A stretch of DNA of 63,533 nucleotides, filler included, from Blastocystis sp. subtype 4 (Eukaryota), in the NCBI RefSeq assembly GCF_000743755.1. It is 21 parts of 21 records of this genome, joined end to end, with 100 filler letters (N's around TTAATTAATTAA, not from the genome) between each part and the next. Parts side by side here need not be neighbours in the genome. Positions count along the whole stretch, not along the records: positions 25,500 to 28,350 come from NW_014568919.1; 20 more parts are not named here. The stretch is one strand, 5' to 3'. The position numbers and the translations under genes are program-made. This document shows positions 1 through 63,533 of the stretch, one piece after another. The stretch's first letter is position 1; each line of letters begins with the position of its first letter. Below the pieces are notes generated by a model. It was not told where the DNA came from. It did no database searches and worked only from the letters and a program-made list of their open reading frames with translations.

Positions 1-99
1 AGAATATAGAATTGATAGGAAATTGGATGAAGAGTGATTGATGATATTGAGAAATGGATAAGGGCTACTTGGTGAGTACGAGATGATATTGCTTTTTTG
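1..99 (+). repeat. Left arm of perfect 99-bp inverted repeat
   Basis: 1-99 is the exact reverse complement of 2799-2897. Confidence 0.95.
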
Positions 100-473
100 G
101 ATTTATACCATAATTGTAATTTTGGTTGATAGGTTTAATATGATAATGTGTTAGTAATGAGCGTTCATCTGTTTCTTTCAATTTCACTGAAGTATTTAGA
201 ACTGTTAGTTTAACAGAAGTATTTTTGTTTATATAGCTCACTAACAATTGTGCAGTTGATGATCACTCAATCATTATTCTTTTATTGTTGCATATTTGTT
301 AACACGTTGTTCCATAATATTGTGTGAAGAATCAATCTACTCATCTCGAATTCTTTCTTTTCATCCAAATAGCTGTTGGGATAATTTGTAGCGAATGTAC
401 ATGAAGTAGAGTAAAATAGGATATATAATAGGGAATTCATTAAGATGCATTGTTCATTGATTCTTTAACTGAG

Positions 474-2422
474 ATGAGCAACATCATAGTTACGAATTGT
501 AGTTTGCCTCTTGTCTTTCTCGGTAATTATGTGATAGAGAATGTAGAAATGATAAGTGGTAATGAATTTAGTGGGAAAATGAGAATCGGAGTATTGATTG
601 ATAATGAACGATATGAGATGAGAGTAGAAATGAAAGAAGGAAAGAAAGAGGGAAATGGTTTGATTGTGAGAGAAGATGGAACACTGTTTATGAGAATGAT
701 GTTTGTGAATGATGAATGTGAAGGAGAAATAATGAAGAAGGATAAGTATGGCAACATTGTATTGAGAGGAAGAGTGGAGAAGGGAACGGAGGTGGGGATA
801 TGGATAGAATATGATGAGTCGGAAGAAGAGATATGGAGAGGATTATATCGAAATGGAAAGCGATATGTAACACTGAAAGAACAAGATGGAATGAAAGGAT
901 TCTATTCAGAAGTGAATATGAATGGAGAATTGTTGAGTGTGAGTGAATATGATGATAAGTGGATGAAGAATGGAGTATGTTTTGAAGTGGAGTCAGGATA
1001 CCTGAAGAGAGAATGTGTGTATGAGAATGGAATGAAGAAGAGAGTGATTCGAGAATTCACTGATAATGGATTAATGAGATTGTTTGATGATAATGGAGAG
1101 AAGGTGTATGAAGGAGTATGGTTTGGAGATGTGGTGAATGGATTTGGGATTCATCGTCGAATGGAAGGAATGAAAGGATTCTTCAAAGAAATGAATGGGA
1201 ATGGAGAATTATTGAGTGTGAGTGAATATGATGAATATGGATTATTGAAGAATGGTAAGTGTTTTGAGTATGAAGGAGGAAGATTGATTAGAGAATGTGA
1301 ATACAAGAATGGAAAGATGATGAGAGTATTGAGAGAATGGAAAGGAGAATGTATGATTGAATATGATGATAATGGAATGAGAGTATATGAAGGAAGATTT
1401 GAAGGAGATATGATGAAAGGATTTGTTCGAGAAGGAGAAGGTAAAGAATATGGAATTGATGGAAAGAGTGCATTGTATGTAGGTGGATGGAAGAATGGAT
1501 TGAGAGATGGATATGGAAGTGAATTCAAAGGATTGAATCCTGTGTATATTGGAGAATGGAAGAATGGATTGAGACATGGAAAGGGAAAGGAATTGAATGA
1601 GAATGAAGAAGTGGTAAGAAGAGGGAAATGGATCAAAGGTGAATATGTTGGAATCAAACGATTTGAAAATGGATATGGGAATGACTTGAGAGTATTAGAT
1701 AGCGATAGTTTGAAAAGAGTTGCAAGACTTGAGATTGGAGATGATTGTTTTACGAAAGTGAATCGAGTTGTAGTTGATGGACTGAATGAATTGGAAAGTG
1801 TGATCATTGGTGAGAATAACTTCCATCTCGATGGGAACACTGGAATAGGAAGCAAATGTGTGATAATGAATTGTGATCAATTGAAAGAAATCCGAATTGG
1901 AATCAAGACGTTTTATTGGTATGAAACATTTGAATTAATGAATCTCCCTTCTCTCATATCCATTCAATTGGATGATAATGCATTTCGTTTATGTCATTCA
2001 ATAGTATTTGAGAGTATGAATGATTGATGAATGATGAATGAGATCTGACTAGGCTTCAGTCTATCATTCTTGGATGGGCGGCATTTGATGGTGGAAATAC
2101 TCCTAAAGAATCGAATGTAGTGATAATGAAGAGTATAAAAGAATATGATATTGATTATCAGATCTCCCTTCTTTATCTCAAATGAAAGGTGATGGACTCA
2201 ATTTCGCTTGGACAAGAAAGATGACACTGGAGAGTGATAATTGATCATTGTATTTGAAATAGATATTCCACTAATAACTGAAGAAGGTATTCAGCTTACT
2301 GGTGACGATACATTCTGTAGGGTAAAAGAATTGAACTGTTCAAGTATGTTTCATGGATTGGTAATGATTGAGATGCTGATTCTCTTGAACAGTACATTCG
2401 ACACAAAATAACAAACTACTAA
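474..2422 (+). CDS. MORN-like repeat protein with C-terminal LRR-like (BspA-like) repeats; four 29-nt introns
   Basis: YxGxWKNG and GxGxE repeats, then ELxNLPSL-type repeats. Removing GT-AG introns 2014-2042, 2133-2161, 2234-2262 and 2344-2372 extends the frame to TAA at 2420-2422. Paralog at 59244. Confidence 0.85.
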
Positions 2423-2798
2423 TAAACCATCCCCAACTATAGTATTCAACAACATGCACTTCCTGTAAACTAGTCAATAGTAATTGTACAAAATAGGGTA
2501 AACTTTTGCACGATGTTTATTTCACAAGATCATACAATCCACTACAAATAGGTAGAAATTATATATGAGTAGAGTATCAATAGATAATATAGGATCAGTT
2601 ACAGGCAAAATAAAGAGATCAAGGAATAGCTGCTACTTTAAGATCGTGTACAAATTACTCCATTTTGTTCAAATAATACATAAATGAGGGACACTGATAA
2701 TGAATACATATATACAAAACAGAGAAGCAAATAAGTCAAGTAAAAGGAGAGACTCAGTTCAAAATGGAGTAAAAACTCTATTCTACCACTGAAAAAGA

Positions 2799-2897
2799 CA
2801 AAAAAGCAATATCATCTCGTACTCACCAAGTAGCCCTTATCCATTTCTCAATATCATCAATCACTCTTCATCCAATTTCCTATCAATTCTATATTCT
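2799..2897 (-). repeat. Right arm of perfect 99-bp inverted repeat
   Basis: Exact reverse complement of 1-99; ends at the contig edge. Confidence 0.95.
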
Positions 2898-2997
2898 NNN
2901 NNNNNNNNNNNNNNNNNNNNNNNNNNNNNNNNNNNNNNNNNTTAATTAATTAANNNNNNNNNNNNNNNNNNNNNNNNNNNNNNNNNNNNNNNNNNNN
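2898..2997. other. Artificial contig spacer N44-TTAATTAATTAA-N44, the first of about 20 (others near 7017, 9987, 12953, 15907, 18852, 22483, 25400, 28351, 31248, 34121, 37061, 39897, 42818, 45621, 49799, 52560, 55316, 58064, 60805)
   Basis: Identical six-frame-stop linker flanked by N runs each time. Confidence 0.98.
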
Positions 2998-4952
2998 TCT
3001 GTTAATGAAAGAACTATCGATTTCAATTCTTTCATTTCTTATCAATCTGGCATTTCTACTGATAATCCTTGTTCTATTTATCCTCATTCTATCTCTGCTT
3101 CTGGTACATTCAATTATCGTTCAGAAGCATTTGATTACAAGTGGAATTATCGTGCAGTGATATCTCCTTCTTATCTTCCTGCCTATGTGATTGGTTCATT
3201 TACGATTATCATTCCTCTTATCAATTCTATTCGATTATATACTGATGGTTATCCAGAATACTCTCCTTCTTCATTCATTGTATCAGGAAGTGATTCTGAT
3301 TCTTCTTGGACTACTCTATTCACTCAATCTGGTCAGACTTATAATGCGAATTCATGGAAACAATGGTCATTGAATTCTCCTTCACAATTCAAATCAATCA
3401 AGTTCACTGTCAATTCTGTTCAATCAACTGATTATGCCTTTATCTCTGAACTTCAATTCATGACTTGTAATCAAGATATCACTCTTCCTCATTCCTTTTA
3501 TTCATTCTTAATAGATCAACCTGTTGTTTTATCAACTGATATGGATGGAATCACAAACTGTNCAGGAAGTGATTCTGATTCTTCTTGGACTACTCTATTC
3601 ACTCAATCTGGTCAGACTTATAATGCGAATTCATGGAAACAATGGTCATTGAATTCTCCTTCACAATTCAAATCAATCAAGTTCACTGTCAATTCTGTTC
3701 AATCAACTTCTGAAGCTCGTATTACTGAACTTCAATTCATGACATGTAATCAAGATATCACTCTTTCTCTTCCTCAATCCTCCTATTCATTCTTCATTCA
3801 TCAATCCATCTCATTAACAATTGATATGAATGGAATCACAAACTGTATCATTTCTCCTCCTCTTCCTCAAGGACTCATTCTCAATCGTACTACTTGTATT
3901 ATCTCTGGAACTCTCACTTCTCTTTCTTTCTCTTCTTACAATATCACTGCCATTTCTGATTCAAACACTTTCATTCGTATTGTATCAATTGAGATCATTT
4001 CACCTCTCATCTCATATCCTCAAACCAATCTCATCATTGGTCAAGGACTATCCTTCTCTATCACTCCCAATCTCACCAAAGTCTCTACTATCTCCATTGT
4101 CTCAGGATCACTTCCTATTGGTCTATCTATCAATCCATCAACTGGAGTCATCTCTGGAATTCCATCTCAATTACTCTCTTCTCAATCAGTCACAATCGAA
4201 GCAGTGAATGGAACAGTAATTCAAACTGTTGTTCTTTCATTCACTGTTATCACTCCTATCTCTCTTTCTCATATTCTCAATCATCTTATGTTCTATCAAG
4301 AGATGATCCTGTTTCAATCATTCCTACAGTCAATGGAGATCAACTCTCATTCTCTGTTTCATCAGGATCTCTTCCTACTGGTCTATCATTCGATTCATCA
4401 ACAGGAATCATATCTGGAACGCCTCTATCTTCAATTCCTCTCACAAATATCACCATTCAAGCATCCAATCAAGTCGGATCAATTCAATTCACAATCTCCA
4501 TTCAAGTCATTATTCCTCTATCCAATCTTCATTATTCTCAATTCTCATTCACTCTCATCAAAGGACAATCATTCTCAATCTCTCCAATCATTTCAGGAGA
4601 CAATCCTCTATTCACAATCACTTCAGGAACTCTTCCTCCTGGTCTCTCTCTCAATCAATCAACTGGAATCATTTCTGGTATTCCTTCATCTACATTCCCA
4701 TCTACACTCGTCATCATTCAGGCTTCCAATGAACTTGGATTCATTCAAACTCAACTATCCTTTACTGTCAATGCTCTATCCACTCTCACTATCATTCTCA
4801 TCTCTCTTTCTATTCTTATCATTCTCATTATTCTTATCATCATCATTCTCATCATTCTATCAAAGAAGAAGAAACATACTCTACCAAAGAAGTCAATAGA
4901 AGAAGTGAAATCTGTTGAGAATCGTATTCCAAATCCATCTCATTCTGTATAA
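2998..4952 (+). CDS. Type I membrane surface protein: F5/8-like beta-sandwich, putative Ig (He_PIG-like) repeats, TM helix and basic tail; 5'-truncated, frameshift near 4265
   Basis: ISELQF motif; repeated LPxGLSINxxTGxISGxP; a second frame continues the repeats into an Ile/Leu TM segment and SKKKKH, ending TAA at 4950-4952. Confidence 0.75.
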
Positions 4953-5639
4953 TCAATCATTTGTTATTTCAACTCTTTGATTCTATTCAAACAATCACAA
5001 ACAGTGATAGAAAGGACTATTGATGATACAACTCTTTCTATCCATTAATCATCTCATCACATTATCAATCATACTATCAGAGATCTGAGGCCAAGCGTTC
5101 TCTGTGGAGTCAGCGCCTTAACTCCATTAGCTGACGCCATGAAGGAATTCAAAATGGTTAGGTAAAAGACCAAATGGTGTGAATAGAGAAATATACTCTC
5201 TGACACTAGCTGATGGGTAGCTAACAAGGTGAAGAACAACCGTATGGTGTAACCAGAATATGCCCTAATTTTGCACAGCAAATCAACTGGATTGAAACAC
5301 GGAAGATGGATATCGACGCATAAAGATTTCTGCAATATGAAGTGGAGAATCTTGATCATTCAACGAATGGATAATGCCACTATTATCAGGGTTATGCGAA
5401 AGGGTTAAATAGTAAGATTATAATACAATAACTAAATGGACTCTAGCTTTCATTCTCATTGCTTACAATCACTTTCAGTTAATCTTTCAATCAAACAGGA
5501 ATACAACCTAGTGCACCTAATGTAATCCCATTAATCAGCTTGTCTATGAGGATTATCATGGGATTTCTATACTAACTTCTCTTTTTGAGCCTAGTGTAAT
5601 CAAAGTGAATGATTCTTATTACTATCACTTAGTAGTAGT

Positions 5640-5870
5640 ATTTTGACGCATGTTACTTATTTCAAAATGCCCATACCAAAAATGGTATAATGCCCATAAA
5701 GAAGCTCGAAAAGGCAGACATTTTAACAACAAATAGGAAACATCTAACCCATTTCAAGTCAAGTCATGGGAAGAATAAGAACATAAGTTTTACATCTATT
5801 ATTATAATGGTTAACAATGACTAATAATGAATCTCAAATATTTTGTTGTTTGTTTTCTAGCAATTACATA
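5640..5870 (+). repeat. Dispersed repeat copy A
   Basis: cataaagaagctcgaaaaggcagacatttt...ttctagcaat aligns with ~24895-25073 and with the reverse complement of ~27281-27360. Confidence 0.8.
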
Positions 5871-5900
5871 AAACACACAGTATATTTTGCCTGAAAGATT

Positions 5901-6167
5901 ATGACATTAATAAACAGTATGAGATTTCCTAATGATATGATTCAACGATACATTTCAGAAATGATAAGTCACCTATTCACAAACTATCAAACAACAATTG
6001 ATGATAAACTACTCTATACAATGATTCAAAACTATGGACAACATCTTAGTCCATATCCATTCGATGGTTATTATGTTCATGTTGGTAATCAACGATATAA
6101 AGTACTACTGTCAGAAGCATCATTCTGTAATTATGGTATTTACATATTGAAAGCTCCTGAATCATGA
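5901..6167 (+). CDS. Hypothetical intronless 88-aa protein
   Basis: ATG-to-stop ORF only; no recognised motif. Confidence 0.3.
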   Translation: MTLINSMRFPNDMIQRYISEMISHLFTNYQTTIDDKLLYTMIQNYGQHLSPYPFDGYYVHVGNQRYKVLLSEASFCNYGIYILKAPES

Positions 6168-6304
6168 AATACGTGTCAAATTGAATTTGTTTTTCTTTTC
6201 GTATTATTAAATGAGCATTGTTTCACCCTCTTCCATAGATATTCAAAATGATCTGCTAGATGTTACTAGCAAGGGTATTTCTCATAACAATAAGACTATC
6301 TTTC

Positions 6305-7016
6305 TCAAATAATCGTGAAAGAACGAATTACTTCCTCCTTTTGATCTTTGATCAAACTCACAAATCGAATCTTCATATTCCTTCCAACATTCATAGTCAT
6401 TTTCCCTTCTTGTTTTGTTGTAGCTCGTATCCAATAAGTATTAACAACACCATTGTTGAAAGCATTCACAAATCCAAGAGGAGTAGTGAGATTTGGCATC
6501 TTCACATACCAACATCTTCTGAATGATGATAATATCATAGATCGAATATTGTTTCTATTATCAACAGGAAAGAATGGATTATCAATGATAATATCATAGA
6601 TCGAATATTGTTTCTATTATCAACAGGAAAGAATGGATTATCACAGGTCATTGATATAGATGGAACATTATTGTTTCGACAAGAGATGAGAAATCCATTA
6701 TGATAATTCTCTGTACATACTACAAGATGTGTTGATGCTATCACTCTATATCGATTATTGATCATATTCACTATCACATTTCCTATATCACTTAATATAT
6801 GTTCTGTACATACTACAAGATGTGTTGATGCTATCATTCTATATCGATTATTGATCATATTTGCTATTGCTATCCCAATATCACTTAATGTATGTTTTCC
6901 TGCACTTATTGTACATGGATACTCTTTCTGTATCACCATCAATCTTACATGTCAAATGAACATCATTTCCTATCCATATCTCATCTCCATAATCACATTT
7001 ACTAGATATCCATTCA
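6305..7016 (-). pseudogene. Disrupted intronless ORF, possibly virion-protein-like
   Basis: ORFs 6535-6942 and 6305-6538 fuse if one copy of a 59-bp tandem duplication (6526-6643) is removed. Contains TISAGKHTLSDIGIAIANMIN and a 31-aa internal duplication. Confidence 0.4.
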
Positions 7017-7115
7017 NNNNNNNNNNNNNNNNNNNNNNNNNNNNNNNNNNNNNNNNNNNNTTAATTAATTAANNNNNNNNNNNNNNNNNNNNNNNNNNNN
7101 NNNNNNNNNNNNNNN

Positions 7116-8266
7116 NTCATCGTGCTTCTCATTCTCCTGAAACTAGTGAGATTGTCTTTGATCTTCGAGCGACTCTTGTATCTAGTTCGTGTATTCTTCA
7201 ATCATTGAATGGAAAGGCATCGGATCCTTCTGGATCATCAGTAGTACATGGTCCTGAGAATGCTTTTGATCTGGATACATTCAATTATTGGCAACCAGAG
7301 TCTCTCCCTGCAACTCTTCGATATACATTTGGAAATGATGCTTTAGTAGTAGTGAATAAGGCTGCTATTTACTCAACAAAGACTGATATTCCTTCCTCTC
7401 TCCGAATTGAAGGAGTGAATAAGGACAATTCTACAGTAGTCTTATATTCAATGAAGAGTGGAACATTCTTAAGGAATGAAGAAGAAGTTATGTACTTTGA
7501 GAACTCTCAACCATTCCATTCATATCAATTTGTATTTGAAAGTTCATTAGGAGGAAGGGTATTCCGAGTATATGATGTTCGTTTCTATAGTTGTACTGAT
7601 CAGAATTGTAAGAAGAAAGGAAGTTATGCCGCTTCATATCCAGACACTACGCAGTATGGAAAATGTTCATTGATGAGTGTGGGAATGAATCAAATGCATT
7701 GTGAAGAAGGAGATGGAAACGTAAGTTGGCGAGAAGATAGAACGGCTTGTTTGAAGCGAACTCCGTCTAAAGGAGTTGCTTACATTGATTGGTCATTTGT
7801 TATCGTGAATATGACAAGAATCGATTGGTCTGGAATGTCTTCTCAGATGGTTTCATTGTTAACCAATCAGATGAGAATAACAGAAAACGAGATCGATTTT
7901 GTGTTGGATCAAGATATATCGAATGCGACAACAATCAAATTGAGTGTATTGTGTCGTTTCACTGTTGAATATGAACTTGGTGATTATATGTTAAAGCATC
8001 TCAACATGTTGAGTTTACAATTTAATGAACTTGTGAAGAAGTATTTCAGCTTAAAGAAATATATATCTGCATGGATTGAAGAGATTCATCTTCGAGAACC
8101 AATTCAGATTGGTTCTATTGTATTAGTGTGTGTGACTGTAGTGATTGTATTGTTACTTGTCGGACTTGGTTATTTAATCCGAGTCCGTGTTGTATCCAGG
8201 AAGTATCAAAAGTCGTTGAAGCGGCTAAGAAAGGAAGAAGAAGCGATTTTGCTTGAATCTGTATAG
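7116..8266 (+). CDS. Type I membrane protein with F5/8-like domain and Cys-rich linker, 5'-truncated
   Basis: PENAFDLDTFNYW discoidin-like start, C-terminal TM helix and basic tail; TGTTTGTT at 8269. Confidence 0.75.
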
Positions 8267-8268
8267 AG

Positions 8269-8276
8269 TGTTTGTT
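8269..8276 (+). promoter_or_regulatory. GU-rich polyadenylation element TGTTTGTT
   Basis: Four nt separate it from the T (8264) of the stop codon, matching the known Blastocystis spacing. Confidence 0.8.
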
Positions 8277-8469
8277 TCTGTACAGTATACACTAGATGAC
8301 TTGTTATTGGTGGTAAAGTATTTCTAAAGTGTAAATAGTAAAATGGATCCATAATTACGTATATTTTCAAAATGTAAGAAGAACATTCGAAGGAAGCAAT
8401 GGAGGGCGTTACAGAACCAATTGTGTACCAAAATCAACACCTAAGAAACATATTATTATTATAAACGGA

Positions 8470-9986
8470 ATGAATGAGACTCCAGATTTAAAAACGATTG
8501 AAGAGTACTACTGAAATGCCATGTTGACGAATCAGAAGCATCCCAGAAAGCTATGAAGAACATGCCAACTTGTTCTCAAAAATCCTATTCCTTTGGTTAA
8601 ATCCTTTGCTCTCCTTAGGCAACAAGCGTCCTTTGAATCCTGTTGATTTGCCTCAGTTATCGTATGAATTATATTCCAAACCTCAAAAACAGACATTGTG
8701 ATCGTTCAGAAGTCGTTTATGATCGTATTGAAGAAAAGTGGGAAGAAACAAAGAAAACAAAGTTGGAATTGTGTTTATAAACGATATATAGTCCAAGCCT
8801 TTTCAAAAGTATGGCAAAATCCTTTGGCTTACCGTTTTGTTTGGCAGCAGTGCTAAAACTAATTCATGATATATGTCAGTTTGTTGGACCCATCATGCTG
8901 AGTAGAATCACTGACTTTCTGGAGGATACCGATCCATCACTTCCCAAAGTAGATTTCGTTCATTGTAGTGATATTATAGAGTCGTGGTTACATGTATGGT
9001 GTCATTATGTTTGTTGCCGCTTTGATCCAGAGTCTTTGTCTTCGGAATTACTTCTATCTCTGTTTCCGAACTGGTTTACGTCTTCGATCTTCCTGTGTGA
9101 CTATGGTGTAAATGTTTGTTATATGTTTCATTCTAGATACAACAAATCGCTTCGATTAAGTACAGCCTCCCGTGCACAGTATAGTCAGGGAGAGATTATG
9201 AATCTTATGGAAGTGGATAGTCAGAAATTTCAGGACATTACTAGTTATCTTCAAACAATCTGGTCAGGTCCGTTTCAGATTATTGGATCTCTGATCTTGC
9301 TGTGGCAACAACTGAACTGGGCAACGCTAAGTGGAGTGGCTGTAATGATAGTCATGATTCCATTCACAAGGTTTATTTCTCGGAAATTGGCAGGTATTCA
9401 ACGTGAGCTTATGAAGGTGAAAGATGACCGAATCAACACGACATCAGAAGCTCTAGAAGGAATCAAGTTGATCAAACTTCAAGCATGGGAACGATCCTTT
9501 TTACAAAGAATTGGAGGCATTCGTACCAATGAATTGAGTGTTTTACGCAGGTAATGAGTGTCTTTGATAATCAAGAATCACTAATCACTTACCTTGTTTT
9601 AGATATATTCTTATGCAAACTCTCTCAACTTGTATCTGGAATGCAACTCCTTATCTTGTCAGCACTCTTTCCTTCTTGTTATTCATTCTCTTAGGAAATC
9701 AACTTACAACAACTATTGCATTCACATCGATTTCTCTGTACTCATGCTGAATTGTCCTCATGTGTAGTTTCAACATTTTGAGGTTCCCACTGACTCGTTT
9801 CCCTGAGGTATCAGAAGGAGGAATGAATGATGAATAGACAATCAACAATCTGGCTGAGTGTTCTGTTTCTCTGAAGCGTGTTCAGAACTTCCTTCTGGCT
9901 GAAGAGATTGAGAAGCCTTCTCGTAACAATCGAGAGCGAGTTGGTGTGACTGTGTCTCATGGTGACTTCTATTGGAATGAAGTAGG
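8470..9986 (+). CDS. ABCC/MRP-type ABC transporter, N-terminal part (TMD1), multiple short introns, 3'-truncated
   Basis: ANLFSKILFLWLNPLL; GEIMNLMEVD; KDDRINTTSEALEGIKLIKLQAWE; FNILRFPL; VSLKRVQNFLLAEE. Confidence 0.9.
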
Positions 9987-10086
9987 NNNNNNNNNNNNNN
10001 NNNNNNNNNNNNNNNNNNNNNNNNNNNNNNTTAATTAATTAANNNNNNNNNNNNNNNNNNNNNNNNNNNNNNNNNNNNNNNNNNNN

Positions 10087-10257
10087 TTTTGATGAATTGA
10101 TAATGGAATTGAGAAAAGGAAGACCATAAGGATTGCTTTCCACTTCTTTAATAACTGTGAGATTCAATGCTAGTGCATAATCAGTTACATTTGGAGATGA
10201 AGCAATAATCACTCCTTTGAATGAGTATTCTCTTTGAAGAATGGACATTGCATTCAT
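10087..10257 (-). CDS. Fragment of putative glycosyltransferase-like protein, 3'-truncated
   Basis: VESNPYGLPFLNSI motif; fragment only. Confidence 0.3.
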
Positions 10258-10543
10258 TGTATTAATCAGTTTAGGTGATGGAATCTACTGTTAAGACTTT
10301 GAAAATGGATTACATCTTCTGGTGTAGTAATGGACATCACTAACAGAATGATATCATTACTCCTTCTTAATTGAATTGATTGGATTTCACTATTAGAATA
10401 CACATAATAATACCTGTTGATAGCAATACAGACAATAAGGAATACAGATAATATTCTTCCTTGACAGCTCATCATAGGAATAATATGCTTTCATTGTTGT
10501 TACAGTTATTATGTGTTTCATTATTAAAACAAATAGAAGAACA

Positions 10544-10890
10544 TCAGTTATCGAATTGCATATGATTCTCTAAAACAGAATTGAGAGTATTGATTGTGAC
10601 TGCAATGTTGTATTTAGATTTAAATGATTGAAGGAGCCTTCTGTCTGTATCAGTTTGATTGTTACACTTCTCAGCATCTTGATGAAAACTAACTGATGAA
10701 GGATGCTGAGAATCACATGCTTGATGAATGCCCAAGGACTGAACGAAAATGGAGATAACTGATTGATCTTGTATGTGATTCCTTCGATGACTACCAATAG
10801 GAATGATACATTTCTTAGTCAAAGAACACTTGACTGTTGGATATATGATATTCTCCATCACTGTTCTATTCCTGTAGTCAATAATCAGAT
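10544..10890 (-). pseudogene. DUF1647-like C-terminal fragment
   Basis: CSLTKKCIIPIGSHRRNHIQDQSVISI resembles the CxxPxGSxxxNHRQDQS motif. Confidence 0.45.
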
Positions 10891-11965
10891 ATCCACCATT
10901 ACAACACACTTGCCTGCATCTTCATTGAAATTGCCAACAAGTCCTTCAATTGTTGTTTTGGCTGTTTCACTAGGATCATACCATCTTGAGATGATGTCAA
11001 ATAACATATCCTTTCCAAATCTTTGAATCCATACAAGGACACAATTCAATACGAGTTCCTGCCTTTACAGCAAGAATACTAATGATGTTCTTCAATGGTT
11101 GAATCCACTTCATACACTGTTCTTGTGAATATGAACTATCAGGATCCAATGCTACTTCTCCTAGTCCAAATGTGTTCACAAACTCTTCAAAATCCTTTCC
11201 AATCTCTTCTTTGTACTCTCTATTCATGATATCAGGTCGAATATCAATGAAGAGATTGTAGTACTTATCACCACTTGGTTCAGTATACAACTACTTCCTT
11301 GGTTTTGTGATATCATCTTTTCTAGAAGCGAATTGAATACTCTTGAACAGATACTCACAACCAGATTGAGCCAGTATTCCCTTGAATTCCTGTGGTGAAT
11401 AGATGATCAGTTTCTTGTCGACTGATGTTCTCATTACAGTCTTGGCAACATTAATATCATAGACACAATACCGATTCAGATATTCAATCTGTCTATCAGT
11501 TCGATCTCCTTGCTTGAGACTTTGTAATACACTGATTTTGAAGTTCTCATTAGGGAATTCCATCTCTTTAGGCTGATCATTCAGATACTCAGCATAGGTA
11601 TTGAACTCAATAGGAGGATAGTTGGCTGGATTGAAATCATTCTGTTCAAATGGTTTGGAAATGAACTTGACACCTGATAGATTAATGAGGAAGTCCTTGT
11701 CAGAGTGTAGATAATCATTGATTGCATCAGTGAGTGTATTTGTTGTGTATCCGATCTTCTCAAGTACTGACTTCAATACCATACAACCATCAAAGCAGTA
11801 TACACATGTTGAAATGTCAATACCAAGATCTTGAAGCTTCTTATATACCTTCTTCATTACTTCAATTTCAATGAACTGCATACAGTTACTGATAGTGGAA
11901 TTGTCAATATCATATTCTCTTGTCAATTTCTTCGACAAAGAATCTGTAATGAAGATGATATTCAA
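10890..11965 (-). mobile_element. Decayed viral PolA-like (TVpol-type) polymerase plus SF3 (D5/DUF5906-like) helicase fusion
   Basis: QFIEIEVM...YCFDGCMV polymerase motif; in-frame TAG at 11291-11293; YNLF; frameshifted Walker A (QRFGKD) followed by MLFDII...LVGNFNEDAGKCVVMVD (Walker B); no introns. Confidence 0.65.
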
Positions 11966-12671
11966 TGCTATGTGTCAGTATTCTGCATTTCATGATTTCA
12001 TCAATTGTCTATTCTCTCTCACACAATCTGACTCTTGAGTCAAATGTTGAGAATCATGGAAACTTGATTAATGTGCACGAATGGGTATGAAAGGATATAA
12101 TGTTTTTCTAACATCCAGATCTTCATTATAAGCATGAACTCAAGATATCTCATTCTCACAACCATCTTTCCAACAATATGGAAGATGATTACATATCATC
12201 CTCCGTTACAATCAGTAACAAGAATCTGACTTGCATCTGATACTACAAGAATCAACCATCGATAATGAGAATAAGGATTCAGATAAGGAACATATAAATA
12301 CTTCATTCTACTTCATGATCATCGTTAACTCAATACTCAAGAGGAACTAAATTCAAGTATTGATTGTATTCTTTTGAATTGCACTTTTGTTCTTGGCAGA
12401 TGAATGATGATTCATTATAAGAGAGTTATGAAGAGGGATGACAATGAACGAAGAAGAGAAGTAAAAGAAGAAGGGATAGTATTATCTGTAAACCAACTAA
12501 TAGAATAAGGAACGATAAAGGCAACTAAAAATGAGAGAAATATCAAATCCATTCTCTTTCTTATGATCAGAGAAAGAGAATAGTAATTGAGTGATTGTTG
12601 ATTATGTCAACTTCATCATGATCTACAATCAATATCTCAATCAATTCCAGTCTGAATATCAACAAACAATC

Positions 12672-12952
12672 TTATATCCATTCTGAATCAGTTTTCATCA
12701 TACGATTAATACATTGAATTCGATTCTTATTACTACTAAACTTAACAGGATGAAGATGATAGGAAGTCCTATTCTTGTTACAACCATGATTACAAGATGG
12801 AATAGTCTTGGCATTCAAACAATTCAATACAACAGGAACTGCCATTTCTAGATACACCAACTCAGAATACATCTCTTCAAACATCATTGATACAGAATTC
12901 ACATCTCTTGAATGAACATAGAATGCATCACTCCATCCAATCATCTGATTCT
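12672..12952 (-). CDS. STELLO/DUF288-like glycosyltransferase C-terminal fragment
   Basis: WSDAFYV...FEEM...VYLEMAVP...HPVK pattern. Confidence 0.4.
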
Positions 12953-13669
12953 NNNNNNNNNNNNNNNNNNNNNNNNNNNNNNNNNNNNNNNNNNNNTTAA
13001 TTAATTAANNNNNNNNNNNNNNNNNNNNNNNNNNNNNNNNNNNNNNNNNNNNGTGGATATCTGGCATTGTTGTATGCCCTCACTCATAACAAGTTGAGAC
13101 CCATAGATAGGAATGATGAGAAATGACAATCACTAATTCATTGTTCTTTGCAAATAGTAATTTGTCTTTTGTTACATAGAATCTGTGTTTTCATTTTACT
13201 TTGTACAAGTAAACATGAGTCAATTACTCACACAATTCAGCTTGATTACGACAAGTTCTTCGATTAACTAGATGATTATGATATGATGATAACGTGACTG
13301 ATAATCCAATAAAGAGAACAGATAACAGTGGTCATGCACACAGACTACATGATATGGAAGACAGAACATAGGCATTTGAATACTGTAGACTGCGTGCTCT
13401 TAGATCAAAGAGCTTATCTATTTGAATGATTGAGTGAATTGGCCATTTGTTAGGGATAATATACTAGCAGTTCACATGAGTGATTTGTATTCGATTCAGT
13501 ATGATGTGTCATCGTCATGGTAACTATACTTCACTTGCATTCCGCACTACCTCAACAACCGCCTTTATGATTGGGATGTATCTAGAGGACTTTTCTTCTC
13601 GATTCATACTACTATGATTACAAAGCTAGGATAACCTAATAGATACTCTGTTGTAGGAAACAAATATTA

Positions 13670-15906
13670 TTAGTCAGCATAGTTCGCCCAACTGGCAATA
13701 TCCGCACTTCCATAAGTTCGTTTCTGTAATGTCATCACCACTCTTCCACTGCTATCAAGAATTCTCACATATGCACTCTGGATCCATCCTGGACTATTTG
13801 GCAACGAGTTGTACATGTATATAGATATTCGAGTTCGAGGCATTTTCACCCGTCTTGTTCCATAACTCAATTCAAAAGTGTAAAATGTTCCTGACCCTCG
13901 ATTAAAGCTTATTCTATACATATTGCAACTTGAATAACATATGCTTTGAATTGTGAAATAGGATCCTCCATCATAGCGTCTCTCCTCAATGTAGGATCCT
14001 AACCAACCAGAATCTACTTGTTATTCGTCATAGCAATAGTACTTGACTCGGATAAACTAGTTACATAGTAGAATTGTTCACGATTCGTAAAACTGATTGA
14101 ACTTAGAGTTTGAGTATCTGCTCTCAATATATTCAATAAAAACTACTTCGAATTATCACATTTCCGATGGCATAAAAGCAGTTACCATACCCAGTCAGCG
14201 TCTTCAGCACAGGGAGATCTATCCATAAGATTGCATAACCAGCCTTACCCTTCATTGTTAACTGATTAGTATAGTAGTGTGGAGGATACCGACTACCTTG
14301 GGAATCATCTCCATAAAGGGCATGTTGCCCCACTACTACAGATCTAAGATTTGGTAAATCTACTGTTTATGAGTTATTCAAAAGCTACTCTCCAGACGAA
14401 TAGATCTGCATTTGTAAAAAGAGTAACTCCCAAACTCCAAATACTCCAATAATGGAAGATTCGCAATATGAACATTCTTAGTGTTGTAGAAGTTATAGGA
14501 TGCCGATGGTAATCCAATAACAATTCGAGTAAGATTTGGGAGATTACCTAATTCAAATGTTCCGTAGTCCGAAAATGAATAGCGACCCAGTTCAAGGGTA
14601 TGGAGAGATGAACAGTTCATCACCTGGAATCTTCTGTTCCTATTTCCATAGCTGTTCTTACTGTTAGTAAATGCATTTTCTCCAATTTGAATCGATTCTA
14701 GTCTCCCGAGGTTCTGGAGAATTAGGCTGTCTGCACTTGAAAAACTCTCTTTTCCACTATCCAGGGTACGAAGCGACTGGAATCCATTCAATGAAAACGA
14801 TCCTCCTTCTGACAGTTGAGATCCATCTGCAAAACTCATTGACTTCATTGTTTGTGGCAACTGAGATATTACAACGGATGTAGGGAGAGTAGGAGCTTCG
14901 GTGATGATAGGCTCTTCACATGGTTCAGTATTCTCATTAGGATAAGGACCATCACCATAAGTGTTCAATGTATCACCCATCTCCCAGTTCCAAGTGTAAC
15001 GACATTGACTCACTTCCTTATCATTACTCATATCATAGTATCCTAGATTGTTAACATTCGTAGTAGAACACATTGTGTCATATAATACTGATACTTGCAT
15101 AGCACGAATACTCACTCCAGTCTCAGATCGACTACAAGCATTTCGCAATGCTGCATCAAATCCATCATTGAACTCGTTGTAAGCATTACTGTTAAAGTTC
15201 ATCTGTGTCAGTTTAGGGAAATTCTTCTTATCAGTACACATTTTACGAAGGTTTGCTGCAATGTTTGCCATCATCTCTGTAATATTCGTTGCAGCTTCAT
15301 GAGAAGTGGCCTTGTGACCAGTTACTTGGAAGTACTCAAGATTCTTGAAGTATCCCTTATCACGATTATCAACCATCCATTGAATCAATGTGTTGAATCC
15401 CTCCATCTGGAAAGAACCATCTCCAAATACAATTCGAGAAGGACGAGTGAATTCAGAAAGAGAAATGAGAGGTGTAATCAGAATAGAAGTACATATCAAT
15501 AGGAGCTGGATTTCTCTTAGTCTGAGCAGCCAGAGATGTACGGAACAACTCAATGGAAGGCTGAGTCATTCCAGAAAGAGCAAGAACTCTAGTATGTTTG
15601 AGAGCCTTAGTAGGGAAAGCATCTCTCACAGCCAGATATCTTCTCACGACCTCAATATCAGAAATGATCTGTTCATAACAAGTGGACTGGACTTCATAAT
15701 TGCTGTTATCTCCAAGAATGAAAGGATCATAGATGGGGAACCAAGGTTCAGGAGTAGGAGTAGGAGTAGGGGTGGGGGTAGGAGTAGGAGTAGGGGTAGC
15801 AGTTGGAGTAGGAGTAACAGTAGGAGTGGGTGTAGCAGTGGGAGTAGGAGTAGGAGGAATGGTAGGAGGCTCAGGAGTAGGAAGCAACTCAGAGACAATA
15901 GGACGA
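13670..15906 (-). CDS. Large protein with Pro/Thr linker and LRR-like repeats; 5'-truncated, frameshift near 15460, short introns after 14390
   Basis: (PT)n repeat; NLPNLTRIVIG and NLPLLEYLEFG repeats; A|GT...AG|AT intron after RLE, as in the MORN-LRR family. Confidence 0.65.
15750..15885 (-). repeat. Pro-Thr coding microsatellite (CCTACT)n
   Basis: ggagta repeats on the + strand. Confidence 0.9.
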
Positions 15907-16006
15907 NNNNNNNNNNNNNNNNNNNNNNNNNNNNNNNNNNNNNNNNNNNNTTAATTAATTAANNNNNNNNNNNNNNNNNNNNNNNNNNNNNNNNNNNNNN
16001 NNNNNN

Positions 16007-16454
16007 GATTATCATAAAGAGAAGTGATAGTTTCACTATATCAAAGAATTGAATTGGAGAAATGCTTATATGAAGATTAATAATGAACAGAAGGATTGGA
16101 TGACTTCAATTATTCTATATCATTCATTTGAATGGATTATGTCATTCATTTCATGAACATAATCATAAGAAGAGTGAACTAGAAGATGGAATAGTCATTC
16201 TTTCTATTGTGGTACAAGATGATCTTTATGAGATGACTTACATAGTAATAATAGCAGGTGTGTATCAGATTGGGCATACAGCAAAAGGAAGAACAAATTA
16301 TGATGATTCCTTTATCAAGAGAGCTGTTATAGATTTGTATCTGTTATCAAGATGTGGTTATCTCACTGTGACAAAAAGAAGTTCATTTGGTGATACTGCT
16401 GTTATTCTCTCTTCAGCAAATGCTGTATTTCAGATATCTTGTCATGTTTGTTGA
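16007..16454 (+). CDS. Fucosyltransferase-like C-terminal fragment
   Basis: AVIDLYLLSRC...SSFG motif typical of alpha-1,2/1,6-fucosyltransferase C-termini; probable poly(A)-completed stop at T16440. Confidence 0.55.
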
Positions 16455-16587
16455 AGAAATAGACTCATTTATACAACTGTTCTATCAAGCTGTACATTGG
16501 TGTCCATTTTTTTCTACCCATGAAGGTACGACTCTCTGGAGTTCTACTGTTCATTCACTAAAACGATCAAACCTCTTATGAGGGATA

Positions 16588-17844
16588 TTAACTCCAAATA
16601 CTTGTGGAAGAATATACAGAGTGACATCTACAACAAAAGTGGTGAATATGATTACTTCGACCTATTACCATGTGATAGTAAATGATTTTGTCGTAACCAA
16701 AATCAACAAAGAAAGGATGAAAGAGTGTGGAAAAAGGATGACGTCTTATTACACCATATGGTTCCTGAGAACGCTTTAACTGTACTGGATAGGCAATTTG
16801 CATCTGAAGATTCTTCCACTTATCATGGTTACAATATGCCTGTTGAATATCAGAAGTTATGTTATACTACATGATGTGAATCCCTATATGGAATGATTCT
16901 ATTGTTACTCCAAGCCTTATTCAAAGCAGTCATGTTCATAGGAATATTATCCCATCTATTCAATACACAATAATTGATAATACACTTGCTCACAAGAATC
17001 TAATCGAGAACAAAGAGCAATCATTTCCCTGTTACAAGCGAATATGGGAAAAACAACAATAGCATTCTTATCCTTGAGAATCTCCTTATTCTTTTTGTAC
17101 ATATCATTGGCATTATCTAAAGTTAATCTAATGTTGTATTACCAACTAGAAATGAAGATATCACAATCAAGCAGAAGATAATGTGTAGTTTGGATATACT
17201 CTATTCCAAGACTTCTCAGAACATTAAAAGGATAAAGATAAGGGTGACCACTAGTCTTAAGAACATGAGTATTATTGAAATTGATATAGGGTTCACCTTC
17301 TTTTAGGGCACACATGTACACTATGAAGGTTACTCTTTCTTCAAATGGTTGATCCAAAAACCTATAAAGATTAGAAGTATTTCTATCACAGAAAAGAACA
17401 GAATAAATGATGGGACCTTTCCATCGCTCGTTAATGTAATAGACTCGAGAGATCCTATCAAATCTAATCTCAATGAATTGATTTGAACCTACGATAAATG
17501 AACAACAGCAGTGATATCTGTGAATTCTTGTTCCAAATCTATTCATATGAAGCATTTCAGTTGAATACATCTTCTTCTATTCCATGTTCTGCATTCTCTT
17601 CTTCCTGGATTAACGACAAATACAAGATGATGTTGACAATGAGAGTACTCAGTATTCCACTCACATCCATGATATAGAGAAGAATAATGCGATTGAACAA
17701 AGGCAGAAACATCTACATATTCATTGTATATCATTACAAATACAACAACTCTTTTCAGTGATTTCCTCTGTAAAGGTCCTGAAATAGGTAGACAAAAGGA
17801 ATCGGTCATTTTCCAGAGTCTTGTTCTCTAAGCCATAATATGAA
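16588..17844 (-). CDS. GT49 (LARGE/B4GAT1-like) glycosyltransferase, intron-containing or degenerate
   Basis: RWKGPI; YPFNVLRSLG...HYLLLDCDIF (DxD); EPYGV; FVDFGYDK. Confidence 0.65.
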
Positions 17845-18324
17845 GTGTAGGAGGTATCAATTGAACGAAAGTAGTCCTATCATTGACAATAATGTGATTA
17901 CCAACTTTCATATTCACTCGTAGTTCTAAACTTATAGTATCAATTGTCAGTATGTCATGAGAAAAGAGAAATGAAACGAAATACGGAACAAACAATATCA
18001 CCTTCCACATAATTGAAGAATGATTTTTATATGTGTTCCATTGTTGTTCTTTTGCCTATTTGGTTTTCATCTTCTTTCACATGGTTACAACATCTGAAAT
18101 CAATTGTCAATGGATTCATTATCGTATATATGAAGACAATGGATATGAACTCTTTCAAGCGAATACTCGAAAATGGAAAGATAAATGATTATCTTCAAGT
18201 GTATAGAAAAAGAGGATTGAACATATCAACCTTTCACACAATAGGCAAGGAATGGAAAGGAAACAAATCATATTCTATTGACTATTCTGTGAATAGAGGG
18301 ATTCATGTCTGTCAGAGTAGAAGG

Positions 18325-18402
18325 TTTTGACGTATGTCAAGTACAAATTGGAAGCAGATAAACTGTCACTAACATGGGCCTCCAACCGTGGATAGCTATA
18401 CA
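18325..18402 (+). repeat. Dispersed repeat copy B
   Basis: aacatgggcctccaaccgtggatagctatacag matches 24837-24868. Confidence 0.75.
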
Positions 18403-18490
18403 GCACAATTAGTGATCAAAAAGGAAGACTCATTTTACCATTTAGAGCCAATTTGCTGGAATTAATAACAAGAATTGTGTCATTTAGTAA

Positions 18491-18790
18491 ATGTACTCAA
18501 TAATCATTCAAGGCAAATCATTGAATGGATCATTCACGGAAAAAACCTTGCTGATTCAACAATCCATTGATTACAATCATGAAAACACTATTAACACCTT
18601 CTTCAGATGCTCTATTATCAAACCAATAACTGTATCTAATGGTAAAGGAGAATCTGTTGTGTTTGATAAAGGATGCTATACTCTACCTCACATCATTACT
18701 ATTCTCAGTCAAATACAACACACATCATTCTCAATATCCAATACTGACAGTAATGGTTGTATTCACATTGATTCCAATTGTTCAATGTGA
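18491..18790 (+). pseudogene. Penton/minor-capsid-like ORF fragment, copy 1
   Basis: Paralog of 25074-25399 (YSIIIQGK, VSNGKGESVVFxKGxYTL); family assignment is inferred from motif shape. Confidence 0.45.
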
Positions 18791-18951
18791 ATGAAGAATA
18801 AGAGATTGTGATTGATGGAAACAGAACAGATTACTATTTGAACAATCCTAANNNNNNNNNNNNNNNNNNNNNNNNNNNNNNNNNNNNNNNNNNNNTTAAT
18901 TAATTAANNNNNNNNNNNNNNNNNNNNNNNNNNNNNNNNNNNNNNNNNNNN

Positions 18952-19183
18952 TGATGGAAACAGTGTCAACCTCACCAGTAGCAACACCAGTCTTGGGGTC
19001 CAGACGAGCAACGTTGATCTAAGCAATTACTTCTTCTCTCTTCAAACCAAACCATGACAGAAGCATGATCGCGAGAGTCAATCACACGGTGGGTCCAGTC
19101 GCTAGAATAACAGCTAGAAACGTAGCATCCTACCATCTGCGGGGCATGTAAAGCTCAACGTAATTTCCGTTCTCGTTCTGCAT
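18952..19183 (-). CDS. RPS21: 40S ribosomal protein S21 (eS21), two short introns, 3'-truncated
   Basis: Spliced translation MQNENGNYVELYMPRRCDWTHRVIDSRDHASVMINVARLDP. Confidence 0.92.
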
Positions 19184-20067
19184 ATTAAACACGTAAAGAA
19201 GGGTGTGGAGAGTTTCTTTCTGAGCACTGCTGAATTCGATTGATGTGAAAATACATTCAGAGATACTGAGACAGCACGACGAAATTCCATCGTGGCCTCC
19301 ATTTCATTCATTGTTTTCTTCACTTGATAAATCGAGGAAGGTAAGAAGGAGTGAAATTGTATTTGGTGTTCGTTTTTGGCCGATGATTACCATATTTGCT
19401 ACTCTTGACTATTGAATGACGATACGAAACCAAGATCTCTGAGGTCTTTATATTCAACAAGTGATGAAAGCAATGTTTCGTCATGAACTCTTGTCATGAT
19501 ATATTCTACGAAACTGCCTTCCTTCTGAGTGTTGAATTGTGTCTGTTGAATTGGTGTGATGTAATACTAATTGGGAATCTCTCTGACTACTGAAGACAAG
19601 AATTAGTGTCATCTTTGATCTGACCGATTCAGCAATTGATGGTTGATGATAAACAGATAGGGACAACTGAATCCCGTGATGAATAACATCTTTTGCGTGA
19701 CTGACATCATGTTGACGTTGATGATACCGAACTAGAGTCTCTGATTCTTCTATTACTCAGTGACGATAAACCCTTGGCTGTCTGAGTCATTTGATTCCAC
19801 ATGGTTTTTGAACCTTTTCTTACATCTTTGTAGTTGTGCAGTGGTCGCTGTTTGCTAGTGTTGGGGTGAGTTTTGTGTTTGTTGTACAATTTCGTCGTTC
19901 ACTCTTCTGTTGTCATTTCCCTTCTTGTTTTTGTACCCAATTCATTTGAATAGCGATTTCTTGTTATCATTCGTCTTGTATCTGAAGTGTTCTGCCAAAT
20001 CATAGAAAAAACCGTGGGTTCGTCTCATTGTTGAAATAGCATTCCTCTAAAAACATAGATTATCAAT

Positions 20068-21604
20068 ATGGCTGCTCTTGAAAAGAGATTAAAAGAGTTC
20101 CAGAAGAAGGCTGGAAACAAGAATTGCTTCGTTTGTAACCAGAAGGTGAGTTTCGAGAAGGAAGAGATAATCCACAGGGACCTCAGTATTTCGTAATGGA
20201 TTTCCTCACTTTAGTGTGTACGGGATGCAGTGGAGTACAGTAGGAGTTGCCATTTTTCGCTTGAGGTGTTTAGTCGTGAGTTCAGCCATACGATCAAGCA
20301 TCTGACTTTAGCCACCTGGACGAAGGAGGAAGTCGATCTCGTTACGTCTGGAGGCAACAAGGTTGGTGTGTTTTGGAAGAGTGATAGATAGAAAGCTGCA
20401 AAGAAGTATCTGAAGGGCTGGGATGAGAACAAATATCCTCGTCCTCAGACAAGTGATAAGGTGGGTGTTCGTGAGTTCATTCAGAACTGTTTTGTGGATC
20501 AAATGTAAGAGATGGAATTCATGTGACTTATGGTATAGTTGGGCATCCAAGTCTGCTAAGAAGGGTGGTTATGATGATGACGATTACAGTGATATGCCTC
20601 CTCCAAGGAAGGGTAAGAAGGGTGGTTATGATGACGACGATGATGATGATTTTGCTCCTCGCAAACCCGCTAAGAAGAGTCGTTTCGAGGATGACGACGA
20701 TGATGATTTTGCTCCTCGTAAGCCTGCTAAGAAGAGCCGATTTGAGGATGACGATGATGATGATTTTGCTCCCCGTAAACCTGCTAAGAAGCCTATGAAG
20801 AAACTGTCGATGGATCTGTCTGGATCTGAAGATGATTTTGCTCCTCGCAAACCTGCTAAGAAGCCAGCAAAGAAGGCTAGTCGTTATGATGATGAGGAGG
20901 ATGAAGATGACTTTGCTCCTCGTAAGCCAGCGAAGAAGCCTGTTAAGAAGCCAATGATGGATTTGTCTGGATCTGAAGATGAGGATTTTGCTCCTCGTAA
21001 GCCTGCTAAGAAGCCTATGAAGAAGCCTAGTCGTTATGATGATGAAGATGAGGATGACTTCGCTCCTCGTAAGCCTGCTAAGAAGCCTATGAAGAAGCCA
21101 AGTCGTTATGATGACGATGAGGATGAAGAAGATTTCGCTCCCAAGAAACCTGCTAAGAAGCCTATGAAGAAGCCTAGTCGTTATGATGATGAGGATGAAG
21201 AGGATTTTGCTCCTAAGAAGCCCGCTAAGAAACCTGCTAAGAAGCCTAGTCGTTATGATGATGAGGAAGAGGAAGAAGAACCTCCTAAGAAGCCTGCGAA
21301 GAAGGCTGCTCCTGTTGCAGCTAAGAAGGGAAAGAAGGCTCCTGTGGAGGAGGTTGCTGAGCCTGATCAGGGTTATGGATATGATCAGGGTTACGGTTAT
21401 GACCAGGGATATGGTTATGATCAAGGATATGGATATGACCAATCTGGTTATGATCAAGGATATGGATATGACCAATCTGGCTATGATCAGAGCTATGGAT
21501 ATGACCAATCTGGATATGGATATGATCAAGGATATGGTTATGATCAGTCTGGTTATGATCAATCTGGATATGGTTGGCTATGGCTATTAAGCAGTTGTGT
21601 GTAA
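20068..21604 (+). CDS. ArfGAP-domain protein (AGFG-like) with long charged repeats and a GYDQ tail
   Basis: Spliced GNKNCFVC...VCTGCSGVHREFSHTIK...GGNK...REFI; then repeated D/E-FAPRKPAKK units and GYDQ repeats. True stop may be 21590 (GYGY*) if there is a 1-nt indel. Confidence 0.85.
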
Positions 21605-22094
21605 GCTTGCTATTGTGCTTTTTGTTGATACCAATAGAGAGTTCCACTTTGTTCTCACAACTGCTTGTTTCAATGTTCTTGATTGAACATGAATTACATT
21701 TAAGGAGATTCCATACTATCCAAATCCAATAAACAGAAAGAATGGAGGAGATTAATCCACTGAAGGATCATTTGGATTCTATCATTCTAATTTCTTTTCT
21801 TGAATGTATTGAGCCACTATACTTCACTAAACAAGACTCTATTCTTCTGTTTTGTTGATCCATAATAACAAGTGTTTTAATCCTTCTATCTTTGGAATCT
21901 CATAGATTTATTCGATTTCTAAAGTATTCAATGAGATTAAGAGAGAACAAGAATGAATGACCAAAATAGAACTGATTTTGTCAAGGATTTGATTGATGAT
22001 TTATTCCACAACTACAAAGTTGTAGTGTTGTTTAAAGTATGGAAATGATTGAAACAAGGATTAGAAATGGATTGATAACGATTGTGTAGTAGAA

Positions 22095-22482
22095 TTGAGT
22101 TTGAAGATGGCTGGTTGGAAATTCGGAAATAAACAAAAGGAAGAAGAGGTGGAAGAAGAAGTAGAGTATGTGGAGGAAGAGGTGGAAGTGGATTCCAATG
22201 GAGAGGAGGTAGAATATGTGGAAGAGGAGGTGGAGGTGACGGATGATGAAGATGAGACAGTTGCAGAACCGAAAGCAGAATCTGCAAAGAAAACAACAAG
22301 TGTTTCAGGAGCCAAGTCCAAAATGGAAGAGGTATTTGATATTAGTATAGATTAATAAATAGCTGGAGAGTCAATTGGAGGAAGAACGAGAGAATGTGAC
22401 GTTGCTTCAAGAGAGTGTGTTTCTTGGGTTTATGTGATGGGAATAGAGGTGGATGAGTTAGAAGCGGATAATAAGGCGAAAG
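22095..22482 (+). CDS. Hypothetical acidic protein fragment
   Basis: EEEVEYVEEEVEV low-complexity ORF with flanking intron-like segments. Confidence 0.35.
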
Positions 22483-22582
22483 NNNNNNNNNNNNNNNNNN
22501 NNNNNNNNNNNNNNNNNNNNNNNNNNTTAATTAATTAANNNNNNNNNNNNNNNNNNNNNNNNNNNNNNNNNNNNNNNNNNNN

Positions 22583-23900
22583 TCCTTTGTAATAAGAATA
22601 GCTCGTTTCAGAAAAAGGAATAGTTGAAGGAATAGCACGATTACAAACAAGATACTGAAGTTCATTCACATAAGTTGATCCCGCTCCTCTCTGAAAAGCG
22701 GTCAATCGGAACAATGAATAACGAGGAGAAGGTGCTACAGAATCCCATTGTTTCCATTGACTTGAAGTGTAAGTACCTCCATCTGTCTCCAAGATAGAAG
22801 TCCAAGGATCTGATGAAGAAGCAGCTCCTTCAACCAGAAAGTGAACAACATGAGTAGTAGTACTAGTATAAGGCCAGATACGAACAGAATTCACCATTGG
22901 AAGAGAAGCACCCTGATACTCAGCAGTCAGAGTTCCAGAAGTGTAGAAAGCTGAGAAGGATGATGAAGCTGAATAGGTCCAGGAGAAGGCATTCACAGGA
23001 TTCGTAAAGCTCGTACCAGTAGCTGTAACCTCATTAGGAACAACGAAACAGGGATTGGAGGTGTCAATTCCGGCATAGAATACCAAGAATCCATTGAATT
23101 GAATGATCTCGGAATATCCAGTACTCTCAAAATGGACTTCAACAGCTAACACACTCGAAGTACTCTCAGCAATAGTGGAAGGACGAATCACTCCATGATA
23201 ATCATACATCGTATAGCTTCCAGTAGCAAGAGTGGTAATTGTTGGTTCTCCATTAGGGATGTTATCACGATACACTTCATCTCCATTGATATACGCCACA
23301 ATTCCATAACGATAATACAATTGAAGTTCAATTGCAGCCAAGTCACTCAATCCAGCAAACGACTTACGGAAGTATTGAGTTCCAGATACCGACAGCGTTG
23401 TAGTTCCTGTTGCAACATTAGTCCAACCAGATTCTGAATAATTCACATCCTTCCAGTTTCCTGAAGCACTTGAAGTGTATTTCCAAGTATCATCCTTGTT
23501 GATGGGAGAATACAACGACAAAGGCTGCTCCTGAGTACGACTTGTAGTCATCATTCCCTTGAACACACGATTTCCATTGACTCCTTCAATCATCAGCCAA
23601 GCACCACTAGACCAATAGGAGGTAGTATCATACATTCCAAGAGTGTATTGATTGTTCGTAGTCTGCTGAAGACAGACTTCCAGAACTCGTTCCTGATTGT
23701 TTGTCAAAGAAGGAGAAGTGTATAGGGTCTCAGATCCAGAAAGGATTTTGAATGATTCTTGACTTGCTGAAGACAATGTCTTCTTTGTGAACTTGATATA
23801 CACTTCAGAATTAGTGCAATTAACAGCAACATTTATTGACACTAAATATTAGTGAAGAAAGCACAGCCAAACAGAGAATTGAGAATAACAAAATCATCAT
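22583..23900 (-). CDS. Secreted/surface protein with galactose-binding/F5/8-like domains, 3'-truncated
   Basis: Signal peptide MMILLFSILLSINVA after removing a 31-nt intron; YFRKSF, GIVAYING, LAVEVH, VNELQY; related to the 2998-4952 family. Confidence 0.8.
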
Positions 23901-24789
23901 CAATCAGAAAAAAGAATAGTAAAACTTGTTTCCAAAGTGGCATATACAATAGAATTCTAATAGAATTGGACGCCAGTTATGAGTGGTTTGATAATTATTT
24001 AACAGTGATCAGCCTTCATACAACAATAATAGTAACAGACGAAATATGCACAACCATTAGAAATAATTACCCAAGTTCAAACTGAGAGAATGAACACATT
24101 CTGTGGATCTAGAAAACACTGTTCTTATCACAGTTGGCATCTCATCACTAGAACTGTTCAAGCAGAATAAGGGAATATTATGAACAACTCAGTTGATTTA
24201 GTAGTTCTGAATTCAGCAAACAATCGATTCAACGTAACTATGAAAAGAATAGTAGGGACTTAAAAGGTGACACAAATCACATTCTGCTATAAGTAAATGT
24301 GTAGTTTATGAAACAGTGTCCTCATCCAGGAACTTACGACATAAGAAAAGGAGCTCGAAGATCTGATAGGAATGGCTATCCATCTACACCACATCATTAA
24401 TAGTTTACTGTCCTATTTGGAGACCAATCAATAGAACACAATATGACTATCCAATAGAAAGAAGAATAACTGTTTAGTAATCAAATGGATATAATTATTA
24501 TGAATCAACTGATGAATGAGAACCGTGATATGTCGTAAAGTGGCGGTTCCTACCAAACCTTTAGTTGTTGTGCTAATAGCATAACCACTGACTCTTTTGT
24601 ACATCCATCATTCCTAGAGTCAAACCATATTACAAAAGTCAGTAGTGTTGATACCATTGAATATATACATTCTTGAGACACTGTGATATAAAAGAATCAC
24701 ACCAAAGAACAGAGATCGACATTTGGAAGAAAAAACATTGACTAACAACTCATTCTCTTTCCACCCAAAGGTGGAATAAAAGTAATAAC

Positions 24790-25073
24790 AATCTGACGCA
24801 TGATACGTATTGTTTACAACCAGACAAACCGTCGCAAACATGGGCCTCCAACCCTGGGTAGCTATACACGCTTAACCCTACCAGACAAAAACGCCACATA
24901 AACAAGCTCGAAAAGGCAGACATTTTGATAATAATTTGGAACACATATCCAACCCATTTCAACTCAAATCATGGCTAACAATAAGAACAAAAGTTTTGCA
25001 TCTATGATCATAATGGTCAACAATGGATAAGAATAAGAACAAGAATGTTGTTGTTAATTCTTTCTAGCAATAA
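24790..25073 (+). repeat. Dispersed repeat copy C
   Basis: Aligns with copies at 5640-5870, 18325-18402 and the reverse complement of 27281-27465. Confidence 0.8.
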
Positions 25074-25399
25074 ATGCATTATTCAATAATCATTCAAGGC
25101 AAACCATCAAATGGATCATTCACTGGGAGAATCCTTATCGTTTCAATAATCCATACATTACAATGATGAAGGTACTATTAACACCTACTTCTACTGCACT
25201 ATTTTCAAACATTCATCAAACCAATATTGTATCTAATGGTAAAGGAGAATCTGTAGTATTTGAGAAAGGATATTATACTCTAGCTGACATAATCGCTATG
25301 CTCAATCAAATGCAATATACTCAATACTCCATATCAAATGCAGCTTCAAGTTTTGGATGTTTCCATATACAATCATCATGTTCAGTTGATTTCTCACAA
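25074..25399 (+). pseudogene. Penton/minor-capsid-like ORF fragment, copy 2 (frameshifted, runs off contig)
   Basis: MHYSIIIQGKPSNGSFTG...NIHQTNIVSNGKGESVVFEKGYYTLADIIAMLNQM...SVDFSQ. Confidence 0.5.
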
Positions 25400-25685
25400 N
25401 NNNNNNNNNNNNNNNNNNNNNNNNNNNNNNNNNNNNNNNNNNNTTAATTAATTAANNNNNNNNNNNNNNNNNNNNNNNNNNNNNNNNNNNNNNNNNNNNT
25501 GTTATTTGGAACAAGTGGAAGTTGCCGATGAGCAGTTCTTATTACTTTACCTACATGCCGGCCAAACACTTCGCTCTGGGTTAGATGATTCATTTTAATC
25601 TACGATTAAAAACAATTGCTCAGCAATTTCAAACTTACTTAAACCATAGTTAAATAATCAATTCACAATTATTTTAAAACAAGAA

Positions 25686-27331
25686 ATGGAGTTTAACCAC
25701 AACTCAAACGAACTAAAACCTCTTACTGAAGCATATATTAGTCTTGGCTCAGCTTATTCTAACGCTTAACCACAACTCAAACGAACTAAAACCTCTTACT
25801 GAAGCATATATTAGTCTTGGCTCAGCTTATTCTAACGCTGGCAGAATAAGAAATCCTAACATGAATGAACATAGCTTAATGGCATCTGTGATTGCTGCTA
25901 CATATTATGCCAAACCTGATGAAAACATATTTCAGTTTACACCATCTCAGGCAAGCAAGAAATCATGCTACATACATCACTGGTACATGCAGAGGTCAAC
26001 AAATTCCTATACAAACATCCATTGATAACATGTCATTTGAACAGATTGAACATTATCTACACACATTTCAACCCTACAAACATCTTCCATTCATTGTCTT
26101 TCAAGTTGATAAGGCATTTCCACAGAAACATCATACTGCTATCATCTATCCTAACGACTTTGAGATGGATAAAGATCAAGAAGGCATTAGCATTATCAGG
26201 ATTGTTGATTATGAACAAAATCACTTCCATTATGTTGCTGTTACCACAAAACCATCTACTATCTTGTATAGTGGTTCAAAGGATTATGATTACAACAATC
26301 GTAAGAAACTAACCAAGAAACAAGCTGAGAAGAAGAACATAGCCAAACAAGTGTTACAAAATGGTCCACAACTCATATTTCCTCCTGAGATTGCATCCTA
26401 TCTTGTTCCTAAAGGACCCAAACCAATACAACAAAGAACTGATATTAGTATGAATGTTCGACAATCATTGATTCACTTATTTGGACTTGATCCTGCATAC
26501 TATTACTCCAATCCTGAATACATTTATGATGTGTTTCTGAAGATGAATCATGAGAAAGGAACACCAATTAGGGTATTCAAACAAGGTGAAGAAGATTATT
26601 ATCATTTCATTGAAGCAGCATGGCATGGTGGATATTCTCAGACCAATGTTCACTTTTGTATGACAGATCATCATACAAATGTCTATTATCTTGATGGCAA
26701 TTCCATGTATCCTGCATGTTGCACTAAATACAAATTTCCTGATCTTCAATACATCCAATTTGTACCAAATGATCAATTTGATCATGCTTTAAACACAGCT
26801 TACAACTGTTTTAACGATGTTCAAACTCCACAAGATGATTATGGATATCTGATTGAAGTGGAATTCACTGCTCCTGATGATCATTCACTAATTGATGATT
26901 TCCCACTAACCTTACACAAAGTGAAACAAAATGGTAGAATTGTTACTATTGCAGGTGGTAAACATGGAAAGATCATTACTATCCCACTTCATATCAATTT
27001 GATGATCAAATATGGATACACAGTCAAACCCATTCGCATACTCAAATACTCACAATCCGATATCTTTCATGGATTGTTCACGAAATTGACTCAACTTCGA
27101 AAGAATCTTAATACAGATGATGCTTTAACTGTTAAGCTAATATCCAATGCACTCACTGGCACTTTCAGAAAGAAGGATGATACACGAATTAGCAAATCTA
27201 ATAAGTATAATCCTCTTACAGTTAGTACTCGAGAAGATGGCACACACATTGTATTGCGAGAGAAGAAAGATGTGAAATATCCATCATTTGACATGAAATT
27301 GGTTGGATATGTTTCCAATTTGTTATTATAA
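25686..27331 (+). mobile_element. Polinton/Maverick-type protein-primed family B DNA polymerase, disrupted and truncated
   Basis: GLDPAYYYSNP; FIEAAWHGG; YYLDGNSMYP (motif A); GYLIEVEF; KLISNALTG (motif B); no introns; frameshifts; motif C absent. Confidence 0.85.
25694..25839 (+). repeat. 73-bp exact tandem duplication at the pPolB 5' end
   Basis: taaccacaactcaaacg...tctaacgct occurs twice, starting 25694 and 25767. Confidence 0.92.
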
Positions 27332-27465
27332 TGCCTGCCCTTTTGAGCTTCTTTATGACTATTTCCTTTTTGTTATGGGCTTTTTCATGACTCATTTGTC
27401 TGCTACTACTTCCCTGTATAGCTACCCAGGGTTGGAAATCCATGTTTGCGATGGTCTGTCTGGAC
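27281..27465 (-). repeat. Dispersed repeat copy D, truncating pPolB
   Basis: Reverse complement aligns with 24820-24975. Confidence 0.8.
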
Positions 27466-27565
27466 TATAAGAAGATGTAACATGCCTCAATTAACTAGTA
27501 CTCCTCATATAACCCTAATAGTTCCTTTATCGATTACTAACAAACACTTTAGTACTCCCCTTAAT

Positions 27566-28350
27566 TCACAGATAATCACTCTTCTCTCGAATGAATCGAT
27601 CAAGAGAGTCAGCATCTCAATCATTATCAGTTTATCAATCATACTTGAACCTGTCAATTCTTTCACATTCTCAAATGTATGATTATCCATATATATTCCA
27701 TCTTCAGTGAGTGATGGAATGTCTAAGTCAAATTCTATCATTAATCATCACTATCCAATTGCACTTTCCCTATTCTATAGAAATTGGTACCATCTCCTTG
27801 GAATAGAGATAGAGAAGGAAGATCTGATCAATCAATCATCATTATCATTCATACTCTTCATTATCAATTCATTTGATTCAGTAGTAAACATATCACCATA
27901 TATTGCCCTGAATCTAAGAATAATGGATTGAAGTTGAGTCAGATCTCATTCATCAGTCATTCAATCTTCTTACTCTCAAATACTATCAAGTGACTCCAAA
28001 AGAATGCATCAACATCAAATTGAATGGATGTAAGAGAAGGGAGATTCTTCAATTCAAATGATTCATACCAACAGAATGAATCTCTTCCAAAGTGGAATTG
28101 TTTCAATTGATCACAATTCATTATCCAACATGAGCTTCCTCTTTGAATAGCATCATCAATAGAGAAGTTCACCTTTCCAATGCTGATAGTCTCCAATGCA
28201 TTCAATCCATCAATCACAAATCGATTCACTTTATCAAAACAATGATTTCCAATCTCAATTCGTTTCAATGATATCAATGAATTGTTCAATATCAATGATG
28301 ATATATCAGGATTGAAATCATCATCAATAATCAGAGATTCAATACAACTA
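27566..28350 (-). CDS. MORN-LRR family C-terminal part, 5'-truncated
   Basis: LKRIEIGNHCF, ELKNLPSL and the same intron pattern as 474-2422; TGTTTGTT at 27546-27539. Confidence 0.8.
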
Positions 28351-28663
28351 NNNNNNNNNNNNNNNNNNNNNNNNNNNNNNNNNNNNNNNNNNNNTTAATT
28401 AATTAANNNNNNNNNNNNNNNNNNNNNNNNNNNNNNNNNNNNNNNNNNNNTGTAATGAGACGTTTCTCATAGATGTAACCTGTCTTCTTTGAAATTACAG
28501 GCTCTTCAGGCACTTCTCCCGAAACTACACACAATGAGTTCTATTCATCCCATTCTTTCATCAACACATTCAGAATCAATTTCATACTTGCACAGAACAT
28601 TCCTAGACAACTGTAAAGAATGGAATGTCAATCTTTCCCTTTGATTCAAACAAACACAATCCA

Positions 28664-30962
28664 TTAATAGGCCCAACTGGGAACCTCTCTCCAATCGTAA
28701 CCAATAACAGCAGGGAATATGGTAAATGTGTTTAAATCGAAGAATATAACACATAAAATAGATACGATCAAACCACATTTGAATAAATCTGCAGTAGTAA
28801 ATGACTTGCTGGTATATGCAATAAGATTAGGAGGAGTTGAGGATGGTAACATGAATGCACAGCTACAACAACAAGTAACTGGGAACAACAATGTTAGTGG
28901 GTTGAAATGGCCTTCCACTGCCACTCCAATAACCACGGGAATCATAATATTTGCACATGCGGTATTCGACACAAATATTCCAATCAGTACCATAATAATT
29001 GATATTAAAAATACAGCAACAACCTACGAATTATAAGTCTTTTCCATACCTACAATATTCACTTGACTTAATCCTGACATCTTCGAACCAATCCAAACAG
29101 CCAATCCACTCACTTCAGCTCCTTTAGCAAGAGCGAAACCACCACCAAAGAGAAGCACCAGGTCCCAAGGAAGTTTCTTTGCCGTATCCCATGTCAGAAT
29201 ATATTCTACACAATTATTGAGGAAAATAACACAGACCATCATCCTTGAATTCTATTGGTTCGCCACGTAAATTCTTCTTGGTAGGTACGAAGAACAGTAA
29301 CAAAGCAACCGTCATACCTACTGTACCGTCTTGAATATATTCTGAAGGAAACAAGTTAATCCAACCTACACATCAAATCGATCAATATTCCTGACCTTTA
29401 ATTGTGAATCCTCCAAATGATAAATCAACACGGAAAAGCCATAATAAAGACAGAACAATAAACCCAACACCAACTACTTTCTCCTCATATGACATGGGTC
29501 CAAGTTTCTCATATTCCTCACGGCAGAATTTCTGATCAATAACAAGCTGCTTTGAAGACGGGCAATACATCCACAAGACAAACCATGTAAGGAACAACAA
29601 TATTAGAGCCACTATAAATGATACTGCTTTTGCACAAATACTGGGAAGAGTGGCAATCAACCAATTGGAGAACGAAATTGTTGGAACTCCTTCATGATCA
29701 CCAAATCGTTCGTAGAAAAGCTTATAGAAAATCATATTTGGAGGAGATGAGATGAGAGTTGGTATACCTCCAATTCCAGTAGCAAAGCTTCAGATAAGAG
29801 AATACATATACGTATACGCAATACCCAAGAATATTGCTTTGGCAAAACCAAGCACCTTTTTGTCACCATAACGAAGTTTGAGAGATTCAACTAAGGCATT
29901 ACAATTAGCAACCATCATAAGAGCAGCAGCAGTGTTACTGACAAAAATGGATAAGAAGCCTGTTGTTAACATCACTCCGAGAAGCATAGATCGGGGTTTT
30001 GAGAAGCGCTTCATGATGAAAAGCGCAATTCGCATGTGCAAATTCCATTTCTCCATAGCGAGAGACATTAAGAATCCTGCGAAGAACATGAAAATGACTA
30101 GAATGAATGAAGAGAGAAATGAGTACCATTGTTGAAATATTGTGAGGAAACTGTCTCAGCACTCATAATATTCAGTGCAGGGAAGAGAACAACAGGTAGC
30201 AAGGATGTGACAGAGAGGGGAATAGCTTCGCTAATCCAGAGAGTTGCTATAGTAAAGAGAAGAAAGAGGATGTACCCATAATGAGAAGCACTCCCATACA
30301 ACGTTGAATAGCCACATTATCCTTATCAAGAGGAATACACATCACAATGATGGAGACAATGATTCCAATGATAGCTCCGAGAGATGAAGGCGAAGTGATT
30401 CGTTTCTTAAAGGGAATGCCAACAGGAAGCTGAGCTAAACGTGAAAATTGTAGAAAACACATACGTGCACCAACAGTCGTTAACGTCTTGGATAACTTGG
30501 ATGCCGACTTTGTGTAACCCTGGGTACCCTTTCTAGCAATATCAATAAGTGATACAGGATCATGATCATTGAAAAGGGGATCATCTCCAAGGATTGTAGA
30601 CTGACGTGTTGCTGTACCATAGAAACTGCTAAACATCAATGGATCAGGTAACAACAAACCTCTTCGCCGAGCTTGAATTGCGGTTATACAAATGAATTAC
30701 CTATGGTTCATACTAGAGGGTCATAGAAAGCCTACATCGGGCTCCTTTTTTGGAGTTGATGGGGCAACTGCTGGAGGTACTGTCGGACGCACATCAATGC
30801 TTGCACTCTCTTCAGGAATGGTAGGAAGGTCACCCCTAGAAGATCAGCCCAAAATACAAGCATCAACTCCTCCTCGGTAATTGTTTCCATTTCGATGTTT
30901 TTCTATGCATAATTCGAATGAACCAGACCACTAACCTGGGCTGGATCGGAAGTGGTGCTCAT
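28664..30962 (-). CDS. SLC13/DASS sodium-dicarboxylate/sulfate symporter, multi-intron
   Basis: WISEAIPLSVTSLLP; MEKWNLHMRIAL; FVSNTA twice; LPWDLVLLFGGGFALA; AFMLPSSTPPN; TGTTTGTT after the stop. Confidence 0.92.
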
Positions 30963-31546
30963 CTTAGCATAAGTTTGATTTTCTCCGGATGGTCGTACTG
31001 GTTCGTTCTGGGTATATTATGGATTATTATACAGTTCAGATAATATTGTACAGAATCAGAGATTTATATGCCGTTATCTTCTTGTCCTAGTGAATTACAT
31101 CCTCATCTAGTTTGGTGGCTGTAACAAACAAACCTAATAAAAGACAGTTCTAATGCACGATCTGACCCCAACCAATCAATCTCCAATGATTCGAGATTCT
31201 TCTGCTCAAAGCAATCTTCTCTCCCTCCTGCGTGCAAACCTATACATNNNNNNNNNNNNNNNNNNNNNNNNNNNNNNNNNNNNNNNNNNNNTTAATTAAT
31301 TAANNNNNNNNNNNNNNNNNNNNNNNNNNNNNNNNNNNNNNNNNNNNTGGAAGGTACTAAGAGGATAGAACAGAGAATTGACCTATTCATAGGACAATAA
31401 CTATGGAAATGATATGCATATATTGAAACAGTCAATCTTAATAGTAAAAACGTTAGAGACGTTTGTAAGAATAACACGAATCAGCAGAATTTGAGTCACT
31501 CCATACATAGTTCCGATTTCACTCTATTCCTAAAAACAGATTTAGA

Positions 31547-33835
31547 ATGAGTGAAGATGGAAATGGAAAGTTTGTTACTGCTTTACACAACGGTAAAGAG
31601 TACAAGTATCGGAAATGTTTGTCTTTTGATGAATTTGGGTATCCCAAGCAGTTTTACGACTGTGCATACATTCTAAAGTACATATTTTGTGCTGAAAGTG
31701 ATATTCATAGTATTTCAAACCCAACACCAGTTCAATCATATAGTCTTCCTCTTGTGTTGGAGAAGAAGAATGTGTTAATCAAGGCAGAAACAGGTAGTGG
31801 TAAAACACTTGGATTTCTATTACCGATTCTGTTCAATGTATCAAGGCAAGTGGCTCTTTCATTTGACGAGGATCCAAGAGATGAAATGTGTCATCCTCGT
31901 TGTATTGTAGTTGCTCCAACACGAGAATTGGCGACCCAAGTTGGTTTGAAGGAGGTGGATTAGAGGTAGATCTATCGTTTGGGTTATAAGCTGATGAAAG
32001 TATTTAAGATGGTCCATTGCAGTTTGATAGTTGGTGGATTATCAAAAGTATTGTAATATAGCAGTGACTGAGGTATAGGAGGACCAGATACGAGATATGA
32101 TTGAGAAGAAAGCCAGTATCATTATATCTACGCCTGGAAGGTTTGAGTGAAGAAGAAGAAGAGTAAGTAATAGAGTGCTCGATTTAATGAATCTTGAAGG
32201 GAATCAAGGGGAAGAGAAGTCAAAACAACAGTACTTGAGTCTAGACCGAGTGAACTATTTGGTTGTAGATGAAGCTGATTTGATGCTTGATATATCTTTT
32301 CTTCTATCTCCCTTTTGTTCCTTCATTCCACCTTGGATTCAAAGAACAGTTGAATTTGATGTTCTCTTCGATTCCTCCTGAACAGAAGTATCAGACTGTG
32401 TGTTGTAGTGCAACATATACAGATCGAGTAGGAGAAGATGAAAGAAGAAATGAATAGATTCGAGATTCTGTAAATCAGTGGTGTCCTGATCGATATGAAG
32501 TAGAGATTCCAAATAGTAGTTTAGTTCTGAGTATGAATGAGAGGAATAATGAATTGTAGATTCTCTGAGTGAAGTATCAGTCAATCCTCTAATTACCCAG
32601 GATATTCATTTGTGTAGTGAGCATAAGAAGATTCGCAAACTTTTTGATTTCATTCGTGTAGGAGAGGAGAGATGTGATGAAGTATAGTATGTACAACATC
32701 AGGACGAATTGAATCATGTTAGGCAGAAGTCAATTGCTCTGATCTTTGTGAACAAGATGAAAACAGGCGAGTACATTTTGGATTTTGTTCGTAAAGTTGT
32801 ATTCAAAGTGTTGAATGAGTGATAGAACTGGGCTAAAGGTCCTTCTGGTCGACAGAAACAAGGTCGATTCCTTCCATCAGCCAAACCAACTGAGGAGTCT
32901 GAAGAGAATGATGTGAAGAATCTTCGGATTGATTTCCTTCACAGTAAGATGGCTCAACCATATCCTTTGTCCATTTCTTCCTCAATTCCTTCATTCCACA
33001 ATTCGAAACAAGATTCTGAACAGTTTCAAATCAGGAAAGACCCAGTTTCTGATCACAACGGATATCGTGAAGCGAGGGATCGACATTCCGAATCTTCATT
33101 ATGTTTTGAATTACGATTTCCCTACAAACCTCGTCACATATATATCCTATCCTATAGTTGAAATAGCTGACTTGATTCTACGTTCATCGCATTGGCAGAA
33201 CAGGACGTAACAATTGCAAGGGTTATTCTCGAAGCTTTTTGACTAGGAATATGTCTCCATTAGTTCCTGATTTAGTAGAGTTGTTAAAGGCAAATGGTAG
33301 GGACGGAAGTGTTCAATGAGAAATAGAACAGCCTGTACCGAAATTGGTTGAAGAATTAGCTGAGGAGCAGAAACGTTTGATTGAGTTTGGTAAGTGGGAA
33401 GTAGGAATATGAGGGAGTGATTATGCGAAGGAGGAGGTGGATGCTGCAATGAGAGAAGGAAAGCCGATTCCAAATGGGGAGATCAAGGAGAATGAAGAGA
33501 AAGAGAATGCTATTGTGAAGGAGGATAACAACGGAATAAAGGAAGAGGACAAGGAAATAAATGAAGGGAAACAAAAAGAAGTCAAGAAGTCAAAAACACC
33601 TTCATGCCCTGTAAATGCAGAAGGTAAACCCATCTCAGTAGATCAACATTGGAAGCAATTCGTTTCCAAGAAAGCTACCAAGAAAGGAGCGATGAAACGA
33701 TCTTCAGCAGGGAATAACAAACGAGAAATAGAAACAACCAATCAAGAACCAGTCATCAAGAAAGCAAAGACGTTGTTTGATGATGACCCTGAAGTGGAGG
33801 GTAGAAAGAAGATACCTCTCCGTCCAAAGAAGTAG
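31547..33835 (+). CDS. DEAD-box RNA helicase, multi-intron
   Basis: AETGSGKT, APTRELATQ, STPGR, VDEAD, SAT, RGIDIP, YVHRIGRTGR. Confidence 0.92.
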
Positions 33836-33934
33836 TTTGCATTATCTCTTTAGAAACTGTTTGTTCCAAAATGTAATAATATTTCGCATATGCAAAAATT
33901 GATTGTTGTTAAAGAAAGAGTTTGCATCTAAACC

Positions 33935-34120
<186 letters not shown>

Positions 34121-37100
34121 NNNNNNNNNNNNNNNNNNNNNNNNNNNNNNNNNNNNNNNNNNNNTTAATTAATTAANNNNNNNNNNNNNNNNNNNNNNNN
34201 NNNNNNNNNNNNNNNNNNNNATAAAGAGTAGTTTAGAAATGAAGTGAATAATGAATAGATCAGAAATGGCAAAGAGTTTCAATGGAAATCAAGAAGGAAA
34301 GGAGAGAATGAGGGTTTTCTTTAGTTCCTTCCTTAATCGGATGAAGAGAATGAATTCAACACCTATTCAACCTATATGTAATAAGGAAGAAGCATTGAAA
34401 CGATATCGAACTGTGTTTTGAAGTGTTTGAAACAAAGAATCAATCTGCTTACGATGAAATCATAATTGACACTCAAACATCCTCAATGAAGGATAAATCT
34501 CCAAAACACTTTCATTTCATCATTTGATATGTCTTTGTGAATGATTGGATATTTCAAACACTCTTATTCACTTCTACAGCAATATTGAGCAACTGCTGGA
34601 GTAATCTGATAACTCTGTTTGAATCTATTCCTAATGATTGGTTCCATCTCTTTATCAGATATGAAACAACTGAATCACAAAGAGGAGCATTGTGAACAAT
34701 ACACTTGTTGATATTCTAGGAAGAATGAAGACAAAAGAGATGTTTTGTCAATGAAGTATTCACTTGTATGTTATTGTACTCTGTTTTCTACAATCAGTTC
34801 ACCCATACAAATGACTCTCTGAATAGTTGTTGAAGATAAAGTTGAGAATACACATTATTACTGGTTAACCGACACCATATTCATTGCATATTAGGAATGG
34901 ATAATCACAATAGAATTTGAACAATGATTCAGAAATGGAATCAAATAGAGTGTTTGGAGAACAATACAATAAGAATATATTGTTTTCATATTCATTTCAT
35001 ATCCTTTCAATTCTTGTTCAATCATCTATCTATTATTAACTATATCATCAAATGAGAAATACTTGGAACAATAGAAACTGAACTAAAGAATGTGTTTCAA
35101 TTCATTCATATCAGATTCTTCAGACTTCATATCAATCAAATACAGATTCAATCTCAGTTACATCAAACTATCTTCAAACATAAGTAATTGAATGAATAGA
35201 ATGAAGAATGAAAGATCATGTGATTAGGCTAACAAAACGGGGAAATGGTTAACTGAATAGTGTGACTACTTTGATTATCAATATCACTGAGCATACAAGA
35301 GTTTCATTCATGATTCTTTCACATTTCATGCTCCTTAAGCGCTAGTCCTATCATCATATCATCATTACTATCATCATCACAAATGCTATTGATTAACAAA
35401 TCTACTCATATTATCTCCAAATTCTATCTCATTATCATTCTACTCATTCTTATATTATTTCCAATTCTATTCATATTCATTCTATTCAATCATCATATTC
35501 AATCATTCTCATATCATTATTATCTCAAATTGTTGTTCTGAATGATACTATTCTCATCAAATCATCATCATTCTCATATTCCATCTCAATCGATTCTATA
35601 TCATTACATCTATTCAATCAATATCAATTCACAATTTCAAACACTCTTCTTCAGACAAACAATCAATTCATATCTACTTCATCTTTCATTCTCTTTCAAA
35701 TCATCTCTATTTCATTCATATGTTATCATATTCACTTCTATCATCAATACTCTTATCAATCTTCAACTATCTTCATCTAACACTCTCAAATCAGTATCTC
35801 TTTCTTCTTTTCAATTCTTTCAGCATTTCATTCTCGTTTGATTCTTAACATTCTTTCTTGATTCGGGATTACTGTTATGATACAATCAAGGTACTGGATT
35901 GAAACAACAATACTTGATGCATATCACTACTGTTTTCAGAGAATGCTAATTCAATCACTCTTCACATCTACCTGGTTGTAGTATAATAATCACATGGATG
36001 TTAATACTCTTTTGACAAATGGAAGATACTATGATAGTTCAAGTACAAATGACTAGTTGTGTATCATTATTCCCTTTTGATGTATCAAGACTACTAATCA
36101 AAATCATTCTTCAAACTGGTTTCTAGAATCACATATCAGTAATAAAGAAGAATGAATAGTTCTAAAGACTGTAGGACCGATAGGAGTTGAGAGTGATTAA
36201 AACAATACTTGAGTTTTGTTTCTCTTGAGTATCGAATTTGTGATGAATGTGAAGTGGAATTTGATTGTTATCATTGATTTGGAAAGCCTTTCTCATATAG
36301 AACAATCAACAACAGGAATTATCCTACAATCCCTTATGGAAGTGGAATGGAGTATTTGTGTGTTCCTTATCTGAATCTTCATTCTCATTTTCAATTATTG
36401 ATTATTGTAGTGTCAGCAGCTATAGAGATAGCTACTAATTATGACAGGAGGAGGATATTTGTTATCTTCATGTTGTGGAAAGATGATTGTGGGAATGAGA
36501 CACTTGAATTCATTGCTCCTAATGAAGATGTAAGTGCTGGAGTATCAATATGACCTTTCATTCCTATTCGTTACACATTGATTCAGTTTCAATAATTCTC
36601 AAACTTTGAAACAAGAATATGGCAGATTATGGACAAGAATAGGTAAATGATAGAAATCATGTTATCCAGACAATCAGGGAAATGCATTCTTGATGGAAAT
36701 AAACAATACAGAAATCATTCATGTTTGGGAGGAAGATGGTACTGAATAGTGCTTCTCCCTTCGTAACGACATATTGTGGAAATAATGAATGATATACTGT
36801 TAATGTGAGGAGACATATCGATAAACAGGATTCTTGATACTACATAGGTGAGATAGAACTGAAATACAAATGATGGGAATAGAAAAGAATGTAGATAACA
36901 GGATAATATCACAAATACAATCACAAACACTTTGCGGATAGTACTGACATGAAGATTTTGGATGTTGTTTCTAGGTTTTGTACTAATTGCCATTGAAGGA
37001 AATCAATTACTCTGGTTGATGAATTGTTATACACTTAGTACTCTGACACTATTACTATCANNNNNNNNNNNNNNNNNNNNNNNNNNNNNNNNNNNNNNNN

Positions 37101-37160
37101 NNNNTTAATTAATTAANNNNNNNNNNNNNNNNNNNNNNNNNNNNNNNNNNNNNNNNNNNN

Positions 37161-37477
37161 TCTTACTGACACATACCTGGAGGAAGGAACTTCATATTGA
37201 AGATGAGATCATACATCTCTTGAGCTGAACGCTGGCCATGCTCGTCATCCCAACCCAGATGGAATGACTGAATGTGCTCCTTTTGGAGAGAATAGGTTCC
37301 CTCTACTACACGACGAACAGTCTGCCACCAGTCCTCCTTGCTCCCATCAGGAAGAGTACGCGAATAGGTTCGACGATACACAAGTTCGCCCAAAGGAGCA
37401 TATCCGAAGGGAGGTTGAACAGTCTTGTATTTATCAATAAACGATTCATCAAGTTTAAAACACAGGCCACAACTCAT
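37161..37477 (-). CDS. nrdJ: Class II (adenosylcobalamin-dependent) ribonucleotide reductase, monomeric RTPR type, N-terminus
   Basis: LGELVYRRTYSR...EDWWQTVRRVVEG...MKFLPPG followed by a GT donor. Confidence 0.82.
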
Positions 37478-37771
37478 ATTCCTAGATTCTACAGCGCCAT
37501 TAGTTTGAATTCAAATCGACCACCACACCACCTTATACCACCATCAATCAGATCCCCTCTTACATGTAAGCACAACTTTCGGTGTGAATAAAGAAAGAAT
37601 GAACTAAGAAAAGCGCGCTCCCGCCAAGAAAAACCGCCGCTCTCAATTCTCAACGAAGATGATTCGTGAAAACCTTCAGAAGTGGGCAAAAGGGATTTGG
37701 AACTTAAGAGCTTCTCCGCGCCTGGGGAAGCCAAACATGTTACAGATTTGAAAGAAAACAATGTGAATTCA

Positions 37772-38347
37772 CTAAAATACAGGACCATCCTCACCATCGC
37801 TGTCATCCATACCAAATGAGTTATCTGAATTGTTGAAATCAATCTCATATTCATTCCCCTCATCTTCATAAGCCACATCCTGGTTCAGATCATCTTCCTC
37901 TTGAGCCCTATGAATCATCCAGATAACAAACACAAACGGTAGATTCTCTCCATTCTCCTCCTTTTCGGTCTCCACTTGAACCGTGTGATGAATCTTCAAT
38001 CGCATACCATGTACCTCTTTACGAGACTTCTCTCCTAAGAGTTCTACCACTTAAACAATCTAACACATATTTACCAGTCGGAATATATTTAGATAAAATA
38101 TCATAAGGATAAAATGATGCCAACTTGGTGTTATCCTTTTCCTTTGTATATTTATCCGTATAACGTTCAAAATGGACATTTTCATCTTCTAATTCAACAT
38201 AATACGGAGACTTTTGGATCGCACTCACAATGGTACGATGATTGTCCACGATGCTTCTATTCTCAATCCAACAATTCAAGACTACTGCTCCCTCGTAGTC
38301 AGATCTTTGAAAGGAGTGATAGGACGATCGGGATACAAAGGCTCCAT
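37772..38347 (-). CDS. RNA polymerase III subunit RPC7/C31-like
   Basis: PLYP start, SPYY, ERYTDKY and an acidic C-terminus ending in F; short introns. Confidence 0.7.
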
Positions 38348-38369
38348 TTACTGATAAACAAACAGTACA

Positions 38370-38860
38370 CTAAACTACTTTTTCTGGTTCAATTCTTTTA
38401 TCATCTGCTTGTGCTTCTCTTCCCATTCCTTAATTCCAGAAAGAATGTATGTCTGCTGTTGTTGTCTGAATTTGTCCCAGTTGTCCTTGTCCATTTCCAA
38501 TTCAATCGCTCTTATTTCATCCTGAACTGTGTGTAAAATCTTCTTAAATGAAAGATTTGTCGTATCAATACACGACTTCTGTCCATTGACTACCCATCAC
38601 CAAACTCCAAATCCCTTACTAAATTCCACGTTTACCTTAGGATGGACAAGCTCATTGTCAATTTCTACATCAACAACAGCTTTTGGATTGCTTTGTTTCA
38701 CCTTCTTTCCAGAAATCTGCGAAGCAAACTCTCTACACTGGTTACAAACAACTGCCAAATTTGTACCTTGTTCCAACGCTTCCTTCTGTTAAACCACCAA
38801 AGGACACTGTTATCACCTTAATTTTCTCCAAACTTAGAATAGGTTGCTTCTAAAATGATT
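38370..38860 (-). CDS. Hypothetical intron-containing protein
   Basis: Coding-like exons ending in TAG at 38370, followed by TGTTTGTT; start uncertain. Confidence 0.35.
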
Positions 38861-39090
38861 ATCACTCAACAAAATGCCGCTACAATCTTGTTGTAGTAAG
38901 ATCGACAGAACAAGCTACAAATTATTCAAAAAATTTAAATATCGACCTATTCGACGATCTGCACAACGCAGCGATAGATGAAGACGCCCTACAAAGCATA
39001 ACTACGTTGTTCTGCGATTACGTTCTAATGCCAGAAAAAGGGAGAATTTCTGATCTTACTAACAAACAATAAAATAGAAAAGAGGAGCGT

Positions 39091-39548
39091 TTAGAAACAC
39101 TGGTCGTTGTTATACACATCATTATAGAAAAAATCATGCAGAGAGTAGACATTTGTGAGATATACCGCTTGTTGGAGAGTCCAGTCCTCCACTTCCTGTC
39201 GTTCTTCATCTGTTTGTGGATCGAATTTGTGAAGATCCCGTCTCCACTTCTTCACGCGACCATCAAAACGACGTTTACTAACAGGATCAAAAGGATCTGG
39301 AGCTACAACGGTCTCCGCCAAAACAGGATTCCTAACCATAACTACCTCCATCTTTGTTTACGCTGCGGACAACATTTGCCATCGTCGATAACCTTCGGTA
39401 TTTTTTCCATATTGTACTTGTGTTATTCTCTACAATCAATAACCAATCCAATACAAACATGTTGAATTTGCTCCTCCGTAAGTGTGACGTTTTCGTCACC
39501 ATCAAGTGGAGAACGAGGAGTTAGTGCAGGAGAATCAGCATCGCTCAT
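39091..39548 (-). CDS. SLBP: Histone RNA stem-loop binding protein
   Basis: Spliced QVQYGKNTEGY...APDP...SKRRFDGRVKKWRRDLHKFDP matches the SLBP RNA-binding domain. Confidence 0.82.
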
Positions 39549-39996
39549 TGAATACTCTACTATCATCAACCAAACCTCAAATAACGACAATTGATGACAC
39601 TCTCTCAAAGCCTTCACAAACGCTTCAAATTATATACTGTGTTAATCCAACAGGGTAATAGAAGTCGATCCTCTGTCCCTGAGAGAAAGCAATCAAGGAA
39701 CTGTATTAAGGAGAAAACGCAAGAATTACCCATTCCCCGCGGTTCCCGCCTTTGTGTTTGTTCAATGATACGGACTGTTCTACGGGTTTTCCGACCATTT
39801 CCGACCCATTCGTGTATCTCAGGCAACCTATCTCTCGTTTCAAGCATCTTAAGAAAGTCATTCGCAACTCGATTCTCTATGGAGTCTACTCAAAACNNNN
39901 NNNNNNNNNNNNNNNNNNNNNNNNNNNNNNNNNNNNNNNNTTAATTAATTAANNNNNNNNNNNNNNNNNNNNNNNNNNNNNNNNNNNNNNNNNNNN

Positions 39997-40932
39997 CAGA
40001 CGACGAGATCCAAACACATCATCACAAGGATCCATTGAGGGCATCAGATAACGGAGATTTGAGTTGTTGTAAACAGGAATCACTGAAGGAACAGGAACAA
40101 TGATTCCAGAGTATTTCTGTTTGGTAGTAGTGATCTCCTCGAACTCATCAGGATGCCAATCAGCATAGAAAGTGAATTCCATCCAATACTTGTCCTTCAT
40201 GTTCCAGTCATGGATCTTCTCACAAGAATCAATGAAATACTCAAGACGAGTCTTGAACTCTTCAGTCATCATATCACGACTAGTACACTTCATGGTAGTG
40301 CTCCACTTGCTCAGATAACTCAGATAACCATTCTGATCACAAGTGAAATCAGAATGTTCATAAGTGGGATTTGAAGGATAAGCAGGCTTTCCAGTAAGAG
40401 GTTTGTTCTTATCGAAATCAGGCTTCTTGTGAGACTGAGGAACAGTAGTGTATGTTACCTCAGTCTGTTCCAATCGCAATACCTTCCAGTGAGAATACTC
40501 AGTGAGATCATGATTCACATTGTACTCATTATCAGGAGTGACATCAAGATATCGGATATTGATAATACCAGCTCCTTTACAACCAATGTAATAGTAACCA
40601 GGATTGAGACAGTAGATTGAAGATGAACTGAGTGAATTGATTAGAATCAAACCATTTGTCTTGTTTGAAGCATCACTCACTCTCACCTCACATTCCTCTT
40701 CACCTGATACTCTTGTGAACATAATCTTCATGAACTCATCTCCACATTCACCTGGTGTAGGAAGACGGGTCCAATTTGTATTGGTGTATCTTGAATCTTT
40801 GTGTTCGACATAGTCTTGATTAGATGAACATTGAATAGAGTAAGAAAGGATAACTATAAATGAGAGTAGAATGAAGAATGAAACAGAATGTGAAGAATAG
40901 AATGAGATGATTGATACTACAATCAACAACAA
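39997..40932 (-). CDS. Hypothetical secreted/membrane Cys-containing protein, 3'-truncated
   Basis: Long ORF with a hydrophobic N-terminus. Confidence 0.6.
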
Positions 40933-41929
40933 TCATATGAAACAATTAGTGATGAAGAAATAAATGGATGAGAATTAATGAAATGATAACAAATTGATGT
41001 GATTGGGACTGAGTGAGAAAGTGATTAACATGAATTGTGAGATATGAATAGAATTGATATGATACGAGAGCGTAGATATAAATGGAAATAAGAAATGAAT
41101 GATATGAGTAATGAATGATGAGAATGATATCCCCGTGATTGTATTCAGTAATGAGATCGAAGAATGAAGAAATGTTATTAGCCTCGTTAGATAGTTGTAA
41201 TGATCACAAAATCGATCATCTGAGCATTTTGCAACACTTGAAGCCTTTGAAAAAGAGTAGTTCACTTTCTTTGTCAAAGAGATTCATATTCTTATGTTCT
41301 TGGTCCTAATAGATCGAAAATGATTCAATACAACTGATCTGCTGAACAGTATGCCAAAAGAGGGTTAATCACAAGGAAAGGAGTTCAGTGATTCATTTCT
41401 GGATTCAACCGGTTCTAAAGAGAAGGAAATGAGGTATTACTATACTCCTCTAATACTATTAGGCTGTTCTTGCTGAATGCATGAATGATTGGATGAACAG
41501 AACCACTTAGTTGACAGTTCCATTTCGATCTTTTTTGTTGTATCAGCATATAAGGAGAATATCGAAATAAGATGGGAAACGAGAAATGGAGATTTGACCA
41601 AGTTGTGCCATCGAGTTGAGTTCAAGATATCTAAAGAAGGTAGAACGCTTGCATGTCGTTCTCAACTTCCATTACGATTAGTAGATAATGAATGGGGAAT
41701 GTGATCTAGGCATGGGAAGTAACCATTCACAAGGCACAGGGAATGACACTTGAGTACTTAACGATCGATATATCAGATGTGTTTGTGTATGGAAGAAGGT
41801 GAAAGAATGCTTATTAGTAATAGTGAACAAAACGAAACACATATTTGAACTCAGATAGGTTTGAAGATATCAACACCATTCATTAATCTATTCTTTCCAT
41901 ATTTCATTTTACATAATTCCTTTGTCGTA

Positions 41930-42817
41930 TTAATCGATCAAGAGTATTAGCATCTCAATCATTAACAACCAATTAATCATACTTGAACTATGCAATTCTT
42001 GAACATTATAGAATGAGTTCCATTCGCTAATCTGTATTCCATCTTCAATGAGTGATGGAATGTCTAATTCATATTCAATTATCAATCATCACTCTCTAAT
42101 ATCACTTTCTCTCTCCATTTGAAATTGGAACCAACTCCTTTGAATGTAGACAGAGAAGGAAGATCTGATCAATCAATCATCATTATCAGTATTACTCCTC
42201 ATTATCAGTTCATTCGATTCAATCATATTATAATCACCACAAAGAGCCTGAAACTCAAGAATGATGGATTGAAGTTGATTCAGATCTCATTCATCATTCA
42301 TTCAATCATTCATACTCTCAAATACTACTGAGTTACAAATATGGAATCCATCACTCTGCAGTTGAATGGATATGAGAGAAGGAAGATTCTTACATTCAAA
42401 TGATTCATAGTAATAGAATGAACCCTCTCCAATATTGATTTGTTTCAATTGATCACAATTCATTATTACACATTTGCCTCCTCGATTATTCTCATTTTGT
42501 TTCAGGCTATTCTTTCCAATGATGATAGTCTCCAATTCATTCAATCNCAAATCGATTCACTTTCATCAAACAACGATTTCCTATCTCAATTCGTTTCAAT
42601 GATATCAATGAATAGTTCAGTATCAATGATGATATATCAGGATTGAAATCATCATCAATAATCAGAGATTCAATACAACTAGTAACAATCAATTCACAAT
42701 CATCAATCCATTTCATTTTCATATCATCATTAACATCAATAATAACATCATCTTTGAATAGTCCTTCATATTCAATCATTCCATTTCGATCATACAATAA
42801 TCCATATCCATTCTTCA
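41930..42817 (-). CDS. MORN-LRR family C-terminal part, 5'-truncated, internal N
   Basis: YEGLFKDD; LKRIEIGNRC; ECKNLPSL; VFESMND intron signature. Confidence 0.75.
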
Positions 42818-42917
42818 NNNNNNNNNNNNNNNNNNNNNNNNNNNNNNNNNNNNNNNNNNNNTTAATTAATTAANNNNNNNNNNNNNNNNNNNNNNNNNNN
42901 NNNNNNNNNNNNNNNNN

Positions 42918-42999
42918 CCAGAGTTCTGGACTCAACATTATTCCTGCCAACGATTTAGGAGACGCTGCTCAGAAGGCTGTCGCTTCAGTGAAGCACTAA
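42918..42999 (+). CDS. Succinyl-CoA synthetase beta subunit, C-terminal end
   Basis: SSGLNIIPANDLGDAAQKAVASVKH*; TGTTTGTT at 43031. Confidence 0.8.
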
Positions 43000-43171
43000 A
43001 TGTGTTAACGCATTTGAAAGTACTTTGGATTGTTTGTTGAGAGTCCGTTCTATGGAATATCATGTATATATGCCTCGTATGCAGAAATGAGTTTCATATT
43101 AATTGTACATTAACGTACAGCAAGTAGCTTTGGACTCTTTGTAACTTGCTCTAACTCTGCAAAGAATAGTT

Positions 43172-45387
<2,216 letters not shown>

Positions 45388-45720
45388 TCAGTCCAGATAT
45401 TCTTTCCTTTTGCATTTTTACTATGTTTGATTAGTAATTCTCGTTCTGTCAGCTCTTTAGGTTTCGATTTCATCTAGGGGGATTGAAACGATTCAAATCC
45501 AGAAAGCATCCTTGAATTACGTCGATTCTTCACTTCTTACCCCATCTTCACACCATCCATTTTCTCAATTCAGAATTCATTGACGATCGAATCGAAAACA
45601 ATGGTATGATGAAATTGGATNNNNNNNNNNNNNNNNNNNNNNNNNNNNNNNNNNNNNNNNNNNNTTAATTAATTAANNNNNNNNNNNNNNNNNNNNNNNN
45701 NNNNNNNNNNNNNNNNNNNN

Positions 45721-48700
45721 ACAAATCACTGTTTGCAAGGATACAATGGGTGCATTTTTGCATATGGTCAAACGGGTTCTGGAAAAACATACACGATTCT
45801 GGGTCCATCGAAGGCTGATGGGAGTCTAATGATGGATTCTGAATCTCAAGGACTCCTTCCTCGTATCCTAGATTATGTATTTGACGAGATCCGAGTACGA
45901 GAAGCACAAGAGAATGTGCATTACTCTTGCTTTGTATCATTTATGGAGATATACAACGAGAAAATGAAAGATCTATTGAATCCAAAGGAAGAGAAGAAGC
46001 TAGATATCCTTTCTTCTGAGAGTGACTTATTTCCTTCATTCTAGTGATTCGTGAGCTTACTTCCGCTAAAGACCATAGAATCACTGTAGACAATCTATCA
46101 ATCCTCTCGGTATCCAATTCACAAGTGGCTAAGGAATATGTTGAAGAAGGTCTCACGAATCGTCGTGTTGGAGTGACGAATATGAATATTCGGAGTTCAA
46201 GATCACATGCTGTATTCACTCTGTATATTACCTGCGAGGTTAACCTCAATGAGAAGAATCATGCCTAGGAAGTACAAGACACAATCACAGTCACTCGAAA
46301 GTCTCAGTTTCATCTGATTGATCTGGCAGGGAGTGAACGTCAAACACTAACAGGGACTGGAGGTGAATCACTTCGTGAAGCTTGTTATATCAATTCATCT
46401 CTCTCGGCATTAGGGAATGTGATTCGATCGTTAACTCAGCGGGAGGGTCATATCCCATACCGTGATTCCAAACTCACTCATCTTCTTCGCGTTGTGCTTC
46501 TTTGATTGGATTAGATATAGGATTCATTAGGAGGAAATTCACTCACTGCGATTATTGCTACTGTTTCACCAGCTCAGATGGCTGCATCAGAGACTCTATC
46601 AACCTTACGATTTGCGACAGATGCGAAGATGATCCGAAATAGTGCTGTGAGTGATATGTGTTCTGTCTCAGTATAGGTTGTGAATGAAGTGCGATTCGGA
46701 TCTGTAGCTGCACTCCAAGCAGAAATTGCACGGTTACAAGCCCAACTCCAACAGGTGTCTCATTCTGATGATTCCCGTGTTTCTGTTCAGTTAATGAGAG
46801 AACTCATTTCTGCCCATCGTAGTGCATCTGAAATGTATGTCCAGAACGCTGAGCTATGGCATCATCTCCATGGACTTCAAGAGAGTATTCTGAGGCTTCG
46901 TTGTGAACTANNNNNNNNNNNNNNNNNNNNNNNNNNNNGAGAGAGGAATGATGATTAGTCTTGTCTCCTGATGAGTATGATGAGGCTTTAAGGAGTCTAG
47001 TCAATACACTGCTTGTTCAGAATCTCCATGAAAACTGCAATTTTGTGTTATTCCAGAAGTATCGATTATTATTACAATCACAATTCCCGGATCTCTCAGA
47101 ATGGAGTATTCCTGAATCCTTCCTGATATCCACGGTTTCTACACTTGCAGAGTTACATGTCCAAATCCCTCTGATTTCTGACAGATAGGCGCAACTGGCT
47201 CAGAGCCATGAGATCACATCCTCAATGATCACTCCAGTAGGAACCAGCGAGGTGACAGAGAGCACACATACTCGGTTGTGTAGGTGAGATGATTGATATG
47301 AAACGAAGTGAGTGAATTGGAAGAGGTTCGTTCTCGATGTGACGAGTTGTATGCTGATCTGCTAGAGACGCAGGAGCAGTTACGAATGGAGCAGATGAAG
47401 AGTCAGAATGATTTGACAGGCAAACGAGTGTGTACGCGAGGTGAGAGTATGAGTGAGCTGTTGGTGAAGACAGATTGTCAGAGTGTTGGAATGAGAGTAT
47501 TGATTGAATATAGAACCTCCTGCGAGAACAAAGACGGATCATCATGCGACTTGAGAAGGAAGTTGAGACTCGAGGCATGGATGTTCCTGAGGCCTTTCAA
47601 GAGACTTCATTGAATGAAACTGTAGCTGATGTCTCTCAATTACAGTTGGATAACTCATTCTATCATCGTTTAGCTTCTGTTAATGTGAGTGATAATATCT
47701 CCTCTCACTTCTAGCAATCCTTTTCTGTTTCCCATACTCGCTCTCATTCACTTCCTGGAGAGAACATGACCGAACAACAACAGGAACAACTTGAGTCTCT
47801 CACATCCTCTCTTCAAGCCAAGGAGCGAGAGATTGAACAGTTGAAGTATGATCTCATCGTATCTCTCTTCCTTCTTTCTCATTCACAGGATTGTTCTACT
47901 CGCTTGGAGGCGGAGAAGAAAGAGAGGCAGGAGGTGGTGATGCAGAACACAGATCGACTTCAGCAGCTGGTGGCTCTCCAGACAGAAATGGGTCTCGAAC
48001 GTCAGCGTTGTGCACAGGACACAGAGCGACTGGCCTTCCTTGAGAAAGAGACTTTGCGTCTGACAGGGGAGTTACAGCGAACACAAAGAGATTATCGGAG
48101 TGTAGGAGAGAACTATCGAGAGGCTGTAAACCGAATCGCGAAACTGGAGGCAGATATCGCATGTGCAAAAGCAGATGGTCTGGTATTGACAAATCGAGTC
48201 AATGCTTTGACAAGAGAATTGGAGCAGAAGTCAGAGGAGTTAGAACAGACAACGGGAATGTTGCGAGAACACCAAGTACAAGTGGAGCTCCAAGGAAAAC
48301 AACTACAAACACGAGAAGAAGAGAAGCGGGTATTACAGAAACAGAATGAGGAATTGAATCGATACATCCAATCCGAAGAGAAAGAGAAAGAATCATTGCA
48401 GTCAGTAATAACTGAGCAGGAAAAGGAGATTGAAAAGCGAAAGGAACAGGAAACTCTGCTTCGTCAAGAGATTGCTGATTTCGTTGGTTATGTGTCATTC
48501 TTTGATTTCTAGAAGAATGCGTTATCTCTACTTCAGGAAACAGTGAATCAGATTCAGGAACAGTATGAGCGACCAGAAACACATCAATCCAACCAGACAC
48601 TGAATCAGTTGCGAGAAGAGAATCGGAAGTTGATGAACAAAGTAGAAGTGAGAAGGAAAGATGAGAGATAGTTAGAGATTGCAAGGAAACGTATGACGAA

Positions 48701-48815
48701 TTATGGTTTATCAACAAACGATATTGACGTGAGTGGAGATGAGTTTGTTGCTATTCGAAGACTCGAGGAGATGTTACAAGAGTTGAAGAAAGTGTGTGAG
48801 AAGAGCTGTCATTAA
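45721..48815 (+). CDS. Kinesin motor (kinesin-12/KIF15-like) with coiled-coil tail, 5'-truncated
   Basis: [47 protein letters not shown]; internal N gap 46911-46938; 3' end approximate. Confidence 0.9.
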
Positions 48816-48873
48816 GACATCTTTGTACTATAGTGAAGTGTTTGATAAGAAAAATTAGTCGACATGGTACATA

Positions 48874-49398
48874 TCACCTTTGCGAATGGCGGCGGGACAA
48901 AAGTGCAGGACTGCGAGCGTCCGAAGATAGCGGCTGATCCAATTCGTTACACAACCGGACTCCACAACCCCTGGAAGGAGAGCAAATACCAGATACAACC
49001 ATTCTCCTTGTAGGAAGGGATTCCATGATCTCTCTACAATAACAGCACAATTTGAATAACAACTCTTGATTAGTGGTATACGAATTATGAAGTTCTTTTT
49101 CATCTTTGAATACTTTGCATGGAGTAATATAACGGAACTCCTTACGGCAAGTGGGACAATGATTTGACCTCTATTCATCAAAAAAACGCCTATCGTACTA
49201 ACCTCTGCCCATTTCGTTATACAATCCAAACAGAATGTATGTTTACAACAATTTATCCTCCCCCCTTCCTTGATAGGATTCAAACATATAGCTATTAGTT
49301 AAAGAGTGCCCATACGATATACCACAGCAATCTTCTGCAACTATTGGACACTCTCTATATACACCAAAGATTTCTCCAAGAAGTTTCAGAAGCGACAT
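48874..49398 (-). CDS. RING-HC finger protein
   Basis: ICLNPI...CKHTFCLDCITKW|..CPTCR across short introns. Confidence 0.72.
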
Positions 49399-49701
49399 TT
49401 CGTTTCTTGGCACAATTGCAACTAATTAATAGCACCCGGGATTGGTTTCCTTGATACAAGAATGAAGATAACAGTAAACACAGTGTCCGCGGGAATAGGT
49501 GTTTTTGTCATGCTATTGTCGTTTCGCTAGTTTATTGGGAACCGCATTGCTCAATAGCTAATGTACATGGAGTGTCATCACTTTTAGATATTATTTAGGG
49601 AAACAACACTCTCACAGATCCACAGGTCAATTCAAATAACGATTGTCTTATACATTTACTTCATCAACAAACAAACCAAACAACCTAATGAGAACGCAGT
49701 C

Positions 49702-49798
49702 TTACAGCTTATCCAGGAAACGATCAGAAGTGGGTACTTCAGGAGCAAGACCCTTTCTGTTACGAATAGACTTGACCATTTCGTTGGTCTTGGTTCCC
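49702..49798 (-). CDS. EEF2: Elongation factor 2, C-terminal end
   Basis: VKSIRNRKGLAPEVPTSDRFLDKL*; TGTTTGTT downstream at 49673-49666. Confidence 0.88.
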
Positions 49799-49898
49799 NN
49801 NNNNNNNNNNNNNNNNNNNNNNNNNNNNNNNNNNNNNNNNNNTTAATTAATTAANNNNNNNNNNNNNNNNNNNNNNNNNNNNNNNNNNNNNNNNNNNN

Positions 49899-50264
49899 CA
49901 ATTCACTCAAATCCATTTCATTCAATTCTTCTCCTTTCAATCCTTTCAATACAATCATTGAATGATTCAATACATTCACTATCATCAATTCCACTTCGCT
50001 CTGTTCATGCCCACCATACTCATTTGTAACCTCATTCCATTCACTATCTTCCCTTCTAGCCCATACTACTTCGACCACTTCATCTCCCTTCTTCCATACT
50101 CCTTCATATGCTCCTTTCCCAGCATTTGACTTCATATAACCTTTCTCTCTATTAGTAGAATTAGTATTCCGCAAAATATCCTGCCAATTAGTCTTCCAGT
50201 CTTTCATTCTGCCTCTGGTGTATGATCTTCTAGTAGTTATCTTTCTTCTTTTACTTTCACTCAT
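49899..50264 (-). CDS. Purine-rich hypothetical protein N-terminus, possibly of the MORN-family type
   Basis: MSESKRRK... ORF with YEGVWKKG and the same codon/purine bias; truncated. Confidence 0.4.
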
Positions 50265-52736
50265 TATGTGACAGAGTATAATAATATTGCCTGATGACTT
50301 TGAAACGACCGTAGAATCATTATTTGGTATATCTCTGTCGATTATAATTGTTAATTGTCTCAACTGATTGTAAAGGGGATCATTTCCAAAAACAATGAAC
50401 TAGATATATAATTAGGAGATAGTTTATAATCTGTCTAAACGAATCTATTCTACATCTAATCACACTTTCTATTATCACATGTTCTATCTCCATCTATGTA
50501 TCAAAAACGAACGGATGGTCAAGGATTCCTTGATTATCAATTAACACTGTACAAACGGCTCATCTCCCATCCTTTCAATATAAGTGGGCGAAATATTTAC
50601 TAAAGATAAGTGAATTTGATTACAGGTTACTAATGTACATCCAAATGTAATATAAATTGGATTCATAAGTATCAAATTTATGAGATCATGTTCAGTAGTT
50701 TGTACAACCTGATTTGGTCATCAGATAATTTCAACTGATGTTGTTCATCCCTCTAGTCATATAATCTATGCGAAACCTCCATTTGTATTCATCGAGGTCT
50801 TAGCGGTCGCATGCGGGATAAAGAGAAGTATTCCACTTTTCTCACCTTCCTCATTACAATCATTATATGAATAGTATGTACCATTTTGATACATAGATAA
50901 CAGGATATAAGAACAACATATGCAGATCATAATGTATGTTCTAGTTGATTGTGAATATACCAACATTTCAGACAGATAGTGTTGGCGATGTTCAAAGTGT
51001 TTTACATAATGAAGCGAATTGGAAATTTCTTTTCGCTTTCCTATTGTGTTTTTGTAATAATTGTTAGTCAATCACCTTAATCTCTAGGGTGAATCATCAA
51101 ATGGTCCTTAATCTCATTGTAGATAGAGGATTTTAACGGATTATCATCACTTAGATAAACTCTCCAAGGTGCGGGCCTAGTTTGCAAGCAATCTCAAGTG
51201 GGGTAAAGTGTTCGCATGGCTTAATGGTTCAATCAGATTAACGAAGCTAACATCGATCCGACGAAACATCAATGTGGGTGTCACCCAACTCGTGGTGTAT
51301 TACTACATTATCACTACTAATATAATTATCATTTCTTTTGCTTCAACAGCTTGTACATACATAATCTACAGCCCTACCTATTACTACTGTAACAACAGCA
51401 GCGGTAGCCATAACACAACCGCATTCATGAAGAGAACTACAAGCGCTTTAACCAGCAGCCTTCACCAGTTCTACGTTACTTATCATGCAATATTCAAAGC
51501 GAAGTACAACAATCCCAGAAGAACCGAAACCTAGAACTGCTCCGACATCTACTGGACCAGCAGTAGCACTAACAGTTAATCTAGTAGCCTTCTTAGAGAA
51601 CATTAGCTCCGCTTTCACTCGTTTTCCGTATTTGTACTCTCTTTGACAAATCAATACCGTCTCATTATAATCTGAAAGGTTTGTTCATACATCAGCCTTC
51701 AATGTACATTCCAACTATTAAGACTATCCTAGTACGAATAAACTTTTCATTAATTTGCTATTTCTATGAGTTAAAATGCAAACAGGTTCGATTATTACAA
51801 CAAGTTTCATTTCAGCCTTTCATTTTCTCTTTTCACTAATATACATCACAGGTAACAGAATCTGACATTCTTCTTATACAAATCTCCATTCCTATCAGAG
51901 GCAATGTATTCAAGTCCATGAATCGGATGTCCGATATATAATTGACAGTAACAGGGTGCCTTGATTGATACTGGACGATTATGTCAGGTAATGAACTCAT
52001 ATTAAATAATGGAAAGCATGTATTTCAGTTTTCGGGTAGTAATTCAGAAATCGAGAGGAGAATCAGACTCCACCTACAATTCTGTCCAATACTCTTTGAG
52101 ATGAAGGTAACACCATAAGGATGAACCTGTTATGCTATTTCACAAGAAGTGACTATGGAGACTTTATCATTCAAGGAATTATTATAAATTGATGGTGACA
52201 TTCAATTACTCAATCATTGGTTCCATCAAGAAGCGGCTACCGATTTCGAGTGATTACCAAGGAATGACGATTTCCTACAGCTATTTCTTTATTTCAAGTG
52301 ATATGAGATATGTATGAAGATACTATAATCATGAAATGCTTTCAGGTCATGAACAGTCTAGGAGAGAGGATATCAGAATAATGTGTTGTCAAGAAGATGG
52401 AGCACAAGTACTGAACTATTCGGATGAGGAATGGGAGATAACTGTTGATGAATCCTTCTCATTGTTGATGAGATTTGTGATAGTGTATATGAGAGGAATG
52501 ATGAAAGAGCCTTTGAATGTTGTGATAAGGATGATTGTGTTGAATGTGTTAAGATGAATNNNNNNNNNNNNNNNNNNNNNNNNNNNNNNNNNNNNNNNNN
52601 NNNTTAATTAATTAANNNNNNNNNNNNNNNNNNNNNNNNNNNNNNNNNNNNNNNNNNNNGATAATGACCATTTTTGTCACTATTTTGATTTAACAGATAC
52701 AAACCATCAATCAATCCTAAGGGAATCCTTTCTGTG

Positions 52737-55274
52737 ATGTGCTGTTGTTGCCGAAAAAAGAAAACATTAGATGTGAGTTTTTCGGATCGTCATTGCACCG
52801 ATCCTCTCTGCTTCATCCTTTTTTGTGTTATGTGGTTCATATCCATCATTATTTTTATTGCTGCACGACGCACAGCTGATACAGCAGCGTAGTTAATAAA
52901 TGCCTTGTCAATTGTAGTCTTTCTTTTGGTCGTGACTACAACGGAGATGTCTGTGGCAGTGAAAAGGCATATCCTGGAGCTAAAGCATATGGTTGTGACA
53001 AGGGACTCTGTACTCAAGTCTATTACCCCAAAGTGAATGAAGATGTTGCTTTTTCTCTGGCCTTGGTATTAACAAGTTGGTTCAATCAATCCTAGAATAC
53101 ATCCTTTTCTCTCTTTGGAATCTGCCTTCCCACATGTCCTAATGCCATGGATGTTGTGTGTACATATAATTATACTGTTTTCGTGAATTGAGGTTCTAAT
53201 AAATAGGATGCTGTCGGTATTCCACCATATGAAGAAGCCATTCAGTGCACTAACTTAATATATCGCGCTATGCATGATAATCTATGTTCAAATTGTTGGG
53301 TTGTTCCATTGAACACAACTACTGTGATGTCTCCAATCTTATTTGCCTTCATTCTAGGAATCGATGCATGCCTATTGTTACCACCGACAATGAGCAAACT
53401 GCTCATTGTATCGTACCTGAGAGTCCTCTCGACCCTTCAGATCCTGGTTACATCGATCCTGCCTCTCCTTCTTGTCTTGCCAAATCTGTCGTTACTCAAC
53501 AGACGAAGACTCAGGCGAACAATAACGATATAATCACTAATGCACTACTCAATGTTCAAGTCTTTGTAGGTCGCTATCTCAGTGATATCAAATCCGCTTA
53601 TGTTGTATTAGGACTTGCAGTTCTTCTGTCTTTCGTTCTGGGATTTGTGTTTTTGGTATTTTTTTCAATATTCCCGTGATTGTTAGTTATTCGTTAAGAT
53701 GTGTTCGAAATGCATTTTTTGGACGGTAGTTATCGTTGGATTTATTCTGTGTGTGTTTTTGACTCTCTATCTTTACTATGCTGCTGACATTCTTCATATT
53801 GATGCTGTAGCTGATGCCATTATCAATGAAGGTGATAAGGTCTTTCACTGGGGAAACGTCACTTTCGATTCTATTGTTGAACAAGTACAATTTGGGTGTA
53901 ATATTGTTATTCCAGATTCCTGATTATTTAATGAGTACTGACGCTACACAACCTTACTGGGCCATTGCAGCATATGTCATGACTGCTTTTACGGTTATCC
54001 TCTTTTTCGTAATCATTGCAATGGGTAATTCTATGAATGTATCTCTTTCTATCTTGAAACAAGCATCTACTGCTCTAGGTTCTATTCCTTCCTTACTCCT
54101 GTATTTATCCTCTCACTCCCTCATTGCTAGAGTTCCACTCCTTGTTGCTATCGTCTCCTTGGCTCTCTTCCTCTTCTTTGGAGTCTCCTTGGGTCTTGCC
54201 TTCTCATCTTCTCTCTCTGTTAGTGATTATACAAATGAAATTATTGGAACAATTGGAGCCTATATCCGTAGGAATCCTTCTAACAAGTAAGAAATAGCTC
54301 CGAATGCTGCCAATCTTGTGTGTGAAGATCCAGTTCAGCACCAGAACTGTACAATGTTGAGTGAGAGTTACTCAGCCTCCACATCCGCTGATGTTATCCT
54401 TGCCTTCTGGCACTTATTCGCTTTCTGTTGGTCAGTACAGTTTATTAGTGCTATTGGGATTATGACAGTGGCTGGAACGATTGGAAAGTGGTACTTCTCG
54501 AAGGGAAAGGACGAGAAGATTTCTTCATTCACGGTGGCTCAAGCCTTCTTATGCACAGTCACCTATCACATGGGCTCAGCAGCCTATGGTTCGTTTATTA
54601 TCGCCCTGATCCAATTGATACGTGCGATTATGATGTATGTGGAGCAGAAATTGAACAAACCTGATACTAAGAATCCATTAGTGAAGTGTGGGTTTAAATG
54701 CTGCCACTGTTGTTTGTTATGTTTGGAGAAGTGTATGAAGTATATCTCCAGAAATGCCTATATTAGTGTGATTATGAGAGGTAATAACTTCTTCTCTGCT
54801 GCTTGTTACAGTTTTGGGTTGCTAGCAGCGAATTTGCTCACTGTTGGTGTCTTGAAGTCTGTATCTACCCTTTTTATCTGGATGGGTACCATTAGCAATT
54901 GTCTGATGTGAGAGTAGGAAGAAGGATTGATTCATAGAACTGGGTTCTTTGTAGCCTACATGATCTACTTCCAGCCAGAATGGTTGGGACATCCTCTCAT
55001 TTCGGCTGTGGGTCCTGTTGTTGTTGCTGTGGTTTTGGCGTTCGTTATCAATAAAATGTTCATGAATGTCTTCATCGTTACTTTAGATACGATTATGTTG
55101 TGTAATTGTGAAGATAAGCAAAGTGGAACTGATCATGGTAAGAGCAATACACCTCAAGAGGCAGCGGTAGTCGAGAACAGTGCTCCTACTCAACCTGTTC
55201 AACCTGCTCAACCTGCTCAAGTAGAAATGACAAAGACCGATGAAGAAGAAATGCCTCCTCCTGCTCCGGAATAG
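52737..55274 (+). CDS. Choline transporter-like protein (CTL/SLC44), multi-intron
   Basis: RHCTD, DYNGDVCG, YHMGSAAYGSFIIA, CLEKCMKYISRNAYI, DTIMLCNCED. Confidence 0.92.
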
Positions 55275-55415
55275 ATGTAAATGTATGTTTTGAGAAATCC
55301 AATATGTTGTCATTGNNNNNNNNNNNNNNNNNNNNNNNNNNNNNNNNNNNNNNNNNNNNTTAATTAATTAANNNNNNNNNNNNNNNNNNNNNNNNNNNNN
55401 NNNNNNNNNNNNNNN

Positions 55416-55512
55416 TGGTGGTTTCAGCAAGAAGCTCCGTCACTTCAATGAGGGTGGTGACTATGGTAACCATGAAGTCCTCATTGGAAAGCTTGTACAG
55501 AGAATGATCTAA
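55416..55512 (+). CDS. RPL7: 60S ribosomal protein L7 (uL30), C-terminal end
   Basis: GGFSKKLRHFNEGGDYGNHEVLIGKLVQRMI*; TGTTTGTT at 55547. Confidence 0.88.
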
Positions 55513-55618
55513 GCAAAGGATGTGGAGTAAGAATGATATGTCGGTATGTTTGTTTGAGACTTCATATGGGATTGTTTACTGTTGTGCGTAGTGAAAGATA
55601 AGAAAGAGAAAAAGAAAT

Positions 55619-55691
55619 CGCCCACCGAGGGGCTCGAACCCTCGACCACCAGGTTAAGAGCCTGGCGCTCTACCGACTGAGCTAGACGGGC
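55619..55691 (-). tRNA. tRNA-Lys (anticodon CTT)
   Basis: GCCCGTCTAGCTCAGTCGGTAGAGCG-CCAGG-CTCTTAA-CCTGG-TGGTCGAGGGTTCGAGCCCCTCGGTGGGCG; 73-nt cloverleaf. Confidence 0.96.
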
Positions 55692-55804
55692 TTGTTATAC
55701 TTCTTGAAAATGTTCCATACCTATGACAGAATTCTACTAAAAGATACGTATCTTTGTCAACAATTAATATGATGAGAATAACAAACACAGAAATACTCCT
55801 TAGT

Positions 55805-56146
55805 TTACAGAGGCTGATAAATGCGCTGCATCTGGGGATTCGTAGGATGCGGTTGAAGTTTAGGAGAAGGCTTATTTTGTACATGGTTAGCAATTTCACG
55901 TAGATCAGCCTTAGGAATAGGCTTTTCTGCTGGTACAGCACCAGGAGTAGTAGTAATTACATTATCAGTAGCTGTACTTGTTCCATATAGAATTGACTTC
56001 ATCCTACTTCTTAGTCGCAAATCCATATCCCACTCAGGAGAGGCCTCTTTTGCAGCAGGAACATATGTAGCAGGCTTTGTTCTTGCACCACCAACGACAT
56101 TAGCCTGCTCTGCACCAGCATTCTTCAATGCAGTTTTAGGATCCAT
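55805..56146 (-). CDS. Hypothetical 113-aa protein (possibly a last exon)
   Basis: Coding-like ORF; no family recognised. Confidence 0.45.
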   Translation of the reverse strand: MDPKTALKNAGAEQANVVGGARTKPATYVPAAKEASPEWDMDLRLRSRMKSILYGTSTATDNVITTTPGAVPAEKPIPKADLREIANHVQNKPSPKLQPHPTNPQMQRIYQPL

Positions 56147-56911
56147 CTACGTCAACCATTAGCATGGAACACTTGAGATATAAGGATCCTACTATAGTAC
56201 TTAAGAATGAAAGAAATAATGAAAAGATCTTTCTAAAACCGATTAAACGGGAATCCGAACATTCTACCCATAGATCTTCTATCTTTTGTAGTCATCTGTT
56301 CTGTTCTAGAAAATGATCTAAAGAGGATAGGAATGATACAAAACAATATGGGTGGTATTCATACTCGTTCTTGTTCTATGAATGGAATCTTCGTCAAGTC
56401 TTTTCGAGTATGAGTCTATATAATAATATCTGGAATCAATATCCATTTATATAGAAGAGTGAATTCGTCGTTACTAACAAAGACTTCATTCAGATGTTAG
56501 GATTAATGGTATCCCAACCACATTTATCTGTTTTATAACCATCTTTGTGATTATAATGATGTGGAAAGACATCGACATAACCACTATTTCGATTCTTCGT
56601 ATTGGAATCGATGAAAAGTAGACTCTGTAAATCCTCTTTCATTGTATCCATGCTAGTGAACATAGCACTTATGAAATGTCAATAGCTTAGAAAACAGACA
56701 ACTAGTAGAAACTGAGTCAACAATCTTCATCTCGGTATGAAACGTCGTGTAGAAGAACACATTTCTTCTATGTACCTCCTCTTTATTTTCTTTATATATT
56801 AAAGATACAAGAGAATAAAGCTATTGATAAAAAGCATAAATGATTGGCTAATTGATAAGTGGTAAAAGGTAGTAACTAGAGAATACTACATTCTTTTCTT
56901 TGATCTTTGTG

Positions 56912-58063
56912 ATGGAGTACTCGAAACTGTACATGATATGGGTTATACAATTGATTGAATAGTGGTAAAACTTTGATGACCATTCCCCCTTTCTCTCCCT
57001 ACATGAGAGATGGTGTGAAGTACTCTGAGAATCCCTGGAGTCCGGAGCATCCTGACCGTGTGATGAACATTTCTTGTGCTGAAAACATCTATATGTGGGA
57101 TAAGTTCAAGGCTCGTTATCCTAAATTCTGTCAGCTTCATGATGCTGATAATATGTATGCTATCAGCTGTTCTGGACGTAAGTATTTGCGTCATGCTCTT
57201 GCTGATTTCATGACTAAGGAAGTCTGTAAGACTCCTATTGCCTATAATGAGATTACCGTGCTTACTGGATCGGGTGCTTCTATGGATGTGCTTGGTTCTA
57301 CTCTCTTTGATGCTGGTGATGCCTACATTGTGATTACTCCTGGTTTTGTGAAGTTCTCTCGTGATATGTCTTTACGTAATGGTGCTGTGATGTACAAGGC
57401 TGATATTTCCGAGAACAATTACATCGTGACTGAGGAGATTCTGGAGAAGACCCGTCAACAGGCAGAAGCTGAGGGTCATCATGTGAAGATGTTGATCGTG
57501 ACTAATCCTTCCAATCCTACTGGATATGTATATTCAGAACAGGAGTTGCGAATGATGCTGGCCTGGTGCAGAAAGCATAGTATCCATCTGTTCTCGGATG
57601 AGATCTATGCCCTCTCAACCAAGCCTCGTGAACTGTGTAAGGAGGGAGAGCACGAGTTCGTGAGTTATGCCAAGATCATTGAGGGTGATACCAAGAATAA
57701 TGATGTGACTGTATTGTGGGGTATGTCAAAGGATTTCGGTCTCTCTGGTTTCCGTTTCTCTCTTCTCTGGACCAAGAATACCGATATGTTGCGTGCCTTT
57801 GCTGAATTGGCTCACTTCTGTGAAGAGTCTTCAGTGTGTCAGACTGTGATTGCGAACATGCTGAATGATGAGGAATACATCAAGGATCATATGCATACCC
57901 TGCGTTACAGTGTTTGGGAAGGTCGTAAGATTGCCGAGAACTTCTTCAAGGAGAATAATATTCCTTTCATTCCTGGAACTGCTGGTTATTTCTGTTGGAT
58001 CAATCTGAAGGACTATATGATTGGTGATACCTTTGAGGATGAGGAGAAACTGTACAACTATAT
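56912..58063 (+). CDS. PLP-dependent class I/II aminotransferase, ACC-synthase-like, 3'-truncated
   Basis: CAEN, TNPSNPTG, SDEIYA, GMSKDFGLSGFR (PLP lysine), AGYFCW; short first intron. Confidence 0.88.
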
Positions 58064-59243
58064 NNNNNNNNNNNNNNNNNNNNNNNNNNNNNNNNNNNNN
58101 NNNNNNNTTAATTAATTAANNNNNNNNNNNNNNNNNNNNNNNNNNNNNNNNNNNNNNNNNNNNATCGATGATGAGGTAGATGATTATGATATGATGAGTG
58201 TTGGTGTGAAAGTATATGATGATAGTGTTACAAATGATCCAGTAGAAGAAACAGAGAATAAGAGAAGAGCATACAAATCATTGAATGGTGTAGGAGGATT
58301 TCGAACTCAAGCAGTTAGTTGTGGTAAGTTGTGTGCTGCTAGAACAAAGAGATTGGCATTGTAAGATAGCTGAAGAACATAGTCTTTTCTTTTGACTTTG
58401 TGTGTTCGTTTAGTCATTTGAACATGCCAGGAGTTCGTATGAGTGATTTGCGTTGGGTTCAGTTTGATGTGCGTGATCATCATGTAAAAATGGTGTCAAT
58501 CACATCAACATCTCTTCGGATTAATTGTGAATAGGAACGTGCAACAAACTGTGAGGAGTTATTGCTAATTCATCTACAAAGTAGATTAATTGATTGGAAT
58601 AATGATTCTTTTTCACTTAGGAGGCGGTCAGATAATGAAATCAACTCAACTTATCTTTCAATACACCCTGATTGGTGTGATTATGGAGATAATTCTTATT
58701 GGAGGAGGTTGTTTGTCAACTAGTCTAACAGAATTCCAGAAAACAGTTCTAAAGCATTTTCTTAGAAGTCTCCACTACCATCTACTGATTTGGCTGACTA
58801 TGGCTTATTCAAGGTGTTTGACACCTAGCAGCACCACATTAATAATATATCAGTTAATGTATCCATCCCAAATAGTGTCGAACTGATTGTGTCTATTTCG
58901 TTGAATCATCTGACTAGCCACCACAAATCAGTACCAATCAAATCATTTAGTCTATTACTTGGCTATTCATGATTGTCACTACATCGATTCCATGTTTATC
59001 ATTGAGCTATCTATTAGACATATTAGTGCATACTACGGTCATACCATTTGTTGGTGGGACATGGGCAACGCCTCCCACCTGAACCCCGTGACCTCTATAA
59101 GTAGAAGTGAATTTGTTTGTAGATTATGAACGGAATTATAGAAATGTATTTCGAAATAGCAGTTATGAATGATTGATAATGATCCAATAAGATAACCTAT
59201 AATGAATTCATTATAGTGGATTGCTTTTCACTTATAAACTGAT

Positions 59244-60804
59244 ATGAGTAATATCATTGTTGCAAATTGTTGTTCATCTCTTGAATTCCTTGGTGATTAT
59301 ATGATAAAGAGTGTTGAAGTGAAGAATGATGATGAATTGACTAAAGAAAAGATAATGAGATTAATGATAGATAATGAAGAGTATGAGTTGAGAGTATCAA
59401 TGAAAGAAGGAAAAAATGAAGGAATTGGAGTGATTGTGAGGAAGAATGGAACACTGTTTATGAGAATGACATTTGTGAATGATGAATGTGAAGGAGAAGT
59501 GATAAAGAAGAATAAGTATGGAAATACAGTGTTGAAAGGAAGAGTATCAAAAGGAAAGGAAGTTGGAATATGGATAGAATATGATGATGGTGGAAATGAG
59601 ATATGGAGAGGATTCTATCGAAATGGAAAGCGATATTTGGTATTAAAGGAACGAGAAGGAATGAAAGGATTCTATTCAGAGATGAGTGTGAATGGAGAAT
59701 TGTTGAATGTAAGTGAATATGATGATGAATGGATGAAGAATGGTAAGTGTTTTGAGTGTGAAGGAGGAAGAATGGTTAGAGAATGTGAATACAAGAATGG
59801 AGTAATGATGAGAGTATTGAGAGAATGGAAAGGAGAAGTAATGATTGAATATGATGTGAATGGAATGAGAGTATATGAAGGAGGATTTGAAGGAGATATG
59901 ATGAAAGGATTTGTTCGAGAAGGAGAAGGAACTGAATATGGAATTAATGGAAAGAGTGCATTGTATGTAGGTGGATGGAAGAATGGAAAGAGAGAAGGAT
60001 ATGGAAGTGAATTCAAAGGTTTGAATCCAGTTTATATTGGAGAATGGAAGAATGGAATGAAACATGGAATAGGAAAAGAGTTGAATGAAAAGGAAGTGGT
60101 AAGAAAAGGAAGATGGATCAAAGATGAGTATGGTAATATGAAACGATTTGAAGATGGATATGGAAGTGATTTGAGTGTATTTGATATTGATTGTTTGAAA
60201 GAAATTGAGAGACTTGAGATTGGAAATCATTGTTTTAAGAAATTGAATCGATTTGTGATTGATGGATTGAATGAATTGAAGAGTGTAATTATTGGAAAGA
60301 ATAGCTTTTCTCTCAGTAATGCTACTAGAAAAGGAAACAAGTGCTTGATAATGAATTGTAATGAATTGAGTGAAATCCACATTGGGGAAAAGTCATTCTT
60401 TGATTATGAATCATTTGAATTGAAGAATCTTCCTTCTCTCATATCCATTCAACTGGATGATGCAGTATTATTTAGGTGTCATTCGATAGTATTTGAGAGT
60501 ATGAAAGATTGAATGAATGATGAATGAGATCTGACTCAACTTCAGTCCATAACTCTTGGATATGGGGCTTTATTCAGTGACAATAATACTAAAGAAACGA
60601 ATGAATTGATAATGAAGAGTATGTATGATAATGATGATTGATTGATAAGATCTCCCTTCACTGTCTCTAATCAACGGAGATAGTTACAATCTCTTTTGTA
60701 TAGGCAAAGTGATATTGGAGAGTGACGATTGATGGTTGTATTTGAATTAGACATTCCATCACTCACTGAACAAGGAATTAAGAATAATTGTAGTTCATTA
60801 TATA
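59244..60804 (+). CDS. MORN+LRR-like family paralog, 3'-truncated
   Basis: Highly similar to 474-2422 but one ~100-aa MORN block shorter; same intron positions. Confidence 0.85.
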
Positions 60805-60904
60805 NNNNNNNNNNNNNNNNNNNNNNNNNNNNNNNNNNNNNNNNNNNNTTAATTAATTAANNNNNNNNNNNNNNNNNNNNNNNNNNNNNNNNNNNNNNNN
60901 NNNN

Positions 60905-63533
60905 CATCTCAATCAGTAACTATCGAAGCATTCAATGAAGTAAGTAATCAATTTCACACTATCACATTCACCATTCTCACTCCTATCTCTTCATTCTCTT
61001 ATCCTCAATCATCTTATGTTCTATCAAAGAACAATTCATTCTCTATCATTCCCACTGTTGATGGAGATGAACTATCATTCTCGATTACATCAGGATCTCT
61101 TCCTATTGGTCTATCTCTCAATTCATCTACTGGAATCATCTCAGGAATTCCTTCTCAGGCTATGTCATCTCAATCAGTAACCATCAATGCTCTCAATCAA
61201 GTGAGTGATCAATCATTCTCTCTTTCATTTACTGTTATCACTCCCATCTCTTCATTCAACTATTCTCAATCTTCATTTGCTCTTACAAAAGATGAATCAT
61301 TCTCTATCGTTCCTACCTCTATCATTTCAGGATCTCTTCCTATTGGTTTATCTCTCAATTCAACAACAGGAATGATATATGGAATTTCTTCTCAATTTGT
61401 GTCATCTCAATCAGTCACAATCGAAGCATTCAATGAAGTGAGTAATCAATTTAACACTATCACATTCACCATTCTCACTCCTATCACTTCATTCTCTTAT
61501 CTTCAATCATCTTATGTTCTGCCAATTAATGGTTCGTTTTCTGTTGCTCCGACTGTTGATGGAGATCAACTATCATTCTCTATCATTTCAGGATCTCTTC
61601 CTATTGGTCAACAGGAATCATCTCAGGAATTCCTTCTCAGACTGTGTCATCTCAATTGATCACAATCAAAGCATTCAATGAAGTGAGTGATCAATCATTC
61701 TCTCTTTCATTCACTGTTATCACTCCCATTTCTTCATTCTCATATCCTCTGTCTTCATATGTTCTATCAAAGAACAGTCCATTCTCTGTTTCTCCTTCTG
61801 TTGATGGAGATGAACTATCATTCTCTATCATTTCAGGATCTCTTCCTATTGGTGGTTTATCTCTCAATTCAACAACAGGAATGATATATGGAATTCCTTC
61901 TCAATTTGTGTCATCTCAATCAGTCACAATCGAAGCATTCAATGAAGTGAGTAATCAATCATTCTCTCTTTCATTTACTGTTATCACTCCTATCACTTCA
62001 TTCTCTTATCTTCAATCATCTTATGTTCTGCCAATTAATGGTTCGTTTTCTGTTGCTCCGACTGTTGATGGAGATGAATTATCATTCTCTATCATTTCAG
62101 GATCTCTTCCTATTGGTCTATCTCTCAATTCAACAACAGGAATCATCTCTGGATCTCCTTCTCAATTACTCTCTTCTCCTCTTCTCAATTGATCACAATC
62201 AAAGCTTCAAATCAAGTGAGTGATCAATCATTCTCTCTTTCATTTACTATTCTCACTCCTATCTCTTCATTCTCATATCCTTTATCTTCATATGTTCTAT
62301 CAAAGAACAATTCATTCTCTATCATTCCTACAATCAATGGAGATCAACTATCATTCTCTATCATTTCAGGATCTCTTCCTATCTCTCAATTCAACAACAG
62401 GAATGATATATGGAATTCCTTCTCAATTTGTGTCATCTCAATCAGTAACAATCGAAGCATTCAATGAAGTAAGTAATCAATTTAACACTATCACATTCAC
62501 CATTCTCACTCCCATCTCTTCATTCTCTTATCTTCAATCATCTTATGTTCTATCAAGAGATGATCCTGTTTCAATCATTCCTACAGTCAATGGAGATGAA
62601 CTATCATTCTCGATTACATCAGGATCACTACCAATAGGTCTATCTCTCAATTCATCTACTGGAATCATCTCAGGAATTCCTTCTCAGGCTATGTCATCTC
62701 AATCAGTAACCATCAATGCTCTCAATCAAGTGAGTAATCAATCATTCTCTCTTTCATTTACTGTTCTCACTCCCATCTCTTCATTCAACTATTCTCAATC
62801 TTCATTTGCTCTTACAAAAGATGAATCATTCTCTATCATTCCTATTGTCAATGGAGATGAATTATCATTCTCTATCATTTCAGGATCTCTTCCTATTGGT
62901 TTATCTCTCAATTCAACAACAGGAATGATATATGGAATTCCTTCTCAATCCATCATATCTCAATCAGTAACAATCGAAGCATTCAATGAAGTGAGTGATC
63001 AATCATCAATCATTCTCTCTTTCATTCACTGTTATCACTCCTATCTCTTCATTCTCATATCCTTTATCTTCATATGTTCTATCAAAGAACAATTCATTCT
63101 CTATCATTCCTATTGTCAATGGAGATCTCATATCCTTTATCTTCATATGTTCTATCAAAGAACAATTCATTCTCTATCATTCCTATTGTCAATGGAGATC
63201 AATTATCATTCTCTATCATTTCAGGATCTCTTCCTATTGGTCTATCTCTCAATTCAACAACAGGAATGATATATGGAATTCCTTCTCAATTTGTGTCATC
63301 TCGCATTCAATGAAGTGAGTGATCAATCATTCTCTCTTTCATTTACTATTCTCACTCCTATCTCTTCATTCAACTATTCTCAATCTTCATTTGCTCTTAC
63401 AAAAGATGAATCATTCTCTATCGTTCCTACAGTGGATGGAGATCAACTATCATTCTCTATCATTTCAGGATCTCTTCCTATTGGTTTATCTCTCAATTCA
63501 ACAACAGGAATGATATATGGAATTTCTTCTCAA
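60905..63533 (+). repeat. Tandem array of ~250-bp He_PIG-like Ig repeats (surface protein gene), many frameshifts
   Basis: About 10 units of TPISSFSY...GDxLSFSIISGSLPIGLSLNSTTGxIxG. Confidence 0.85.

Follow-up and report, generated by a model that had tools for sequence, protein, structure and literature searches.

We found that the genome assembly of Blastocystis sp. subtype 4 (GCF_000743755.1) carries a broken copy of the gene for an unusually short family B DNA polymerase of the protein-primed kind (pPolB). The entire family to which it belongs has the same short span ahead of the polymerase palm, the palm fold is retained, and the intact genes are linked to an integrase, an A32 ATPase and a capsid-like gene. 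The reading we favour, at a probability of roughly 80%, is that this copy is the relic of the polymerase of a multi-copy Polinton-type (MELD) provirus, of which the intact enzyme is likely active and error-prone, with no detectable exonuclease.

The window copy is a truncated relic

The window, by which we mean the whole stretch of 63,533 nucleotides that was analysed, is a chain of pieces mostly of 3-4 kb with N-linkers between them. The relic sits on the piece at 25500-28350, and since this piece is flanked by N-linkers, genes across the N runs are unlinked to it. The polymerase relic (~1.8 kb) bears a 73-bp duplication, a 5-bp frameshift and a repeat that cuts it ahead of motif C, with the compact pPolB sequence at 25686..27284 on the plus strand, corresponding to about residues 1-510 of a 644-651-aa protein. 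It retains the vOTU-like region, a short linker, motif A, TPR1, motif B and TPR2 and is without motif C and the thumb, and because the latter two are gone the window copy is dead. Its DNA is 98.5-99.3% identical to the gene found in eight metagenome loci (L001-L008), and it is 98-99% identical to the intact 644-651-aa genes of a 497-member cluster.

We recovered all seven pPolB motifs of the original prediction on the plus strand where it had placed them, namely RNPNMNEHSLMASVIAA at 25849, HFHYVAV at 26222, FGLDPAYYYSNP at 26480, FIEAAWHGG at 26606, YYLDGNSMYP at 26684, GYLIEVEF at 26843 and KLISNALTG at 27134. The single reading frame that it had assumed does not hold, as three different frames hold the ATG (25686), the first motif and the remainder of the gene, owing to the 73-bp duplication and a 5-bp deletion after 25972, both of which it had missed; the longest frame (25892-27331) encodes 479 aa. 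The duplication (25693..25839, plus strand) is a perfect, frame-breaking tandem one (TRF, 100% match). It is skipped by the contigs of two of four public runs and is missing in L001, L003 and L007, and it may have been introduced by the assembly. In the window, three stretches (6526-6643, 25693-25839 and 63053-63200) are each a perfect tandem duplication in two copies, with units of 59-73 bp, a pattern that suggests an assembly artefact of this genome. The 5-bp deletion (25972..25973, plus strand) is private to the window copy, being absent from L001, L003 and L007 and from contigs of all four public runs.

Homology to the intact genes stops at 27284, and a dispersed repeat without assigned strand (27281..27491), which begins at ~27281, replaces the 3' end of the gene. 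Copies of this repeat lie at 5664-5769, 18355-18403 and 24794-24977 of the window and at 10278-10457 of L003. The predicted loss of motif C at a repeat near 27281 is borne out, but the lost motif was not DTDS, since the intact copies have TKTDS. The polymerase-repeat junction was seen again in L007 and in protein P0011, so that the truncation is probably a real allele; in two of the four public runs, contigs continue past 27284 into the intact gene. The repeat family as a whole (window 24794-25399 and 18355-18790, both plus strand, and 5664-5769; L003 10063-10457, minus strand) extends into a decayed ORF with FEKGYYTLADII, the copies at 25058 and 18632 being 64% identical. We take FEKGYYTLADII to resemble the minor-capsid (penton) motif of Polinton-like viruses, and the family may be a second virus-derived one; Pfam gave no support for a penton-type identity of this ORF.

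Both flanks of the relic lie on the same assembled piece. On the left, the 5' part of an element ORF (110 aa, no assigned function) occupies 25500..25599 on the minus strand, divergent from the polymerase gene and cut by the piece edge; over 33 aa it is 100% identical to the same ORF in L002 and L003, and it is 97% identical to that in L006. On the right, at 27587..28350 on the minus strand, lies a fragment of a host multi-copy gene family, with copies 75-80% identical at 41925-42681, 60204-60778 and 1726-2401 of the window and a high summed depth in public runs.

The short span is shared by the whole family

We measured 86 aa from the vOTU His strand to the LDP motif (26222..26515, plus strand), close to the predicted ~88 aa, a stretch that replaces the zinc-binding region and the exonuclease domain. 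A homologue search returned P0001 (651 aa, 99% identical), P0002 (631 aa, 83%) and P0003 (630 aa, 69%), representing clusters of 497, 17 and 2 sequences, respectively. Among 32 members examined, the span is 86 aa in all 30 that have both motifs, including those 69-83% identical, which answers whether other copies share it. Upon searching 1.84 billion representatives we obtained 60 matches, one of which, P0033, is a compact but more remote protein (564 aa, 26-28% identical) in whose cluster the span measures 96 aa in three of three members; the other matches were mostly Polinton-type polymerases of 800-1,430 aa or fragments. A family profile search added no further members, and neither the searches of viral contigs with polymerase, ATPase, P0033, capsid and integrase queries nor those of genome contigs gave a match. 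P0033, P0092 and P0093 form a compact pPolB lineage of 564-574 aa, with one contig of 13,291 bases, and retain, past the OTU-like strand, a small remnant of the form CxxC..CxH; their motif C is TFTDS and their motif B canonical (KRMMNSLYG in P0033).

For comparison we used 16 full pPolBs that include the OTU region and measured from the OTU match to the palm match. This distance is 373-610 aa in 14 of the 16 references, in line with the several hundred residues that had been stated as normal, and 217 and 293 aa in the other two, versus 78-79 aa in the compact proteins. Furthermore, profiles of ExoI-II and of the ExoIII region were cut from 15 references; on three control pPolBs they score 110-205 and 96-118 bits, respectively, whereas 412 targets, the compact proteins together with the six-frame ORFs from five element loci, yield no match below E 0.2. 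On the compact proteins their scores are at chance level (reached by 92-289 of 300 shuffles), in agreement with the predicted lack of an ExoI/II motif, and the OTU profile is above it (reached by 1, 0 and 0 of 300). As the Exo profiles are silent and the short span is family-wide, we conclude that the exonuclease is missing from the entire compact family; nor did the DNA examined yield a separate gene for it.

These results bear on whether the short form arose by an in-frame exonuclease deletion in one dead copy that was then passively duplicated. Such decay would fit the broken window copy and the many copies 98-99% identical, but the 86-aa span stands in open full-length frames that are 69-83% identical, and the 96-aa span belongs to a lineage of 26-28% identity, grouped with the family in the quick tree (SH-aLRT 99). 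With the short span common to intact, diverged full-length relatives, simple decay is refuted in practice and retains hardly any probability. The original prediction had left a choice between an in-frame deletion and a naturally compact polymerase; the former is untenable for the window copy because all intact relatives are equally short, and the latter stands, the polymerase being naturally compact and not decayed. Open full-length frames are maintained across the lineages 69-83% identical. Seven near-identical loci vary at 17 codons, 8 of them non-synonymously, numbers too small to demonstrate selection. The tree (quick method, palm only, 38 rows after two of 39 candidates were dropped for short coverage and phi29 was added) carries long-branch warnings and contains no mavirus, adenovirus or group 1 reference, and it shows only that the compact proteins, on a very long branch, group together.

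Polymerase fold, catalytic motifs and N-terminus

We found that the Pfam profile DNA_pol_B_2 (PF03175) matches the 479-aa frame only along the palm part of the profile, positions 186-403 (E=1.3e-13; 51 bits, cut-off 25.8). Unlike this truncated frame, full-length P0001-P0003 have no Pfam polymerase match, which we attribute to filter sensitivity. Residues 213-596 of P0001 align with Polinton-type palms in hhalign (probability 99.9, E=7e-33). The window protein had 0 phmmer matches in the PDB, and the family profile reached phi29 there at E=0.0012. A single-sequence fold of the polymerase gave a pLDDT of 33. The alignment-based model is confident over about residues 230-615, with the TPR2 stretch itself at low confidence, and is unreliable over the N-terminal 228 residues (pLDDT < 50). 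It superimposes on phi29 polymerase with Z 22.5 and rmsd 3.8 over 310 aligned residues, the next family having Z 12.1, and phi29 takes ranks 1-9 in Foldseek against the PDB (E 1e-14). The best matches in BFVD are bidnavirus, MELD-virus and adintovirus polymerases at 14-20% identity. The modelled fold is phi29-like and not of the RNA-primed type, and the assignment to the Polinton/alpha-adintovirus-type pPolBs, as originally proposed, is upheld by Pfam, hhalign, Foldseek and BFVD.

In the relic, the stretch from motif A (YLDGNSMYP) to motif B (KLISNALTG) occupies 26684..27160 on the plus strand, and intact copies carry motifs A and B and the variant motif C TKTDS. In a 50-protein alignment D314 and Y319 of motif A are invariant, and K461, N465 and G469 of motif B are at least 90% conserved. 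Motif C reads KPDS in one of the 27 family proteins that have it, in which the Asp is still present; piPolB is reported to be active with only the second Asp of this motif (PMC5695915). In motif B of the compact family, Thr replaces the Tyr or Phe of relatives, which is the divergence (NALTG) that had been predicted. The KxY motif is apparently not conserved in the family, and the C-terminal region is short, the polymerase ending ~100 aa past motif C.

One could read these changes as the marks of a pseudo-polymerase with a non-catalytic role (DNA-end binding, a terminal-protein-like function or packaging), the element being copied by enzymes of the host or of a helper virus. The combined losses of the exonuclease, the vOTU Cys, the first motif C Asp, the motif B aromatic residue and apparently KxY, together with the very long branch, speak for it, but the Asp and Tyr of motif A, the Lys, Asn and Gly of motif B and the essential motif C Asp are retained, also in the P0033 lineage, and we consider this reading improbable.

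At the N-terminus, a vOTU helix-1-like motif (25849..25899, plus strand) reads N[MK][ND]EHSLM in 29 of 29 family proteins containing the region. Only ~30 residues precede this helix, so the terminal protein is not fused to the polymerase; the TP-region profile had no match, and no terminal-protein gene was identified. The position of the CF-motif catalytic Cys of all 16 reference pPolBs corresponds to a Ser (25873-25875), in a register inferred from motif order and not from structure, and the vOTU His is kept in the compact family. As residues 1-228 are modelled with such low confidence, the basis of both the vOTU call and the Cys-to-Ser register is motif order together with a weak profile score. 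A whole-length MAFFT alignment was rejected for the N-terminus, having forced the exonuclease onto the OTU region.

The element that carries the intact copies

Together L002 and L006 give ~12 kb of the element, with the gene order ATPase, rve integrase, a 157-aa ORF, a KilA-N protein (E=2e-8), small ORFs, a 400-aa protein on the minus strand, two variable ORFs, the 110-aa ORF and the polymerase. The rve integrase (PF00665, E=1e-9, above cut-off) is in L006 and not on the window piece. The ATPase scores 0.96-0.97 to Pox_A32 clusters in Atlas and has Walker A, Walker B and GRH..Q motifs; Pfam did not call Pox_A32 on it. The 400-aa protein scores 0.97 in Atlas to viral clusters, in some of which 13-17% of the members carry Capsid_N/Capsid_NCLDV, and has no Pfam, PHROG or PDB sequence match; we predict it to be a double-jelly-roll capsid protein. 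Among the ORFs of this partial element of ~12 kb, no minor capsid protein and no Ulp1-like maturation protease were identified, and Pfam, NCBIfam and PHROG left most accessory ORFs unnamed.

In L003, L004 and L005 we observe, directly after the gene, a 300-bp unit that is rich in GTAGTA and has CT at its end; the sequences differ beyond this unit, which may be the right end of the element. Related units lie between genes too, and the DNA examined has no matching left end. Of the features proposed as a check on intact copies, the integrase and ATPase genes are there, as is a capsid-like gene, and no terminal inverted repeats emerged from the loci examined. Fold-back units of ~300 bp rich in GTAGTA/GGAGTA lie at L003 3640-3950, L006 1470-1800, L004 4420-5043 and near L002 5729. 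They come after convergent gene ends and a short GTTGCAG..GCAAC palindrome, their presence varies between copies, and they could be termini or small mobile units. Upstream of the polymerase, a coiled-coil ORF (L001 36-1157, L002 8488-9534, L003 149-1246, L006 8424-9533) is a mosaic whose N- and C-terminal halves are exchanged among copies, which suggests recombination between elements; it is a candidate terminal protein or fibre. In L008, positions 105-974 fuse the end of this ORF to a start that we take to be bacterial-type anaerobic ribonucleotide-reductase-like, and L008 is likely a chimeric metagenome contig. Adjoining the putative right end of the intact copy in L003, a non-LTR retrotransposon-like ORF (4192-6327, minus strand) has an endonuclease domain (PF03372, E=2.4e-10).

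Clustering at 90% places the integrase, the ATPase, the capsid-like protein and the small proteins together with hypothetical proteins from Blastocystis sp. BT1, a subtype 4 strain (PMC10690189), with matches in at least five locus-tag neighbourhoods and longest contigs of 0.47-1.18 Mb. The neighbouring element genes thus occupy multiple chromosomal loci in strain BT1. No BT1-named polymerase was among 40 of the 497 cluster members. Mouse and rat gut runs contain 83-93% of the words of the polymerase gene, and one RNA-labelled run has short contigs over several element genes, which is not proof of transcription. We weighed these data against a free virus or a contaminant misassembled with Blastocystis sequence. 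The assembly is in short pieces with N-linkers, and no public-run contig spans from the polymerase to the host family at 27587 and beyond, as such an origin would have it; against it, the recurrent polymerase-repeat junction, the continuity in L003 of the intact gene with a non-LTR retroelement and with a host gene, and the annotation of element genes in the BT1 long-read genome make it highly unlikely. The predicted integrated virus of a gut protist is supported by this clustering with BT1 and by the window piece running into the host family.

A mavirus-like element would have an active exonuclease-less polymerase and a helicase (S3H or S1H) in its unseen part, a sub-case of our favoured explanation that would agree with the literature in pairing the loss of the exonuclease with the gain of a helicase. 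A helicase accompanies each exonuclease loss described by Krupovic 2024 (PMC11161782). There is also room for one, as a further 2,650 bases on the L006 contig and 1,277 on the L002 contig lie beyond the examined part, contigs of up to 23-25 kb bear element genes, and the BT1 locus tags leave space for unseen genes between the ATPase and the integrase. On the other hand, none was found in the ~12 kb examined, the sole Walker A in five loci (149 ORFs of 60 aa or more) is that of the A32-type ATPase, and no helicase family reaches its cut-off in 14 proteins, the DEAD score (24.3 versus 26) falling on that same ATPase. We put the chances of a helicase in the unseen element DNA at about even and those of the mavirus-like reading as a whole just short of that. 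More tentatively, a lineage of gut-protist Polinton-like viruses could have independently stripped a group 2 Polinton polymerase to ~560-650 aa, with the terminal protein, the exonuclease and one motif C Asp gone and the vOTU dead, and could replicate with it without a helicase of their own, with copies that are possibly mobile, a reading that we hold rather doubtful.

Proposed replication and implications

Given that the intact copies are equally short and without a proofreading domain, the virus likely copies its DNA with a stripped-down enzyme. By analogy with Polinton biology, the element would integrate through its rve integrase, and the excised linear DNA would be copied from its ends by the compact pPolB in a protein-primed manner without proofreading, the priming terminal protein being no longer fused and presumably encoded separately. 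The vOTU protease, with nothing left to cleave, has likely exchanged its catalytic Cys for Ser while retaining a structural function, as it does in adenovirids. Catalysis would depend on D314 of motif A and the second Asp of TKTDS in motif C, and the A32-type ATPase would package genomes into double-jelly-roll capsids.

The Blastocystis MELD virus (2021) and the exonuclease-less pPolBs of mavirus and Tlr1 are known already; a literature search, whose coverage left out most subscription journals, returned no description of an exonuclease-less Blastocystis polymerase. Should the element turn out to encode no helicase, the proposed rule of exonuclease loss with helicase gain would have its first exception. 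The element allows the idea of exonuclease-helicase compensation to be tested directly. Judged from its sequence, the compact pPolB may be a natural minimal protein-primed polymerase. In the BT1 annotation the element genes bear no label other than hypothetical. Intact copies, nearly identical to one another, may have kept their mobility in Blastocystis ST4, and they raise the question of whether this subtype makes virus particles.

Comparison with known systems

The Blastocystis MELD virus (Starrett et al. 2021, PMC8502044) comes from the same host genus and, like the element described here, has an alpha-adintovirus-like PolB, an integrase, divergent virion proteins and a long branch. The word exonuclease has 0 occurrences in the main text of that paper, and a 2022 preprint lists 'Blastocystis MELD virus 3996' among 'Exo I-Motif C' fragments (10.1101/2022.05.25.493380). 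BFVD holds no high-identity MELD PolB, the best MELD match being 17%. Because of that listing and this low identity, MELD virus 3996 may be either the present element or a distinct one.

Group 2 Polinton and alpha-adintovirus pPolBs share with the compact protein, in register, LDPxxYY, GG, motif A, GY and motifs B and C, and group 2 Polintons share with the element the N-terminal OTU-like region, the integrase, the ATPase and the MCP (here the predicted capsid-like protein). The compact protein differs in its length (~640 versus 1,050-1,430 aa), in having KTDS and not DTDS, and in being without their TP region, zinc-binding region and ExoI-III. In a survey of ~22,000 integrase-linked pPolBs, exonuclease motifs are described as conserved in all taxon groups (10.1101/2023.08.22.554363). 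Adenovirid pPolBs resemble the compact family in their detached terminal protein and inactivated vOTU, the inactivation being tied by Krupovic et al. to the detachment (PMC11161782), but they retain the exonuclease, and adenovirids have no integrase, unlike the Blastocystis element.

Exonuclease loss is known in mavirus and in the Tlr1/transpoviron fusions, each with a helicase (PMC11161782; PMC12721341). The Tlr1/transpoviron pPolB-S1H fusions likewise have a palm without exonuclease; they carry a TP and a fused C-terminal SF1 helicase, whereas the compact protein stops ~100 aa after motif C. In the supplements covered of a 2026 survey of mavirus relatives (PMC13215967) and of PMC10120064, Blastocystis appears only in lists of screened genomes. 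Mavirus pPolB, like the compact family, has lost most of its exonuclease, is accompanied by an rve integrase and is endogenous in a stramenopile protist (PMC11161782). Mavirus keeps the TP, an active vOTU and the S3H helicase, whereas the compact protein has no fused TP and a Ser at the inferred Cys position; its motifs are of Polinton group 2 type, unlike those of mavirus, whose PolB ranks 41st in the BFVD search. Overall, the compact enzyme would act like a mavirus-type proofreading-less replicase built on group 2 Polinton motifs.
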